Shown here: positions 1 to 64,000 of the stretch, piece after piece
How positions within the stretch are numbered: position 1 is the stretch's first letter
Layout of the letters: the number at the start of each line of letters is the position of its first letter
NCBI GenBank assembly: GCA_964561135.1
Contig: CAZLOB010000038.1
Span: 6,427-70,426 of the forward strand
From: an uncultured Elusimicrobia bacterium
GTDB lineage: Bacteria; Elusimicrobiota; Endomicrobiia; DTEH01
Direction of reading: 5' to 3'
Length of the DNA: 64,000 bases
Translations under genes and position numbers: made by a program
Notes under the pieces: generated by a model
Database searches by the model: none
Seen by the model: the letters and a program-made list of their open reading frames with translations, nothing else
What the model was told of the DNA's origin: nothing

Positions 1-603
1 TTCTTTATAAGGTCTTGGTTTTCTTACAGGCCATTTGTGATACATTTTAAGTTCTCTAACAACACCATTTTTTGTTTTTAGTTTACATATTACATCTTCA
101 ACAGTAAATTTGCCAGTTTTAATTTCTATAATTTCAGACTCTCCGACATCTGGTGGTATCAAGATATAATGTTTCGCTATTGGTGTTTCTTGTACGTATC
201 CAATAATATCTCCACCTGCAACTTTATCATTTACCTTTTTTGTAGGCACAAAATCCCAAAGCTTTCCCCTATCCAAAGCCACTGCAGACACACCTCGTGA
301 GATAAAAAAACCAGAAATACTTTCAATTGTTTTTAATGGTCTTTGTATACCATCATATATAGTAGTAATCAACCCGGGACCTAGCTCTACACATAAAGGT
401 TCTCCTGTTGTTTCAATTTCATCGCCAACTGATAGTCCTGTAGTTGGTTCATATACTTGGACAAAAAATTTGTCTTCATATAATCTAATCACTTCGCCAA
501 TCAATTTTTCTTTACCTACACGGACTACATCATACATTTTTATCTCCGGGATACCTGTACCAACAACTAAAGGACCTGAAACTTTTACTATCCTTCCTTT
601 CAT
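1..603 (-). CDS. atpA: V-type (A/V) ATP synthase catalytic subunit A, N-terminal ~200 aa. Partial; the gene continues past the window start.
   Basis: The ORF track missed this because it has no in-window stop. The minus-strand reading frame is open from the ATG (rc of 601-603) to position 1. Translation begins MKGRIVKVSGPLVVGTGIPEIKMYDVVRVGKEKLIGEVIRLYEDKFFVQVYEPTTGLSVGDEIETTGEPLCVELGPGLITTIYDGIQRPL, which matches the conserved V-ATPase A N-terminal beta-barrel region (SGPLV...IYDGIQRPL). Confidence 0.7.
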   Translation of the reverse strand, partial: MKGRIVKVSGPLVVGTGIPEIKMYDVVRVGKEKLIGEVIRLYEDKFFVQVYEPTTGLSVGDEIETTGEPLCVELGPGLITTIYDGIQRPLKTIESISGFFISRGVSAVALDRGKLWDFVPTKKVNDKVAGGDIIGYVQETPIAKHYILIPPDVGESEIIEIKTGKFTVEDVICKLKTKNGVVRELKMYHKWPVRKPRPYKE

Positions 604-606
604 AAA

Positions 607-924
607 TTATACTTCCTCTAATTTTATACTTGTAGCAATTGTTACTAATTTTTTATATTTTTGTTTGGCAACATTTTTTATTCCATAAACATCCGAGAAA
701 GGGATAACAATTTTTTCTTTATCAAAATCTGGATATGTTTTTATTAATATTTGATAAACACTTTCAGTAACAAAAATTTTTTCATACTCAACATCTTTAG
801 CAACATTTTTGAAAATTTCAACAACTTCATCTTCATTTGCTAAATTTACATAAAACATATCCCAACTAAAAGGTTTGTATATCACAATTGATTCATAGTC
901 ACCTATAACAGCTATTTTTTTCAT
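607..924 (-). CDS. atpF: V-type ATP synthase subunit F
   Basis: I used the internal start MKKIAVIGDYESIVIYKPFSWDMFYVNL (~105 aa), which is typical of V-ATPase subunit F in size and N-terminus. It lies 4 nt upstream of subunit A. The longer 135-aa ORF-track version would run through the adjacent tRNA-Glu, so I rejected it. Confidence 0.55.
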   Translation of the reverse strand: MKKIAVIGDYESIVIYKPFSWDMFYVNLANEDEVVEIFKNVAKDVEYEKIFVTESVYQILIKTYPDFDKEKIVIPFSDVYGIKNVAKQKYKKLVTIATSIKLEEV

Positions 925-937
925 AACCAAAAAAATT

Positions 938-1012
938 TGGCTCCAACGGGATTTGAACCCGTGCTTGCGGCTTGAGAGACCGCTGACCTGAACCAGGCTA
1001 GTCGATGGAGCC
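938..1012 (-). tRNA. tRNA-Glu (anticodon CUC)
   Basis: The reverse complement folds as a cloverleaf. Acceptor stem GGCTCCA/TGGAGCC with discriminator A; D stem GACT/GGTC; anticodon stem GCGGT/GCCGC with loop CTCTCAA (anticodon CTC); T arm ACGGG-TTCAAAT-CCCGT. No encoded CCA. Confidence 0.8.
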
Positions 1013-1120
1013 ATATAATGTTTGTAAGTTTAATTTATTAAAATCATTAAACAAATTCAAGACTTAACTAAAAAACATCATTATGTTGAAAAATTATTTC
1101 AAAATTTTATAAAATTAAAT

Positions 1121-3013
1121 TTGTCAAAAATGATAATAATGAAAAAGTTTAAAAAATTTTCTTTTCTTATTCTTATTATTTATTTAATATTTTTTTCTCC
1201 CATTTTTTCGATATATCTTTTTGGTGTTGTTCCTCATATCACTGGAGAATTTATAAAAGGCCAACCAAGAAGTAGAGTTAAAATCTGCAATGAAGCAAAT
1301 ATTCTTCGTAAAAAGGGAGCCCCTTCTATAGAAATTGCGAGAACTTTAGGTACCATTGGCACAAAAAAAATTGCTGTTATTATTGTTGACTTCTCAGATC
1401 AAGAATTTACTGAATTACCCCAATCAAACATAACTTTTCAAAAGCTAAAAGAATATTACAATGAAGTCTCATATGGCAAATTACAACTTGATATTACATT
1501 TTTCCATCAAAATGGTTCAACAAAAATAATAACAGGACAAGAAATACCATTTAGAATGCCAAAACCCATGGAATATTATGGTCGAGATACAGATAATACC
1601 TTAGCACAATTAGTGAAAGATGCAATCAAAGCTACAAATGGTACTGTAGACAAAAGATCTTATGATTATGTGATGGTATTACATGCTGGATATGGTAACG
1701 AGTCAACAAATAATAAAGAAGATATTTGGTCTGTATATGTTGATTGGGATGACGCTATAAATGGTTTTACAGACGGTACTATTGTCCCTGAAAAAGAGCT
1801 TTATGCTTCTGCAGTAGGTGTCGTTTGTCATGAATTTGGACATCAGTTAGGATTGCCAGATTTGTATTATGGTCAAGAAAGTATTGTAGGTAGATGGTGT
1901 CTAATGGATTATGGTGTTTGGAATGGAGAACCACAAGGTTCATCACCAGCTCACTTGTCTGCTTGGTGTAAACAATTTTTAGGTTGGCTTGAAGTTGAAA
2001 CCGTTACTTCTACTAAAAAGAACATATCGTTGCCTTATATAGAAAGAAATTCTTCAGCAATAAAAATCTTAATTAAAACAGCTAGTAATCCACAAAAAGA
2101 ATATTTTTTATTAGAGTATAGAAGAAAAATTGGATTTGATGCATTCCTCCCAGCAGAAGGATTATTAATTTGGTATATTGATGATAACATTGCTTCTGAC
2201 GAAAATAGGCTAAAAGATAACAATATAAATTCAGGGGAACCGCATTATGGAGTTGATCTAATTGAAGCAGATATGACACCAGCTGGAAAAGACATTGAAA
2301 ATGAAGGTGATCCTTTTCCTGGAGATAAAAATATTACACAGTTCTTCCCACAAGAATATAACATCACAGCTTATAATGGAAATCCTATTAACATGATTAT
2401 ATCTGATATTGAGTTAGACAAAAATAATGCTTATTTTAACATAATTTGTTTTTCAGGTTTATATGTTAAAGTAACTCGCTTAGATGCAATTCCATTAAAC
2501 AATGTTAGAATTGATTTATATAAATATAAAGAAAATATTTCTACCTATACTTATACTTCATTGCAAGGAAGTACAGCAATAGAATTATCTACAGGTATTT
2601 GGAGCGTAACTTATTCATTACAAAATTACACAACTTATTATGAAACTATAGAAATTTTTCCTGAACAACTTATAATAAAAAAAGTCATTTTAAGATACGA
2701 TCCAAGTTTAGTTTTATCAAAAAATGAGTTTATTGTTGGTAATAACTATCTCGATTATACTACACTGAACAAAATTGTATTTAGATATAATGTTGAAGGG
2801 CCAACTGATGTGAAAATTATCGTTTATACTATTTCAGGTAATGTTATTAAAACTTTTGAAAAATATCACGAAAAAGAAGGTTATTATGAAGAAATTTGGG
2901 ATAATGTAAAAGACAAAAATGGTAATGAGTTACCAAGTGGAGTGTATTTTGTAGTCTTTAAGTCGAAGTATTTCAGTAAAGTAGAAAAATTTATTGTAAA
3001 ACAAAAATTATGA
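1121..3013 (+). CDS. Secreted zinc metalloprotease, M6 (immune-inhibitor-A)-like, with C-terminal T9SS/FlgD-Ig-like sorting domain
   Basis: N-terminal signal peptide (MKKFKKFSFLILIIYLIFFSPIFS). Zinc motif VVCHEFGHQLGLPDLYY (HExxHxxGxxD). The C-terminal ~75 aa (KIIVYTISGNVIKTFEKYHEKEGYYEEIWDNVKDKNGNELPSGVYFVVFKS...) matches the T9SS type-A CTD pattern. Confidence 0.6.
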   Translation: MSKMIIMKKFKKFSFLILIIYLIFFSPIFSIYLFGVVPHITGEFIKGQPRSRVKICNEANILRKKGAPSIEIARTLGTIGTKKIAVIIVDFSDQEFTELPQSNITFQKLKEYYNEVSYGKLQLDITFFHQNGSTKIITGQEIPFRMPKPMEYYGRDTDNTLAQLVKDAIKATNGTVDKRSYDYVMVLHAGYGNESTNNKEDIWSVYVDWDDAINGFTDGTIVPEKELYASAVGVVCHEFGHQLGLPDLYYGQESIVGRWCLMDYGVWNGEPQGSSPAHLSAWCKQFLGWLEVETVTSTKKNISLPYIERNSSAIKILIKTASNPQKEYFLLEYRRKIGFDAFLPAEGLLIWYIDDNIASDENRLKDNNINSGEPHYGVDLIEADMTPAGKDIENEGDPFPGDKNITQFFPQEYNITAYNGNPINMIISDIELDKNNAYFNIICFSGLYVKVTRLDAIPLNNVRIDLYKYKENISTYTYTSLQGSTAIELSTGIWSVTYSLQNYTTYYETIEIFPEQLIIKKVILRYDPSLVLSKNEFIVGNNYLDYTTLNKIVFRYNVEGPTDVKIIVYTISGNVIKTFEKYHEKEGYYEEIWDNVKDKNGNELPSGVYFVVFKSKYFSKVEKFIVKQKL

Positions 3014-3888
3014 AAAAATTTATTTATCTAATTTTTATTATTCTTACAATGTTAACATTCTCTTTATCTAATGAAATTAATAATGTGTCAATATCCAACA
3101 GCTATATGCTATCTTCTGAGCAATCTGTTACAGACAATCATAGTTTCAACGCAATCTCAAATCCTGCAATGTTAGCATTCAACTCACAAATTGGGTATTT
3201 ATTAGAATACAACAAACTATTTTATTATGCTCAATCAAATTTTGACAGTATTGGTTTCCTAATTGGTAAAAAAGCTTTTGGTATAGTTATCAACAATTTC
3301 TCATCAGGAAAAATAAGTATAAAAGATATTGAAGGAATTAATACAGGTCAAACTATAGATTATTCTTTAACATCATTTAATTTTGCAGCTGCAATAAGAT
3401 TTACTTTTAATAAATCTGGTAACCTTGCCGGAGGAATTACAGGAATTGTAAACTGGGAAAGAATAAACGTCGAAACAATTACCTATGATGCTAACTTTGG
3501 ACTAGTTTATAACTACGAAAATAAAAACGCTTGTCTTCGATTAGGAACAGTAATCAAAAACATATCTTCAAAAAATACAGCTACCTATCACTGTGGTGTA
3601 TCGATTAAAAGTGGTTCTTTATTTATTATTTGTGGTTATGAAAATAAATTTATAAATAGTTTAAATGAGAAAATAAAATTAGCTGCTATGCTTGATCTAC
3701 CAGTTTTTTATTCTATAATCAAAAATATATCTTTTGGAGTAGGTTATCTTTTCAGTACACAAAATTATATACAACAATTAACATTTGGTTTAAGTATAAA
3801 TTTCAAAATTGTAAGCTTGAACTATTCTTTTGCAACTCATCAATATTTAGGTTCTTCACAAAATTTTCGAATTGGAATAGAACTATAA
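3010..3888 (+). CDS. Outer-membrane beta-barrel protein, possibly PorP/SprF- or PorV-like T9SS-associated
   Basis: Signal peptide and an N-terminal NPA motif (SFNAISNPAMLAF). Alternating hydrophobic beta-strand pattern. Sits immediately downstream of, and overlapping by 4 nt, a CTD-bearing cargo gene. Confidence 0.35.
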   Translation: MKKFIYLIFIILTMLTFSLSNEINNVSISNSYMLSSEQSVTDNHSFNAISNPAMLAFNSQIGYLLEYNKLFYYAQSNFDSIGFLIGKKAFGIVINNFSSGKISIKDIEGINTGQTIDYSLTSFNFAAAIRFTFNKSGNLAGGITGIVNWERINVETITYDANFGLVYNYENKNACLRLGTVIKNISSKNTATYHCGVSIKSGSLFIICGYENKFINSLNEKIKLAAMLDLPVFYSIIKNISFGVGYLFSTQNYIQQLTFGLSINFKIVSLNYSFATHQYLGSSQNFRIGIEL

Positions 3889-4974
3889 ATACTTTCTTGT
3901 ATACAACACAGTACCTATTAGAAAAAATATGATATTAGGTATCCAAACACTTAAATAAGGATTAATTACCCCTGTTTCTCCCAATGTACGCAAAAAGGAT
4001 AAAAATGTCCAATAAACTATAAATACTAATATTACATAAACAAGACTATTTAACTTACCATGCTGAGAAGAAGAAATCTGACCCAATGCAATAGCAAAAA
4101 AAACTATAATAAAATTAAGAAAAGCAATCGAATATCTAAAACTTATCTCTGTAAGAATTCTGTTTGAAGATTCTCCTCTAAATTTACAAATTTTTACTAC
4201 TTGTTTTAATTGATTTAAATTCAGTTGATCAAGTTGCATTGTAGAAAAATTATATTTAAAGTTTTCAACATCAACTGGAAGCAAATATCTATAATTTTTT
4301 ACAATCTTTTCTACGACTGAAGCATTATTGTAGAATTGTTGTATTATAGCATTAGAAAGAATTAGCGAAAGATTATCTTTTATGCCTTCGTTAGAAAAAA
4401 TTTGAAATTTAATTCTCCCATTTTGATATTGCTGCATCAAAAATGAATAAACTTTGTTATTGGTTTTATCATATTTATCTATAAAAATATAAGTCAAAAG
4501 ATCTCCATGATAAAAATAATAAAATAAATCTTTAAGAAAATCTTTCTCGAATTTTTCTTTTTTTATCTTAGTATAAAAAATTTCTTGTGCTTTATAAAAA
4601 TTTTTTGTTGCAACTTTATCATTTACAAAAAATGAAAAAATACTAAAAAGTAACCCCATAACCAACCAAGTTACAAAAAATTGTTTTGTGTCAATCCCCA
4701 AAGTTTTAATCGCTATAATTTCTCTATAATATGTAAAAAAAGAAACGGATAATACAGTTGATAACATTAACGAAATTGGAAGTGTTTGAACGAACCAAAG
4801 AGAAACATGTAATGACAGAAAATTTATTACATCAACGAATTTTGGCTTATGCAAAATAAAATCACCAAATCGCCAAAAAACTTCTGATAAAGCAAAAACA
4901 AATATAAAAAATACCTGTACAGGAAAAAAAATAGATAAAAACTCTTTTAAAAAATATATTTGTAACTTTTTCAT
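3883..4974 (-). CDS. LptF/LptG-family (YjgP/YjgQ) LPS export permease
   Basis: ~360 aa. N-terminal KKLQIYFLKEFLSIFF... TM bundle, then a large periplasmic domain and C-terminal TMs; matches the LptF/G family pattern. Second gene of a tandem pair. Confidence 0.5.
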   Translation of the reverse strand: MKKLQIYFLKEFLSIFFPVQVFFIFVFALSEVFWRFGDFILHKPKFVDVINFLSLHVSLWFVQTLPISLMLSTVLSVSFFTYYREIIAIKTLGIDTKQFFVTWLVMGLLFSIFSFFVNDKVATKNFYKAQEIFYTKIKKEKFEKDFLKDLFYYFYHGDLLTYIFIDKYDKTNNKVYSFLMQQYQNGRIKFQIFSNEGIKDNLSLILSNAIIQQFYNNASVVEKIVKNYRYLLPVDVENFKYNFSTMQLDQLNLNQLKQVVKICKFRGESSNRILTEISFRYSIAFLNFIIVFFAIALGQISSSQHGKLNSLVYVILVFIVYWTFLSFLRTLGETGVINPYLSVWIPNIIFFLIGTVLYTRKYL

Positions 4975-4976
4975 TT

Positions 4977-6080
4977 TTACAAAATTATAGACAAAATAAA
5001 AGACAAAATTAGTAAAAATATATTTGGCAAGTACATAATAAACGCTATAGTAACAAAATTCGGAGAAATATTAGCATTTTCAACAAAAGACATACTTCCA
5101 ATAAGCAAAAAATAATACACACAAATAATAACAATTGCAAAAACAAAACTAAGTGATTTAGCATTTCTTTTAATCCTAGATCCAACTACAATTCCTATAA
5201 TCGTAAACACAACTATACTTAAAGATATTGTATGCCTTAAAAAATATTCGGCCAAAATAAATTTTTTATAATTTATAATGGTTGTTTTATAAAATTCTTG
5301 TAGAAGTTCTTTATTAGACAATTCACGCAAATTTAAAGATTCTGTAACAATTTTTTTAATTTGGCTGTTAGGTATTACAAATTTATAACTATCAAAATTA
5401 ATGTATGTCAACTGAGATGGAAGAGTTTTATCAAAAGTTAAAATTTCTCCTTGGTGCAAATTAAATATGATGTCCACATTACTATTTATAAAAACTTCAG
5501 CAACTTTGGCAAATATTGTTTGGATTATATCTTTTTCAATTGGACTAAAAATATATACGTTATATAAGACAAACTCATTCTTTTTTTGTTCAACAAATTT
5601 TTGATATACAATTTTTTTATTTTGCAAAACAACACTATAACTATTAAAACTCACATAGGGTTTTGATATAACATAATTTATGAACGTATACCTAAATTGT
5701 TTATAACTTTTTGGAACATAAACTGTATTAAAATAAAAGATAATTATTGTAAGCAAAACTGATAAAATAACTAAATTTTTAAAATAAAAACTTTTTTTAA
5801 CACCCATTGTTTGTAAAATTACACTTTCACTCGTCTCATTTAACATAGAAAAAGTAAACAGCACAGATATCAATAAACTTATCGGTATAGTCAATGAAAA
5901 AATAGAAGGTAAAAGATATAAACAAAGCTTTATACTTGTTACAAATTCTGTTTTGTAAGTTAGTAGAGAACTAATTAATTGATATATGTAACTTAATAAA
6001 AACAACAAAGAAGTTACACCAAAATAAATAAAAAAATAAGAAAAAAATGTTTTCAAAATATATTTATTGATTATTTTCAT
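4977..6080 (-). CDS. LptF/LptG-family (YjgP/YjgQ) LPS export permease
   Basis: MKIINKYILKTFFSYFFIYFGVTSLLFLLSYIYQLISSLL...LPSIFSLTIPISLLISVLFTFSMLNETSESVILQTMGV: characteristic permease N-terminus. Paired with the adjacent paralog. Confidence 0.5.
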   Translation of the reverse strand: MKIINKYILKTFFSYFFIYFGVTSLLFLLSYIYQLISSLLTYKTEFVTSIKLCLYLLPSIFSLTIPISLLISVLFTFSMLNETSESVILQTMGVKKSFYFKNLVILSVLLTIIIFYFNTVYVPKSYKQFRYTFINYVISKPYVSFNSYSVVLQNKKIVYQKFVEQKKNEFVLYNVYIFSPIEKDIIQTIFAKVAEVFINSNVDIIFNLHQGEILTFDKTLPSQLTYINFDSYKFVIPNSQIKKIVTESLNLRELSNKELLQEFYKTTIINYKKFILAEYFLRHTISLSIVVFTIIGIVVGSRIKRNAKSLSFVFAIVIICVYYFLLIGSMSFVENANISPNFVTIAFIMYLPNIFLLILSFILSIIL

Positions 6081-6192
6081 TATTTATATTTCAAAAAATT
6101 TTTTAAAAATATGTAAAAATCTTGTGTATTTTTATATATAACTATACACAATTTGTAAAGAATTATCCACAAAATATAAAAAAATCAAACAC

Positions 6193-9100
6193 ATGTTAAA
6201 AGGAAAGATTTTCTTATTCATATTTATAATACTTTCCTACAATATTTTATTTTCACAAGAAAACGTAGAGGAAAACAAAATTAAATTTGACCAAAAAAAA
6301 TGGAATCGAATAAGAGAATGTATAGAAAACAATCTCCCATTATACGAGGAAGAAAAATCAACAAAAGTAGTTACAAAACCTTCTGTTGCTACTCCAACAA
6401 CTATAGAGTTTATTGAAGGAACACAACTTACTATTAATGGACGGAAACTTATTGGTATGGAAATCACATCAGTCAACTATCCATACAAACCTAATTATAA
6501 TAGAACAGATATAAATATGCGACAAGAATTACAAGTATCAGTGAAAGGAAAAGTAGGAAAGAATATAGATGTAAATATAGACATAGATGACACACAACCT
6601 GATAAACGAGATATATCTATTATATATCGTGGTGAAGGAGTAGACGTAACGCCTGGAGCTGTTGGGTACAAAGCAAAGCCTGGAGCTTTTATCCAAGAAA
6701 TAGCTTTTGGAGATATTCAACTTAGCCTACCAAACACAGAATTTGTAGGTTATTCAAGACAAGTTTTTGGGATAAAAGCTATTGTTCAATATGATCGTGC
6801 ACGAATGTATTTAATCGCTTCACAATCAAAAGGTAATTTTGAAACAAAAAGATTTACAGGAAAAACTGAGTTTGAACGAAAAATTATTTCTGACACATCG
6901 TATATACGAAGAAAATACTACAAAATTTTATTCGGTAATCATAAAATTAAAAGAGAAACAGTCAAAGTTTACTTAGATACTTTAGATCCGCAACGAGATC
7001 CTGCAACACTTATTGAACTTACAGCACAAGCTTTTCATATATCAACTTTTACTTATTCTGGTAAATTTGAACAGTTAGCTTTAGGGAAAGATTATGTTAT
7101 CGATTATTCCTTAGGTATTATAACTTTTTATAGACACATACAACCGAATTATATAATTGCAATTGACTACTTTGATGAGAACTCTGGTCTTACTTTAAGA
7201 GAACTTGCTAATACAACAAATTATATCCTAATAAAAGATAAAGATGAGACACCAAATATTACAACCGAATTGTTAAACAGATATTATATTGGTAGGACAA
7301 ACATTATCCGTGATGATGGCACAGGTAATTTTTTGTTAAGAATTATCGACAAAAGTGGCCGTATTTTAAATCCTGAAATAGATAAAATTCAACCTGACGA
7401 CAAAGACATCCCTGTTTATAAAACAGGAAATGTTGGTGATATTAAAGTTGATTTTGAAAACGGAATCATATATTTTGACCAAGAAAAACCTTTTGCAGAG
7501 GATTGTTATTATAAAACTCCAATAAGTAGATATGATATTCTTGTGGAGTATAGATATAAGTCTAAAACATATTTTTTAAAACCATTTATTGTACCTTATT
7601 CAGAACGTGTTGTTGTTGATGGAAAACTTCTACAACGTAATGTTGACTATTGGTTAGATTATGATTCTGGAATACTTTCCTTTTTGCGTGAAGAAGACAT
7701 AAAAGAAAATAGTATAATTGAAGTAAGTTATGAATACAGTATGTTAGGATTACAAGGTGGTGAAACAATATTAGGAAGTAGGTTAGAATTACCTTTGTCA
7801 AACAAATTATTTATAGGTGGAAGCTGGATCGGCAATCTACCTTCAAAAGGTTCTTCAGTGCCTGATATAAGAACAACGCCTTCATCATTGCAAATCTGGG
7901 AAACAGATGCAAGAATCACTTCTGTTAAAATTCCTCTTTTACCTTTACAGATAAATTCTATCTCTGCTGAATATGCTGAAAACGAAAAAAATCCTAATAT
8001 ATGGGACAAAGCCGTTGTTGAAAACATGGAAGGGATAACTTTAGAAGATAGTGTTTCAACATATAGACATATGTGGTATTATAGTTCTTGTAGTGATATA
8101 TATATTCCTGGAAGGTATGACGATAAAACTGATAAACTTGTTGAAGGAGAATTAAACTGGGAAAACGAAGATGTTCCTGTACAAGAAATAAACCCAAATA
8201 GACAAACTACTTACGATAAACAACAAGTGTTGAAAATAAATTATAATTTGTATTCATCACAAGAAGTTGCTATGGCATATTTATTCTCAAAATATGGTCT
8301 TGATTTCTCAAAAAAGTTATATTTAGAAATGGAGTATTATAGCAATGCTGGTGGTGGCGAGTTATATCTTGATCTTGGTCATCCTAGTGAAGACATTGAT
8401 GGTGACGGAGTTTTAGATACGGAAGACAAAAATTCTAACGGTAGATTAGATTTTAATGAAGATACAGGTTTTGAGTATAACAGAGATAACAAGATATACT
8501 ATATAGGCGGAAGTAATGGTAAACTGGACACTGAAGACATTGATGGTGATGGTATACTAAATACAAATGATATTCTCGCTGGGACATACAAAATTTCTGA
8601 TTTAAATTTTACTGGATGGGTATCAACCATCGTTCCTATATCAATAACAGACAAAACAATGTGGACATCTATAAAACAAGTGAGATTAAGAATAAAAGGA
8701 AAAGGAAAAAATGGTGTTGTGAAAATAGCAAAGATTTCTGTTGTAGGAAATAAGTTTGAAATTCATACTCCTCAAAATACAGAAATCTATGCTGTCAACA
8801 ACGAAAATGATCCTACTTATAAAAAACTTTCAGAACTTGAAGAATATACTTCTATATACGGTACACAATATAAAGAGAGACTAGTTGAACAAGCATTAGC
8901 TGTAAAATATAATCTTGACCCAACTTATTCTTCATCAGTTATAACTTTATCATTTTCTCGTGGACAAGATTTTACTTATCACCGTAAATTTAATTTCTTT
9001 TTATTTAATAAAACTGGCAATGAAATTGTATTTAAATTACGTATCTATACGGACCAAAATAACTATCTTGAGTTTTCTACACAAACTATAAGATGGACAA

Positions 9101-11346
9101 ATGAATGGAAAAAATTTAGTATAGAACAAATAGATATAAATAATGACCATGTACCTGATAAATGGGAAATACTAGAAAATTCGGCTTCAGGTGGATCTTG
9201 CCATACTTACGGGACGCCAAACTTGCGCGGTATAACAAAAATTGAGTTTATTATTGAAAACCCACTTAATTCTTCTCAAGAAGGAATTCTTTATATTAAT
9301 GATGTATACCTTTCTGAAAGTTGGAAACGAAAAGGTATCGCAAGAAAAATAGAAACAAGTTTGTCTATTCCGGGATGGATAAACTTTGGTGGGTATAGCC
9401 GTTCTGTAGACAGAAAGTTTGAAACGTTTACCAGTGCTATAACAAACCAAGATAATATATCAGTGAACAGTTTCTTTGATTTTATAAAATTAAAATTTAT
9501 GCCGATAAGTTTTAAAGGAAAACAAGAAAAAACAGTCACTCCGTCAGCATTGAAATCAGGTGAACTTGTTTCAACTCTTGAAGAAGGTAAAAGAATTTAT
9601 ACTGAAGGAAGTATAAACACTTCCATAAATGTCAAACATCTACCCCAAATCGGACTAACATATTCAAAATCTATTAGTTCAGCAACAGCGTTAAATCGTA
9701 CAGATATAAAAGATAACTATCAAACTACAATAAGCTACTACAATCCATTAAAAAAATATATACCATTAACTAGTATATCCTTATCTTATGGTGAAGAAAA
9801 ATTATTGTTATACCCATGGGAAGTAGGGTCTTCCACTCCACCAATCATGGATAATACAAAAAATATAAGAATACATTTACCATTTGAATTTTGGAATAAA
9901 CTGAGTTTAGATGCAAGATTTTCTACAAAAAATATATTTTCTGAAAATAGAATATTTTATAAAAAACCCGCTGAAGAGTTTATAATACCAGAACTTGACT
10001 CTAAAACAGATATTTTTGACTACTACACAAAACTTACTTTTTTTACCCTTTATAATTTACAAAAAACATACCAGTTGTATTACACAACAAATTCTATAGT
10101 TACAGATCGATACGAAAAAAGAAATGAATATGCTACCGAATTAAATTCTTCAATAAATTTATTAAAGTTTTTCTCACCAAACATTGGGTACAGAATGAAT
10201 ATTTACGAAGATTTCAACTTTCCTGTTTCCGACAAAAAGGATATAACACGGAACGCATCTGGTAATTTCTCAGTAAATTTTATGCCTAAAGATGTACTAA
10301 ACATTAAACCTATCCAGACACTGCGATTGTATTATTCTTTTAACATAACTGCCGGTGATAGATACGAAAAAATACCTAAAAACGAAAAATATATAGATCT
10401 TTATAATTTTAAAAACATTGATTTGTTTTGGTACAAAACCGAAGTTTCTACAATTACAGAGCTAAGAAGGAATATGTTTGAACGAAAAGAACAAAGAATT
10501 ACAAGTAGTTGGAAATTATTTGAAGGTCTTTCATTAAAAGGTAATCTAAGCTTTCTTGCGAAAACAGACATAAATCTCACTTATTTTGATTCTGTTGAAG
10601 AAAAGGAGGAAACCTTATCAAAATCTATCGTTTATACAAAAATGTGGCCTGATTTAACCTCTACTTTATACGATATAGAAAATATAATAAATCTCTTTGT
10701 TAAACAAAACAAGATAAAAAATACTAGATTGGATTTGTCATACTCATACAAAATAACCGAAACTAAAAAAGTAAATCTTGAACAAAATATAAAACATAAA
10801 GAAGTTCTAAGCTTTAGTTTATTTGACGACTATCAAATTGTTTCAAGTTATGAAAGAAATTATTTAGATACCTACAGTTTTATTCATTCTTTAAAAACTC
10901 TTATGTCATTTACAGATATAATTGGATTCCAAATAAGTTTCCCCTTTTTCGGACAAAGATTAACACCAAAATATGAGTTTAGAAAAGATTACGCTGAAGA
11001 TGCTCGTAAATTACCAACTAAAAATATAACTACTCATTCACTAACTCTAACTTATTACGCTGACATTACTCCTCAACAAGGAATAAAATTGTTTGGCAAA
11101 ACTATCCCATTGCAAAACAGATTAAGAATAAATTCTAACTTATCATATACACGAAAAGAAAGTCCTATTGATATTACACATAATAACACGGACAACTTCT
11201 CTTTTTCTGCACGTGGTGATTACGATGTGTCAAAATATATTAACCTCACTGTTGAATTAGCAACAAATGTCAATATAAACCGTGTAGTAAAAACAGAAAC
11301 AAACTATAGGTTTTCTTTAAAAGGGCAAGTTATCATAAGATTCTAA
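6193..11346 (+). CDS. Giant (1717 aa) secreted outer-membrane protein with thrombospondin-type-3-like Ca-binding repeats and a C-terminal beta-barrel signature. Candidate SprA/Sov-like T9SS translocon or novel OM protein.
   Basis: Signal peptide MLKGKIFLFIFIILSYNILFSQ. Aspartate-rich repeats DIDGDGVLDTEDKNSNGRLDFNEDTG and DTEDIDGDGILNTNDI. The terminal sequence ...NYRFSLKGQVIIRF ends in Phe, as is typical of OM beta-barrels. Confidence 0.5.
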   Translation: MLKGKIFLFIFIILSYNILFSQENVEENKIKFDQKKWNRIRECIENNLPLYEEEKSTKVVTKPSVATPTTIEFIEGTQLTINGRKLIGMEITSVNYPYKPNYNRTDINMRQELQVSVKGKVGKNIDVNIDIDDTQPDKRDISIIYRGEGVDVTPGAVGYKAKPGAFIQEIAFGDIQLSLPNTEFVGYSRQVFGIKAIVQYDRARMYLIASQSKGNFETKRFTGKTEFERKIISDTSYIRRKYYKILFGNHKIKRETVKVYLDTLDPQRDPATLIELTAQAFHISTFTYSGKFEQLALGKDYVIDYSLGIITFYRHIQPNYIIAIDYFDENSGLTLRELANTTNYILIKDKDETPNITTELLNRYYIGRTNIIRDDGTGNFLLRIIDKSGRILNPEIDKIQPDDKDIPVYKTGNVGDIKVDFENGIIYFDQEKPFAEDCYYKTPISRYDILVEYRYKSKTYFLKPFIVPYSERVVVDGKLLQRNVDYWLDYDSGILSFLREEDIKENSIIEVSYEYSMLGLQGGETILGSRLELPLSNKLFIGGSWIGNLPSKGSSVPDIRTTPSSLQIWETDARITSVKIPLLPLQINSISAEYAENEKNPNIWDKAVVENMEGITLEDSVSTYRHMWYYSSCSDIYIPGRYDDKTDKLVEGELNWENEDVPVQEINPNRQTTYDKQQVLKINYNLYSSQEVAMAYLFSKYGLDFSKKLYLEMEYYSNAGGGELYLDLGHPSEDIDGDGVLDTEDKNSNGRLDFNEDTGFEYNRDNKIYYIGGSNGKLDTEDIDGDGILNTNDILAGTYKISDLNFTGWVSTIVPISITDKTMWTSIKQVRLRIKGKGKNGVVKIAKISVVGNKFEIHTPQNTEIYAVNNENDPTYKKLSELEEYTSIYGTQYKERLVEQALAVKYNLDPTYSSSVITLSFSRGQDFTYHRKFNFFLFNKTGNEIVFKLRIYTDQNNYLEFSTQTIRWTNEWKKFSIEQIDINNDHVPDKWEILENSASGGSCHTYGTPNLRGITKIEFIIENPLNSSQEGILYINDVYLSESWKRKGIARKIETSLSIPGWINFGGYSRSVDRKFETFTSAITNQDNISVNSFFDFIKLKFMPISFKGKQEKTVTPSALKSGELVSTLEEGKRIYTEGSINTSINVKHLPQIGLTYSKSISSATALNRTDIKDNYQTTISYYNPLKKYIPLTSISLSYGEEKLLLYPWEVGSSTPPIMDNTKNIRIHLPFEFWNKLSLDARFSTKNIFSENRIFYKKPAEEFIIPELDSKTDIFDYYTKLTFFTLYNLQKTYQLYYTTNSIVTDRYEKRNEYATELNSSINLLKFFSPNIGYRMNIYEDFNFPVSDKKDITRNASGNFSVNFMPKDVLNIKPIQTLRLYYSFNITAGDRYEKIPKNEKYIDLYNFKNIDLFWYKTEVSTITELRRNMFERKEQRITSSWKLFEGLSLKGNLSFLAKTDINLTYFDSVEEKEETLSKSIVYTKMWPDLTSTLYDIENIINLFVKQNKIKNTRLDLSYSYKITETKKVNLEQNIKHKEVLSFSLFDDYQIVSSYERNYLDTYSFIHSLKTLMSFTDIIGFQISFPFFGQRLTPKYEFRKDYAEDARKLPTKNITTHSLTLTYYADITPQQGIKLFGKTIPLQNRLRINSNLSYTRKESPIDITHNNTDNFSFSARGDYDVSKYINLTVELATNVNINRVVKTETNYRFSLKGQVIIRF

Positions 11347-11394
11347 ATATTGAATTTTTGTGAACTAAATTTTATATTTTAGAAGGAGAATCAC

Positions 11395-11877
11395 ATGAAG
11401 TATACCATTAATAAAGCAACTGTATTTGATGTATCACACATTTATAACCTTATTAATAAGTATGCTAAAAAAAATTTGATGTTACCAAGGGTTATTAACG
11501 AAATCTATGAACGACTACAAGAATTTTTTGTTGCACGAATTAAGAAAAAAAATATTATTATTGGTTGCGCATCGTTGCATATTATATGGACCGGTAAAAA
11601 AGATGAAGTTCTTGCAGAAATACGTTCTTTAGCAGTAGAGAAAAGGTATCAAAACAGAGGTATTGGGACAGCACTTGTTAAAAAATTAGAAGAAGAAGCA
11701 AAAAAATTAGGTATCAAAAAAATATTTGCTCTAACTTATATACCCGATTTTTTTCATAAACTTGGATATGAAACAATTTCACGAGAACTCCTCCCCTACA
11801 AAATTTGGACCGAATGTATAAACTGTCCCTTTTTTATAAACTGTAAAGAAGTACCAGTTATCAAAGTGTTAAAATGA
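11395..11877 (+). CDS. GNAT-family N-acetyltransferase (ArgA short-form-like)
   Basis: Acetyl-CoA-binding motif AEIRSLAVEKRYQNRGIGTALVKKLEEEAKKLGIKKIFALT. RBS GGAGA upstream. Confidence 0.7.
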   Translation: MKYTINKATVFDVSHIYNLINKYAKKNLMLPRVINEIYERLQEFFVARIKKKNIIIGCASLHIIWTGKKDEVLAEIRSLAVEKRYQNRGIGTALVKKLEEEAKKLGIKKIFALTYIPDFFHKLGYETISRELLPYKIWTECINCPFFINCKEVPVIKVLK

Positions 11878-13922
11878 AATTCTTAGATACAAAAGAACAA
11901 CTTTTATCTTTGATAGAAGAAATTTTTATAAATATCTTACCTCAATACCTTCCTTCTTCTGAAATACGTGAACAACAAATAAATATGGCTAAACAAATAT
12001 TGCTAAGTTTTATTGAAAACAAAAAAATTGTTGTTGAAGCACCAACTGGTATCGGCAAAAGTTTGGCTTATCTTGTACCTGCTGTAGTTTATCTTAAAGA
12101 ATTACAAAAAAATACAAGAATTATTGTGTCAACATATACAAAAACTTTGCAACAACAATTACAAAAAAAAGATCTTCCTTTAATAGAGAAAATTGTTGAT
12201 TACTTATATAAAGATAAAATTTGGTACACAACATTTTTTGGCAGCGAAAATTATATTTGTCTTTTCAAATTTTATGAACTAAAAAAAGATTTACTTACAC
12301 AAGACGAAATTCTTAAAATTATAAATATAGAAAACTGGCTTAAAACAACTCAAACAGGTTGTGTTGAAGAGATAGAGGTTGAACAAGACTTTTGGCATGA
12401 GATAAACCGTGAAAGTGATTTGTGTAGAGCTAAACATTGCAAGTTTTACTCAGAATGCTTTTATTATAAAAATTTAAAACAACTTAAAAACATGGATATT
12501 ATTATCATAAATCACCATTTGTTTTTTGCAAACATATTAGCACTAAACAACTTAGTTCCAAAAAGAAATAAAGAAACAGAAGAAATTATCATTTTTGACG
12601 AAGCCCATAATTTAGAAAATGTTATTTATCAATGGTTTGGTGAAGAAATTTCAAACAATCAAATCAAGTTTTTATGTAAACAGGTATATAACATAAAAAA
12701 ACAACGTGGATTAGTTACAAAACTACATTCACTACCCGAAAACTTAAAACAAAATATAATAGATTCTGTAATATCAGTCTTAGAACAAACTGAGGAATTT
12801 TTTGCACAAATAAATCTCAAATTGTTACAAGCTAAACCCGAAGTAAGGATCTTTGTACCAAACATTGTTGAGAATACTTTAATACCAGAGTTAAGCAAAC
12901 TTTTTAACTTGTTAAGTTCAGCAAAGAATTTAGTCTCAAAACGTGAAGAAGTTTTTAAACTAACTGTTTTTACAAAACGTATAGTAAAATTTATAAAAAT
13001 TATTGCAATGTGGCTAAAATGTGAAGATACAAAAAATTATATCTACTGGGTTGAAAAAGAAGAAACAAAAAGAAAAAAATTAAAAATAATACTAAGAATT
13101 ACACCTATTGACCTTACTAAAGAGATGCAGGAATACGTATATTCTGTATACGACAAAATTGTTTTCACATCAGCTACATTATGTGTAAACTACGACTTTA
13201 AATTTTTTAAATCTTCTGTAGGTTTATTTCCAGAAATAATACCAAATTCTACAACATCTAACGAACTTATTCTTAGTTCCTCGTTTGATTATAAAAATAA
13301 TGTAGTAATTTATCTCCCAGAAGGTGTTCCTAATCCAAAACATGAGTATGAAGAATTTAAAGAAGTGATTATTGATATAATAGAAAAACTTATTAAACTT
13401 ACAGAAGGCAACACATTTGTTTTGTTTACAAGTTTTGAACTTATGAACTGGGTTGTTGAACATTTCAAACTAGATTATAAATTATTTGTTCAAACAACTT
13501 CAAAGTACAAATTGTTAGAACAATATAAAAAGACTGAAAACTCAGTTTTGTTTGGTGTAAACACTTTTTGGCAAGGAGTTGATATCCCTGGCGAAAAACT
13601 TATCTCTATAATTATACCGAAACTGCCTTTTGATGTCCCAGACCATCCTATCATAGAAGCAAAAACTGAAAAAATTGAATCAGAAGGAAAAGATTCTTTT
13701 AAAGAATATCTTTTACCAAATGCTATTTTAAAACTTAAACAAGGGTTTGGTAGGTTGATACGACGTAAAACAGACTGGGGTATAATAAGTATATTAGACC
13801 CTAGAATAACAACTCAATGGTATGGTAAATATTTTCTAAAATCATTACCTGAATGTAAAATTACAACTGATTTTAATACATTAAAAGATTTTTTTTATAC
13901 TAAAAAAGGTTATAAAAAATGA
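11874..13922 (+). CDS. dinG: DinG/Rad3(XPD)-family ATP-dependent DNA helicase with Fe-S cluster
   Basis: Walker A APTGIGKSLAYLVPA; DEAH box IIFDEAHNLE; four-Cys Fe-S insertion CRAKHCKFYSECFYY; C-terminal helicase motifs. Confidence 0.75.
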   Translation: MKFLDTKEQLLSLIEEIFINILPQYLPSSEIREQQINMAKQILLSFIENKKIVVEAPTGIGKSLAYLVPAVVYLKELQKNTRIIVSTYTKTLQQQLQKKDLPLIEKIVDYLYKDKIWYTTFFGSENYICLFKFYELKKDLLTQDEILKIINIENWLKTTQTGCVEEIEVEQDFWHEINRESDLCRAKHCKFYSECFYYKNLKQLKNMDIIIINHHLFFANILALNNLVPKRNKETEEIIIFDEAHNLENVIYQWFGEEISNNQIKFLCKQVYNIKKQRGLVTKLHSLPENLKQNIIDSVISVLEQTEEFFAQINLKLLQAKPEVRIFVPNIVENTLIPELSKLFNLLSSAKNLVSKREEVFKLTVFTKRIVKFIKIIAMWLKCEDTKNYIYWVEKEETKRKKLKIILRITPIDLTKEMQEYVYSVYDKIVFTSATLCVNYDFKFFKSSVGLFPEIIPNSTTSNELILSSSFDYKNNVVIYLPEGVPNPKHEYEEFKEVIIDIIEKLIKLTEGNTFVLFTSFELMNWVVEHFKLDYKLFVQTTSKYKLLEQYKKTENSVLFGVNTFWQGVDIPGEKLISIIIPKLPFDVPDHPIIEAKTEKIESEGKDSFKEYLLPNAILKLKQGFGRLIRRKTDWGIISILDPRITTQWYGKYFLKSLPECKITTDFNTLKDFFYTKKGYKK

Positions 13923-14797
13923 AAATAGGTGTTCATTGTTCAATTAGAAACGGTTATAAACATGCGTTAGAAGAAGCAAACTATCTTGGTTGCAACTGTC
14001 TACAAATGTTTACTCATTCACCCCGTATATGGAAAACTTCGTTGCCAACTATTCAAGAAATCGAAGAATTTAAATTGTTAAGAAAGAAACTAAATTTATC
14101 ACCCTTAGTACTACACACAGCTTATCTTCCTAATCCTGCAAGTTCTAACGAAGAGATTTATCAAAAAACAAAAAAGTTGTTAAAATTAGAATTTGAATTA
14201 TCTTTTCTTTTCGATGCGGATTATATTGTAATGCATCCGGGTAGTTATTCTGAAGGTAAAACTTTTAAAAATGGTGTCTTGCAAATAGTAAAATGTATAG
14301 ATTATTGTTTTGAATATATTTTGGGAAAATACAACAAAATAACTTTTATGTTATTATTAGAAAATGTTTGTGGCAATGGTCGCAAAATTGGCAGAACTTT
14401 TACTGAGTTAGCAGAGATAATACATAAAAGCAAATTCAGTAGATACATCGGCATTTGTATTGACACAGCACACGCTTTTTCTTACGGATACAACATAAAA
14501 ACAGAAGATGGAATTAAGTCTATGTTGGAAGAAATAAACCAAACCATAGGAACAAAAAAAATAAAAGTAATTCATTTAAACGATTCAAAAACACCTTTAG
14601 GAAGCAAAATTGATCAACATTACCATATAGGGAAAGGATACATTGGTAATGGTGGTTTTAAACACATACTAAAATACTTTTCTAATTATCCTCTTATCCT
14701 TGAAACACCAAAAGAGTGTCCTTTTGACCAAACTTCTTATATGGATATAAAAAACATAGCGGTAGTAAAGAAAATAATAGAAAAACTTACTACCTAA
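13919..14797 (+). CDS. nfo: Endonuclease IV (AP endonuclease, TIM-barrel)
   Basis: MKIGVHCS...; LENVCGNGRKIGRTFTELAEII; CIDTAHAF; HLNDSK. These match conserved Nfo metal-binding blocks. Confidence 0.8.
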   Translation: MKIGVHCSIRNGYKHALEEANYLGCNCLQMFTHSPRIWKTSLPTIQEIEEFKLLRKKLNLSPLVLHTAYLPNPASSNEEIYQKTKKLLKLEFELSFLFDADYIVMHPGSYSEGKTFKNGVLQIVKCIDYCFEYILGKYNKITFMLLLENVCGNGRKIGRTFTELAEIIHKSKFSRYIGICIDTAHAFSYGYNIKTEDGIKSMLEEINQTIGTKKIKVIHLNDSKTPLGSKIDQHYHIGKGYIGNGGFKHILKYFSNYPLILETPKECPFDQTSYMDIKNIAVVKKIIEKLTT

Positions 14798-14857
14798 ATA
14801 TAACACTTTCCAACCAACTTTACTTTTAAAAAATTACTTAAAAAATTTTTTTACCTA

Positions 14858-14903
14858 TTGACATTTTGTGTACAAAGTGGTATAAAGTGGTATAAAATGG
14901 TAA
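14858..14903 (+). promoter_or_regulatory. dcw-cluster promoter with MraZ operator (three 10-bp-spaced direct repeats)
   Basis: -35 TTGACA (14858-14863), 17-nt spacer, -10 TATAAA (14881-14886). Overlapping direct repeats: AAAGTGGTAT (14874-14883), AAAGTGGTAT (14884-14893), AAAATGGTAA (14894-14903). Confidence 0.5.
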
Positions 14904-14905
14904 CA

Positions 14906-15334
14906 ATGAAAAAAGTTTTTATTGGTATATCGTATCTCACATTGGATAAGAAAGGAAGAATTTTTTTACCTCAAAAATTTAGGTTTAAAAAAAAGTATGT
15001 CCTCACCTATGGTATTGACAACTGTGTTGCGATTTATCCTTATCAGGAATGGCTTAAGACAACAAAAAAAATTGAAAATATATCTTTAAAAGATAAATCA
15101 TACCAAAGAATTTTTAACAGAATATTTTTTGCTCAAGCAGAAATTGTAGAACTTGATAACCAAGGTAGGCTACTCATCCCTAAAAAATTTAAAGACAAAT
15201 ACTCTTTATCAAACGAAGTTGTGTTAGTAGGAAACAGAAACAAAGTTGAACTTTGGTCAAAAGAAGAATGGGAAAAATATTATAAAAATGCAGAAAAAAT
15301 TTTAAATCAAATAAAATCACAAATCGAAATCTAA
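14906..15334 (+). CDS. mraZ: Transcriptional regulator MraZ
   Basis: MKKVFIGISYLTLDKKGRIFLPQKFR and a second repeat LDNQGRLLIPKKFK (tandem DxxGR motifs). First gene of the dcw cluster. I chose the start after the operator repeats. Confidence 0.8.
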   Translation: MKKVFIGISYLTLDKKGRIFLPQKFRFKKKYVLTYGIDNCVAIYPYQEWLKTTKKIENISLKDKSYQRIFNRIFFAQAEIVELDNQGRLLIPKKFKDKYSLSNEVVLVGNRNKVELWSKEEWEKYYKNAEKILNQIKSQIEI

Positions 15335-15342
15335 TCCATTAA

Positions 15343-16245
15343 ATGCATATACCTGTATTTGCAGACAAAATTGTTGAATTTTTACAACCAGAAAATGGCA
15401 AAATTTATGTTGATGCAACGATAGGTTGTGGTGGTCATACTAAAAAAATTTTCTCTGTAGCACCAAAATGTATTGTTGTTGGCATTGACTTTGATGAACA
15501 AGCAGTAAAATATTGTCAACAACATCTTAGCCAATTTTTGGACCAAAAAAATTTATTTATTTTCAAAGACAACTTTGTCAATATAAAAGAAATTCTTAAA
15601 AAAATAAATATAGAAAAAGTTGATGGTGTGATATTTGATTTTGGTATCTCAACTTTACAATTAAAAACGAACCGTGGTTTTAGTTTCAATGACGATAATT
15701 TAGATATGAGGATGGATACAAATCTATTGTTAACAGGTTACGATGTAGTAAATACTTTTCCCCAAGATGAGTTAACAAAAATTTTTCTAGAATACGGTGA
15801 AGAAAAGCATAGTAAACTTATAGCAAAAAAAATTGTTGAATATAGAAAAACAAAAAAGATATCTTCTGCGAAAGAACTTGCTGAAGTAGTTTGCTCTATA
15901 CTTAAACAAAAATGTAAAAAAGTTTTTCTTAGAGATATAAAACAAGAAATCAAATATAAATTTCATCCTGCAACAAAAATCTTTCAGGCATTGAGAATTT
16001 ATATAAACAACGAACTCAAAAATATATATGATGGCGTAAATAACGCTATTGATATCCTTGCTCCAAACGGAAAAATAATAACAATATGTTATCATTCGTT
16101 AGAAGATAGAATTGTTAAAAACATTTTTAAAACAAGAAAAGATATAAAGGTTTTAACAAAAAAACCTTTAACACCACAAACAGAAGAAATACTGTTAAAC
16201 AGATCTGCTCGTAGTGCTAAACTTCGTGTTGCACAAAAAGTATGA
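15343..16245 (+). CDS. rsmH: 16S rRNA m4C1402 methyltransferase RsmH (MraW)
   Basis: HIPVFADKIVEFL...YVDATIGCGGHTKKI matches the SAM-binding motif of MraW; position in the dcw cluster. Confidence 0.85.
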   Translation: MHIPVFADKIVEFLQPENGKIYVDATIGCGGHTKKIFSVAPKCIVVGIDFDEQAVKYCQQHLSQFLDQKNLFIFKDNFVNIKEILKKINIEKVDGVIFDFGISTLQLKTNRGFSFNDDNLDMRMDTNLLLTGYDVVNTFPQDELTKIFLEYGEEKHSKLIAKKIVEYRKTKKISSAKELAEVVCSILKQKCKKVFLRDIKQEIKYKFHPATKIFQALRIYINNELKNIYDGVNNAIDILAPNGKIITICYHSLEDRIVKNIFKTRKDIKVLTKKPLTPQTEEILLNRSARSAKLRVAQKV

Positions 16246-16523
16246 AAAAACATAAAAAAGAAAATAATGTTAGAAGAATTTATATAATCACGAGTATATT
16301 TTTAGCTATTGCAGTACTATTCTATTTAAGGCAACAATATATTATAATTAAACTTCAAAAAGAAATAAATAATTTATATGAACAGCTTCTTGTAGAAAGA
16401 AACAGAAACAAAGAATTAGTTTTAACTTTTCAAGCACTTATTAGTACACAACGGCTCCAAGATTATGCTAAAAAATTAAATTTTGTTCCTGTTAAACAAA
16501 ACGATTATATTTTTGTTAAATAA
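16242..16523 (+). CDS. ftsL: Cell division protein FtsL-like (small bitopic coiled-coil)
   Basis: 93 aa, single TM (IYIITSIFLAIAVLFYL) followed by a coiled coil; located between rsmH and ftsI. Confidence 0.5.
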   Translation: MKKHKKENNVRRIYIITSIFLAIAVLFYLRQQYIIIKLQKEINNLYEQLLVERNRNKELVLTFQALISTQRLQDYAKKLNFVPVKQNDYIFVK

Positions 16524-16528
16524 TTATT

Positions 16529-18238
16529 ATGGATAAGAAACGGTTTTATATTTTAAAGATTTTCTTAATTGTTGTGTTACCTTTGATACTTATATTTAGA
16601 GTATTTGTTATTCAAGTCTGGCAACGGGAAGTTTTCCTTCCTGTTGTCGAAAAACAACTAACATCAAAAATCAAAATCAACATACCACGTGGCGATATTT
16701 TAGATAGAACAAATAAAATATTAGCAACTTCAATAGAAGTAGCTCGTATTTATCTTAACTCAAAAGAATTTTTGGATGGTGTACAAAAATTAAAAAAATC
16801 TAACCCTTCAGCAAATCAATATAATATCTCTCTTATTTGTTCAACATTTAACATTCCTAAAGAAACACTTTTCTCAATATGTAAAAAACATAGAAGGTTT
16901 TGTTTGGCAAAAGAGGTGGATTTAGATGTCGCTTTTAAACTTAAACATATTCCTGGTATTGAAATAGATACATATCTGAAACGTTTATATCCTTATTCTC
17001 CTATTGAAAGTCATGTTGTTGGAAGAGTAAATTATGAACACAAAGGATATTCTGGTATAGAATATGAATATGATAATATATTGTCTACTTTAAGAAAAAA
17101 AGAGCTTGTTGTTTATAAAAGTGGTACTTTACAAAAACGTGTTGCTCGTTTAGCTAATATCGCTGATTTATCAGATTTTGTAAATGATAAACAAAATTGT
17201 TCAATAGTTTTGACAATTGATATAAATCTTCAAAGTAAAATAGCAGATATATTAAAAAAGTATTACAAAACATACTCCCCCGCATCAATTATGTGCATTA
17301 TTCAAGATTCTAACACAGGTGAAATTCTTGTGTTATCAATCTTGCCAGAAACAGATGCACCTTTAATAAATCAAACAATAAATTGTATCTATGAACCAGG
17401 GTCTGTCTTCAAGATTTTTCCTATGGCAGTATTTTTAGAAGAACGAAAAATCAATCCGGATGACATAATTGATTGTGAAGATGGTAAGTTTTCATATTCT
17501 GGTATAACTATTAAAGATGTTAAACCCTATAAATTCTTAACTGTTAAAGATATAATTGTTTTTTCTTCCAATATAGGTATGGCAAAACTATATCTGAAAT
17601 ATGCTAATTTAAAAAAGTTTTTAGAATACCAAAATTTGTTTGGATTTGGAAACCAAACAGGAATAGAACTTCCTCAAGAAGCACAGGGTTTCTTGCCTTC
17701 TTATGAAAAATGTAATTCTCTAACACCGCTATATATTAGTTTTGGTCATGGATGTGCAACTACACCTCTCCAAATAGTAAATGGTTATACAATGGTGGCA
17801 AATAATGGTGAGTTATTACAACCATTTATTGTAAAAGCTATTTTAACAAAAAACAAGGTTATTTACAAAGGACAAAGACAAGTGATACGAAAAGTTATTT
17901 CAGAAAAGACAACCAATGTAATTAAAGAGATGCTCTATCAAACTGTAGAACGTGGTACTGCACAAAAAACAAAAATACCCGGTATAAAAATTTGTGCAAA
18001 AACTGGTACTGCCCAAAAGTTTGATTTTCAATTACAAAAATATTCACCTACAAAGTTTTTCATGAGTTGTTGCGGTTTTTTCCCAAAAGAAAAACCTCTC
18101 TTCACGATAGGTGTATTTGTTGACGAACCTCAAGGTGTTCAATTAGCTTCAGAAATTGCTGTACCAATATTTAAAGAAGTCGTGCTTGAACTAATAAACT
18201 ATTATAATAACACAAAATTTTATGCAAAAGCATATTAA
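16529..18238 (+). CDS. ftsI: Penicillin-binding protein 2 / FtsI transpeptidase
   Basis: N-terminal TM. Transpeptidase motifs SVFK (PGSVFKIFP), SSN (FSSNIGMAKL), KTG (KTGTAQK). Confidence 0.8.
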   Translation: MDKKRFYILKIFLIVVLPLILIFRVFVIQVWQREVFLPVVEKQLTSKIKINIPRGDILDRTNKILATSIEVARIYLNSKEFLDGVQKLKKSNPSANQYNISLICSTFNIPKETLFSICKKHRRFCLAKEVDLDVAFKLKHIPGIEIDTYLKRLYPYSPIESHVVGRVNYEHKGYSGIEYEYDNILSTLRKKELVVYKSGTLQKRVARLANIADLSDFVNDKQNCSIVLTIDINLQSKIADILKKYYKTYSPASIMCIIQDSNTGEILVLSILPETDAPLINQTINCIYEPGSVFKIFPMAVFLEERKINPDDIIDCEDGKFSYSGITIKDVKPYKFLTVKDIIVFSSNIGMAKLYLKYANLKKFLEYQNLFGFGNQTGIELPQEAQGFLPSYEKCNSLTPLYISFGHGCATTPLQIVNGYTMVANNGELLQPFIVKAILTKNKVIYKGQRQVIRKVISEKTTNVIKEMLYQTVERGTAQKTKIPGIKICAKTGTAQKFDFQLQKYSPTKFFMSCCGFFPKEKPLFTIGVFVDEPQGVQLASEIAVPIFKEVVLELINYYNNTKFYAKAY

Positions 18239-19757
18239 AAAAATTATAGAAAATCTAAGTATTACAAAAATTTATAATAAAGAACTGTTGGACACTACGG
18301 TCGTTTCTGGAATCAAATATAACTCAAAAGAAGTCAAAGAAGGCGATATTTTTGTATGTTTAACTGGTGAACATACGGACGGTAATTTGTTTATAAACGA
18401 AGCTGTATCTAAAGGAGCAAAGGCTATTATTACACAAAAAGAAGTAATACAACAAAAAATTAATTGTCCTATAATTGTGGTAGCTGATATAAACTCTGCT
18501 TTAGCACAAATTTCAAACAGTTTTTACGATTATCCATCAAAGAAAATTTTGTTGATAGGTGTTACTGGTACAAACGGAAAAACAACTGTTTGTTATTTGT
18601 TAGAATCGATTTTTTCAGCAGCTGGATACAAAACTGGAGTTATTGGAACAATTAATTATAGATACAATACAAAATTGTTCGAAGCTATACACACAACACC
18701 GTTTTCTTGCGACCTTCAAAAGATTCTTTATGAGATGGTCAAAGAAAAAATAGAAGTTGTGATAATGGAAGTGTCTTCTCATTCTTTAGTTCAGAAACGT
18801 GTTGAAGGATGTGAATTTGATATTGCTATTTTCACGAATTTGTCTTCGGAACATTTGGATTATCATAAAACAATGGAGAACTATTTTGAAGCAAAAAGTT
18901 TGTTGTTTAAAAACCTAAAAGAAGAAAAAAAAGAAATTTTTGCTAATTCAAGCTTAGGTAATAAAACTTGTGTAATAAATTATAAAGATGAATATGGAAA
19001 AAAACTTATAAATCTGTGTAGCATAAAGAATATTTTACTTTATCGTATAAACAATAAAAATAATAAAAATGGTAACTATCCAATATTTTCTGCAATAAAT
19101 ATAAAATATTCTCCTCTATCAACAGAATTTGAAATTATTAACTGTTTAAACAAAATAAAAATTTATTCAAACCTTATTGGGAAATTCAATGTTGAGAATA
19201 TCTTAGCTGCGTTTGTAGCTGCTTATTCACAAAAAATTGATGTAAATACTATTGTAGAAGGTATAAAAAATGTGAAGTGTATTCCTGGAAGATTAGAAAA
19301 GGTTGAAATACCAGCAAATTTTTCTGTAATAATTGATTATGCTCACACTCCTGATGCTTTAGAAAAAGTACTTAAAACATTAAAATCTATCCCACATAGA
19401 AAACTAATTGTTGTTTTTGGTTGTGGAGGAGACAGAGATAGAAGTAAACGGCCAATAATGGGCTCAATCGCTACAACAATAGCTGATTATGTTATTGTAA
19501 CTTCTGATAATCCAAGGACAGAAGATCCTAACAAAATTTTATTAGATATAGAACTTGGTATTAAGAAAGCAGGAAATACAAATTATGAAATCATACCTAA
19601 TAGAAAAGACGCGATATTTAAAGCGTTATCTATTGCTTCAGATAATGATATAGTTCTTTTAGCTGGTAAAGGACACGAAACCTACCAAATTATTGGTACA
19701 CAAAAAATACATTTTGATGAACGCGAAGTTGTCTACGAATTTTTTAACAAAAAATGA
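18222..19757 (+). CDS. murE: UDP-MurNAc-L-Ala-D-Glu:meso-diaminopimelate ligase MurE
   Basis: GVTGTNGKTT P-loop; DNPRTEDP (the DNPR motif specific to meso-DAP-adding MurE); cluster position. Confidence 0.85.
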   Translation: MQKHIKKIIENLSITKIYNKELLDTTVVSGIKYNSKEVKEGDIFVCLTGEHTDGNLFINEAVSKGAKAIITQKEVIQQKINCPIIVVADINSALAQISNSFYDYPSKKILLIGVTGTNGKTTVCYLLESIFSAAGYKTGVIGTINYRYNTKLFEAIHTTPFSCDLQKILYEMVKEKIEVVIMEVSSHSLVQKRVEGCEFDIAIFTNLSSEHLDYHKTMENYFEAKSLLFKNLKEEKKEIFANSSLGNKTCVINYKDEYGKKLINLCSIKNILLYRINNKNNKNGNYPIFSAINIKYSPLSTEFEIINCLNKIKIYSNLIGKFNVENILAAFVAAYSQKIDVNTIVEGIKNVKCIPGRLEKVEIPANFSVIIDYAHTPDALEKVLKTLKSIPHRKLIVVFGCGGDRDRSKRPIMGSIATTIADYVIVTSDNPRTEDPNKILLDIELGIKKAGNTNYEIIPNRKDAIFKALSIASDNDIVLLAGKGHETYQIIGTQKIHFDEREVVYEFFNKK

Positions 19758-21190
19758 ATTTTAAACTAAAAAATAAAATATCGATCAGCAAATTTTTAGA
19801 AATAACATCAGCTAATATTTTGTCTCCATTAAAACAAAACTATTATATTTCAAAAGTTGTCACTGATACACGAACATATGAAGGTAAAGGAGGTATATTT
19901 TTTGCAATAAAAGGAAAAAAATTTGATGGTCATAATTTTATAAATCAAATAATTGACAAAATAGATTTTGTTGTAATTTCTGACCCAAATTTTATTATTG
20001 AAAGAAAAAAACAGAAGTTTATTATTGTAAAAGACACGGTTTTAGCATTAGATAATTTAGCTCAATTATACAAAAATTCCTTTCCAAATGTAAAAACTAT
20101 AGCTGTTGTTGGAAGTAATGGCAAAACTACTACAAAAGAATTGATCAAATTTGTTTTATCAAAAAAATATGATGTGGTTTCAACATACCAAAATCAAAAC
20201 AACTTAATTGGTACTGCTTACACTTTATTCTCAATTTCTTCTAAAACTGAATATTGTATATTAGAACTTGGCATATCACTTCCAGAAGAAATGGATATTC
20301 TTGGTAAAACTGTCCAACCAGATTGTGTTGTCATGACAAACATTGGCAGAGAGCATCTTGAATTTTTAAAAACAATAGAAAATGTTTTCCAAGAAGAAAA
20401 AAAAATAATAAATTATTTAAAAGAGAATGGTATCTTAATTTTAAACAAAGACGATGCTTATCTAAAAACCATCCATTGGACTGGTAATAAAAAGTGTTAT
20501 GGAATATATAATTTTGCAAATAATTTAGATGTTTACACTGAAGATATTAAATTTTATTCATCACATACAGAAATCAAAGTCGTTCTACATGACATTTTGG
20601 GACTAATATTTAGACTGCCAACTATTAAAACAAAACTTATGGGTATCTATAATGTATACAACATTCTTGCTTGCATAACTTGTACATATTTTTTCTGCAC
20701 AGAAGATCTAAATTTTATTTGTGAATCTATAAATGAATTCGAACCCATTCTAATGCGTGGCACACGTTTTGAACTTAATGGTAACATAATTATTGATGAA
20801 AGTTACAATGCCAACCCTGATTCTATGCAAATCACAATAACTGAATTTCTTAAAATTTTCAAAGATAAACAAAAAATTTTAGTATTGGGTGATATGTTAG
20901 AACTTGGAGAACATTCTGTTGGTGAACATTTGAAACTTAAAAACTACATTGATTTTGATCGTATTCATTCTCTTTATTTGATTGGTGAAAATATGAAACT
21001 ATTATACGACAGTTTACCACAAAAATATAAAGAAATAACAAAGCATTACTTTGACAAAAATTCTTTATTAAACGATTTAAAAAATCTTGTTTTAACAAAC
21101 AAAGGATTATATATATTATTTAAATCATCTCATGCGGTAGGTTTATCAGAAGTTGTTGAAAATTTAAAAAAATTGAAACAACAAACATGA
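19754..21190 (+). CDS. murF: UDP-MurNAc-tripeptide:D-Ala-D-Ala ligase MurF
   Basis: AVVGSNGKTTTKE P-loop; Mur ligase middle and C-terminal domains; cluster position. Confidence 0.85.
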   Translation: MNFKLKNKISISKFLEITSANILSPLKQNYYISKVVTDTRTYEGKGGIFFAIKGKKFDGHNFINQIIDKIDFVVISDPNFIIERKKQKFIIVKDTVLALDNLAQLYKNSFPNVKTIAVVGSNGKTTTKELIKFVLSKKYDVVSTYQNQNNLIGTAYTLFSISSKTEYCILELGISLPEEMDILGKTVQPDCVVMTNIGREHLEFLKTIENVFQEEKKIINYLKENGILILNKDDAYLKTIHWTGNKKCYGIYNFANNLDVYTEDIKFYSSHTEIKVVLHDILGLIFRLPTIKTKLMGIYNVYNILACITCTYFFCTEDLNFICESINEFEPILMRGTRFELNGNIIIDESYNANPDSMQITITEFLKIFKDKQKILVLGDMLELGEHSVGEHLKLKNYIDFDRIHSLYLIGENMKLLYDSLPQKYKEITKHYFDKNSLLNDLKNLVLTNKGLYILFKSSHAVGLSEVVENLKKLKQQT

Positions 21191-22266
21191 TATACTATTT
21201 GTCGAACTTATCAACAATATTTTTTGCATTTAATATTTTTAGATATATTACTTTTAGAGCATTTTTAGGATTTTTGATTGGTTTTATTATTTGTATAATT
21301 ATTATGCCTAAATTTATAAAATATGTAAAATCAAAACAGTTTGTACAAACCATACGTGAAGACGGTCCAAAAACACATTTTTCTAAACAACACACACCTA
21401 CGATGGGTGGTGTTGTTATTCTTGTTTCGTTAGTTATATCTATTATTCTAACAGCTAGATTGAATAGGTTCGTAATATGGTGTATTTTAACCATAATTTA
21501 TCTTGGAATATTAGGTTTCATTGACGATTATTTAAAGATTATAAAAAAACATCCCCGCGGTGTCTCTGCAAAATATAAACTTTTATTCCAAACAATTTTT
21601 GCTTTAATTTTATGTATATACTTATATATTCATCCAGCTAACTACCACTACATGTCTCATCTACATATCCCTTATCTAAAACAAACATTTATCAATTTAG
21701 GCATTTTTTATTTTTTAATAATAATGCTTACTTTTATTGGTGCATCTAACGGTATAAATCTTGCTGATGGTCTTGACGGGTTAGCTATAGGTAATATAAT
21801 TTTTGTAAGTATAACATATGCAATTTTAAGTTATGTTGCAGGAAACTACAAAATCTCTTCTTACTTAAAATTAATTTATGTAGCGGGAAGCGGTGAGTTA
21901 TCTATTGTTTTAGCATGTCTAGCTGGAGTTGGATTAGGATTTTTGTGGTACAATTCGTATCCAGCATCAATTTTTATGGGCGATACTGGATCACTTTTTT
22001 TAGGTGGACTTATAGGCATTATAGCTGTTTTTATAAAACAAGAGCTGCTACTTATAATTGCAGGAGGTATTTTTGTTGCCGAGGCTTTATCTGTTATTCT
22101 ACAAGTAGTTTATTACAAAAAAACAAAAAGACGTATTTTCCTTATGGCACCGTTACACCATCATTATGAACTTAAAGGTTATCCTGAACCAAAAATTACA
22201 GTAAGATTTTGGATAATAAGTATATTATTATCAGTAATTGCCTTAGCTTCGTTAAAAATACGATAA
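21187..22266 (+). CDS. mraY: Phospho-MurNAc-pentapeptide translocase MraY
   Basis: ASNGINLADGLDGLAIG; DTGSLFLGG; PLHHHYELKG. Hallmark MraY motifs. Confidence 0.9.
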   Translation: MIYYLSNLSTIFFAFNIFRYITFRAFLGFLIGFIICIIIMPKFIKYVKSKQFVQTIREDGPKTHFSKQHTPTMGGVVILVSLVISIILTARLNRFVIWCILTIIYLGILGFIDDYLKIIKKHPRGVSAKYKLLFQTIFALILCIYLYIHPANYHYMSHLHIPYLKQTFINLGIFYFLIIMLTFIGASNGINLADGLDGLAIGNIIFVSITYAILSYVAGNYKISSYLKLIYVAGSGELSIVLACLAGVGLGFLWYNSYPASIFMGDTGSLFLGGLIGIIAVFIKQELLLIIAGGIFVAEALSVILQVVYYKKTKRRIFLMAPLHHHYELKGYPEPKITVRFWIISILLSVIALASLKIR

Positions 22267-22268
22267 AA

Positions 22269-23633
22269 ATGATTGAAACATACAAAAAAATAGGATTATT
22301 AGGTTTAGGGATTAGTAATTTATATCTTGCGAACTATTTAGCTAAGTTGGGATACAAAGTTTTTGTAACTGAAGAATTACATAAAGAAAAAATAAAAAAA
22401 CAAATTGATAAACTTGACCCAACAGTTGAATATGAATGTGGAGGACATAGCGAAAAAATTTTGAATTGTGACTTAATAATAAGGTCGCCTAGTATCCCAT
22501 ACCACCACTTCTTAATCGAACAAGCAATAAAAAAAGGCATTCCTATTTTTACAGAACTTGAGTTCACATATCAGATACTAAAATATAAAACAAAAAAACA
22601 TCCGATAATCGTTGCAATAACAGGTACTAACGGAAAAACAACAACAGTATCTTTATTAAGTAACATCTGTCAAAACTATAAAAAAACTGTTGTTTGTGGA
22701 AATATTGGAGAACCATTTGTAAAATTTATCAATGATATTGACAACGAAACAATTGTAGTAATTGAAGTTTCAAGTTATCAATTAGAAGATATCATAGAAT
22801 TTAAGCCTGACATAGGTTGTATTCTAAATATTACAGAAGATCATTTGGAACATCACAAATCAATGCAAAACTATATTAATGCAAAATTTAATCTTTTCAA
22901 AAACCAAGATAATAATAACTTTGCTGTAGTAAACTATGACGATGAAAACATAAAAAAATTTATCCACAGAATTGAAAAATCTAACATATTTTTTTTCAGT
23001 ACAGAAACTTATATTAGCAATGGTGCATGGTTGGACAAAAAAAATATGCAGGTTATAATAAATTCAAAATTTGACAACTCTTGCGTCAAAATAGAAACAT
23101 CTCTTGTTGGAGAACATAATTTACAAAATCTTACAGCAGCAGTATGTTGTAGTAGATTATTAAAAATTCCTACAAATATTATTGAGGAAACAATAAAAAA
23201 TTTCAAAGGTGTAGAACACAGGTTGGAATTTGTCCGCAAATTAAACGATGTTATTTTTATTAATGATTCAAAATCTACTAATGTTAATTCTACACTTGTT
23301 GCTTTAAAAAGTTTTTCTAAACCAATCCATTTAATACTTGGTGGTAGAGACAAAGGTTCACCATATACGCCGCTTATCCCTTTTATTAAAGAAAAAGTGA
23401 AAAGCATCCTTCTTATTGGTGAAGCAACTGAAATTATATATAGTCAATTAAAAAATGTTGAATCTTGTTCTATTTACAAATGTGAAACTTTAGAAAATGC
23501 AGTTAAAAAAGCTTATGAAATTGCAAAAGCAGGTGATATAGTCCTTTTATCTCCGGCATGCAGTTCGTTTGACCAGTTTGAAAATTTTGAACATCGTGGC
23601 AGGATTTTTAAACAATTAGTAAATTCGTTATGA
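22269..23633 (+). CDS. murD: UDP-MurNAc-L-Ala:D-Glu ligase MurD
   Basis: Start at internal MIETYKKIGLLGLGISN (the ORF-track start at 22209 would overlap mraY). ITGTNGKTTT P-loop. Confidence 0.85.
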   Translation: MIETYKKIGLLGLGISNLYLANYLAKLGYKVFVTEELHKEKIKKQIDKLDPTVEYECGGHSEKILNCDLIIRSPSIPYHHFLIEQAIKKGIPIFTELEFTYQILKYKTKKHPIIVAITGTNGKTTTVSLLSNICQNYKKTVVCGNIGEPFVKFINDIDNETIVVIEVSSYQLEDIIEFKPDIGCILNITEDHLEHHKSMQNYINAKFNLFKNQDNNNFAVVNYDDENIKKFIHRIEKSNIFFFSTETYISNGAWLDKKNMQVIINSKFDNSCVKIETSLVGEHNLQNLTAAVCCSRLLKIPTNIIEETIKNFKGVEHRLEFVRKLNDVIFINDSKSTNVNSTLVALKSFSKPIHLILGGRDKGSPYTPLIPFIKEKVKSILLIGEATEIIYSQLKNVESCSIYKCETLENAVKKAYEIAKAGDIVLLSPACSSFDQFENFEHRGRIFKQLVNSL

Positions 23634-24745
23634 CAAAATTACAATCTGAATTAAATAAAATTCCCAAATTGTATTGCTATAATGGGTTATTTTTTATTTC
23701 AATAATTTTATCTATTTTTGGTTGCTTAATGTTGTTTTCAGCAACTGTGTGTAAAACAACTCCAACATATATATTTATCAAAAAACAAATAATCGCGTTT
23801 GTTATCGGGATATCGATATGTATTATTTTTGCAAATATTAATCACACCACTGTTTTAAAAAAGCTAACATACCCTTTATGTGTTTTTACCTTTTTATTAC
23901 TTATCATTGTCTTATTTTTCCCAAAGGTAAAAGGTGCTCATAGATGGATACAAATACCGTTTTTTGGTTCATTTCAACCTTCAGAACTTGCTAGGATAAC
24001 TTCGGTGTTGCTCACAGCAAAATTTTTAGATAAATACAGAAGTAAAATAACAAATGGTAAAAAAGAATTTTGGATTTTAAACAGTATAATTTTTTTATTT
24101 TGTTTTTTAATTTTGCTTCAACCTGATGCTGGCATACCAATGATAATTTTTATTACAACTTTTTCACTTTTTTTCTGTTATTCTGTAAAAATAAGACATT
24201 TGTTTAAGATAGGAATGGTGATTATTTTAATATTTTTAATTGCTTTATCTTCGCAACGATATAGAGTTGAAAGAATTTTATCTTTAGACGATTCAAAAAA
24301 CCCTTATTCTTATCAAATTAAACAATCAATTTTTGCGTTATCTAAAGGAGGTTTTTTAGGTTGTGGTATTGGAAAAGGTTTGTTTAAAGAGTACTACTTA
24401 CCCGAGTACCATACTGATTTTATGTTCTCGATGATAGGTGAAGAAATTGGTTTCATAGGAAGTGTTGCAACTATTATTTTTTATGTTATTTTATCAATAC
24501 TTGGATTTTCTATTGCATATAAAACATCTTTAACATATCAAGGATATTACGGCAGTATATTATCTTTAGGACTAACCTTAAACATTATAATACAAGCTTT
24601 TATGAGCATAGCGGTAGCAACAAAGATTTTTTTACCAAAAGGTATTGGTCTTCCGTTTATTTCTTATGGTGGTACTTCGTTAATTATGAACTTTTTAAGT
24701 ATAGGAATTATTTTAAATATTTGTAAGACAAAGTTGTTAAAATGA
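23630..24745 (+). CDS. ftsW: SEDS-family peptidoglycan glycosyltransferase FtsW
   Basis: Ten predicted TMs and a SEDS-like layout; located between murD and murG. Confidence 0.8.
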   Translation: MTKLQSELNKIPKLYCYNGLFFISIILSIFGCLMLFSATVCKTTPTYIFIKKQIIAFVIGISICIIFANINHTTVLKKLTYPLCVFTFLLLIIVLFFPKVKGAHRWIQIPFFGSFQPSELARITSVLLTAKFLDKYRSKITNGKKEFWILNSIIFLFCFLILLQPDAGIPMIIFITTFSLFFCYSVKIRHLFKIGMVIILIFLIALSSQRYRVERILSLDDSKNPYSYQIKQSIFALSKGGFLGCGIGKGLFKEYYLPEYHTDFMFSMIGEEIGFIGSVATIIFYVILSILGFSIAYKTSLTYQGYYGSILSLGLTLNIIIQAFMSIAVATKIFLPKGIGLPFISYGGTSLIMNFLSIGIILNICKTKLLK

Positions 24746-25863
24746 AACTTCTTGTTGTTACCTCTCCTACAGGCGGACATTTTTATCCTGCTATAGAAGT
24801 TTGTAAGAAACTTCTACCTTATTGTGAACAAATAATTTTTGTAGTCCAAAAAAGTACTAAATTTCTTAATATAATTCAGCAAGAATTTAAAGAGTTACAA
24901 AAAATAAAAATTGAATTTGTAACAGCTCCAAAGTTTCCTCGTAAAAATTTATTATTATTTTTCAAATTTTTCTTTTTGTTTTTCTCTTCGTTAATAGAAA
25001 CTTTCGTAATCTTGTTGAAATACAAACCAGAAATAATTTTTTCTACAGGCGGATATACTTCAGTCCCTGTAATTTTAAGTAGTAAACTTTTATTCCCATT
25101 TATACCAATTGTGATACATGAACAGAATTGTGTTGCAAGTTTAACAACAAAGTTTTTATCAATCATAGCAACTAAAGTATGTACAGGTTTTGAAATTAAA
25201 AAAAATAAAAAATATATTTATACTGGAAACCCTATTAGAGAGAAATTTCTTTTAAAAGTTTCAAAGGAAGAAACTATAAAACAAATAAATTTTGATGAAA
25301 ACAAACTTATTTTATTAGTTTTTGGTGGCTCTCAAGGTGCTCAAAGTATAAATAATGTTGTAACAAAATTCCTTAAAGAAAATAAAGAACTTAATTTACA
25401 AGTTGTTCATATTACTGGACAATTTGATTTCTCTAATGTAATAACAAAATATCAAACAATAAATATCAAAAATTTGGTGTTGCCTTATACTGAAAATATT
25501 CATAAGTTTTACACAATTGCAGATCTTGTTATATGTCGTGCAGGTGCTATGACTATCACAGAACTTATCTACTTTAAAAAACCAGCAATATTAATCCCGC
25601 TACCAATAGCAGCTGAGTTACATCAAAATTATAACGCTGAATTTTTAAGAAAACATGGATGCGCAAAAATTGTATATCAACGTGGCAACTGGTATACAAA
25701 ATTTAGCAAAGTTTTATTAGATTTAATCACAAATCCTCAAAAGATAACTGAAATGCAAAAAAATTATGATTCAATTCAACAACCATTTGTTAGTATTGAC
25801 ACCGTAATAAAAAAAATATATAACAAAAAATATGCAAAAAGAACAAAATGTAATAATTTATAA
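24742..25863 (+). CDS. murG: UDP-GlcNAc:lipid I GlcNAc transferase MurG
   Basis: N-terminal TSPTGGHFYPAIEV (G-loop); C-terminal ICRAGAMTITEL. Confidence 0.85.
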   Translation: MKLLVVTSPTGGHFYPAIEVCKKLLPYCEQIIFVVQKSTKFLNIIQQEFKELQKIKIEFVTAPKFPRKNLLLFFKFFFLFFSSLIETFVILLKYKPEIIFSTGGYTSVPVILSSKLLFPFIPIVIHEQNCVASLTTKFLSIIATKVCTGFEIKKNKKYIYTGNPIREKFLLKVSKEETIKQINFDENKLILLVFGGSQGAQSINNVVTKFLKENKELNLQVVHITGQFDFSNVITKYQTINIKNLVLPYTENIHKFYTIADLVICRAGAMTITELIYFKKPAILIPLPIAAELHQNYNAEFLRKHGCAKIVYQRGNWYTKFSKVLLDLITNPQKITEMQKNYDSIQQPFVSIDTVIKKIYNKKYAKRTKCNNL

Positions 25864-26476
25864 CAAAAAACTGTTAGAAACTTTACAAAAAAATCTTATT
25901 AAAAACGGTTTTGAAACAAAAGTTTTTGACGATATTGATTCTGCCAAAACATATATTTGTTCTAAAATAGGAAAAGACAAAACAATTGGTATTGGTGGGT
26001 CACAAACAGTACGCAGTATTGGTTTATTAGATGAACTTAAATCTTTAGGAAATAAAATCATAACCCACACTTCTGAAATGGACGCTCAAACAAGAATTAA
26101 TGTTTGGCTTGAAGCACAAAGAGCAGATTTTTATCTTGCCTCACCACAGGCTGTCACGATAAACGGAGAACTTATTTTCATTGATGCTTATGGTAACAGA
26201 GTAGCAGCTTGTATTTTTGGTCCTAAAAAAGTTTTTCTTATATGTGGTGTTAATAAAATAGTAAAAGATATAGAAACTGGCATTTGGCGTGCAAGAAATG
26301 TTTCTGCTGTTATAAACAACATTCGTCTTAAACGTAACAATCCATGTATCACAACAGGTTTTTGCCAAGATTGTGATTCAAAAACAAGAATATGTAATAT
26401 TCTTGTTGTACTTTATAAGAGACCTCAATATACAGATTATGAAATACTTTTAATAAACGAAAATTTAGGATTCTGA
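25832..26476 (+). CDS. LUD-domain (LutC/YkgG-like) protein
   Basis: FYLASPQAVTINGELIFIDAYGNRVAACIFGPKKVFLICGVNKIVKDIE resembles the LUD/DUF162 core. Cys-rich C-terminus. Overlaps the murG 3' end by 32 nt. Confidence 0.4.
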   Translation: MQKEQNVIIYNKKLLETLQKNLIKNGFETKVFDDIDSAKTYICSKIGKDKTIGIGGSQTVRSIGLLDELKSLGNKIITHTSEMDAQTRINVWLEAQRADFYLASPQAVTINGELIFIDAYGNRVAACIFGPKKVFLICGVNKIVKDIETGIWRARNVSAVINNIRLKRNNPCITTGFCQDCDSKTRICNILVVLYKRPQYTDYEILLINENLGF

Positions 26477-26478
26477 AA

Positions 26479-27006
26479 ATGAAAGTGATACTAAAAGAAG
26501 AACAAATTAAAAAGATAATTCATACACTTGCAAAAAAAGTTATAAAAAAATATAAAAATCTTAACAACCTTGTTATTATTGGAATACATACAAATGGAGT
26601 ATATATTGCCCAACGTCTTATAGAGAAAATTAAAAAATTAACAAAAAAGACAATAAAATTAGGTTATCTTGACATAACTTTTTATCGTGATGATATTGGA
26701 TATAAGAAAGAAATACTTCAACCAAAAGAAACAAAAATTGATTTTGATATAACAGACAAAGATGTTCTTTTAGTAGATGATGTTATTTATACCGGAAGGA
26801 CGATTCGTGCAGCAATGGACCAAATACTTGAAGTTGGTCGTCCAAAAAGTATTTCTGTATTAGTTTTAATTGACCGTGGTTTAAGAGAATTACCAATTTT
26901 TGCAGAATTTGTGGGTAAAAAAATTAAAACTACACACACACAACAAATTGAACTATTGTTAAAAGAAACCGGTGGCAATGACACGATAGTTTTATATAAA
27001 AAATAA
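26479..27006 (+). CDS. pyrR: Bifunctional pyrimidine operon regulator / uracil phosphoribosyltransferase PyrR
   Basis: PRPP-binding motif [19 protein letters not shown]. Confidence 0.85.
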
Positions 27007-27007
27007 T

Positions 27008-27955
27008 ATGTTGAAACAAACCTACAAGTTTAATCACAAACATCTATTAGGTTTAGAACATCTATCAAAAGAAGATATTGAACTTATCCTTGAGACTGCG
27101 AAACCTTTTAAAACAATTTTTACAAGAACTATAAAAAAAGTTCCTACTTTAAGAGGTAGAAGTGTTGTCTTGTTGTTTTATGAACCTTCTACAAGAACAC
27201 GAACTTCTTTTGAACTCGCTGCAAAACGTCTTTCTGCTGATACTGTCAACATAGCAGTACAAACATCAAGTGTACAAAAAGGTGAGTCATTAATAGATAC
27301 AGCAAAAACATTAGAATCAATGAAAGCAGATTTTATTGTTATTCGTCATTTTTTTTCAGGTGCACCATATCTTTTAGCAGAAAATGTTTCTTCTTCTATA
27401 ATCAACGCTGGAGATGGGTTTCATGAACATCCGACACAGGGACTTCTTGATATTTTTACAATAAAAGAAAAAAAGGGTAAAATTGAAAATTTAAAAATAG
27501 TTATTGTTGGCGATATTTTACACAGTCGTGTTGCAAGGTCTAATCTCTGGGGGTTAACAAAACTTAAAGCTAAGATAGTTCTTTGTGGTCCTCCAACACT
27601 TATACCAAAAGATATTGACAAAATTTTTCCACAAATTGATATTGAATATAATTTAGACAAAGCTATAAAAGATGCTGATGTGATTAATATCTTAAGAGTA
27701 CAGTTTGAACGACAGCTTGAACATTTATTTCCTTCAGTAAGAGAATATAGTTTGCTTTATGGTATGACAAAAGAACGTCTTGCTAAAGCAAAAAATAATG
27801 TATTGATCCTTCATCCGGGACCGATGAACCGCGGAATAGAAATTACGACTGATGTAGCAGATAGTATAAACTCAGTGATAAATGAACAAGTAACAAATGG
27901 AATAGCTGTACGTATGTCTGTTTTGTATCTTTTATCTTTAACACAACAAAAATGA
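27008..27955 (+). CDS. pyrB: Aspartate carbamoyltransferase catalytic subunit
   Basis: STRTR ([11 protein letters not shown]), HPTQ ([11 protein letters not shown]), HPGP ([10 protein letters not shown]). Confidence 0.9.
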
Positions 27956-29232
27956 AGCTTTTAATCAAAAATGGTATTGTAGTAGAACCTTCAAAAAAAT
28001 TGCAGCAACAATTAGATGTATTAATAGATAATGGTAAAATTGTAAAAATAGCAAAAAAAATTGATTTAAAAGAAAAAACAGAAATAATAAATGCAAAAAA
28101 TTGTATTGTATGTCCAGGACTGATAGATATTCATACACATCTTCGTGAACCTGGTAACGAAGAAGAAGAAACAATTGCTACCGGAACAAAATCAGCAGCA
28201 GCTGGTGGGTTTACAACTGTATTTTGTATGCCAAATACTAACCCACCTATAGACAATCAAGCAACAGTAGAACTTGTAATGCTTAAAGCAAAAAATGAAG
28301 GAGTAATAAATGTTCTCCCTATTGGATGTATAACAAAACAACGTAAAGGTGAAGAACTTACTGAAATTGGCGAACTTAAGAACGCTGGTGTTGTAGCAAT
28401 TTCTGATGATGGTTCACCAGTGAAAAATTCTAAAATAATGCGTCGTGCTTTAGAATATGCGAAAATGTTTGATTTGGTTGTTATCTCGCATTGTGAAGAT
28501 ACTGATTTAAGTAAAGATGGAGTTATAAACGAAGGAAAAGTTTCAACACAACTTGGTCTTCGTGGTATACCTAAAGAAGCAGAAGAAATTATGGTAATTC
28601 GTGATATAATTTTAGCATCTTTAACACAAAGCAGGCTTCATATTACCCATGTCTCAACAAAAGGAGCAATAGAATTTATTCGTCAAGCTAAAAAAAATGG
28701 TGTAAAAATTACCTGCGACGTCACACCACACCATTTTGTGTTAACTGAAGAGAAACTTTTAGAACGACCATATGATACAAATTTAAAGATGAACCCTCCA
28801 CTTAGAACACAGGAAGATGTCAATGCTATAATTGATGGGTTAAAAAATGATGTTATTGATTGTATATCTTCTGACCATGCACCACATACTATAGAAGAAA
28901 AAAACAAAGAATTTGATTTAGCCCCTTTTGGTATTATTGGATTGGAAACAGTTCTACCTTTATGTATTACTTATCTTTATCACTTACATAAAATTCCTTT
29001 AATAAAACTATTAGAAAAATTAACAACAAATCCAGCAAAAATCTTTAACTTGAAAACTAAAGGAAGAATAGATGAAGGTTTTGATGCTGATATAACAATT
29101 TTTTCTTTAGACGAAGAGTTTGTTGTTAAAAAATTTTATTCAAAAAGTACTAACTCACCTTTTATCGGATGGAAACTAAAAGGTAAAATAAAATATACGA
29201 TTTGTAACGGAAAAGTTGTTTTTAAAGACTAA
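27952..29232 (+). CDS. pyrC: Dihydroorotase (class I)
   Basis: [10 protein letters not shown]; [10 protein letters not shown]; size and order after pyrB. Confidence 0.9.
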
Positions 29233-29237
29233 AAGAT

Positions 29238-30815
29238 TTAATTCGTTTCTTTTTCTAAACATTCTTGTAAACGTTTTTCTGCCTGGGGCGATAAGTTTAA
29301 AAATTCTATTCCCGTTCTGTATTGATTATAATTGTTCTCTAATCTTGTAGAATGTTTAACTTTGGCTATTGTCTCTATAGTAAAGTTAGGTAAATAAAGT
29401 TCGACTTCAAGAAATGTACCAACAGGAAGATCTTCGTTTGATATAAATTGTAATCCTCTTAAAGATATATTTCTTGTTTTTGCTAATATGGGAAATACAG
29501 CTTTCATATCTTCAGCTGTAAGTTTTTTATATGCAAATGAGATTTCTTTGTTCACACGAACAAATTTTCGTTCTTCAATAGAAAACAATTTTTTTGAAAC
29601 AAAAATGTCTACTATATTTTTGTCTATTTTTCCTTGGTCTGCCATTTCATAAAGTGTTTTTATTGCATCTTGTTGTGAGAAAGGTGGTTTATAAGGACGG
29701 TCATAACTTATCAGTGCATCATAAATATCTGCAACACATAAAATCCGTGCTAATAAAGGTATCTGTTCACCTTTAAGACCGTACGGATATCCGCTACCGT
29801 CCATAAATTCGTGGTGTAAAGAAGCTATATATGGTACATCTTTATATTCTTGTGGAAAATGTATTTTTGACAGTATGTCATAAGTTAGTGTAGCATGTGT
29901 TTTCATAATTTCATATTCTTCAGGAGTAAACCTACCTTGTTTTAATAAAATACTATCAGGGACACCAATTTTGCCTATATCATGTAATATTGCAGCATAT
30001 TCTAAAACTTTTTTTTCAGAAATATCTAAATTCATTGCTTTAGCAATATTTATAGCGTATCTCATAACACGTAATGAATGACCTTTAGTGGCTGGGTCGC
30101 GTGCATCAACTACTGCTGCAAAAGATTTTAATAGACTTTCAAGTAACAACTGTATTTGTCCATAAAGCTGTGCGTTAATTATAACATTAGTAATTTCATT
30201 ACACAACAACACTAATATTTCTTCATCTTTTTTTGAAAACCCTTTTTTACTTTTCTTGTTCAAAACTTCAATCACACCAATAACATTGTTAGATTTATCA
30301 AATACTGGGACAGAAAGAATCGTTTTTGTCCTAAATTTTATTTTTTGATCTATAATTGGAGAAAACCTTTTATCTTTATAAACATCGTCATTTATTCTCA
30401 CAATTTGGCCTGTCTTAGCAACATATCCTGCAATACCTTCACCTATTGGTAACACAATTTCTTCAACGAATTCTTCAGCAACTATTGTCCATAAAATGTT
30501 CGCTTCTTTATTAACTAAAAAAATGCTGCTTCGTTCAGCGTTTAATAAATCTGAAATTGAATGAGCAATAAAATTAAATAATACATTTATATCAGTACAA
30601 TAGATTAATTGTGATATAACGTTGTACACATTTTTATAAAACAACAAAGAACTTATTTTGAAGTTGAAATAAAGAAAAACAAATGTAATGATAAGTAAAA
30701 ATAAAAGAAAAGATAAAACAATCGAATGTTTTGAAACAAATATTATCAATATGTAGAAAATGATACCAAAAAGAAAAAAGAACAGCAAAAAATTTTTTTT
30801 ATGCATTTTATGCAT
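29238..30815 (-). CDS. Membrane-anchored GAF / HD-GYP c-di-GMP phosphodiesterase with C-terminal PilZ domain
   Basis: Two N-terminal TMs. GAF block (LLNAERSSIFLVNKEANILWT...GIAGYVAKTGQIVRINDD). HD-GYP block (HSLRVMRYA...ILHDIGKIGVPD...HHEFMDGSGYPYGLKG). C-terminal PilZ motifs RKFVR (RxxxR) and NISLRGLQF (D/NxSxxG). Confidence 0.7.
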   Translation of the reverse strand: MHKMHKKNFLLFFFLFGIIFYILIIFVSKHSIVLSFLLFLLIITFVFLYFNFKISSLLFYKNVYNVISQLIYCTDINVLFNFIAHSISDLLNAERSSIFLVNKEANILWTIVAEEFVEEIVLPIGEGIAGYVAKTGQIVRINDDVYKDKRFSPIIDQKIKFRTKTILSVPVFDKSNNVIGVIEVLNKKSKKGFSKKDEEILVLLCNEITNVIINAQLYGQIQLLLESLLKSFAAVVDARDPATKGHSLRVMRYAINIAKAMNLDISEKKVLEYAAILHDIGKIGVPDSILLKQGRFTPEEYEIMKTHATLTYDILSKIHFPQEYKDVPYIASLHHEFMDGSGYPYGLKGEQIPLLARILCVADIYDALISYDRPYKPPFSQQDAIKTLYEMADQGKIDKNIVDIFVSKKLFSIEERKFVRVNKEISFAYKKLTAEDMKAVFPILAKTRNISLRGLQFISNEDLPVGTFLEVELYLPNFTIETIAKVKHSTRLENNYNQYRTGIEFLNLSPQAEKRLQECLEKETN

Positions 30816-30926
30816 TTTTAAAAAACCAACTAGCCTGTATTTTCTTACTTATATACAAAATTAAAATTTTTTTGTCAATTACTTATTGAATTTGAAAAGA
30901 AAATAAAGTATAAAACAAAAAATAAC

Positions 30927-30999
30927 GGGGTGGTAGTTCAGTTGGGAGAACATCCGCTTGGCGTGCGGAAGGTCGGGGGTTCAACTCCCCTCCACTCCA
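30927..30999 (+). tRNA. tRNA-Ala (anticodon GGC)
   Basis: Acceptor GGGGTGG/CCACTCC with a G3:U70 wobble (the Ala identity element). D arm GTTC-AGTTGGGA-GAAC; anticodon stem TCCGC/GCGGA with loop TTGGCGT; T arm GGGGG-TTCAACT-CCCCT; discriminator A. Confidence 0.85.
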
Positions 31000-31231
31000 A
31001 AATAAGTTTGTTTAGTTGATAAGTGAATGTGTTAATGGAAGGGATTATAGGGTTTGTTGAGTTATAGAGTTTTGTTTTTTTGTTTGAAATCTGCGGTTTT
31101 TTAATAGGTGTCATCCTTGATTGTTCTTTTATCCATGGGACCCTTAGTAGCGTATAGTGGTCAGATTTATCCAACAAAATATGGTATGATATAACTTACT
31201 GCTACCAATTTGATATTTACATACAAAATTT

Positions 31232-32173
31232 TTACTTTACAAATTCGAAAACTAAAGAAATCCTGTGAATATAACCTAACTCTTCACCAAAATATGTAAC
31301 CGCATAATCTAAAGAAGATCTAACACCAATAGCCGAGATTTTTTCCCACGAAGTTTCTTTACCTATTTCTGTTTTTACTCCAACTCCGAAACACCATCCT
31401 TTTTGAAGATCAACATTGTCTATTTGGTTATATCCAACACGAACAAAATATTTGTCTTGATATATATATTCTGCACCTGTATAAAACTTAATATTTGCAT
31501 CTTGTGGTTTTTCAATATCTAACCCAATAGATATATTATTTTTAGGTTTATATCCAGCACCAAATCTTATACTGAAAGGCAAGTTGTTTACTACATCCGA
31601 AACAATTATTTGTGTCCCTAAATTCTGCACATTAAGACCAAAAGAAAATTTTTCTATTAAAAACAATCCTGAAATATCAGCTGCGAAACCGTTTGCATTA
31701 TATTGACCATATTTTTGTAGAATACTTTTAACACTAATACCAAGGTTTAAATTTTTTGTAAAACTTCTCGCAAAAGTTAATACAATAGCAGCGTTGTATA
31801 TATCTTGTGCGTTTTCAATAAGACCACCGTTCTCATCACGAAATTCAAACCCACCACCAAAAGACAAGTAGTTCACAGCAACACCTACTGATTGTTTACC
31901 GAAAGGATATACAAAACCTAAGTAAGTACTATTTATTCCTTCAAACCATTGTAGATACGAAATAAATAATTCTGGATAAAGAACCAGAGTTGTCCCTGCA
32001 GGATTAAAATATATACTATTAACATCATCTGATATCCCAACGAACGCATTTCCCATACCAGCAGGTCTGCTACCAGGTGTAATTTTTAAAAACAATGCTG
32101 TTGAAGAACTTTTGTTATCTCCAGCAAAAAGAAAATAAACAAAAATAAGAATTATAATTAAGTATTTCTTCAT
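31232..32173 (-). CDS. Outer-membrane beta-barrel protein (PorV/PorP-SprF/FadL-like), downstream of giant T9SS-CTD cargo
   Basis: Internal start MKKYLIIILIFVYFLFAG avoids overlap with the upstream gene. Conserved N-terminal block PGSRPAGMGNAFVGISDDVNSIYFNPAGT. Terminal ...SLVFEFVK. Confidence 0.4.
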   Translation of the reverse strand: MKKYLIIILIFVYFLFAGDNKSSSTALFLKITPGSRPAGMGNAFVGISDDVNSIYFNPAGTTLVLYPELFISYLQWFEGINSTYLGFVYPFGKQSVGVAVNYLSFGGGFEFRDENGGLIENAQDIYNAAIVLTFARSFTKNLNLGISVKSILQKYGQYNANGFAADISGLFLIEKFSFGLNVQNLGTQIIVSDVVNNLPFSIRFGAGYKPKNNISIGLDIEKPQDANIKFYTGAEYIYQDKYFVRVGYNQIDNVDLQKGWCFGVGVKTEIGKETSWEKISAIGVRSSLDYAVTYFGEELGYIHRISLVFEFVK

Positions 32174-32192
32174 ACATTTTATTTTTATAATT

Positions 32193-35100
32193 TTATTTTT
32201 TAATAACAACTTGTTTTTTAGTAACAACATATTTCTTTCCTGACATTTCTTCAACTATAATTTTGCAAACATATACACCACTACCAACTTTTTGTTTTGC
32301 TTGGTTATCACATAACCATTCATATTGTTTATTTTCACCAGCAGAAGGATCAAGTTCTTCTTCTTTTACAAGTTCACCTAAAATGTTATAAATTCTTAAA
32401 GTAACTTTTTTTGCTGGATTTAATAATGAATATCTTAAAGTCACTTTACCAATTGAAGATGGATTAGGAAAAGTATACACACTATCTTTAAAAACTTCCT
32501 CTGCTGTAATAATATTTATGAAAAATTTCGATATATAAGTTGGCGAGGTGTTACCTGCGTTATCAACCAATGTTATATTTATTCTATATTCTCCATTAAT
32601 ATTCTGCTCGGGAAATGATAACAAAATAAGATAAGTAGTTGCGCTAATCTGTGTTAGTGATTTTATTGTTGAAACTTCTTTACCATCGGGACGATAAAGT
32701 CTAACATTTTGTGCTGAAAGATTTACTCCTGAACCACCTGTTTCTGTAAAAATTATTTGAATAGAACTAACTGCAACAGTAAATTTAGCGCCATCTTGTG
32801 GCCAAACAGATATAACTATTGGTGATGAAGTATCAGTTGCATATAGCTCTTGTAATTTCTTAAAGTTCACAGTAACAGAGGAAACAAGTGTGAGATCAAA
32901 ATCTATAACTTTTGCAAAAAAAGTCCTTGTTCCAGGTATGTTGCCAGTGTATACTGCTTTCACTTGACCATTAACATCTGTATAACTTGATAAAATAATA
33001 AACATATCATCTTGTGGTTTACTATCAACATATATTAAAACTTGTTTTTGTCCGATAGAAGGTATAGATGAAGAAATGATATTTCCGTATTGATCTTTAA
33101 GTGTCACCGTTATAATCACAGAACTTCCTATTAAAACATCATACGCAGTTGATTCTATTGTTGAGACAGTAGGTGACGGTTTCCCAGCAATAAGATCACT
33201 ACCTGGTAAAAACATAACAGCTGCTGTCGATAAAATTGTTTGGTTATCTGTTATATTATAAGCAGTGATAAATTTTAATTCTGCTTTTGTAGATGACAAC
33301 GTAGCAAAAGTTTGTCCTAAACTATTTGTTTTATCCTGTGGTTGAATAATTATATTCTGGGAACCAGTTACTGAAATTGACGCATCTTTATTAGCAACGG
33401 GTTGATTTGCAACATCTTTTAATGTTATAACAACATTTATTGTTGAACCAACAACAGCTTCATAATATTTTGTATAACTATCAATAATAGTCACACTTGA
33501 GAAAAATACACTTACTGCCCTTGTTATCCAAAACGTTTGTGATGCAGATTGTAATCCAGGATAAAAAACTGTAATGTTTTGTACGCCTGCTTCATTATCT
33601 CTGTATCTAAAACGCGCTTCTCCTAACACCATATTTACAGAATTACCTATCTCTACATTCGCTGTTGAACTTATAAAAGCATAATCTGAAGATGTTGTCT
33701 CTAAATAAACAATTCCTTCAATATCAACATCTTTATTTCCTTTTTCATCCTGTGCTTGGACAATAATTATTTGTGATGAAGACCCAGTAAGCAATTCCTG
33801 CCCAGCAGTAATAAATACAAGTTTTGTTGCAATAATATTATCAACTTGGAAACTCCCTGTTTGAACTGTTAAACCTACACCGTCTTCATCTTCAGGTGTA
33901 ATACGTATAGCTGTGGACACATCTTTATTGGGAAGGTCTTTTGTTGAATCCCAAATGAATGTATGTTCTTCACCTGATAAAGAAGCAAGTAAGTTTTCTG
34001 TTGGTTCTGAAGCGATCCATCTTGTAGCTGGTTTCCAATTACCATCTGTATCACGAAATTCTACTTTTATTTTACAATAATTATACGGCTCAGGTTTATC
34101 ATCTTCATCTATCAACCAATACTTTATTGTTACCAACCCTGTTTGTTCAGTAGATGGTGTTTCAATGACAACTTTTGGTGGTGTCCCTCTTACAACAAAT
34201 GTCTTAATTTCTGTGGCTTGTCCTGACGCTTCGTTTATTGATAAAACTACTGGTAAAGAAGTAGAATATATGTTATATGAATACGTTGCAATAGTTATAC
34301 TATATGGATTTTCAGCATAGAACCTATATTTTATTCTACCACCACTCCTACCAATACTACCAAACGGATAATTTATATTACTTAACACAAAATGGTATAT
34401 CTCACCATTAGTATAATCGCCATCATTACCCACACCTACTTTAAGTTGCATACCAAATTGTTCTGTTGTTTGGAATATAAGGTCATCGTTCAAATCAACC
34501 CATACTTGGACAGTAGTCGGCGGGTTACCATTACTTGCTAACCCAAGGTCAAAATATTTCACCTGAAATTCAACAGAACCAAATCTATCTATATAATTTG
34601 GTTCAACACCATCATCTACAAAACCACTAAAACCGCTATATACAATAGTAGGATCCCAATAAATTATGCTGTTAACCAAATCATCAGGTAAAAATGGTCT
34701 TGTATAATCTCTAAATGTTAAAACAGAATTTTTTGCACGAACATTAAAACATGCAGAAATTGTTGCTGTGTTTGTGTCAAGAACAATATTATCAAAAGTA
34801 TGTATGATATTGTTTGCAGTAATAAATGTAGTATATGTGGTAGCGGGTTGCAAGTTAGCAATATAAATTTTGTTTGTATTATTGAGTGGTGAACTATTAA
34901 ATGTGAGACCATTTGAATTTAAGAAAGTGAAACTTGTATATTCAATTTTAGTAATAGTTCCACCTAATGATAGTCCGTAATAAAAAAATTCTGTTCCAGA
35001 AACTATGTCATAACTTTTATCTTCAGCAAGTTTTCGCGTTACAATAGTAGGGGCTGCAGGATGACCAACAAATTCTATTGTTGCACCATCTTTGTTTTCA

Positions 35101-37475
35101 AAACATGCCCCAATATAATTGGGGTCTGAAAAATCGCATAAGTTAACTATTTTTTGTACATTTTTATCTTTTGATTCCGCGATTGTTACAAAAACATACT
35201 GTTCTCCTGGTGATATAGGTGATGCTCTATGTGTTAACCTAAACTTAACTTCTCCATTATCACTTATATAATCCTCATCATGAGTTAACAACCTTGACTG
35301 TACACCTGATTTTGTTCCATAAACTTGCCATTTATCTCCATCAGGTCCGTAACCATAACTTACAATCCATACTTCTGATTTTGTTGTAGAACTTGTTGTA
35401 ACAGATGTTATATCATTTGTCCCACCAGGGCCATCAACACCACCATCGTCGTAACGTAACATTGGTGTGTCATAAGAAAACAGTATAGTATTCCACCCAT
35501 GTGATTTTGTTTCATAAAGTTGATCTAAATAATTAAATTTTAACATATTTGAGGTATGCCAAGCATGAGCCGCTTGCGGCATTGAAAATTGTCCCCAGAT
35601 TCTTGTAAGACCCGGAATTCTATCATGATTTTGACTTATAACCCAAGAATTTTCTTTTGTAAATTCTTGTTTATATGGTGTATTGGCAAATTCTGTTGCA
35701 GAACCTAAGAAACAATTTTTCAACCATATTTGTGAAACATATCCTGTATTTTCTTCACCTTCTATATAAATATCACCACATTTGTTATCACTATAGTATT
35801 CATCAACACATAAATTGTCTATTGATGAATGTGACGCAAAACCATAACCTACATCATAACCAACATCGCCAGCATTACCAGTAGACACGTTCATCACAAA
35901 AATATTACCGTCAGAACCATATCTTACACGTATACCACCAACCTTGTTTGACCAACACTTGTTTGCACCTACATAGTTATATTTTGAACTTGACTCCAAA
36001 GCAATACCATACACACGATTGTTAAAACATTCATTGTTTATAATTACATTTTTGTTTGACCTAATTAGCGAAATACCTTCTTCTGCAAGTTGGTTATATA
36101 CTTTGTTTGAAGCAACTAAGTTTTTGTTAGAATCTTCAAAATATATCCCACGGATTTTGTTGTTATAAATCTCGTTGTATGAAATTTCGTTTTCAGAAGA
36201 ATTATCAAATCTTATCCCATATCCAACATTGCCACCTATATTTGAATAAATTTTGTTATTTCTTATATCTGACTTTTCTGTATTTTTAAACCACACACCA
36301 GCACGAACACAACTTCTTATTATATTTGATACTATCCCTTGAGAATACCACCAACGATTTATTCTTTTACAATTCTTAAACAATATCCCTGTATCAGGTG
36401 AAGAAGAAATGTCACAATTATAAAATTTTATATAATCTTTTGTACCATCAATAGGAGCACCAACACCAATGAAAACTATCCCATACAATTCATATCCTTC
36501 TGGTGTCGTTGTATCCCACAATCCTGTATGATGAACAACCACATTTTCCATTCTCATACCTACAGATGTTTCTTTATTTCGCTTCAAAGTTAAAATATAA
36601 TCAGCACTAATACTTATTGTCCTTTTAACAAATTCAGGATCAGGTTTGTCATGATTTGCCGGATTAGGATCGATTCCTACAATTTCCATATACCCTAAAT
36701 TTGTAGCGGCACCTAAATACAAATCTAATGTTGTATTGATAATTGGATTATAGAAATATATGTTTTTATTATTTTCTATTTCTTCAAAAATAAAACTACC
36801 CGGCGTGTTTATTAAAAGCATACCGTTGTTTATTAGCTTACCAGAACCATATACAGAAAAATTTACAATTGTAGATGAAACTACCTTAAATATACAATCT
36901 TTATCTATAGTAAGATTTAAAGTGTTAATAACAACATTTGAGTTTAAAGAATTACTACCAAAAACAACTTCAAACTTTGACCCATTATACTCATTTTTTG
37001 CAAGTTCTATATCTGAAAAGATGTTGATATCTACCCTTACATCTGATGTATCTATATTGATTACAAAATCGTTATTTTCTACCAACTTAAGCTTTTGGCA
37101 GGAAAGGTAGAACTTATCGTTTTCATTAGATGAATTTATTATTATTTGAGCAGCATTCCCACAATATATATCACCACTTATTGTTAAAGTGCTTCCTGTA
37201 ACACCATCAGAAACAAATCTTAATGTAGCATATTTATCTAAAGTTAATGATGCTGCAGAACATATTGCAGTAGTATCAATTATAATTATAAATCCTTGTG
37301 AAATTACAACATCATCACCTACTGTAGGAATAGTCCCGCTATCCCAAGTATTAGGTGAATTCCATAAAAGTGGTACTCCAGCTGTTCCCGTAGAAGTTAT
37401 AACTGCTGTATACCCTATTGAAGAAAATAATATGTAAAAAAGTAAAAAAGATATGAATAACTTTGTTTCTTTCAC
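32193..37475 (-). CDS. Giant (1760 aa) cell-surface protein: right-handed beta-helix (PbH1) repeats plus multiple Ig-like domains plus T9SS C-terminal sorting domain
   Basis: Signal peptide MKETKLFISFLLFYILFSSIGYTAV. Beta-helix repeats (NNKIYSNIGGNVGYGIRFDNSSENEISYNEIYNNKIRGIYFEDSNKNLVASNKVYN...). C-terminal CTD (KVTLRIYNILGELVKEEELDPSAGENKQYEWLCDNQAKQKVGSGVYVCKIIVEE...). Confidence 0.7.
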   Translation of the reverse strand: MKETKLFISFLLFYILFSSIGYTAVITSTGTAGVPLLWNSPNTWDSGTIPTVGDDVVISQGFIIIIDTTAICSAASLTLDKYATLRFVSDGVTGSTLTISGDIYCGNAAQIIINSSNENDKFYLSCQKLKLVENNDFVINIDTSDVRVDINIFSDIELAKNEYNGSKFEVVFGSNSLNSNVVINTLNLTIDKDCIFKVVSSTIVNFSVYGSGKLINNGMLLINTPGSFIFEEIENNKNIYFYNPIINTTLDLYLGAATNLGYMEIVGIDPNPANHDKPDPEFVKRTISISADYILTLKRNKETSVGMRMENVVVHHTGLWDTTTPEGYELYGIVFIGVGAPIDGTKDYIKFYNCDISSSPDTGILFKNCKRINRWWYSQGIVSNIIRSCVRAGVWFKNTEKSDIRNNKIYSNIGGNVGYGIRFDNSSENEISYNEIYNNKIRGIYFEDSNKNLVASNKVYNQLAEEGISLIRSNKNVIINNECFNNRVYGIALESSSKYNYVGANKCWSNKVGGIRVRYGSDGNIFVMNVSTGNAGDVGYDVGYGFASHSSIDNLCVDEYYSDNKCGDIYIEGEENTGYVSQIWLKNCFLGSATEFANTPYKQEFTKENSWVISQNHDRIPGLTRIWGQFSMPQAAHAWHTSNMLKFNYLDQLYETKSHGWNTILFSYDTPMLRYDDGGVDGPGGTNDITSVTTSSTTKSEVWIVSYGYGPDGDKWQVYGTKSGVQSRLLTHDEDYISDNGEVKFRLTHRASPISPGEQYVFVTIAESKDKNVQKIVNLCDFSDPNYIGACFENKDGATIEFVGHPAAPTIVTRKLAEDKSYDIVSGTEFFYYGLSLGGTITKIEYTSFTFLNSNGLTFNSSPLNNTNKIYIANLQPATTYTTFITANNIIHTFDNIVLDTNTATISACFNVRAKNSVLTFRDYTRPFLPDDLVNSIIYWDPTIVYSGFSGFVDDGVEPNYIDRFGSVEFQVKYFDLGLASNGNPPTTVQVWVDLNDDLIFQTTEQFGMQLKVGVGNDGDYTNGEIYHFVLSNINYPFGSIGRSGGRIKYRFYAENPYSITIATYSYNIYSTSLPVVLSINEASGQATEIKTFVVRGTPPKVVIETPSTEQTGLVTIKYWLIDEDDKPEPYNYCKIKVEFRDTDGNWKPATRWIASEPTENLLASLSGEEHTFIWDSTKDLPNKDVSTAIRITPEDEDGVGLTVQTGSFQVDNIIATKLVFITAGQELLTGSSSQIIIVQAQDEKGNKDVDIEGIVYLETTSSDYAFISSTANVEIGNSVNMVLGEARFRYRDNEAGVQNITVFYPGLQSASQTFWITRAVSVFFSSVTIIDSYTKYYEAVVGSTINVVITLKDVANQPVANKDASISVTGSQNIIIQPQDKTNSLGQTFATLSSTKAELKFITAYNITDNQTILSTAAVMFLPGSDLIAGKPSPTVSTIESTAYDVLIGSSVIITVTLKDQYGNIISSSIPSIGQKQVLIYVDSKPQDDMFIILSSYTDVNGQVKAVYTGNIPGTRTFFAKVIDFDLTLVSSVTVNFKKLQELYATDTSSPIVISVWPQDGAKFTVAVSSIQIIFTETGGSGVNLSAQNVRLYRPDGKEVSTIKSLTQISATTYLILLSFPEQNINGEYRINITLVDNAGNTSPTYISKFFINIITAEEVFKDSVYTFPNPSSIGKVTLRYSLLNPAKKVTLRIYNILGELVKEEELDPSAGENKQYEWLCDNQAKQKVGSGVYVCKIIVEEMSGKKYVVTKKQVVIKK

Positions 37476-37577
37476 AATAAAAGTCCTTACTAAAATACCT
37501 AATGGCGACTAATAATAAACTTAAATATTTTTTGAAATTTTTAGTTTAACAAAATCTTTAGTTAATCTTTATTAAAT

Positions 37578-37817
37578 TTATTTTTTACCTTTTTTCCCTT
37601 TACGTGCCATTTTTGCTCTTGATATATCACCATTTTTATCTATAAAATAAAGATAACCATCTTCTTTTTTTACACCAACTTTTGCTACTTTTTGTGGTTT
37701 ACCAGCTTTTTTTCTACCGCGAGCCATCTTCACTCTTGATACATCACCATCTTTATCCACATAGTACAAATATCCTTCTTCTTTTTTTACACCAACTTTT
37801 GCTACTTTTTCCGCCAT
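37578..37817 (-). CDS. Small basic protein consisting of two tandem ~37-aa repeats (unknown family; possible nucleic-acid-binding)
   Basis: MAEKVAKVGVKKEEGYLYYVDKDGDVSRVKMARGRKKAGKPQ | KVAKVGVKKEDGYLYFIDKNGDISRAKMARKGKKGKK. The duplication is also visible at the nucleotide level (shared ccatcttctttttttacaccaacttttgctactttttg). Lys-rich tails. Confidence 0.5.
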   Translation of the reverse strand: MAEKVAKVGVKKEEGYLYYVDKDGDVSRVKMARGRKKAGKPQKVAKVGVKKEDGYLYFIDKNGDISRAKMARKGKKGKK

Positions 37818-37853
37818 TTTTTTGTACCTCCTTTTTTAGAATTTTTTAATTTT

Positions 37854-38978
37854 TTAAAGTTTGATTTCAGGATAAACAAAAATGTTGTCATTAAAATCTT
37901 TTATTATCACAGAATTTCTTGTTTTCGAAATTATAGTTGAAGGTTCAACAATAGATTTACTCATTTCTGTTGTATGAACAACAAGATTAGGTATTGCAAA
38001 CCAAGAAATTTGGCTTCTTAACTGTCTTATAATTTTTACCCCTACTGAAAAAGGTGTCCTAAAATGGGAAGTTCCTTCAACAATGTCACACTGTAATAAC
38101 TGATAAGGTCTTATTCTTAATCTTAAAAGTTTATTAAACAGCTCTGTTAAAATTTGAACTTTATCATTTATTCCTTTAAGCAAAACAGTGTTTGAAGAAA
38201 GTACAATACCATTCTCACAAAGTTGGTGACAAACATATTCAGTATAACTGTTTAACTCTTTTGGATGGTTTACCATGATGTTCAAATATATGGGTTGATA
38301 TTTTTTCAGAATATTACATAATTTAGATGTAATTCTTTGAGGCAGAACAATAGGTATTCTTGTTTCTATTCTAATAACAAATATATGTGAAATTTGTCTT
38401 AGATGTTTCAAAATATATTCTAATTTTTCGTCAGACAAAGTTAAAGGATCACCTCCTGAAAGTATTACATGATTAATTTCTTGATGTTGTTTAAGATATC
38501 TTAATACAAACTGAAATTCGTTATTTGTTATTTCATATTCTTCTTTTCCAACAAAATTTTTAAACGAGCAAAACCTACAATATGCAGCACAACGGTTTGT
38601 TAACAAAATTGTAATTCTGTCTGGATAAAAATGAATCACTTCTGGTGGTAGAAAAGGATTATTTTTTTTATTATCACTTTGTATTTTTTGAGTAGTCAAT
38701 TCTTCGGGCAAGATTTTTATTTCATTTATTGTAGGAATAAATTGTTTTCTTATAGGACAGTTAGGATCATTTTTGTCAATAATAGATAAAAGATAGTTTG
38801 TGACAGCAAATTTAAACTTGGTATGTAGAAGACCTCTTTGTTCTTCAATTGTAAGATTTATTTCGCGGATAAGTTTATGATAATCTGAAATTCTATTTTT
38901 AAGTTGTATAAACCAATTTAGTGAAAAACTTTGATGAACTTTTTGTAAACTAGTTTTGTAACTTGTTTCTAAACTCAT
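37854..38978 (-). CDS. KamA-family radical-SAM aminomutase (lysine 2,3-aminomutase-like)
   Basis: Radical SAM CxxxCxxC in the KamA arrangement (LLTNRCAAYCRFCSFKN) and the SGGDPL motif. Confidence 0.8.
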   Translation of the reverse strand: MSLETSYKTSLQKVHQSFSLNWFIQLKNRISDYHKLIREINLTIEEQRGLLHTKFKFAVTNYLLSIIDKNDPNCPIRKQFIPTINEIKILPEELTTQKIQSDNKKNNPFLPPEVIHFYPDRITILLTNRCAAYCRFCSFKNFVGKEEYEITNNEFQFVLRYLKQHQEINHVILSGGDPLTLSDEKLEYILKHLRQISHIFVIRIETRIPIVLPQRITSKLCNILKKYQPIYLNIMVNHPKELNSYTEYVCHQLCENGIVLSSNTVLLKGINDKVQILTELFNKLLRLRIRPYQLLQCDIVEGTSHFRTPFSVGVKIIRQLRSQISWFAIPNLVVHTTEMSKSIVEPSTIISKTRNSVIIKDFNDNIFVYPEIKL

Positions 38979-39215
38979 TTATTTTTTAAAAAATTTGTCT
39001 AACGAATATTGCAAATTTTCTCTTGTAATAAGATTTTCTTTAAGCCAACTGTCAATAACAGACTTTGAAAACCTGTACTGTCTACCAATTTTTGAAGCAG
39101 GAATTTTTTTTTCTCTAATAAGTTTATAAATTTTTGATTTACCAATGCCTAAATATTTTGAAAGTTCTTTTACATCCATTATTTCTTTAAATGTTGCAGA
39201 ATCATTTTGTTTCAT
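38979..39215 (-). CDS. Excisionase/MerR-superfamily helix-turn-helix (HTH_17-like) small DNA-binding protein
   Basis: VKELSKYLGIGKSKIYKLIREKKIPASKIGRQYRFSKSVIDSWL follows the HTH_17 pattern. Its stop abuts the kamA-like start (0-nt gap). Confidence 0.6.
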   Translation of the reverse strand: MKQNDSATFKEIMDVKELSKYLGIGKSKIYKLIREKKIPASKIGRQYRFSKSVIDSWLKENLITRENLQYSLDKFFKK

Positions 39216-39344
39216 AGTTTAAAAAATTTTTGATTTTATATTAGAAATTAAATTTTTATCTTTTTGTTATATTTACCAAATTTTATTTTCTTTTGTCAAT
39301 AGTTGCCAAAATTTTTTAAAAATTATTATCTTTTATACAAAAAT

Positions 39345-39992
39345 TTAGTAATATGTGTGTCTAATATATAATGGAACAAGTTGTTTATAATCTATGACTT
39401 CATATAAATTCTCATATTTGCTTAAAAACAGTTGTATAATTTGCTTTGATGAAAAGTTAAGCTTGACAAAAAGGTTTGCATTAATTTCAACAAAGTTAGG
39501 TATTATAAAAAAGTCAGCATTTTTAAAATTTATCTTGTTCTGTTTTACATATCCGTATTTTAATATTTTTTGTACCTTCTTGTTTTTTATTATATAATCA
39601 CAAAAATAAAACTCGTTTTTTACCGATGGAAACAAAATCGTTATTTTAGTAGTATCTTCAATTTCATATTTTTTAACAAATTCGTACAACAACATTGAAA
39701 ACGAAGTTGTTGTAACAATTTTTACTTTTAAATATTTTGCCAACAATTTAATGAAACTAAGTCCTATTCGTAATCCAGTAAAACTTCCAGGACCAACATT
39801 AACTGCTAATAAATTTAAATCGTCTAAAGAAAGTTTTGATTTGTTCAATATTTTATCTAAAATTTTCGTTAAATTTTCAGAATGGTCTAACGAATTTTTT
39901 GAAAAACAAAAAATCTTGCCATTTTTGTATACAGCCATTGAAAGAAGATGTGTTGAAGTATCTACTGCAAGAATTGTATTTCTAACTTTCAT
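39345..39992 (-). CDS. tsaB: tRNA t6A37 biosynthesis protein TsaB (YeaZ)
   Basis: ILAVDTSTHLLSMAVYKNGKI and VNVGPGSFTGLRIGLSFIK. Confidence 0.75.
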   Translation of the reverse strand: MKVRNTILAVDTSTHLLSMAVYKNGKIFCFSKNSLDHSENLTKILDKILNKSKLSLDDLNLLAVNVGPGSFTGLRIGLSFIKLLAKYLKVKIVTTTSFSMLLYEFVKKYEIEDTTKITILFPSVKNEFYFCDYIIKNKKVQKILKYGYVKQNKINFKNADFFIIPNFVEINANLFVKLNFSSKQIIQLFLSKYENLYEVIDYKQLVPLYIRHTYY

Positions 39993-40455
39993 TTACAATA
40001 ATTTCTCTTTTTGAAGAAGAAACTATTTTCAAGTTAATTTTAACTATTTTTGAATTTTTGATATTTCTCAACAAAGATTCTGTTTTGAAAGAAATTTTGT
40101 TCGCCCATTCAAAACAAAATACTTGGTTTCTTTTTTCCAAATCAACATTTTCTATTAGATCATAAATTATGTCTCTAACAAATTTTTTTTCAATACGGTA
40201 AAAATCAATATGAAAAAGTTTATTTTTTTTATTAATGATTTCTGTGACATACAAAAAGGTTGGACTTTTAATTTGTCTTTCATTAAAACCAAGCCCTTTT
40301 GCTATACCTTTAACAAACTCTGTTTTCCCGCTTCCTAAATTTCCGTATAATAAAAAAAATAAAACTTTGTTATTTTTAAGATAAGACTTTAAGATTTTGT
40401 TTGCAACGATATGTGTTTGTACAGTAGAAGATGTAATATAATGCATTCTATTCAA
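39982..40455 (-). CDS. tsaE: tRNA t6A37 biosynthesis ATPase TsaE (YjeE)
   Basis: LYGNLGSGKTEFVKGIAKGLG P-loop; overlaps the tsaB start by 11 nt. Confidence 0.8.
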   Translation of the reverse strand: MNRMHYITSSTVQTHIVANKILKSYLKNNKVLFFLLYGNLGSGKTEFVKGIAKGLGFNERQIKSPTFLYVTEIINKKNKLFHIDFYRIEKKFVRDIIYDLIENVDLEKRNQVFCFEWANKISFKTESLLRNIKNSKIVKINLKIVSSSKREIIVNES

Positions 40456-40699
40456 TCACTTTATATACGACATCTCCTTTGCGACAACGTTGTTCAACTT
40501 TGATCCCTACGGAATCACCTTTTTTTGCAACATCAACTTGTTTATGTTCCATCTGCATTGAATCTACTGTTTGTACAAAATCAGTTGTATGTCCTATTAT
40601 ATGAATTTTATCTCCTACTTTGAGTTCTCCTTCAAGTTTCACTGCTATAACAGAAATTTTTGCATAATAATCTTCAACTACACCTATCCTTTCTTCCAT
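40448..40699 (-). CDS. Small beta-barrel protein resembling EF-Tu domain 2
   Basis: 83 aa. VGDKIHIIGHTTDFVQTVDSMQMEHKQVDVAKKGDSVGIKV...KGDVVYKV follows the EF-Tu domain-II pattern. Confidence 0.3.
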   Translation of the reverse strand: MEERIGVVEDYYAKISVIAVKLEGELKVGDKIHIIGHTTDFVQTVDSMQMEHKQVDVAKKGDSVGIKVEQRCRKGDVVYKVIE

Positions 40700-40735
40700 A
40701 AATTTTGTTCACCTCCTTTTTAGTAGAACAATTTT

Positions 40736-41344
40736 TTAAGTAATTTTTACTAAAATATCACTTATAATATTTGCGGCTTCGTCAGCACGGTCAGCTGCGT
40801 TTGACAGATGTCTATATACTTCTCTTGTTTTTAAAATTTTTTTAATATCATCTGACTCAAACAATTTAGCAAGTGCTTCACGATATTTATGTTCAACAAA
40901 ATTTTCTGTTTTCTTTGCACGAACAATATGTTCAGCACAAACGGCCGGATGCGATTTTATACATTTTAACGCTAAAACAATTTCTTTTGCAGCATTGTTT
41001 ATTGCTTCCACCATTTCTTTCATATACTCATCTGCTTCTATTTTAAACAACATCATTTCTTCAACAGTACTTTTTGCATAATCAACAATATCGTCAATTG
41101 CACGTGATAGCGCAAAAATATCTTCTCTATCAAAAGGTGTAATAAACGCACGGTTCAAATCGTCAATAATAATACGTCTTAATTCATCTGCTTCTTCTTC
41201 AGCTTTAGCAACTTTTTTCATATTTTCATCATTTATATTATTTAAGAACTCTAACAAATACTCAGTCCCCTGTTGAACTTTTTCTGCTTGTTGTATCAGC
41301 ATACCTAAAAAATCTTTACTTTTAGGAAACAAATTTATCCCCAT
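40736..41344 (-). CDS. DUF47/PhoU-like (YkaA, TIGR00153) protein
   Basis: Start at MGINLFPKSKDF with an AAGGAGA SD 7 nt upstream. ITPFDREDIFALSRAIDDIVDYAKS is the DUF47 signature. Confidence 0.65.
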   Translation of the reverse strand: MGINLFPKSKDFLGMLIQQAEKVQQGTEYLLEFLNNINDENMKKVAKAEEEADELRRIIIDDLNRAFITPFDREDIFALSRAIDDIVDYAKSTVEEMMLFKIEADEYMKEMVEAINNAAKEIVLALKCIKSHPAVCAEHIVRAKKTENFVEHKYREALAKLFESDDIKKILKTREVYRHLSNAADRADEAANIISDILVKIT

Positions 41345-41379
41345 TTTGTTTCTCCTTTTTATCACAATACAACTTATTT

Positions 41380-42648
41380 TTATAAACTCCCAGGTTCTAC
41401 GAAACCTGCTTCTTTTATATCTAAAGATAGTTTTAGAGAACCAAACTGAATTATTTTAATGTTCTTATTTAAATTTTCCTTTGGTATATATATATAAATC
41501 TTTCTATTCGCAAAATCAATTTTTTCAATTATACCTAAACTAATAACCTCATGTGTTTCGTCTAACAATGCTACCATGACTTCGTTAAAATTGTTTTTTA
41601 TTACATTCTTAATTTTTTTAACACCATAAATTTTTTTTATTTCTTCTATTTCTTTTTGGTTTAAAAATTTTTCAGAAACAACATATAAACCTTCAACCCC
41701 TGACAGTTTTTCTATCCACAAAACATTGGATGATATTTCTTTTTGTATTTGAAGTTGTTCTCCTGTAAGAAAATACACGCGGTCTGTTTTTATATCATCA
41801 AAATTAAACATAATCTTTTCAAGTTGTGAAAAATATTTTTTATAAACAAACTCGCGTAACTTCTTTCGTTCTTCAGCAGAAGTAGGTGTTACTTTTTTTG
41901 ACACAGTAAGTTTTATAACCTTATCTTTTGGTAAGGTTGTAACTAAATGTTCAACTTCGTTTTTCCTTTGAAGAAGAACCACAGCAAAGTTTGTACCTAA
42001 AGCTCTTAAAAGTTCTATTTCTGAATTTCTTAATATCCTTCCACCATCACCTAAAACCCATCCTGGCGTATCTATAATTATAATATCAGAATTTTCAATA
42101 CCGTATTTGACCAGCTTTGTAAATCCACATAAATAATATAGAAAATGTTCTGATGGAGAATGAGAACCCACAAAATAAAGTTTTTGTGGTTCAACTTCAG
42201 TCATAAAAAGGACTGGTTTTTTAATTATCGCAACTCCTAATGTGGAAGGAGGACCTATATCTGACTGTCCTGTGTCACAGTCTAAAACTGACGGAATTAA
42301 ATTTTTTGCTAAAAGTTTGTTCACTATATACGTAGTGAGAAATGTCTTACCAGTGTCAACTTCACCAAAAATTATCATTGAATTAATTTTCTTGGATATC
42401 AAATAATCAACAACTTTATCCCAATCTTCAGGTATGGTTCTTGCTTGCAATTTCTCAACTAAATCTAAATTTTCAATTTCAAACACTGCTTCCGTATGTA
42501 CTTCAATAGGTATTCTCTTCCCTGTAGGAATAAAAATTTCTTCATTTTGAAATTTTTTACCAATTGCTTCAACCTCTCCTGAGACAATTTTTATTCTGTT
42601 TGGACCAGAAACTAAATATAGACCTTTTTGAAAAACTTCTCTCTTCAT
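41380..42648 (-). CDS. Clp1/Grc3-like P-loop NTPase (COG1341-type polynucleotide kinase-like)
   Basis: N-terminal beta domain; Walker A FGEVDTGKTFLTTYI; Walker B-like IIIIDTPGWV; C-terminal domain. The layout resembles archaeal/eukaryotic Clp1. Confidence 0.45.
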   Translation of the reverse strand: MKREVFQKGLYLVSGPNRIKIVSGEVEAIGKKFQNEEIFIPTGKRIPIEVHTEAVFEIENLDLVEKLQARTIPEDWDKVVDYLISKKINSMIIFGEVDTGKTFLTTYIVNKLLAKNLIPSVLDCDTGQSDIGPPSTLGVAIIKKPVLFMTEVEPQKLYFVGSHSPSEHFLYYLCGFTKLVKYGIENSDIIIIDTPGWVLGDGGRILRNSEIELLRALGTNFAVVLLQRKNEVEHLVTTLPKDKVIKLTVSKKVTPTSAEERKKLREFVYKKYFSQLEKIMFNFDDIKTDRVYFLTGEQLQIQKEISSNVLWIEKLSGVEGLYVVSEKFLNQKEIEEIKKIYGVKKIKNVIKNNFNEVMVALLDETHEVISLGIIEKIDFANRKIYIYIPKENLNKNIKIIQFGSLKLSLDIKEAGFVEPGSL

Positions 42649-42661
42649 TTTTTAAAACTTA

Positions 42662-43060
42662 TTATTTTTTAAACCTTAACGAAGGCAAAAGTTTATAAAG
42701 GATATCTTTTTCAATTTTATAGATTTTCTGTTTATTATTGATGCGAAGTTTTAATTTTTTACTATTAGACATAACTTTAACATTTCTCAAATATATGTTA
42801 TTTTTATCAATCTTTTCAACAACTGCTTCATAGGTGTTAATTTTATCTTTTACAATTACATGGTCTCCTTTTTTTATCTCACTAACTTCTTGTTCCTTTA
42901 TTAAATTTTCTAAACACATGTTCACAATACCAATATAAATAGGTACTTTTTTATATAAATTATAAGCTTGTTCCACGATTTCTTCAGCAGGTATCCCTTT
43001 TTTGATATAATTAACCAAAATCTCTAACATTTGTGGAAATTCAGATTCTTTATATGTCAT
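42662..43060 (-). CDS. Hypothetical protein (132 aa)
   Basis: Intact ORF, co-directional with downstream genes; no recognizable motif. Confidence 0.3.
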   Translation of the reverse strand: MTYKESEFPQMLEILVNYIKKGIPAEEIVEQAYNLYKKVPIYIGIVNMCLENLIKEQEVSEIKKGDHVIVKDKINTYEAVVEKIDKNNIYLRNVKVMSNSKKLKLRINNKQKIYKIEKDILYKLLPSLRFKK

Positions 43061-43099
43061 AACTTTTTTAAATCTTCAATGCTAAACTTAAAAATATGA

Positions 43100-43916
43100 T
43101 CCAAATCAATATTTCATACGTTCATATAAATTTTCTAATAGGAGGATATTTAATATCTCTCACTATTTGTGTTAATTTATAACATTACAGAACTATCTTT
43201 AACAAATTCCATTATTTTTTATATATTTTTATCCCATCTCCAATTCTTTTCGCAGCAAACTATATCGTATGATAAACTTCCTGTGATTCCCTTGCTTTAC
43301 TAGCATGACATATAATGGACATTCTGTATTCTTTCGCATATTCAAAAAATTTTTTAAACAAAGCAACACTATATTTTGACTCATCTCCAACTAAATCTAT
43401 CCCCTACAACACTGTCACCAAAATATTTCTCAGCAATTTTCGTTGTTTTCCAATTTTGTTTTTTCAATAATTGTGTACCTATATAGACACAAAATTATTC
43501 CAACTTTTTCAGCAAACTTTTTTCTCAGTATTTGACACCGGTAAGAACATTTCTAACAACATCTATCTTTTTCTGAAGAATTCTATTTGTTTGCAAAGTT
43601 AAAGCGAAACTTATTTCTAAATACTTAATATTTTTTCTCTGCTGCCTTTTCACAAACTTCTTAACTTACACGTTCTAACACACCTGGAAATTTTATTATA
43701 TCATAAAAAAGTCAAAAGTTTTAAGAAACTCTATAAGTGATTTACATTTTGTGATACTTGAACATATTCACGAAGTTTATCAACATAGTATGTTGGCAGT
43801 TTAAAATTATGTTTTATAGCTGACTCAAAAATCGTCTCAACTCGGGCAGAATCATCTAAATATTTATGTAGGTCAATTTTTGGTAGTAATGATATAATTT
43901 CCTTTTTTATACTCAT
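43100..43916 (-). pseudogene. add: Degraded adenosine deaminase (add) pseudogene
   Basis: Minus-strand N-terminal fragment MSIKKEIISLLPKIDLHKYLDDSARVETIFESAIKHNFKLP aligns to the ADA N-terminus (LPKxDLHxHLDGSxRxxT), but HxH has become HKY and DG has become DD. It is followed by a stop. Downstream, in other frames, remnants IDLVGDESKYSVALFKKFFEYAKEYRMSIICHAS (the GDE...HAGE block) and FAAKRIGDGIKI (RIGHG changed to RIGDG) are interrupted by stops and frameshifts. Confidence 0.5.
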
Positions 43917-44005
43917 AATAGGTGGGGGCAAAATTATACAAAATAAAAAATTAATTGTCAAGAAGAGTAAAAAAGTCAAAAGTTGAAGGTTAAAAGTTTT
44001 TTTCT

Positions 44006-44031
44006 GTAGCCGACCCTTAAGGGTCGGCTAC
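44006..44031. terminator. GC-rich perfect hairpin (11-bp stem, 4-nt loop) downstream of carB; terminator-like
   Basis: GTAGCCGACCC-TTAA-GGGTCGGCTAC. On the plus strand it is flanked by a 5' TTTTTTT run and a 3' U-rich TATAATTCTGCTATAATTCT. On the carB (minus) strand the 3' side is A-rich, so strand assignment is ambiguous. Confidence 0.35.
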
Positions 44032-44060
44032 TATAATTCTGCTATAATTCTACTATATAT

Positions 44061-47000
44061 CTACATATTTGTTTGGAACCATTTTTGTAATGGAAGGACA
44101 TCGAAATTTATCTTTTGTTTTTGCTCATTATAATTTTTTCTTAGTTCTTTAATAGATTCAACGACAGATTTTGCTGCTTCTAATGTTGTGATTACAGGAA
44201 TATTATTAACAGTAGCAGTTCTACGGATAAGGAAACCGTCTGAAAAAGATTTTCCTTTACCTGTAGGCGTGTTTATCACAAGTTGTACTTCATGGTTGGA
44301 AATTATATCAACTATATTTGGCCTTCCTTCGGAAAGTTTGTTTATTTTTTGACATTGGATACCATGTTTTGTAAAAAATTCGGCAGTACCTGAAGTAGCG
44401 ATAAGTTTAAAACCTAAATTAAAAAGTTCTTTTGCTATTTTTAAAGCTTTTGGTTTATCTTTATTATTTAAACTAAACAATATTTTACCGTTTAGTGGAA
44501 TGTTGCTGTTAGCAGCAAATTGTGATTTTGCATAGGCTAAAGGAAATGTTTTGTCAATACCCATAACTTCGCCAGTGGAACGCATCTCAGGTGATAAAAC
44601 TATATCTACATCAGCAAATTTTTGAAATGGTAAAACAACTTCTTTTACAGTGTAATATTTAAGGTTGAAAACTTTGTCTTGTGAAAAATTATATTTTTTT
44701 AATAAATCTTTAATCTTATGTCCCAACATTACTTTTGTAGCAACTTTTGCAATAGGTAATCCTACTGATTTTGAAACATAGGGCACAGTTCTTGAAGCAC
44801 GTGGGTTAACTTCTAATACATATATAACACCATCTTTGATTGCTAACTGTAAATTCATCAATCCCTTTACTTTTAACTCTTTTGATAGAACCTTTACATA
44901 TTTACATATTGTTTGTATTTGTTGACTTGTTAATGAAACTGGTGGTATCACGCACGCACTATCTCCAGAATGTACACCTGCAGCTTCAATATGTTCCATA
45001 ATACCTGCAATAAAAACTTCATCAATATCACATACTGCATCTACATCAAGTTCAATAGCTTCTTCTAAAAACCGATCAATTATTACAACATTTGAAACGT
45101 CTTTTGTTAACGAAGTTTCAAAAAGCTCTGATAAATACTCTTTTAAAGAATCTTCATCGTATATAACTTCCATTGCCCGTCCACCTAAAACATATGAAGG
45201 TCTTACAATAACAGGATATCCAATTTTTTGAACAATCATTAATGCTTCTTTATAACTTCTTGCATAACCATGTTCAGGATAAGGCAACTTAAGTTTCTTT
45301 AACACTTTTGCAAAAAGTTCTCTATCTTCAGCTAAAGCAATACTTTCAGGCTGTGTACCTAAAACTTTTACACCATAATCTTTTAATTTTTTTGATATAT
45401 TTAGTGGTGTTTGTCCTCCAAATTGTAACATGACACCTAAAAGTTTAGTTCTTGTCTTTTTAGCTATCTCTTCTTCTGTTTTATATACATTATATACATC
45501 TTCAAAAGTGATCGGTTCAAAATAAAGTTTGTCTGCTGTATCATAATCAGTTGATACTGTTTCAGGATTACAGTTAATCATAATCGCTTCATACCCTTCT
45601 TCTTTTATAGCCATAACAGCGTGAACACAACAATAATCAAATTCAATCCCTTGACCTATACGATTAGGTCCCGAACCTAAAACTATTACTTTGTCTTTAT
45701 TTTTATGATACTCTATTGATTCATTGAAGCAATGTATTAATTCTTCTTTATCAGATAAAGAATATTCTTCTCTATATAAAACACCGTCATATGTTGAATA
45801 AAAATATGGGGTATACGACTCAAACTCTGCTGCACAAGTGTCTACTACTTTATAATTCGGGAACAAATTGTTTTTTATTCTAAATTTGGCAATTCTATCT
45901 TCAGTAGTTTTAATCAAGTTTGCAATATGTCTATCTGAAAACCCAAAACTTTTTGCTTTAACTAAAACTTTAGTAAATTCTTTATTCTTTTTTTTGTTTT
46001 TTAAACTTTTAATCTCTTTTTCCAATTCGATAATTTCTTTAATTTGATATATAAACCATTTATCTATTTTTGAAAGTTCAAATATTTCTTCGGGTGTTTT
46101 ATTCAACATTAAGGCATATTTGATGTTAAAAATTCTGTCACAATTCGGGTTTCTTAATTTATATTCAATATTCTTAAGTATCTCTTGTTTTTTTTCTTCA
46201 GGTAAACTATCAAATTGTTCAATAAAATTTTCTGTATCTAAACCACTCCTTCCAATTTCTAACCCACGTAAAGCTTTCTGCAATGCTTCTTTAAATGTTC
46301 GTCCAATTGCCATTACTTCCCCAATAGATTTCATCTGTGAACCTAAAATTTGATAAGAATAGTCTTTTTTACCATCTTTTGAAACAGGCCTAAACTTTTC
46401 AAAAGCAAACTTCGGAATTTTTACAACAACATAATCTATTGTTGGTTCAAAACATGCAGGAGTTTTTTTAGTTATATCATTAGGAATTTCATCTAAAGTA
46501 TATCCAACAGCTAAAAGAGCAGCTATTTTCGCAATAGGGAAACCAGTTGCTTTTGACGCCAAAGCTGAAGATCTTGACACACGCGGATTCATCTCTATTA
46601 TAACGATCCTGCCTGTTTTAGGATTAACAGCAAACTGTATGTTTGACCCGCCAGTTTCAACTCCTACTGCACGAATACACTTAAACGCCATATCACGCAT
46701 CCTCTGATATTCTTTATCAGTTAATGTTTGTGCTGGAGCAACAGTTATTGAATCCCCTGTATGTACTCCCATTGGATCAAAATTTTCTATAGTGCAGACT
46801 ACAACACAGTTGTCTTTACAATCACGCATTACTTCAAGCTCATATTCTTTCCATCCATCAAGATATTCTTCAATAAGTATCTCTGAAATCATTGACGATT
46901 GTAACGCATTTTTTGCTGCTTCAACAAATTCTTCTTCATTAAAAACAATTTTTGAACCTGTCCCACCTAAAGTAAACGAAGGACGTATTATCAAAGGAAA

Positions 47001-47489
47001 ACCAATTTCTTTTGCAACTTTTACCGCTTCATCTAAACTATATGCGAAACCACTTTTCGGTAAATCAAGACCAGCTTTCATCATTGTTTCTTTAAACAAC
47101 TTTCTATCTTCACCACGACGTATCGCATCAACTTTTGCTCCAATAAGTTCAACATTATATTTTTCTAAAACCCCCATTTCGTAAAGTTTAACAGCTAGAT
47201 TTAAAGCTGTTTGTCCACCTAAGGTTGGTAATAACGCGTCAGGCCGTTCTTTCTCTATGATACGTTCTAAAATTTCAGGAATTAGAGGTTCAACATAAGT
47301 AGTATCAGCAAATTCAGGATCTGTCATAATTGTTGCAGGATTTGAATTGACAAGTACTACTTTGTATCCTTCCTTTTTTAAAGCTTTGATAGCCTGTGTA
47401 CCAGAATAATCAAATTCACATGCTTGCCCAATAACAATAGGGCCTGAACCAATAATAAGTATTTTTTTGATATCTTTACGTTTTGGCAT
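44061..47489 (-). CDS. carB: Carbamoyl-phosphate synthase large subunit
   Basis: 1142 aa. Duplicated ATP-grasp halves ([19 protein letters not shown]...; [19 protein letters not shown]...) and a C-terminal MGS-like domain. Confidence 0.95.
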
Positions 47490-48678
47490 TTTTGTATTTT
47501 TTGATTAATTCAACAAATTTATAAAACAAATATTTAGAATCGTTTGGTCCAGGAGCTGACTCTGGATGGTATTGTACTGCAAATATTGGTAATTTTTTAT
47601 GTTCGACTCCTTCACAAGAATAATCATTTAGATTAATATGTGTAACCCTTAAATCTTTATTACCCTTAACATAATAATTACCTTCATCCTCTTCAATTTC
47701 AACAGCAAAATTATGGTTTTGCGAAGTAATCTCAATTTTTTGCGTATCAAAATTTTTTACTGGATGGTTTATCCCATGATGACCAAATTTTAGTTTATAA
47801 GTTTTCCCACCAAAAGCTAAAGCTATCATCTGACAGCCTAAACAAATACCAAAAACAGGTAAATACTTATTGTAATTGACCATATACGAGATTAATTTTT
47901 CCAACATTTTATAAACATATGGCACACCTTCTGGATCACCGGGACCGTTTGAAAAAAATATCCCGTCCGGCATAAGATTGAGAATCTTATCCAATGAAGT
48001 ATCTGCAGGGACAACAACTAATTCACATCCTACTTTTCTTAGCCATCTTAATATGTTAAATTTACAACCACAATCTACAACCACAACTTTATATTTTTGT
48101 GTTTCATCATCAAAGTTAACAAATAAATTTTTGTTTAACGCATAGTTTATAATATCATCCTTACCTTTTTGTTTAAAAGGTTCATAAATTTCTTTACAAG
48201 TAACTTTTTTTACTAGATCTTGCCCTATGATAGGAGGAACTTTTTGAACTTTTTCATACAATTTTTTTAGATCTTTTTCTAACGAAATTATTCCTCGCAT
48301 TGACCCTTTAGTTCTAATATATTTTGTCAAAGCACGTGTATCCACACCTTCTAAACCAACGATTTTGTATTTTTTTAACAAAAATTCAATATTATGTTTT
48401 GCTTGCCAATTCGAAAAATTTTTCGAAAACTCTGATACTACAAAGGCTTCAACTTGTACCTCTACAGATTCAAAATCGTAATATGTAATACCATAATTAC
48501 CAATGTGTGGATAAGTCATAATAACAATTTGTCCTTTATATGAAGGATCTGTAAGAATTTCTTCGTATCCAACCATACCTGTATTAAAAATTACCTCGCC
48601 AGAGGCTTCTTTGGGAAAACCAAAAATTCTTCCTCTAAAATACACTCCCGTCTCTAACATTAGTACACCATCATACAT
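47476..48678 (-). CDS. carA: Carbamoyl-phosphate synthase small subunit (glutamine amidotransferase)
   Basis: GATase catalytic triad context [15 protein letters not shown] and HHGINHPV; overlaps the carB start. Confidence 0.9.
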
Positions 48679-48766
48679 ACTATTACTCCTCTATTGCAGA
48701 GATTAAACCTATGAAAAAAAGATGTGAAAAAACTAAACTAAAAAGGAAGGGATTTTTTTACTATCT

Positions 48767-49384
48767 TCAAATTTCTAATAATTTTTTAACTTTTTCTCTA
48801 AAAACTTTAAGATCAATAGGTTTTGCTAAATAATCCTCTGCACCTGCTGAAAAAATTTTTTGTCTGTGTTCAGGTGAATCGTATCCTGTAACAGCCAAAA
48901 TTTTTATTTCTTTAAGTTTTGGGTTATTTTTTATCTCTGTACACACTTTAAATCCGTCCACACCGGGTAAAAGAAGGTCTAAAACTATTAAATCTGGCAT
49001 GTATTCGTTAACAGTAATTCCTGCTGAAAACCCATCATATACTGATTTTACATCAATATTGTTAAAATCACTTAACGCTTCTTTAACAAAATCGTGAACA
49101 AAAGGTTCATCATCTACAACCAAGATTTTATATACGATTATTTTATCAATATTTTCTTTTATTTCCTTAATTGAATAATTTTGTGCCAACATCTCTTTTA
49201 TACGTTTTAACCTCAACAACGACTCTTTCTCATTATACAATCTAAACCCGCCTTCCATGTAATCTACCACACGTAGTAAACCTATATCTGTGTAATATTT
49301 TATTGTTGATATGGGGACGTTAGCACGTTCAGCAAGTTCTCCTATTTTTAATAAACCAAGTTGAAGACGTTTCTCTTTATTCAT
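48767..49384 (-). CDS. Unusual one-component regulator: N-terminal MerR-family HTH fused to a C-terminal receiver (REC) domain
   Basis: Start at MNKEKRLQLGLLKIGELAERANVPISTIKYYTDIGLL (MerR HTH). C-terminal REC block (ILVVDDEPFV...LIVLDLLLPGVDGF...ILAVTGYDSPEH...YLAKP) carries the conserved Asp and Lys positions. Confidence 0.6.
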   Translation of the reverse strand: MNKEKRLQLGLLKIGELAERANVPISTIKYYTDIGLLRVVDYMEGGFRLYNEKESLLRLKRIKEMLAQNYSIKEIKENIDKIIVYKILVVDDEPFVHDFVKEALSDFNNIDVKSVYDGFSAGITVNEYMPDLIVLDLLLPGVDGFKVCTEIKNNPKLKEIKILAVTGYDSPEHRQKIFSAGAEDYLAKPIDLKVFREKVKKLLEI

Positions 49385-49524
49385 TTTTAAACTTCTTACT
49401 TGTTTTTTGTAACTTTTATAAGACAATATATCAACAAACCTATAACTATACTCCAACTTATTAACATAAAAAATAATGAACTAAGTTTCATACTTTTTAT
49501 GATACAAAATCAGTCAGTATAATG

Positions 49525-50649
49525 TCAAGTTTTGATACGAGAGTTTATTTTTATAATATCTCCATCTTGCACAATATAATCCTTACCACAAATTTTGACA
49601 TCTCCATTTTGGTACAAAAGTTTTAAATCCGGCGTTTGTTTAAATTTTTCAAATGGTATAACTTCAGCATTGATAAACCCTTCTTTTAGATCTGAATGTA
49701 TTTTACCAGCTGCATCTAAAATTGATGAATTTTCTTTTATCAACCATGCTCGATGTTCATCCCCAACTATAGTATAAAAAGTTATAAGATGTAAAATTTT
49801 CACTGAATTTTTAATGAAATTTTTCAATTCTGAACTTGGCACACTATACTCTTTCCTTAAACTTTCTTTTTCTTCATTAGAAAAATCTGCTAAACTAAGT
49901 TCAAATTTCACACATAAAGGCAAAACTGAACAGTTAGTATAAGAACTGATTTCAACAATTTTTTTCTCAAGTTCTTTTCTGTCAACATTTTCATCATAGT
50001 TTAGCACATATAAAAAATTTTTTGTTATTAACAGTTGGTTAATAAATGACAGAAGTTCTTTATTTTGAAACTTTATTTTGTTTTTATTTATAAATTCTCT
50101 TATTTCAGCAAGATTTTTACTGTTTCCATAATTGTTACACAACTTAAAAATTTCTTCCAAAAACAGTATTTCTTCTTCTGTGACAGTTTTATTACCTACT
50201 TTTTGTCTATGTTTAAGTTTTTCAAGATGTTTGGATATAACTTCGATATCAGCAAGAACAAGTTCAAAATTTATAATGTCTATCTCTTCGATAGGATCTA
50301 TTTTCCCAATAGAACTTGGAACAGTGTCGTCAAAAAAATATCTTACCACATGTACCACTGCATCTACTTCACGAATGTTAGCTAAGAACCTGTTTCCCAA
50401 TCCTTCACCTTTTGATGCACCTTTCACTAACCCTGCAATATCTACAAACTTTATTATTGGGTAAACTTTTTTTTGCGGTTTTAAAACAGAAGTTATAAAT
50501 TCAAACCTTTCATCATAAACTTCAACAATACCTATATTAGGTTGTATAGTAGTGAAAGGGAATTTTTCTATTGACACAGAAATTTTGGTAAGTAAATAGA
50601 AGAGAGAAGACTTCCCTACATTTGGTAAACCTATTATACCAATTTCCAT
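49525..50649 (-). CDS. ychF: Ribosome-binding ATPase YchF (Obg-family)
   Basis: MEIGIIGLPNVGKSSLF G1 motif, ~370 aa, with a C-terminal TGS-like domain. Confidence 0.85.
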   Translation of the reverse strand: MEIGIIGLPNVGKSSLFYLLTKISVSIEKFPFTTIQPNIGIVEVYDERFEFITSVLKPQKKVYPIIKFVDIAGLVKGASKGEGLGNRFLANIREVDAVVHVVRYFFDDTVPSSIGKIDPIEEIDIINFELVLADIEVISKHLEKLKHRQKVGNKTVTEEEILFLEEIFKLCNNYGNSKNLAEIREFINKNKIKFQNKELLSFINQLLITKNFLYVLNYDENVDRKELEKKIVEISSYTNCSVLPLCVKFELSLADFSNEEKESLRKEYSVPSSELKNFIKNSVKILHLITFYTIVGDEHRAWLIKENSSILDAAGKIHSDLKEGFINAEVIPFEKFKQTPDLKLLYQNGDVKICGKDYIVQDGDIIKINSRIKT

Positions 50650-50652
50650 TTT

Positions 50653-51759
50653 TTATTTTTTTACAACCACAAGATTATCTGCGTGTACAACTTCTTCATA
50701 AACAAACTGTGGATATAATTTTTTAATCTGTTGTGTTTTCTTTTGTTTAAGTAATTCAACTTCTTGAGCGTCATAATTTACAATACCGCGAGCAATCTCT
50801 TCTCCATCGATAGAACAAATACTTATAACATCGCCTTTGTTAAAAAAACCTTCAACTTTTTTTATTCCCACAGGAAGTAAACTCTTCCTTTGTTCCAGTA
50901 TAGCCTTTGCAGCACCGTTATCTATAAAAATTTTTCCTTTAGGTCTACTGATATATTTTATCCATTTTTCCCGTGATGATATTTTAGAAGCAGACATTAC
51001 TAAAAATCTGCTACCAACTTTTTTACCATCAACAATGTCTACAACAACATCTTTTTTTAATCCGTTTGCAATAACTACTTCCACACCGTTTAAAACGCAT
51101 ATTTTTGCAGCTTCAAGTTTTGTTTTCATCCCGCCTGTACCACAGAAAAATTTTGTTTTAGAAGAAATTATACATCTTTTTTCTATTTCTTCAATATTAT
51201 CTATTTCTTCAACAATTTTTGCGTCAGGATATTTGTTAGGATCTTTGTCATAGATACCATCTACATCCGTCAACAATATTAACATATCAGCATCGAGTTT
51301 TGCTGCAACAACAGCTGATAATGTATCATTATCGCCAACCTTGATTTCTTCAACTGCAACAGTATCATTTTCGTTTATTATAGGCACAACATCCATTTTT
51401 ATTAAATTTTTTAAAGTATTTCTTATATTCAGATATCTTTGACGGATATCAAAATCTTCTCTTGTTAACAAAACTTGTGCTACTTTTATACCATATGGTC
51501 TAAACACATCAATATATTTGTTCATTAACAATGGTTGACCTATCGCCGCGTATGACTGTTTCTCAACAACACTTTTAGGTTTCACAGCAACTTTATATTC
51601 TTTAAGGCCCATAGCAATAGCACCTGAAGATACTATAATTACTTGATGACCGTTATCTTTTAGTTTTTTAACTTGTCCAGCAATAGATTTTAAAAAATCG
51701 TCCCCACCTTTTATTATCAAATGGGAACCAATTTTTATAACTATAAGCTTTTTATTCAT
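50653..51759 (-). CDS. proB: Glutamate 5-kinase with C-terminal PUA domain
   Basis: LIVIKIGSHLI... amino-acid-kinase fold, C-terminal PUA-like region, 368 aa. Confidence 0.8.
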   Translation of the reverse strand: MNKKLIVIKIGSHLIIKGGDDFLKSIAGQVKKLKDNGHQVIIVSSGAIAMGLKEYKVAVKPKSVVEKQSYAAIGQPLLMNKYIDVFRPYGIKVAQVLLTREDFDIRQRYLNIRNTLKNLIKMDVVPIINENDTVAVEEIKVGDNDTLSAVVAAKLDADMLILLTDVDGIYDKDPNKYPDAKIVEEIDNIEEIEKRCIISSKTKFFCGTGGMKTKLEAAKICVLNGVEVVIANGLKKDVVVDIVDGKKVGSRFLVMSASKISSREKWIKYISRPKGKIFIDNGAAKAILEQRKSLLPVGIKKVEGFFNKGDVISICSIDGEEIARGIVNYDAQEVELLKQKKTQQIKKLYPQFVYEEVVHADNLVVVKK

Positions 51760-51780
51760 AATTTAAACTATATAAACTTT

Positions 51781-53106
51781 TTACCTTTTATTCAACTTAT
51801 ACAAAAAAGGATAAAACAATTCTTTACTAAAATCTAAAACGGATTTTATTCCTAAAACTGTCAAAAGAAACTCTTTTGTATCAACATGTTCGACTTCTTT
51901 TACCTCATAAAATTTGTTTCTAAAAATAAAAACGACTATTGTTCTTAATAAACTTGATAACAAAAATAAAGTTAACAACTTAGAACCGTTTACTATAGCT
52001 GGTAAATGGTTTGCCAACCAACCTGAAAGCATTGTACCAAAAAATATAAACAATCCATTTGTAAAATTAAAATACCCTACACAACGTGTTCTTGTTTCTT
52101 GAGATGCTACATCAAAAATAAAATTCACAGTTGATAAGTTAAATCCTGCCCAAACATATCCTGCAAAGCTATTGATCAAAATCAAATATAAAAAATTTTT
52201 TGAAAAAATCCATAATATCGGTAATATACAAATTAACAATCCACTTACTTTAATCACTTTAGCATTACCAATTTTATCTGCAGTTTTGCCCCAAAACGGC
52301 AAAAATATCAATCCTGTTAACACTGCTGATAATGACACAATTGTATATTCTAAATATGACATCTTTAACTCTCTTAACATATATACATAAAAAAATGGAG
52401 CTGCAATAAAAACTGAAAAGTTTAACAGTGACACAAAAAATACATATTTTACAAAATTACTCTCTTTAATCCTTCTAACAAAATCAAAATATGAAAAAGT
52501 TTTTTCTGGTAAAATTCTTATTTCAATATCATCCATTTTGCTAATAAAATAACCTGAAATCAACCTTGCAATACCAGCTAAAAAAAATAAAACTACAAAT
52601 CCTAAAAACTTATCTTTTACAACAGATAAAAACCATCCTGCCACAAAGGATGCAGTTAAACTAATAAATCCTAAAACTTTACCACGCCAAGAAAAATACT
52701 TGCCATACTTATCTTTGTCAACAGTATCACTCATTAAAGACCACCAAGCTGGGGCTGCCGCTGAAGTTGCAGTAGAAGAAATTATAGTTAAGATTATAAA
52801 CCAAATTATTCTAACATTTTGTGGAACAAAAAGCAAACTTATAATAAACACATAACTTATTCCATGTATGAATACAAACCGTGTTATAATTTTTAATCTA
52901 CTTTTTAATCTGTCAACTATTTCACCAACTTTCAATTGAACAATAGAACCAAATAGTTGAGGTAATGCATTTAATAAAGCAATATGAATATTTTTTGCAC
53001 CTAATATCAACCCAAACGGAATAATATAGTTCATTGTAAAACCCATCATTATAGAAGCAAAAATACCATCCAAAAATGAGTAATATAAACTTCTTGAATT
53101 ATTCAT
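51781..53106 (-). CDS. MFS-type transporter
   Basis: About 12 hydrophobic segments in a 6+6 arrangement with a central loop; 441 aa. Confidence 0.55.
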   Translation of the reverse strand: MNNSRSLYYSFLDGIFASIMMGFTMNYIIPFGLILGAKNIHIALLNALPQLFGSIVQLKVGEIVDRLKSRLKIITRFVFIHGISYVFIISLLFVPQNVRIIWFIILTIISSTATSAAAPAWWSLMSDTVDKDKYGKYFSWRGKVLGFISLTASFVAGWFLSVVKDKFLGFVVLFFLAGIARLISGYFISKMDDIEIRILPEKTFSYFDFVRRIKESNFVKYVFFVSLLNFSVFIAAPFFYVYMLRELKMSYLEYTIVSLSAVLTGLIFLPFWGKTADKIGNAKVIKVSGLLICILPILWIFSKNFLYLILINSFAGYVWAGFNLSTVNFIFDVASQETRTRCVGYFNFTNGLFIFFGTMLSGWLANHLPAIVNGSKLLTLFLLSSLLRTIVVFIFRNKFYEVKEVEHVDTKEFLLTVLGIKSVLDFSKELFYPFLYKLNKR

Positions 53107-53141
53107 ATGAAGAGAAAAGCGATGGGTAATTAAATTATTAA

Positions 53142-54446
53142 TTATTTAAGAAATTCTTCCATTTCTTCTTCAGTTAATTTTTCACTTATTGACTTTAAAA
53201 ATTCAGCATTAGATTTTGTTTGTTTCAACGCAGCAATCAATTTTTCCATAGCCTCGATAGGTGGCAACTGCATTAAGACTTTCCTTAACACCCATATTTT
53301 CTTAAGATCTTTTTCAGGTATCAAAAGTTCTTCTTTTCTTGTCCCAGAACGAGTGATATCAATAGCTGGGAACACACGTCTATCAGCTAATCTTCTATCA
53401 AGGTAAATCTCCATATTACCAGTACCTTTGAACTCTTCAAAAATAACATCATCCATTCTTGACCCTGTTTCTACTAGCGCAGTTGCTATAATAGTTAAAG
53501 AACCGCCTTCCTCAACATTCCTTGCAGAACCAAAGAATCTTTTTGGCCGTTGTAGAGCAGTTGAATCTAACCCGCCAGAAAGAACACGACCACTTGAAGG
53601 GGTTACTGTATTATATGCTCGTGCTAACCTCGTAATAGAGTCAAGTAAAATAACTACATCATACTTATGTTCTACCAAACGTTTTGCTTTTTCTAAAACC
53701 ATTTCTGCAACTTGTATGTGTCTATCAGCAGGCTCGTCAAAAGTTGAAGATATAACCTCACATTTTACTGACCTCATCATATCGGTTACTTCTTCAGGTC
53801 GTTCATCAATAAGTAATGCTATAAGTTTTATCTCAGGATGGTTCTTTGTTATTGCATTTGCAATTTTTTGTAATAGTACTGTTTTTCCGGTTCTTGGTGG
53901 TGCGTTAATTAGAGCACGTTGTCCTTTACCTAAAGGAGTCAACAGATCTATAATACGTGTTGAAATTTCATCAGGTGTGGTTTCCAATACAATACGTTTG
54001 TTTGGATACAAAGGTGTTAGATTATCAAACAAAGGTCTTCCACGAAGTTCTTCAGGTTCAATTCCATTAACAGTTTTTATTTGTAATAAAGCATAATATT
54101 TTTCATCATTTTTTGGTGGCCTAACATAACCACCAACAGTATCACCTTTTCTTAATCCAAAACGTTTTATTTGAGAAGGCGAGATATAAATATCTTCATC
54201 ACTTTGTAGATAATTAAAGTTTGGTGATCTTAAAAAACCGAACCCGTCAGGTAAAATTTCTAACACACCTTCAGAGTACATAAGACCGTTTGTCTGTGAT
54301 TGTACTTCTATAATTTTTGATATTAGCTGTTGTTTTCTTAATCCTTCAATATTTTCTATTTTAAGTTCTTTAGCAAGTTTTGTAAGTTCTTGCATCTTCA
54401 TCTTTGCTAAAGATGACATATCAAAGGTTACTTGTTGCATTGGCAT
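53142..54446 (-). CDS. rho: Transcription termination factor Rho
   Basis: N-terminal RNA-binding OB (FGFLR..., [11 protein letters not shown]); Walker [15 protein letters not shown]; Q-loop and R-loop blocks; 434 aa. Confidence 0.9.
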
Positions 54447-54735
54447 AATTTTTTACCCCCTGATAAGAAAGTTTATATAAAAACTAGTTTTGACAAGATT
54501 TTTCAACCACATTGCTTATACCTTTTGGAAGGTTCATCTTTTATGAAAACTTTTGTTAAATCTTTTAAAAACATTGTTAAGTCTGATTTATTTAGACATG
54601 ATATTCAAAAAATGAATAGAATAAATTTTTGTTTTCACACAAACTAAAAATTATAAGGAAAGAAATTATTAAGTTATATACTTTTTAGAAAATACAAAAT
54701 AAATTTTTTTTTGTCAATAGGTAAAAAAAAATTAT

Positions 54736-54772
54736 AAAAGCAGGGGGTACTTTTTAGATACCCCCTGCTTTT
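54736..54772 (-). terminator. Rho-independent terminator downstream of the 54780..55604 gene
   Basis: AAAAGCAGGGGGTA-loop-TACCCCCTGCTTTT, 14-bp stem. On the minus-strand transcript it is followed by AUAAUUUUUUUUUACC. It lies 8 nt after the stop codon. Confidence 0.55.
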
Positions 54773-54779
54773 ATCTAAA

Positions 54780-55604
54780 TTATTGTTGCATTTCACCCTG
54801 CTGATATTGCTGATGGTCCTGTTGATATTGTTGATCACCCTGCAGATATTGCTGATAGTCCTGTTGATATTGTTGTTCACCTTGCTGATATTGCTGATGG
54901 TAATACTCTAATTGTTGCTGATTTTGAATTTGTTTTTGTTCTAAGAGTTGTTCTTGAATTTGAGCTTGAGTTTGTATACGTAGCTGAATTTGTGCCATAA
55001 TTTCTTCTTTTAGTTCAACAGGTAATTCGATTTTTCCTTCCTTTATATCAGAAAGAATTTTTTGTCTTGCAACAACATCAACATCTCCTTCCTCACCTTT
55101 CATTGTCTCTTTAACTACTGCCAAAGCATGTTCCACAGGAATACCTTGTTCTACAAGAGATTCCAATACTTCAACAGACTTAGATGTTCTCTCACCTTTA
55201 TGTTTTTTTATCTCTTTTTCTAACTCAAGTTTTGCTTTATCAATTTGTCTTTTTATCATATTTGTTGTCTTCTCAATATCTTTCTCACATTTTTTAACAT
55301 CATTAGTACCAACCCATTTTTCCACACGTTCACAAATCTTTACAGCAAGTTGAACTGGTGGCACTTCTGCTTGTTCAATTTTTTCTTTTAGTTTTGCAAT
55401 GATTTGTTCTTTTTGTTCCTCAGTTAATTTTGTTTTTTCTAACCTTGCTTCAACTATTTTTACTATTTCATCAACATCTACTTTAAACTGCTGAGGTTCA
55501 ACAATTACATCAACATCTACATCAACATCTATATCAGCTTCGGTACTAAATAATAGTAAAGATGTCAATAACATTGTTAAACTTAGTGTAATTATTTTTT
55601 TCAT
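54780..55604 (-). CDS. Secreted coiled-coil protein with D/V N-terminal repeat and a C-terminal Gln/Tyr-rich tandem repeat (last gene of the ECF sigma operon)
   Basis: Signal peptide MKKIITLSLTMLLTSLLLFS; DIDVDVDVDV; one LTEEQ (LTxxQ-like) motif. C-terminus (Q,Y) repeat array QQYQQGEQQYQQDYQQYLQGDQQYQQDHQQYQQGEMQQ, encoded by ~18-21-bp DNA repeats. Strong SD AAGGAGGT. Confidence 0.5.
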   Translation of the reverse strand: MKKIITLSLTMLLTSLLLFSTEADIDVDVDVDVIVEPQQFKVDVDEIVKIVEARLEKTKLTEEQKEQIIAKLKEKIEQAEVPPVQLAVKICERVEKWVGTNDVKKCEKDIEKTTNMIKRQIDKAKLELEKEIKKHKGERTSKSVEVLESLVEQGIPVEHALAVVKETMKGEEGDVDVVARQKILSDIKEGKIELPVELKEEIMAQIQLRIQTQAQIQEQLLEQKQIQNQQQLEYYHQQYQQGEQQYQQDYQQYLQGDQQYQQDHQQYQQGEMQQ

Positions 55605-55628
55605 TTTTGGCTACCTCCTTTTTTATTA

Positions 55629-55709
55629 GTCTACTTTTTCTTCCGAAGTGGATTTATAAAACTTTCATCACCTCCTTTCCCCACTATAAATTGGAAGAAA
55701 AAAGTAGAC
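55629..55709 (-). promoter_or_regulatory. Long imperfect inverted repeat (16/17-bp arms, 48-nt loop) in the leader of the 54780..55604 gene; loop carries SD plus mini-ORF MKVL
   Basis: Arms GTCTACTTTTTCTTCC (55629-55644) and GGAAGAAAAAAGTAGAC (55693-55709). On the minus-strand RNA the loop contains GGAGGTG then ATGAAAGTTTTATAA (55654-55668). Confidence 0.3.
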
Positions 55710-55714
55710 AAAAA

Positions 55715-56401
55715 TTACATTCTTACAACATTAACTTTCTTAACCACATCTTTTTCAAAAGAACCTTTTTTGATCCTAATCTTTACTGGAAATTCTCCTT
55801 CTTTAACAGCTCTTACTTTAATCACCAAATAATTTTCTTGAGGTTTCAAATCTCCCTCCCAATAAACCACTCTCTTTCCTTCAGAAGTAACAATTCCCTC
55901 AGGAAGTTCTATTTCAACTTTTGCATTTTTTAACTCTTTTTTAGCAGTAAGCTTTATCCTTATATATCCCCTTTCTTGAAGTAACAAATTATCCCTAATT
56001 TCATAACCTGCCAAATTGTACTCTCCATATGAATATCTTAGGTATGAGTAAGGTTGCACAAAAGTTATTCTATCTTTGTTTAGAAATATCGCAAAAATAA
56101 TTACAAAAATAATCACCATAACAACAGCATATCTTAAAAACAACACACCTAACTTTTTCTCTAACATGCTTTCATAACTTAACTGCCTCAATTTTGAATG
56201 AAGAACATAAGAAAAATTTTCTTTTAATTGAGGAACTTTTAAAAACGACAAATTTTCTTTGATTTTTAAATAATAATCCAATTCTTGCCTACAATCATCA
56301 CATTTTTCTAAATGCTGTTTTAAAAAAACTTCTTGTTGTTGAGTAAGCTCTTTGTCAAGATATTTTTGTATAAGAAACTTTATTTTTTTACATTCTTTCA
56401 T
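55715..56401 (-). CDS. Zinc-binding (ZAS-type) anti-sigma factor, single-pass membrane protein
   Basis: Start MKECKK with a GGAGG SD. HxxxCxxC motif QHLEKCDDCRQE. TM LFLRYAVVMVIIFVIIFAIFL. Periplasmic C-domain. Confidence 0.6.
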   Translation of the reverse strand: MKECKKIKFLIQKYLDKELTQQQEVFLKQHLEKCDDCRQELDYYLKIKENLSFLKVPQLKENFSYVLHSKLRQLSYESMLEKKLGVLFLRYAVVMVIIFVIIFAIFLNKDRITFVQPYSYLRYSYGEYNLAGYEIRDNLLLQERGYIRIKLTAKKELKNAKVEIELPEGIVTSEGKRVVYWEGDLKPQENYLVIKVRAVKEGEFPVKIRIKKGSFEKDVVKKVNVVRM

Positions 56402-56458
56402 TTTCTTCCTCCTTTCCACTATAATAGACAAGAAATCTTTTAAAAATGTTCCCAGAGA

Positions 56459-57751
56459 TTAAAAATATAAACCTATCCCAAAAGAATAGTTTTGTGTTTT
56501 GTAAGAATACAAAGCGTTAGATGAGTCTGATGTTGAATTAGTGTAATTGAAACTAACCTCAAACTGATTTGTTAGTTTTATTCGTAGGGAGCTATAAAAT
56601 GAATTAATTTTATCCTTTCTGTCAACTTTAAATGATTTGTCTATGATATTAGCACCTATTGAAATTGAAACTTTTTTAAATCTTTTTTCTATTCTGCTAT
56701 TGAGAAACAAACTAGTATAGGAATATAAATCTGACTGTGTATTTTTTATCTTATAACCAGCATCTGCTTTTAAAAGACCAATTTTGAAAGATAAGATATA
56801 TTCTGTTGTTACGCCATTTAACAACTTATAATTAGTATCAAGATATTCATCTGTATTACAACCTGCAGAAATTTCTAAAATTAAATCATCTAAATACATT
56901 TCAGTTTTTATCTTTGAAGCAAGATTTCTTAGCAATGGTCTATCTTCAATATAATACCCTCCAGATAGGACCAAATCAATATTAAACTTAGGTATTAATT
57001 CAAACTTTAAACTTCCAAAAAAATTTTTGAAATTATAGTTATTATATTTCAAATAATTTTTTAAAACTGAACTTAAAGAAACACTAACAGTCTCATCAAA
57101 AAATAAAACTGAAACATAAGTTGAGTATGAAGAATCGCTTAAACCTAATAACTCATAATACATTTCTGGAACATAGTTTATATTTGTTTCGTATCCATAG
57201 CTTCCCTGTAGATATATCACAACATTTTTAGCAACATATTTTCTGTAATCAATTCCAAATTTTTCTAACACATCTTGTGCTTTAAGTAAGTTTATAGAGT
57301 AAGGATAATTTTTTTGCAGAACTTTATATTTTTCAATTGCGGCTTTTTTATCCTTTAATTTCAAATAAGAAACAATCATAAGATACAAACTTTGATCATA
57401 AATAAACCTATCAGTATGTGTTTTTTCTAAAAATCCAATAGCTTCTTTGTATTTTTTAAGTTTAAATTTTGTCACACCCAAATTATAGAATAAACTTGAC
57501 GAAGAATAACCGCAATAATAAGATTTTTCAAAATACTCTTCTGCTAAAGTATAATTCCCAATTTTAAAATAACAAATGCCCAAATAATATCCTATCTTAG
57601 GATCTTCCTCTATTTTGCTTTTCTTAGAAGAAAGAATTCGAATAGCTTCTTCATATCTTTGCGATTTTATCAAACCTTCTATATAAGAAGAATCATCTTG
57701 GCTAGAAAACAAATAAGAAACAAATACCAAAAAAAACATCAAAACTTTCAT
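56459..57751 (-). CDS. TPR-repeat N-domain fused to C-terminal outer-membrane beta-barrel
   Basis: Signal peptide. TPR-like repeats (AIRIL...YYLGICYFKIGNYTLAEEYFEKS...AIGFLEK). C-terminal alternating pattern ending in ...NYSFGIGLYF (terminal Phe). Confidence 0.5.
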   Translation of the reverse strand: MKVLMFFLVFVSYLFSSQDDSSYIEGLIKSQRYEEAIRILSSKKSKIEEDPKIGYYLGICYFKIGNYTLAEEYFEKSYYCGYSSSSLFYNLGVTKFKLKKYKEAIGFLEKTHTDRFIYDQSLYLMIVSYLKLKDKKAAIEKYKVLQKNYPYSINLLKAQDVLEKFGIDYRKYVAKNVVIYLQGSYGYETNINYVPEMYYELLGLSDSSYSTYVSVLFFDETVSVSLSSVLKNYLKYNNYNFKNFFGSLKFELIPKFNIDLVLSGGYYIEDRPLLRNLASKIKTEMYLDDLILEISAGCNTDEYLDTNYKLLNGVTTEYILSFKIGLLKADAGYKIKNTQSDLYSYTSLFLNSRIEKRFKKVSISIGANIIDKSFKVDRKDKINSFYSSLRIKLTNQFEVSFNYTNSTSDSSNALYSYKTQNYSFGIGLYF

Positions 57752-58305
57752 TATTCTAAAAGTTCCTTCGCTTCTTTTAATATTAAACTTTTTAAAATCT
57801 GCCTTGCACGATATAACCTTGTTTTAACAGTATTCAAATTCTTTCCCAAAATTTCCGCAATCTCTTCGTATGATTTTCCTTCAAATTCATAAAGTATTAA
57901 TACTATTTGAAACTTATGTGGAATTTTAAGAATTAATTTTCTTAACTTTTCTGCTTTTATTTTTTTATCTAAATCTTCATCAAATTTTTCACTTTCATAT
58001 ACCTCATGACCAACATTTTCAAAACTAATTTCTGCAACAGACCTAAATTTTTTGGCAATATTATTTATCACATTACAAGTGACTCTATAAACCCATCTAT
58101 CAAAAGGACCACGGAACTTATATAAATTTATTTTTTTAAAAATTCTTAATATTACTTCTTGGCAAATATCTTCTGCAAGGTGTAAATCTTGAGTTTTAAA
58201 ATATGCTATGTTATAAATTTTTTGCTGATATATTGAGATAAGTTCTTCAAAAGCGTTTATATCTCCTTTTTGGGAACGAATTATTAATTCTTTTTCTTTA
58301 TCCAT
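57751..58305 (-). CDS. ECF (sigma-24 family) RNA polymerase sigma factor
   Basis: Region 2 (YNIAYFKTQDLHLAEDICQEVILRIF) and region 4 HTH (SYEEIAEILGKNLNTVKTRLYRARQIL). Its stop overlaps the next start. Confidence 0.85.
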   Translation of the reverse strand: MDKEKELIIRSQKGDINAFEELISIYQQKIYNIAYFKTQDLHLAEDICQEVILRIFKKINLYKFRGPFDRWVYRVTCNVINNIAKKFRSVAEISFENVGHEVYESEKFDEDLDKKIKAEKLRKLILKIPHKFQIVLILYEFEGKSYEEIAEILGKNLNTVKTRLYRARQILKSLILKEAKELLE

Positions 58306-58347
58306 GCATTTAAATTATAGACAGAAAAAAAACTCAAAATGTTCCTA

Positions 58348-58377
58348 TTGACTTTAGAATTTTTTATTTTGTATAAT
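58348..58377 (+). promoter_or_regulatory. Sigma-70-like promoter for ndk
   Basis: TTGACT, 18-nt spacer, TATAAT; ~38 nt upstream of the ndk ATG. Confidence 0.4.
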
Positions 58378-58414
58378 TTTATATAGAAAATTACCTTAAT
58401 TAATTTCAACAGCT

Positions 58415-58930
58415 ATGAAAAAACATCAATACACTTTAGTAATAATTAAACCTGATGCACTAGTAAAATCTTTGACTGGTAACATATTAACAAGGTTATC
58501 AGAAGCAAAATTAAGAATAATAGGTGCAAAAGTAGTAAAAGTTACAAGAGAACTTGCAGAAAAACACTATGCTCATTTAAAAGACAAACCATTTTTTGAA
58601 GATCTTTACGAATATTTTTCTGGCAAAGCATATGGTCCTGAATATGAGCGCATTTTAGTGTTTGTTTATGAAGGTGAAGATGCTATTGAACGTGTAAGGA
58701 AAATAGCAGGAGCTACAAACCCGCTTGAAGCAGATCCTACTACAATACGCGGTGCTTATGGTAGGATAAATAAAAAGGGTATTATGGAAAATGTGATACA
58801 TTGTTCTGACTCAGAAGAAGCTGCTGAAAGAGAAATAAAGTTGTGGTTTAAACCAGACGAAATTGTTGAACCTATATATCCTACAAAAGTTGTATATAAA
58901 GATAATTATCCAGTTGTTGAATGGGCATAA
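58415..58930 (+). CDS. ndk: Nucleoside diphosphate kinase
   Basis: TLVIIKPDAL and NVIHCSDSEEAAEREIKLWF (active-site His region). Confidence 0.9.
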   Translation: MKKHQYTLVIIKPDALVKSLTGNILTRLSEAKLRIIGAKVVKVTRELAEKHYAHLKDKPFFEDLYEYFSGKAYGPEYERILVFVYEGEDAIERVRKIAGATNPLEADPTTIRGAYGRINKKGIMENVIHCSDSEEAAEREIKLWFKPDEIVEPIYPTKVVYKDNYPVVEWA

Positions 58931-59099
58931 CAGTAGTAGTTTAGAAAAAAGTTAAAGGTTAAAAGTAGAAAGTTTTAATTTTAGTTGCAAACCATACTTT
59001 GTGATAAAAAAGTAAAAAAACTGTAAGCCGTACCTTTTAAGGAGCCTAGTAATATTTTATCAGATTAAGCTTCTGCAACAACAAAAATAAATAACCGTA

Positions 59100-60161
59100 A
59101 TGAAATTTATTATCCGAATTATTTTTATATCAATCTTATCTTTAATACTTTCTGCAGAAGAACTATATTACCCCACATATATTACAGGCAGTGGTGTACC
59201 TATAAATGAATACACTTTATTTGCAAACAGTGGTTGGGATGGTAACTGGTATGTTGGGTCTAATATGTGTTGGATAAAAAAGTTTGATAAAACTTTACTT
59301 CCTGATAAAAAATTTTTTTCAAGATTTTTTATTGGTGCAAAACTTGGCAGAGCTAAGACAAAATCAAAACCTGCTTCACCACCATGGGAAAAAGATTATA
59401 TTGATGGTAACATTTATGTAGGTGTATCTTCAACACCAGCCTGGCGTGCAGATCAACGATATTTTTTATGTAAAGTATCAGATATACCTACTGAAGGTGA
59501 CTGGGAAAATGCAATTACAACAACTGGTGAGGCAAGATGGTTTTATACAGAAATTCCTATTGAAAAAGTTGATTTTGAAAAAGACATTTGGGTTTGTATT
59601 TATTCAAATACAGAATATTTAAACTCAGCCTCATCTTCACCTATACTTGCAGGTGCTTGGCGTGAACGTCCTCAAAGAAATTTTAATGTTTGGCTAAACA
59701 ACGAAATTCACTGTGCACCACCTATAGATCCTTCAACTTCACTGAAGACAGAAATACGTGCATTTGACCCTGCAATAATTATAAAACTTGTTCCTTTAGG
59801 TGCTGAGAATCTTCCTGTGAATATACAAGTTGTAAGTATTCAAGATGGTAGGCAACAAGATGATGAAAAAATTTTTTATGTAACATCATTAACACCCAAC
59901 ATTGAACGTATGTATATGGAAATTTCACAGGATAACATAGAGTATAAAAAAATTTCCAAATATTTGTATTCACAACCATATGTATTCAACTTATCAATTT
60001 CAATGATACCACCGGAGATTTCCGGCGATTTTTATATTAGGTTTGCTGCAGAAGATATTTTTGAAAATAAAGGGACTACACAAGAAATAAAACTCTCTAT
60101 CACAAGAGAAAAAGAAGAAATAATACAACAACCTGAAGGAAAAAAGAAGAAAAAGAAATAA
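59100..60161 (+). CDS. Secreted hypothetical protein (353 aa) with poly-Lys C-terminus
   Basis: Signal peptide MKFIIRIIFISILSLILSA; no recognizable catalytic motif; ends ...QQPEGKKKKKK. Confidence 0.35.
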   Translation: MKFIIRIIFISILSLILSAEELYYPTYITGSGVPINEYTLFANSGWDGNWYVGSNMCWIKKFDKTLLPDKKFFSRFFIGAKLGRAKTKSKPASPPWEKDYIDGNIYVGVSSTPAWRADQRYFLCKVSDIPTEGDWENAITTTGEARWFYTEIPIEKVDFEKDIWVCIYSNTEYLNSASSSPILAGAWRERPQRNFNVWLNNEIHCAPPIDPSTSLKTEIRAFDPAIIIKLVPLGAENLPVNIQVVSIQDGRQQDDEKIFYVTSLTPNIERMYMEISQDNIEYKKISKYLYSQPYVFNLSISMIPPEISGDFYIRFAAEDIFENKGTTQEIKLSITREKEEIIQQPEGKKKKKK

Positions 60162-60162
60162 G

Positions 60163-60900
60163 TTGCTGATTAAAAAAAACTTTTCAAAACTAATGATACC
60201 ATTAAAAGATAATATTCCATCATATAGAAAACCTTTTGTAAACTATCTTATAATTATAGCAAATACTTTAGTTTTTATCTACCAATATTTTTTACTTCCT
60301 TCAAAACATGAGATTCAACAATTAGTATATAATTACGGCTTTATCCCTTATAGGTTTATAACAGAATTTAATAATTCATGGTATACATTATTTTCTTGTA
60401 TGTTTCTCCATGGTGGATTTTTACATTTTTTAGGCAACATGTGGTTTTTATACATTTTCGGTGACAATGTTGAAGATATATACGGTCATATTAAGTTTCT
60501 ATTAATTTATATCATATGCGGTATTTCAGCAACGTTTGTTCAATTCATTTTCTCACCAACATCTACAATACCTATTATAGGTGCCTCAGGCGCTATCTCC
60601 GGTGTTTTAGGTTCATACTTTATATTCTTTCCTACAGCAGGTGTGTTAACTTTGATACCTTTTGGTATTTTTTCACGAATTGTGGTTTTACCAGCAGTGA
60701 TATTTTTAGGTTTTTGGTTCATATTTCAACTATTTAGTGGTACACAAACTTATGCATTACAAGTTGTTACAGGCAGAGACATTGGAGGCGTTGCATATTG
60801 GGCACATATAGGTGGGTTTATTGCAGGACTTTCTATTGCAATGTTTACTAAAAAGAAAAGAAAAATAAGAAGAATTAAAACTTATTGGTACTACTTATGA
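60163..60900 (+). CDS. Rhomboid-family intramembrane serine protease
   Basis: Catalytic GxSG (IGASGAISGVLGSYF) and a downstream His (AHIGGFIAG); six predicted TMs. Confidence 0.75.
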   Translation: MLIKKNFSKLMIPLKDNIPSYRKPFVNYLIIIANTLVFIYQYFLLPSKHEIQQLVYNYGFIPYRFITEFNNSWYTLFSCMFLHGGFLHFLGNMWFLYIFGDNVEDIYGHIKFLLIYIICGISATFVQFIFSPTSTIPIIGASGAISGVLGSYFIFFPTAGVLTLIPFGIFSRIVVLPAVIFLGFWFIFQLFSGTQTYALQVVTGRDIGGVAYWAHIGGFIAGLSIAMFTKKKRKIRRIKTYWYYL

Positions 60901-61247
60901 TACAACATTATGAATTTGGAAAAATAATAGTTAACAACAAAATCTATACCTCAGATATAATCATTTGTAAAGAAGAAGTTTTACCAAACTGGTTAAGAAA
61001 AGAAGGGCATCAACTTTGCTTAGACGATATAAAAGATGTGCTTAATAAAGCTAAACCAAAACTTTTGGTGATTGGCTGTGGGGCAAATTCTGTAATGTCT
61101 GTTTTAGAAGAAGTTAAAACATACTGTGCACAAAACAAAATTGAATTATATATATTAAATTCATACGATGCTGTGAATTTATACAACAAATTTGTCCAAG
61201 AAAATAAACATAAAGAATGTGTTTTTTGTTGCCACCTTACATGTTAG
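60885..61247 (+). CDS. Mth938-like (DUF498) domain protein
   Basis: MIQHYEFGKIIVNNKIYTSDIII...PKLLVIGCGANSVMSVLEEV...IELYILNSYDAVNLYN matches the Mth938-like fold signature. Confidence 0.45.
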   Translation: MVLLMIQHYEFGKIIVNNKIYTSDIIICKEEVLPNWLRKEGHQLCLDDIKDVLNKAKPKLLVIGCGANSVMSVLEEVKTYCAQNKIELYILNSYDAVNLYNKFVQENKHKECVFCCHLTC

Positions 61248-61255
61248 GTATGTTT

Positions 61256-61729
61256 TTACAACAGTAAACTAATCTCCAGCTTTGGCAGTGGAAGTTTTAC
61301 GAACTCAATTTTTGCTTCTTCAAACAACGGTTTAAAACTATCATCAGTATAATCTGTCGCAGTAACAAACCGTTTGATCTTTGCGTTAACAATCATTTTC
61401 GCACAAATGATACATGGTGAATGTGTACAATACATTGTTGAATCAGTAATATCTACACCATGTATTGCAGCTTGAATAATAGCGTTTTGTTCAGCATGTA
61501 CAGCACGACAAAGTTCGTGTCTTTGTCCTGAAGGAATACCAAGTTGTTCTCTTAAACAACCGAGTTCTAAACAATCTTTGGTACCAGATGGTGCACCGTT
61601 ATATCCTGTTGCCAATATTCTTTTATCTCTTACAATAACAGCACCAACATGATGCCTTTTACAAGTAGACCGTTCTGCAACTAGAAACGCTAATTTTAAA
61701 AAATATTCATCCCAAGAAATTCTTTGCAT
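61256..61729 (-). CDS. dCMP deaminase (ComEB-like cytidine/deoxycytidylate deaminase)
   Basis: Zinc motifs HAEQNAI and PCIICAKMI; 157 aa. Confidence 0.8.
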
Positions 61730-62311
61730 TTATGATTTTGAGTCAGAAAAAGAATTAAAAATTTTTAACAAAATCTTATCAATTTTTTTATATAAAGCAG
61801 AAATTGAGGAGTTGTTAAAAACAAAAAAATCAGCGTGTTTTTTACATAGATGTATTTGTTGTTGAGTTTTTTTGTTAGAACATTCTTTTTTTTCTATTTC
61901 TAAAAATTCTTTATAAGTTTTAGGATCGCCTTCACGAGCACGTTTTTTTAAAAATTTAAACCTTATTTTTTTTGGTGCAGTGATATATAAAAGAAAGAAT
62001 CTATCCTTAAATTTTTTCTTAAATTCTTTTATCTCACCCACAGTCCGTATGCTATCAACAACAATTTTGTCACAACTTTTTATTTTTTTTAAAAGTCGTT
62101 TAGCTAAATATCCACTACCATACTGTGCTCTTAGTTTATTACCAAGTAATATTAAATTTTCGCGTGAAAGAACAATATTTCTTTTAGAGGCTATTTCTCG
62201 TAATATGTCTGATAAAGAAAATACTGTAAAACCTTTCTTATTTAAATATTTACATACTTCTCCTTTACCAGCAGCATTAGGTCCACTAAGTCCTATCACT
62301 AATCTACTCAT
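61730..62311 (-). CDS. P-loop nucleoside-monophosphate-kinase-like protein
   Basis: GLSGPNAAGKGEV (GxxGxGKG P-loop as in adenylate/cytidylate kinases). Adjacent to dCMP deaminase, separated by 0 nt. Confidence 0.4.
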   Translation of the reverse strand: MSRLVIGLSGPNAAGKGEVCKYLNKKGFTVFSLSDILREIASKRNIVLSRENLILLGNKLRAQYGSGYLAKRLLKKIKSCDKIVVDSIRTVGEIKEFKKKFKDRFFLLYITAPKKIRFKFLKKRAREGDPKTYKEFLEIEKKECSNKKTQQQIHLCKKHADFFVFNNSSISALYKKIDKILLKIFNSFSDSKS

Positions 62312-62493
62312 TACATAAGATCTTCTGCACCTAAAGTTTTCTTTTTCCCCTCAGACTTAACTTTTTCAACAGCGTTTTTTACCATTTCTTCAACTTTTTT
62401 AGACAACGCTTCAATAAACCCTTCTGAAGTTCTCAATCCCTGCTCTTTTACCATCTTTTTTACTTTACTTACAACTACTAATACATCAGCCAT
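62311..62493 (-). CDS. 60-aa histone-fold protein (archaeal HMf-like; alpha3-truncated bacterial histone candidate)
   Basis: MADVLVVVSKVKKMVKEQGLRTSEGFIEALSKKVEEMVKNAVEKVKSEGKKKTLGAEDLM. Compare archaeal HMfB ...ERVSDDARITLAKILEEMGRDIASEAIKLARHAGRKTIKAEDIELAV. Shared R-x-S, EEM, G-(R/K)-K-T and AED(I/L) at the same spacing. The protein ends right after AEDLM. Confidence 0.5.
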   Translation of the reverse strand: MADVLVVVSKVKKMVKEQGLRTSEGFIEALSKKVEEMVKNAVEKVKSEGKKKTLGAEDLM

Positions 62494-62534
62494 AAATTTA
62501 TCCTCCTTTTAAGCAACAAATTTTATTATTTGAT

Positions 62535-63572
62535 TTATTTAAAGAAATGTTTCATGAACTGGATCCATTGAGATGAAACTGTCTTAAGTTGTCCAGTAGC
62601 TTCTTCTAACGGTACAGGAACAACTTCGTTACCTTTTAATGCCACCATATACCCAAACTTCCCTTCTAAAACAAGTTCTACTGCTTTTACTCCAACCCTT
62701 AGTCCTAATATACGGTCAAAAAGTGTTGGTGCACCACCGCGTTGGATATGCCCTATAACAGCAACTCTTGTTTCAATACCAGTATTTTTTTCAATAATAT
62801 CAGCAACTTGTTCTCCAATACCACGTTTTTTAAGTATCATATGGCCAAATTCATCAAGTTCTTCTTTTTCTGTTTTTAACCCAGGCAAAATAACACCTTC
62901 GGAAACAATCACTAAAGCAGTCTTTTTACGTTCATAAACTTTCTTTAGATGTTCACACATTTTTTCTATATTAACTTCTTCCTCAGGGATTAAGATCCAG
63001 TCAGCTGCTGATGCGATCCCTGTAAACAAAGCGACCCAACCTGCATGCCTCCCCATGACTTCTAATACCATAATCCTTCTATGTGATCTTCCAGTATCAA
63101 GAAGACGTTCTGCTGCGTCAACTGCAACAGTTACTGCTGTATCAAACCCAAATGTATAATCAGTTACACCAAGATCGTTATCCATTGTTTTAGGTACACC
63201 AACAACAGGAAAATTTTTTTCTTTATAAAGTTTTGTTGCAACACCAAGTGTATCTTCTCCGCCCATTGCAATAACAGCATCAAGTTGTAATTTTTTTAAT
63301 GTTTCAACACATTTTTCTGTCCCATTCTCTTTTTTATACGGATTTGTTCTTGAAGTACCGATAATTGTACCACCTTTGTTTATAATATACTCAACATCCT
63401 GTAATGTCAACGGAACACTTTTAGCTTCTAACATCCCCTTCCATCCATCTAAAATACCAACACATTCAATACCTTCTGACAAAGCTCTATAAACTACACC
63501 TCTTATTGCAGGGTTTAACCCAGGACAATCCCCACCACCTGTGAGTATACCAATTTTTTTTATTTTGTTCAT
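62535..63572 (-). CDS. 6-phosphofructokinase (PfkA family; residues suggest the PPi-dependent type)
   Basis: GILTGGGDCPGLNPAIRGVV; MGGEDT; PKTMDNDL (Lys in the TIDND block, Glu/Asp in the GGDG position, as in PPi-PFKs). Confidence 0.8.
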   Translation of the reverse strand: MNKIKKIGILTGGGDCPGLNPAIRGVVYRALSEGIECVGILDGWKGMLEAKSVPLTLQDVEYIINKGGTIIGTSRTNPYKKENGTEKCVETLKKLQLDAVIAMGGEDTLGVATKLYKEKNFPVVGVPKTMDNDLGVTDYTFGFDTAVTVAVDAAERLLDTGRSHRRIMVLEVMGRHAGWVALFTGIASAADWILIPEEEVNIEKMCEHLKKVYERKKTALVIVSEGVILPGLKTEKEELDEFGHMILKKRGIGEQVADIIEKNTGIETRVAVIGHIQRGGAPTLFDRILGLRVGVKAVELVLEGKFGYMVALKGNEVVPVPLEEATGQLKTVSSQWIQFMKHFFK

Positions 63573-63603
63573 AGTTGTTACTCCTCTTTTATTTAAAAAT
63601 TAC

Positions 63604-64000
63604 TTATGGTACTTCAATAGTGTTCAAAATTTGCTTTATTATATCTTCAGTTGTGATTTCTTCAGCCTCAGCTTCGTATGAAAGAATAATCCTATGTCTT
63701 AATACATCATAAGCAACTGATTTTATATCATCAGGTATAACATAACCCCTATGGTTTAAAAAAGCATAACATTTTGATGATAAAACTAAATATATTGATG
63801 CACGTGGTGAAGCTCCATACATTATAAAAGGTTTAATATCAGCGAGATTATAATCTTGTGGATTCCTTGTTGCATCAACAATGTTCAAAATATAATCTTT
63901 TAATTTCTCATCTATATAAATTTCGTCAATTATTTTTCTTACTCTTAAAATTTCTGCCGGTGAAATTATTGGTCTAACACTATTAAATTTTTCCTCTAAA
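63604..64000 (-). CDS. MoxR-like AAA+ ATPase, C-terminal part. Partial; the 5' end lies beyond the window.
   Basis: The minus-strand frame is open to the window edge (…LEEKFNSVRPIISPAEILRVRKIIDEIYIDEKLKDYILNIVDATRNP...YGASPRASIYLV...RGYVIPDDIKSVAYDVLRHRI), which is the MoxR lid-domain signature. The ORF track's 94-aa version starts at an internal TTG. Confidence 0.6.
   Translation of the reverse strand, partial: LEEKFNSVRPIISPAEILRVRKIIDEIYIDEKLKDYILNIVDATRNPQDYNLADIKPFIMYGASPRASIYLVLSSKCYAFLNHRGYVIPDDIKSVAYDVLRHRIILSYEAEAEEITTEDIIKQILNTIEVP

What the first reader, a model, noticed from the sequence alone, without database searches (positions are those of the whole stretch)
62311..62493. Candidate bacterial histone: 60-aa histone-fold ORF with truncated alpha3
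The translated ORF aligns position by position with archaeal HMf-type histones. It has an alpha1-like VVVSKVKKMVKEQG, an L1 RTS (the R-x-S/T pair), an alpha2 containing EEM, and an L2/alpha3 junction GKKKTLGAEDL that reproduces the conserved GRKT-I-x-AEDI arginine/threonine and aspartate clamp. The protein stops 2 aa into alpha3, and alpha2 looks ~3 aa shorter than HMfB. Recent structural-bioinformatic work described bacterial histone-fold singlets and an alpha3-truncated class, but they are functionally almost uncharacterized. The gene is translationally coupled to a nucleotide kinase-like gene and a dCMP deaminase, which is an odd context for a chromatin protein.
Basis: partly seen in the sequence, partly recalled or inferred. 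Interest (0 to 1): 0.85.

Follow-up and report, generated by a model that had tools for sequence, protein, structure and literature searches.

The report
HBb-type bacterial histone in Elusimicrobiota
This 60-residue gene really does encode a miniature bacterial histone, but it belongs to a family (relatives of the Bdellovibrio histone HBb) that the literature already reports in this phylum, so it is a solid but expected member, not a discovery.

Summary
The ORF at 62311-62493 (minus strand, 60 aa) is a real gene under strong purifying selection (dN/dS about 0.05-0.1). It has a strong AGGAGG ribosome-binding site. It is 48% identical over its full length to HBb/Bd0055, the crystallised Bdellovibrio histone (PDB-wide phmmer E = 7e-10). 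An AlphaFold2 model (pLDDT 81.6) shows helix 2-17, helix 24-48 and a one-turn helix 56-59. Its best structural matches are HBb, the Leptospira histone HLp and the archaeal histone HTkC (TM 0.73-0.79).

The window comes from an Endomicrobiia/Elusimicrobiota bacterium. More than 100 orthologues of 59-60 aa exist, almost all from that phylum. Three papers (Hocher 2023, Hu 2024, Schwab 2024) already list Elusimicrobiota among the carriers of "bacterial dimer" alpha3-truncated histones.

The subclade has its own quirks. Lys replaces the "RD-clamp" Arg, loop L2 has one extra residue, Glu stands where HBb has its DNA-contacting R57, and the chain ends one or two residues after the clamp Asp.

The overlap with a kinase gene and a dCMP-deaminase gene occurs only in close relatives and is not a family feature. 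The likely function is an abundant, sequence-nonspecific DNA-bending or DNA-coating nucleoid protein. That function and the oligomeric state are inferred, not shown.

The parts
62311..62493 (-). Histone gene: 60 codons plus a TAA stop at 62311-62313
   Evidence: The ORF is listed. It is 48% identical to HBb and matches HBb in the PDB at E = 7e-10. dN/dS is 0.05-0.1. The identical protein occurs on 18 metagenome contigs.
62502..62507 (-). Shine-Dalgarno AGGAGG, 8 nt upstream of the ATG
   Evidence: Read from the sequence. The predicted anti-SD duplex is -11.6 kcal/mol, the 4th strongest of 58 ORFs in the window (median -1.3). A GGAGG-type site at the same spacing precedes the orthologues in 12 other loci.
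62443..62490 (-). Alpha1, residues 2-17. Contains S9, K10, K12 and K16, which are invariant in the family.
   Evidence: AF2 secondary structure gives H2-17. Invariance across 121 sequences is shown. HBb residues S9, K10, K12 and K16 contact the DNA backbone (Hu 2024).
62425..62442 (-). Loop L1, residues 18-23 (QGLRTS), with invariant R21
   Evidence: AF2 model. hhalign places R21-T22-S23 on R19-V20-S21 of HMfB. R21 is present in 121 of 121 members.
62350..62424 (-). Alpha2, residues 24-48 (25 residues). This is the long central helix and the presumed dimer handshake. L30, V34 and M37 are hydrophobic.
   Evidence: AF2 model. There is a 4-residue gap relative to HMfB alpha2. HBb dimer-core residues L31, I35 and L38 correspond to conserved hydrophobic positions L30, V34 and M37.
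62329..62349 (-). Loop L2, residues 49-55 (GKKKTLG). K51 stands in place of the clamp Arg. K52-T53 are DNA-contact residues. There is one extra residue relative to HBb.
   Evidence: Alignments. Family counts: K51 118/121, K52 120/121, T53, L54 and G55 121/121.
62314..62328 (-). Alpha3 stub, residues 56-59 (AEDL), plus a variable last residue M60. D58 is the clamp aspartate.
   Evidence: AF2 gives H56-59. D58 is present in 121 of 121 members. 55 of 121 members end at D+1 and 63 of 121 end at D+2, and the last residue is variable.
62309..62316 (-). ATGTAATG junction: the histone stop overlaps the kinase start by one base
   Evidence: Sequence. The junction is present in the window and in the identical contigs L001-L006. 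L008 reads ATGTGATG at the junction. L039 and L042 have an AT-rich spacer of about 95 nt instead.
61730..62311 (-). Context gene: P-loop nucleotide-kinase-like protein (193 aa)
   Evidence: Pfam AAA_17 and AAA_18. NCBIfam PRK08356 scores 84.6 bits, below its cut-off. It also matches the N-terminal half of NF041025 and of PADLOC dCTPase.
61256..61729 (-). Context gene: dCMP/cytidine deaminase (157 aa)
   Evidence: Pfam dCMP_cyt_deam_1, E = 1.5e-28. The best NCBIfam match is ComEB-type dCMP deaminase at 135 bits, below its cut-off.

Best explanation
The gene encodes a 6.6-kDa, mildly basic (pI about 9.3) member of the HBb-like "bacterial dimer" branch of alpha3-truncated histones, in an Endomicrobiia (Elusimicrobiota) bacterium.

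**Shown here**
- It is a real, strongly conserved coding gene with a strong ribosome-binding site.
- It is homologous over its full length to HBb.
- Its predicted fold is a histone fold with a short alpha2 and a one-turn alpha3.

**Inferred from HBb (48% identity, crystal structures)**
- Two chains pair antiparallel through alpha2. The hydrophobic core would be V11, L30, V34, M37 and L59.
- The dimer binds the DNA sugar-phosphate backbone without sequence specificity, across minor grooves.
- Contacts come from the paired L1-L2 loops (R21-T22-S23 with K51-K52-T53) and from the first turn of alpha1 (S9, K10, K12, K16).
- It lacks the long alpha3 and the His49-equivalent residue of archaeal HMf histones. 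It therefore cannot build the four-helix-bundle tetramers that make hypernucleosomes.
- It most likely acts as an abundant nucleoid-associated protein that bends DNA (HU/IHF-like, the Hu 2024 model) or coats it (the Hocher 2023 model).

The overlap with the kinase and deaminase genes is a local operon arrangement, not a functional partnership.
For: **Real gene**
- dN/dS is 0.045-0.11 against relatives.
- All 121 homologues compared share the reading frame; 115 are 59-60 aa, and 4 of the 6 longer ones differ only by an N-terminal extension.
- The AGGAGG site ranks 4th of 58 ORFs in the window and is conserved in orthologues.

**Family**
- phmmer against the PDB gives HBb (8fvx, 8cmp) at 7e-10 and HTkC and HLp at 1e-4.
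- BLASTP shows 48% identity to HBb.
- A profile search finds 613 representative clusters, 55 of them at E <= 1e-10.

**Fold**
- The AF2 model has pLDDT 81.6 with helices H2-17, H24-48 and H56-59.
- The Foldseek top eight hits are HBb, HLp and HTkC (TM 0.73-0.79, probability 1.00). Eukaryotic histones, TAFs and NF-Y follow.

**Functional residues**
- 7 of the 10 main DNA-contact residues of HBb are retained and (near-)invariant: S9, K10, K12, K16, S24 (here S23), K52 and T53.
- The dimer-core positions stay hydrophobic.

**Taxonomy and literature**
- About 65 of 70 genome loci are labelled Elusimicrobia, Elusimicrobiota or Endomicrobia.
- Elusimicrobiota are named as carriers of this histone class.
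Against: - There is no direct evidence of DNA binding, abundance or oligomeric state for this protein or for any Elusimicrobiota orthologue.
- The clamp Arg is Lys. HBb's DNA-contacting R57 is Glu (invariant in the family) and T8 is Val. DNA affinity or binding geometry may therefore differ from HBb.
- K44 is near-invariant at the position of the tetramerisation Arg of FtF histones, and the chain ends at D+1/D+2 as FtF histones do. A higher oligomer is not excluded.
- Pfam CBFD_NFYB_HMF is below threshold.
- No promoter or terminator consensus flanks the gene. Transcription level is unknown.
- The dimer could not be modelled with the tools available.
Confidence: 0.8

Rival explanations
1. It is an FtF-like (face-to-face) tetrameric histone that wraps about 60 bp of DNA, like Leptospira HLp or archaeal HTkC, and not a simple HBb-like dimer.
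For: - There is significant similarity to HLp and HTkC (E = 1e-4; TM 0.76 and 0.73).
- K44 is near-invariant (118/121) at the position of the tetramerisation Arg (HLp R49, HTkC R45).
- The chain ends at D+1 or D+2, as in FtF histones, whose C-terminal carboxylate is part of the dimer-dimer contact.
- E48 matches the Glu of HTkC at the "N52" position.
Against: - It is much closer to HBb (E = 7e-10 and 48% identity, against 31-38% for HLp and HTkC).
- The FtF residues N53 and R55 of HLp are E48 and K51 here.
- The last residue and the chain length (59 or 60 aa) vary within an otherwise highly conserved C-terminus. That argues against a precisely positioned carboxylate contact.
- Schwab et al. 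placed Elusimicrobiota sequences among the "bacterial dimers", for which AlphaFold gave no confident oligomer larger than a dimer.
Confidence: 0.13
2. It is a histone-fold adaptor that works with the downstream kinase and dCMP deaminase (for example as a regulatory or scaffolding subunit of a nucleotide-metabolism or dCTP-depleting defence module), and is not a chromatin protein.
For: - The one-base stop/start overlap with the kinase and the direct abutment of the deaminase imply co-translation in this organism.
- The trio is kept in L008, L039 and L042.
- The kinase and the deaminase resemble the two halves of the anti-phage dCTP deaminase (PADLOC dCTPase E = 3e-24 and 3e-31; NF041025).
- Histone folds do serve as protein-protein modules in TAFs and NF-Y (general knowledge).
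Against: - The linkage is absent from 66 of 70 genome loci. 24 of these instead have a Methyltransf_28 gene and nuoA/nuoB downstream.
- In L039 and L042 a spacer of about 95 nt replaces the overlap.
- The histone is far more conserved than its context.
- The residues conserved in the family are HBb's DNA-contact residues.
- The histone has no PADLOC hit.
Confidence: 0.04
3. It is a spurious or non-expressed short ORF.
For: It is only 60 codons long. No sigma-70-like promoter lies in the 41-nt spacer. Pfam is sub-threshold.
Against: - dN/dS is 0.05-0.1 with saturated synonymous change.
- 277 homologues keep the same length.
- The strong SD is conserved.
- The fold prediction is confident.
- There is homology to crystallised proteins.
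Confidence: 0.01

Closest known systems
HBb / Bd0055 of Bdellovibrio bacteriovorus ("bacterial dimer" alpha3 histone; PDB 8FVX, 8FW7, 8CMP, 9EZZ, 9F0E)
   Same: - Homology runs over the full length, at 48% identity.
- The N-terminus is the same: MA(D/E)VLVV.SKVKK.
- Both have the S9-K10 motif, a short alpha2, a one-turn alpha3, the K-T pair in L2, the clamp Asp and hydrophobic dimer-core positions.
- The predicted fold superposes at TM 0.77-0.79 and about 2 A rmsd.
   Different: - The clamp Arg R51 is Lys here.
- L2 has one extra residue (GKKKT against GRKT), and L1 has one residue fewer.
- HBb N22 is an invariant Arg (R21) here. HBb R57 is Glu. HBb T8 is Val.
- The chain ends 4 residues earlier (…EDLM against …RDIVIDHL).
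- There are no experimental data for this clade.
FtF (face-to-face) alpha3 histones: HLp of Leptospira perolatii (9QT0-2) and HTkC of Thermococcus kodakarensis (9F2C)
   Same: - They share the alpha3-truncated fold (TM 0.73-0.76).
- The C-terminus lies at D+1/D+2.
- A basic residue sits at the R49(HLp) position.
- The R-x-S L1 motif is shared with HTkC.
   Different: - Similarity is lower (E = 1e-4; 31-38% identity).
[quoted passage not shown]
- The FtF proteins are tetramers that wrap DNA. The oligomeric state here is unknown.
Archaeal nucleosomal histones (HMfB type; Pfam CBFD_NFYB_HMF)
   Same: - It has the helix-loop-helix-loop-helix histone fold.
- L1 R-x-S aligns with HMfB R19-V20-S21.
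- It has a K-T....D L2/alpha3 motif.
- The EEM segment in alpha2 aligns.
   Different: - Alpha2 is 4 residues shorter, and alpha3 is 4 residues long against about 10.
- There is no His49-equivalent and no four-helix-bundle surface.
- The Pfam score is below the gathering threshold.
HU/IHF family nucleoid proteins (functional analogue only)
   Same: These are small, basic, abundant dimers that bend DNA non-specifically via minor-groove and backbone contacts. This is the behaviour Hu et al. 2024 report for HBb.
   Different: The fold is unrelated. Whether the genome also encodes HU is unknown.

Membership tests
alpha3-truncated histones (Schwab et al. 2024) | Alpha3 helix reduced to 3-4 residues | tested here: met
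   AF2 secondary structure gives H56-59, and the chain ends at residue 60. 118 of 121 family members end 1 or 2 residues after D58.
alpha3-truncated histones (Schwab et al. 2024) | Alpha2 helix 4-5 residues shorter than in nucleosomal histones | tested here: met
   hhalign against HMfB places a 4-residue gap in alpha2. The AF2 alpha2 spans residues 24-48, 25 residues.
alpha3-truncated histones (Schwab et al. 2024) | RxTxxxxD motif (L2 Arg and alpha3 Asp clamp, DNA-binding Thr). This is a shared feature, not the definition. | tested here: inconclusive
   T53 and D58 are invariant and the spacing is correct, but the Arg is Lys in 118 of 121 members.
Bacterial dimer histones (HBb-like) | Sequence clustering with HBb/Bd0055. 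The category was defined by sequence, not by structure. | tested here: met
   HBb is the best PDB hit, at E = 7e-10 against 1e-4 for FtF proteins. Identity is 48% over the full length.
Bacterial dimer histones (HBb-like) | Bacterial origin, in one of the listed phyla | tested here: met
   Named homologues and about 65 of 70 genome loci are Elusimicrobia, Elusimicrobiota or Endomicrobia. The phylum is listed.
Bacterial dimer histones (HBb-like) | Homodimer only, with no confident higher oligomer | not testable with these tools
A natural doublet relative (P0145) folded without an alignment gave pLDDT 45.5, which is uninformative.
Bacterial dimer histones (HBb-like) | Non-specific DNA binding and high cellular abundance | not testable with these tools
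   Only indirect evidence exists: 7 of 10 HBb DNA-contact residues are conserved, and the strong SD is conserved.
Histone fold (structural class) | Helix-loop-long helix-loop-helix topology matching solved histones | tested here: met
   All top-50 Foldseek PDB hits are histone-fold chains. The top 8 are prokaryotic alpha3 histones at probability 1.00.
Pfam PF00808 CBFD_NFYB_HMF | Score at or above the gathering threshold (21.4 bits) | tested here: not met
   The score is 16.2 bits, E = 0.013. 17 of 49 family members hit the model at E <= 0.1, with a best E of 0.0033. The model is insensitive to this branch.
Pfam PF09123 DUF1931 (pseudodimeric histones) | Match to the model; two fused histone folds | tested here: not met
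   None of the 49 members hit at E <= 0.1. The protein has a single fold of 60 aa.
FtF (face-to-face) histones | Conserved tetramerisation residues (logo R48, N52, R54 = HLp R49, N53, R55) | tested here: not met
   The equivalent residues are K44, E48 and K51. K44 and K51 are conservative replacements, so a variant interface is not excluded.
Archaeal nucleosomal (HMf) histones | Alpha3 of about 10 residues and a His49 four-helix-bundle tetramer interface | tested here: not met
   Alpha3 has 4 residues. The His49-equivalent position is S47, and in the family it is A, S, Q or T.
Anti-phage dCTP deaminase (NF041025 / PADLOC dCTPase), for the two downstream genes | Single polypeptide with a kinase-like N-domain fused to a deaminase, scoring above the curated cut-off | tested here: not met
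   There are two separate genes. NF041025 scores are 55.5 and 77.9 bits against a cut-off of 400. The PADLOC hits cover only partial model ranges.

The most novel reading that the evidence does not exclude
The Elusimicrobiota "KKT-type" histones may form a distinct subclass that is the phylum's main chromatin protein and engages DNA or self-associates differently from both HBb (dimer, bending or coating) and HLp (tetramer, wrapping). One possibility is a dimer-dimer contact built from K44, E48, K51, E57 and the C-terminus.

The features that define the subclass are:
- Lys in place of the clamp Arg.
- A one-residue L2 insertion.
- An invariant L1 Arg.
- An invariant Glu where HBb has its DNA-contacting R57.
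- A chain that ends 1-2 residues after the clamp Asp.
- A near-invariant Lys at the FtF tetramerisation position.
Probability: 0.2. Interest if true: 0.55.

Novelty: new member of a known kind. Interest (0 to 1): 0.3.

Why it matters
Bacterial histones were established only in 2023-2025, and just two have been studied experimentally (HBb and HLp, with some in-vivo data on the L. interrogans histone). They use different DNA-binding modes. Elusimicrobiota are the largest uncultured reservoir of the HBb-like branch, yet public databases call this protein "hypothetical" or mislabel it "N-methylhydantoinase B". A correct annotation is therefore useful in its own right. The clade's invariant substitutions at the clamp and at one DNA-contact position make it a reasonable third test case for how alpha3 histones bind DNA. 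The finding does not open a new question, because the family, its fold and its presence in this phylum are already published.

Tried and rejected
1. **Pfam, NCBIfam, PADLOC.** For the histone itself, Pfam gave only sub-threshold CBFD_NFYB_HMF and a spurious Hydantoinase_B hit, which explains the JGI mislabel. NCBIfam and PADLOC gave nothing.\n2. A natural doublet relative, P0145, folded without an alignment gave pLDDT 45.5 and no usable model.\n3. **Promoter and terminator scan of 60800-64000.** Hits were no more frequent than in shuffled sequence, and none lay in the 41-nt spacer upstream of the gene. The transcription unit is unresolved.\n4. **Kinase/deaminase linkage as a functional clue.** Rejected as family-wide, because it occurs only in near relatives.\n5. 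**\"Retained sprocket arginine\" as a special feature of this clade.** Rejected, because an Arg at that L1 position occurs in 64 of 90 related alpha3 singlet representatives. HBb's Asn is the minority state.\n6. **HU/IHF search.** tblastn in the window and the fetched loci found nothing. Only 64 kb of the genome is available, so this says nothing about the genome as a whole.\n7. **Rfam and tRNA scans.** They found only two tRNAs, far from the locus.
Full report
**1. The observation.** The minus strand of the window carries an ATG-initiated ORF at 62311-62493. It encodes MADVLVVVSKVKKMVKEQGLRTSEGFIEALSKKVEEMVKNAVEKVKSEGKKKTLGAEDLM, 60 aa. No competing ORF of 30 aa or more overlaps it apart from its neighbours' ends. 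Its TAA stop shares one base with the ATG of the next gene: the minus strand at 62316-62309 reads ATGTAATG. That next gene is a 193-aa P-loop kinase-like protein (Pfam AAA_17 and AAA_18). Its stop abuts the ATG of a 157-aa dCMP/cytidine deaminase. A phosphofructokinase gene lies 41 nt upstream.

**2. It is a real gene.** The identical protein is encoded on 18 metagenome contigs with the same neighbours. It is present in NCBI, JGI, ENA and Logan data. A word-indexed search returned 277 homologues, and 114 of the 120 listed are 59 or 60 aa. Against orthologues in L008, L039, L010 and L076, nonsynonymous divergence is 0.05-0.24, while synonymous sites are at or beyond saturation. Where dN/dS can be computed it is 0.045-0.11.

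An AGGAGG Shine-Dalgarno sequence sits at 62502-62507, 8 nt before the ATG. Its predicted pairing with the anti-SD is -11.6 kcal/mol, the fourth strongest of 58 ORFs in a window whose median is -1.3. A GGAGG-type site at the same spacing precedes the orthologue in all twelve other loci inspected. The "spurious ORF" alternative is therefore excluded.

**3. What it is.**

*Sequence.* Pfam alone is unconvincing. CBFD_NFYB_HMF scores 16.2 bits against a threshold of 21.4, DUF1931 is not hit, and a meaningless Hydantoinase_B hit scores about the same. That last hit explains why JGI labels the protein "N-methylhydantoinase B".

A sequence search of the PDB is decisive. The best hits are the Bdellovibrio bacteriovorus histone HBb/Bd0055 (8FVX, 8FW7, 8CMP, 9EZZ, 9F0E) at E = 7e-10 over residues 1-58. 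They are followed by the archaeal face-to-face (FtF) histone HTkC (9F2C) and the Leptospira perolatii histone HLp (9QT0-2) at 1e-4. BLASTP gives 48% identity and 72% similarity to HBb over the full length.

*Structure.* An AlphaFold2 model built on a 49-sequence alignment has mean pLDDT 81.6. It shows helices 2-17, 24-48 and 56-59. Foldseek against the PDB returns HBb (TM 0.77-0.79, about 2 A rmsd), HLp (0.76) and HTkC (0.73) as the top eight hits at probability 1.00. Eukaryotic core histones, TAFs and NF-Y subunits follow.

*Comparison with HMfB.* hhalign against HMfB (sequence from memory, P19267) aligns residues 11-60 with HMfB 8-61 at 33% identity. It places a 4-residue gap in alpha2, puts R21-T22-S23 on HMfB R19-V20-S21, and puts KKT....D on RKT....D. 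These are the defining traits of the "alpha3-truncated" histones of Schwab et al. 2024: an alpha3 of 3-4 residues and an alpha2 that is 4-5 residues shorter.

**4. Whose it is.** Named homologues come from Endomicrobia/Endomicrobiia and other Elusimicrobiota MAGs. A scan of one genome per GTDB species returned 70 confirmed loci. About 65 are labelled Elusimicrobia, Elusimicrobiota or Endomicrobia, including Candidatus Endomicrobium trichonymphae. The strays are an Ignavibacteria bin, a Nitrospiraceae bin and a Bdellovibrionota bin. A profile search of 1.84 billion representatives found 613 clusters at E <= 1e-3. These include natural doublets of 118-134 aa.

**5. What is already known.**
- Hocher et al. 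2023 showed that Bd0055 is abundant, nucleoid-localised and probably essential. [quoted passage not shown]
- Hu et al. 2024 solved further HBb-DNA structures. [quoted passage not shown] - Schwab et al. 2024 placed these proteins in the "bacterial dimer" category of alpha3 histones, found [quoted passage not shown].
- Hu et al. 2025 showed that the related FtF histone HLp is a tetramer that wraps about 60 bp.
- A literature search found no paper devoted to an Elusimicrobiota histone.

The family, the fold and its occurrence in this phylum are therefore published. This clade has not been studied experimentally.

**6. Anatomy against HBb.**

Retained and (near-)invariant in 121 family members:
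- S9, K10, K12 and K16 (alpha1 DNA contacts).
- S23 (= HBb S24), K52 and T53 (L1/L2 contacts).
- D58 (clamp Asp).
- The hydrophobic dimer-core positions V11, L30, V34, M37 and L59 (= HBb V11, L31, I35, L38, I59).

Different, and fixed in the clade:
- The clamp Arg (HBb R51) is Lys in 118 of 121 members.
- L2 carries one extra residue (GKKKT against GRKT), and L1 has one fewer.
- HBb's top DNA contact N22 is an invariant Arg (R21).
- HBb's DNA-contacting R57 is Glu in 120 of 121 members.
- T8 is Val.
- The chain stops one residue (55 of 121) or two residues (63 of 121) after D58, and the last residue is variable. HBb continues for six residues after the Asp.

Among 90 related singlet representatives, the K-clamp occurs in 13 and the L2 insertion in about 15. 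These two traits mark the Elusimicrobiota subclade. The L1 Arg is common (64 of 90) and is not special.

**7. Dimer or something larger?** FtF tetramers use an Arg four turns back in alpha2 (HLp R49), an Asn (N53), the clamp Arg (R55) and the C-terminal residue at D+1. The equivalent residues here are K44 (118 of 121 members), E48 and K51, and the C-terminus is at D+1/D+2. That partial resemblance keeps an FtF-like or novel oligomer alive as a rival.

Three things argue for the dimer class:
- The similarity to HBb is much stronger.
- The Asn and both Arg residues are absent.
- The C-terminal length varies.
- Schwab et al. placed the phylum among proteins for which AlphaFold gave no confident oligomer beyond a dimer.

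I could not run multimer prediction.

**8. Context.** The histone-kinase-deaminase string is found only in the window's close relatives: L008 (92% identical histone), L039 (80%) and L042 (78%). In L039 and L042 an AT-rich spacer of about 95 nt replaces the overlap. PFK is upstream only in the window's own species.

In 24 other loci the gene about 30 nt downstream is a Methyltransf_28 (MidA/NDUFAF7-type) methyltransferase, followed by nuoA and nuoB. In 9 loci the downstream gene is a UbiE-like methyltransferase. In 10 loci a divergent LuxR-type response regulator lies upstream. The histone is thus far more conserved than any of its neighbourhoods, as expected for a stand-alone housekeeping gene that happens to sit in different operons.

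No sigma-70 consensus or intrinsic terminator flanks it in the window, so its transcription unit is unresolved.

**9. Mechanism (shown or inferred).**

*Shown:* a real, conserved, well-translated gene; HBb homology; the predicted alpha3-truncated histone fold; conservation of most HBb DNA-contact and dimer-core positions.

*Inferred:*
- An antiparallel alpha2 homodimer.
- A role as an abundant nucleoid protein that bends or coats DNA.
- Inability to form HMf-type hypernucleosomes, because there is no long alpha3 and no His49 equivalent.

*Unknown:* the oligomeric state, bending versus coating versus wrapping, abundance, and whether HU coexists in the genome.

**10. Verdict.** The finding is a new, uncharacterised member of a known and recently well-described family, in a phylum already reported to carry it. 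Interest is modest at 0.3. The most novel reading not excluded is that the KKT-type Elusimicrobiota clade has its own DNA-binding or oligomerisation mode (probability about 0.2).

Noticed in passing
window 61256-62311 (minus strand): The kinase-like gene and the dCMP-deaminase gene downstream of the histone match the N-terminal and C-terminal parts of the anti-phage dCTP deaminase. PADLOC dCTPase gives E = 3e-24 and 3e-31, and NCBIfam NF041025 gives 55.5 and 77.9 bits against a cut-off of 400. They look like a split version of that fusion. The deaminase's best match is housekeeping ComEB-type dCMP deaminase, and NDK is adjacent in relatives, so a pyrimidine-salvage role is at least as likely as defence.
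   Followed up: partly
L025 1352-3448 and 23 other Elusimicrobiota loci (e.g. L011-L038): In 24 of 70 genome loci the histone gene is followed, about 30 nt downstream on the same strand, by a Methyltransf_28 gene (PF02636, E = 3e-31). From memory, this Pfam family includes the MidA/NDUFAF7 protein arginine methyltransferases. nuoA and nuoB come next, both confirmed by Pfam. The methyltransferase probably belongs with complex I, but a recurrent histone/protein-methyltransferase adjacency may deserve a look.
   Followed up: partly
window 37578-37817 (minus strand): A 79-aa, very lysine/arginine-rich protein is made of two repeats of about 39 aa: KVAKVGVKKE(E/D)GYLY(Y/F)(V/I)DK(D/N)GD(V/I)SR(V/A)KMAR. 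Its Shine-Dalgarno site ties for second strongest in the window (-13.0 kcal/mol). It has no Pfam hit. Its only PDB similarity is to designed PQQ-like propeller blades (Cake proteins). It could be another abundant small basic protein.
   Followed up: partly
public annotation of the window protein (62311-62493): JGI/IMG names this 60-aa protein and several cluster members [quoted passage not shown]. NCBI calls its relatives "hypothetical protein". The JGI name traces to a chance sub-threshold Pfam Hydantoinase_B hit (E = 0.01).
   Followed up: yes
P0131, P0141, P0145, P0148, P0154 (118-134 aa); P0124 (279 aa): Natural tandem doublets of HBb-like alpha3 histone folds, and a 279-aa protein with an N-terminal extension plus two such folds, appear among the profile-search representatives. 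Their source organisms are not known from this tool.
   Followed up: no
window 32193-37475 (minus strand): A 1760-aa ORF has an N-terminal hydrophobic, signal-like segment. It is probably a large surface or secreted protein. It was read in the translation only and not scanned.
   Followed up: no
window 59100-60161 (plus strand): A 353-aa ORF has an N-terminal hydrophobic segment and a C-terminal run of lysines (…PEGKKKKKK). It has no Pfam family at E <= 0.001. It is conserved next to the rhomboid gene in the identical contigs.
   Followed up: no
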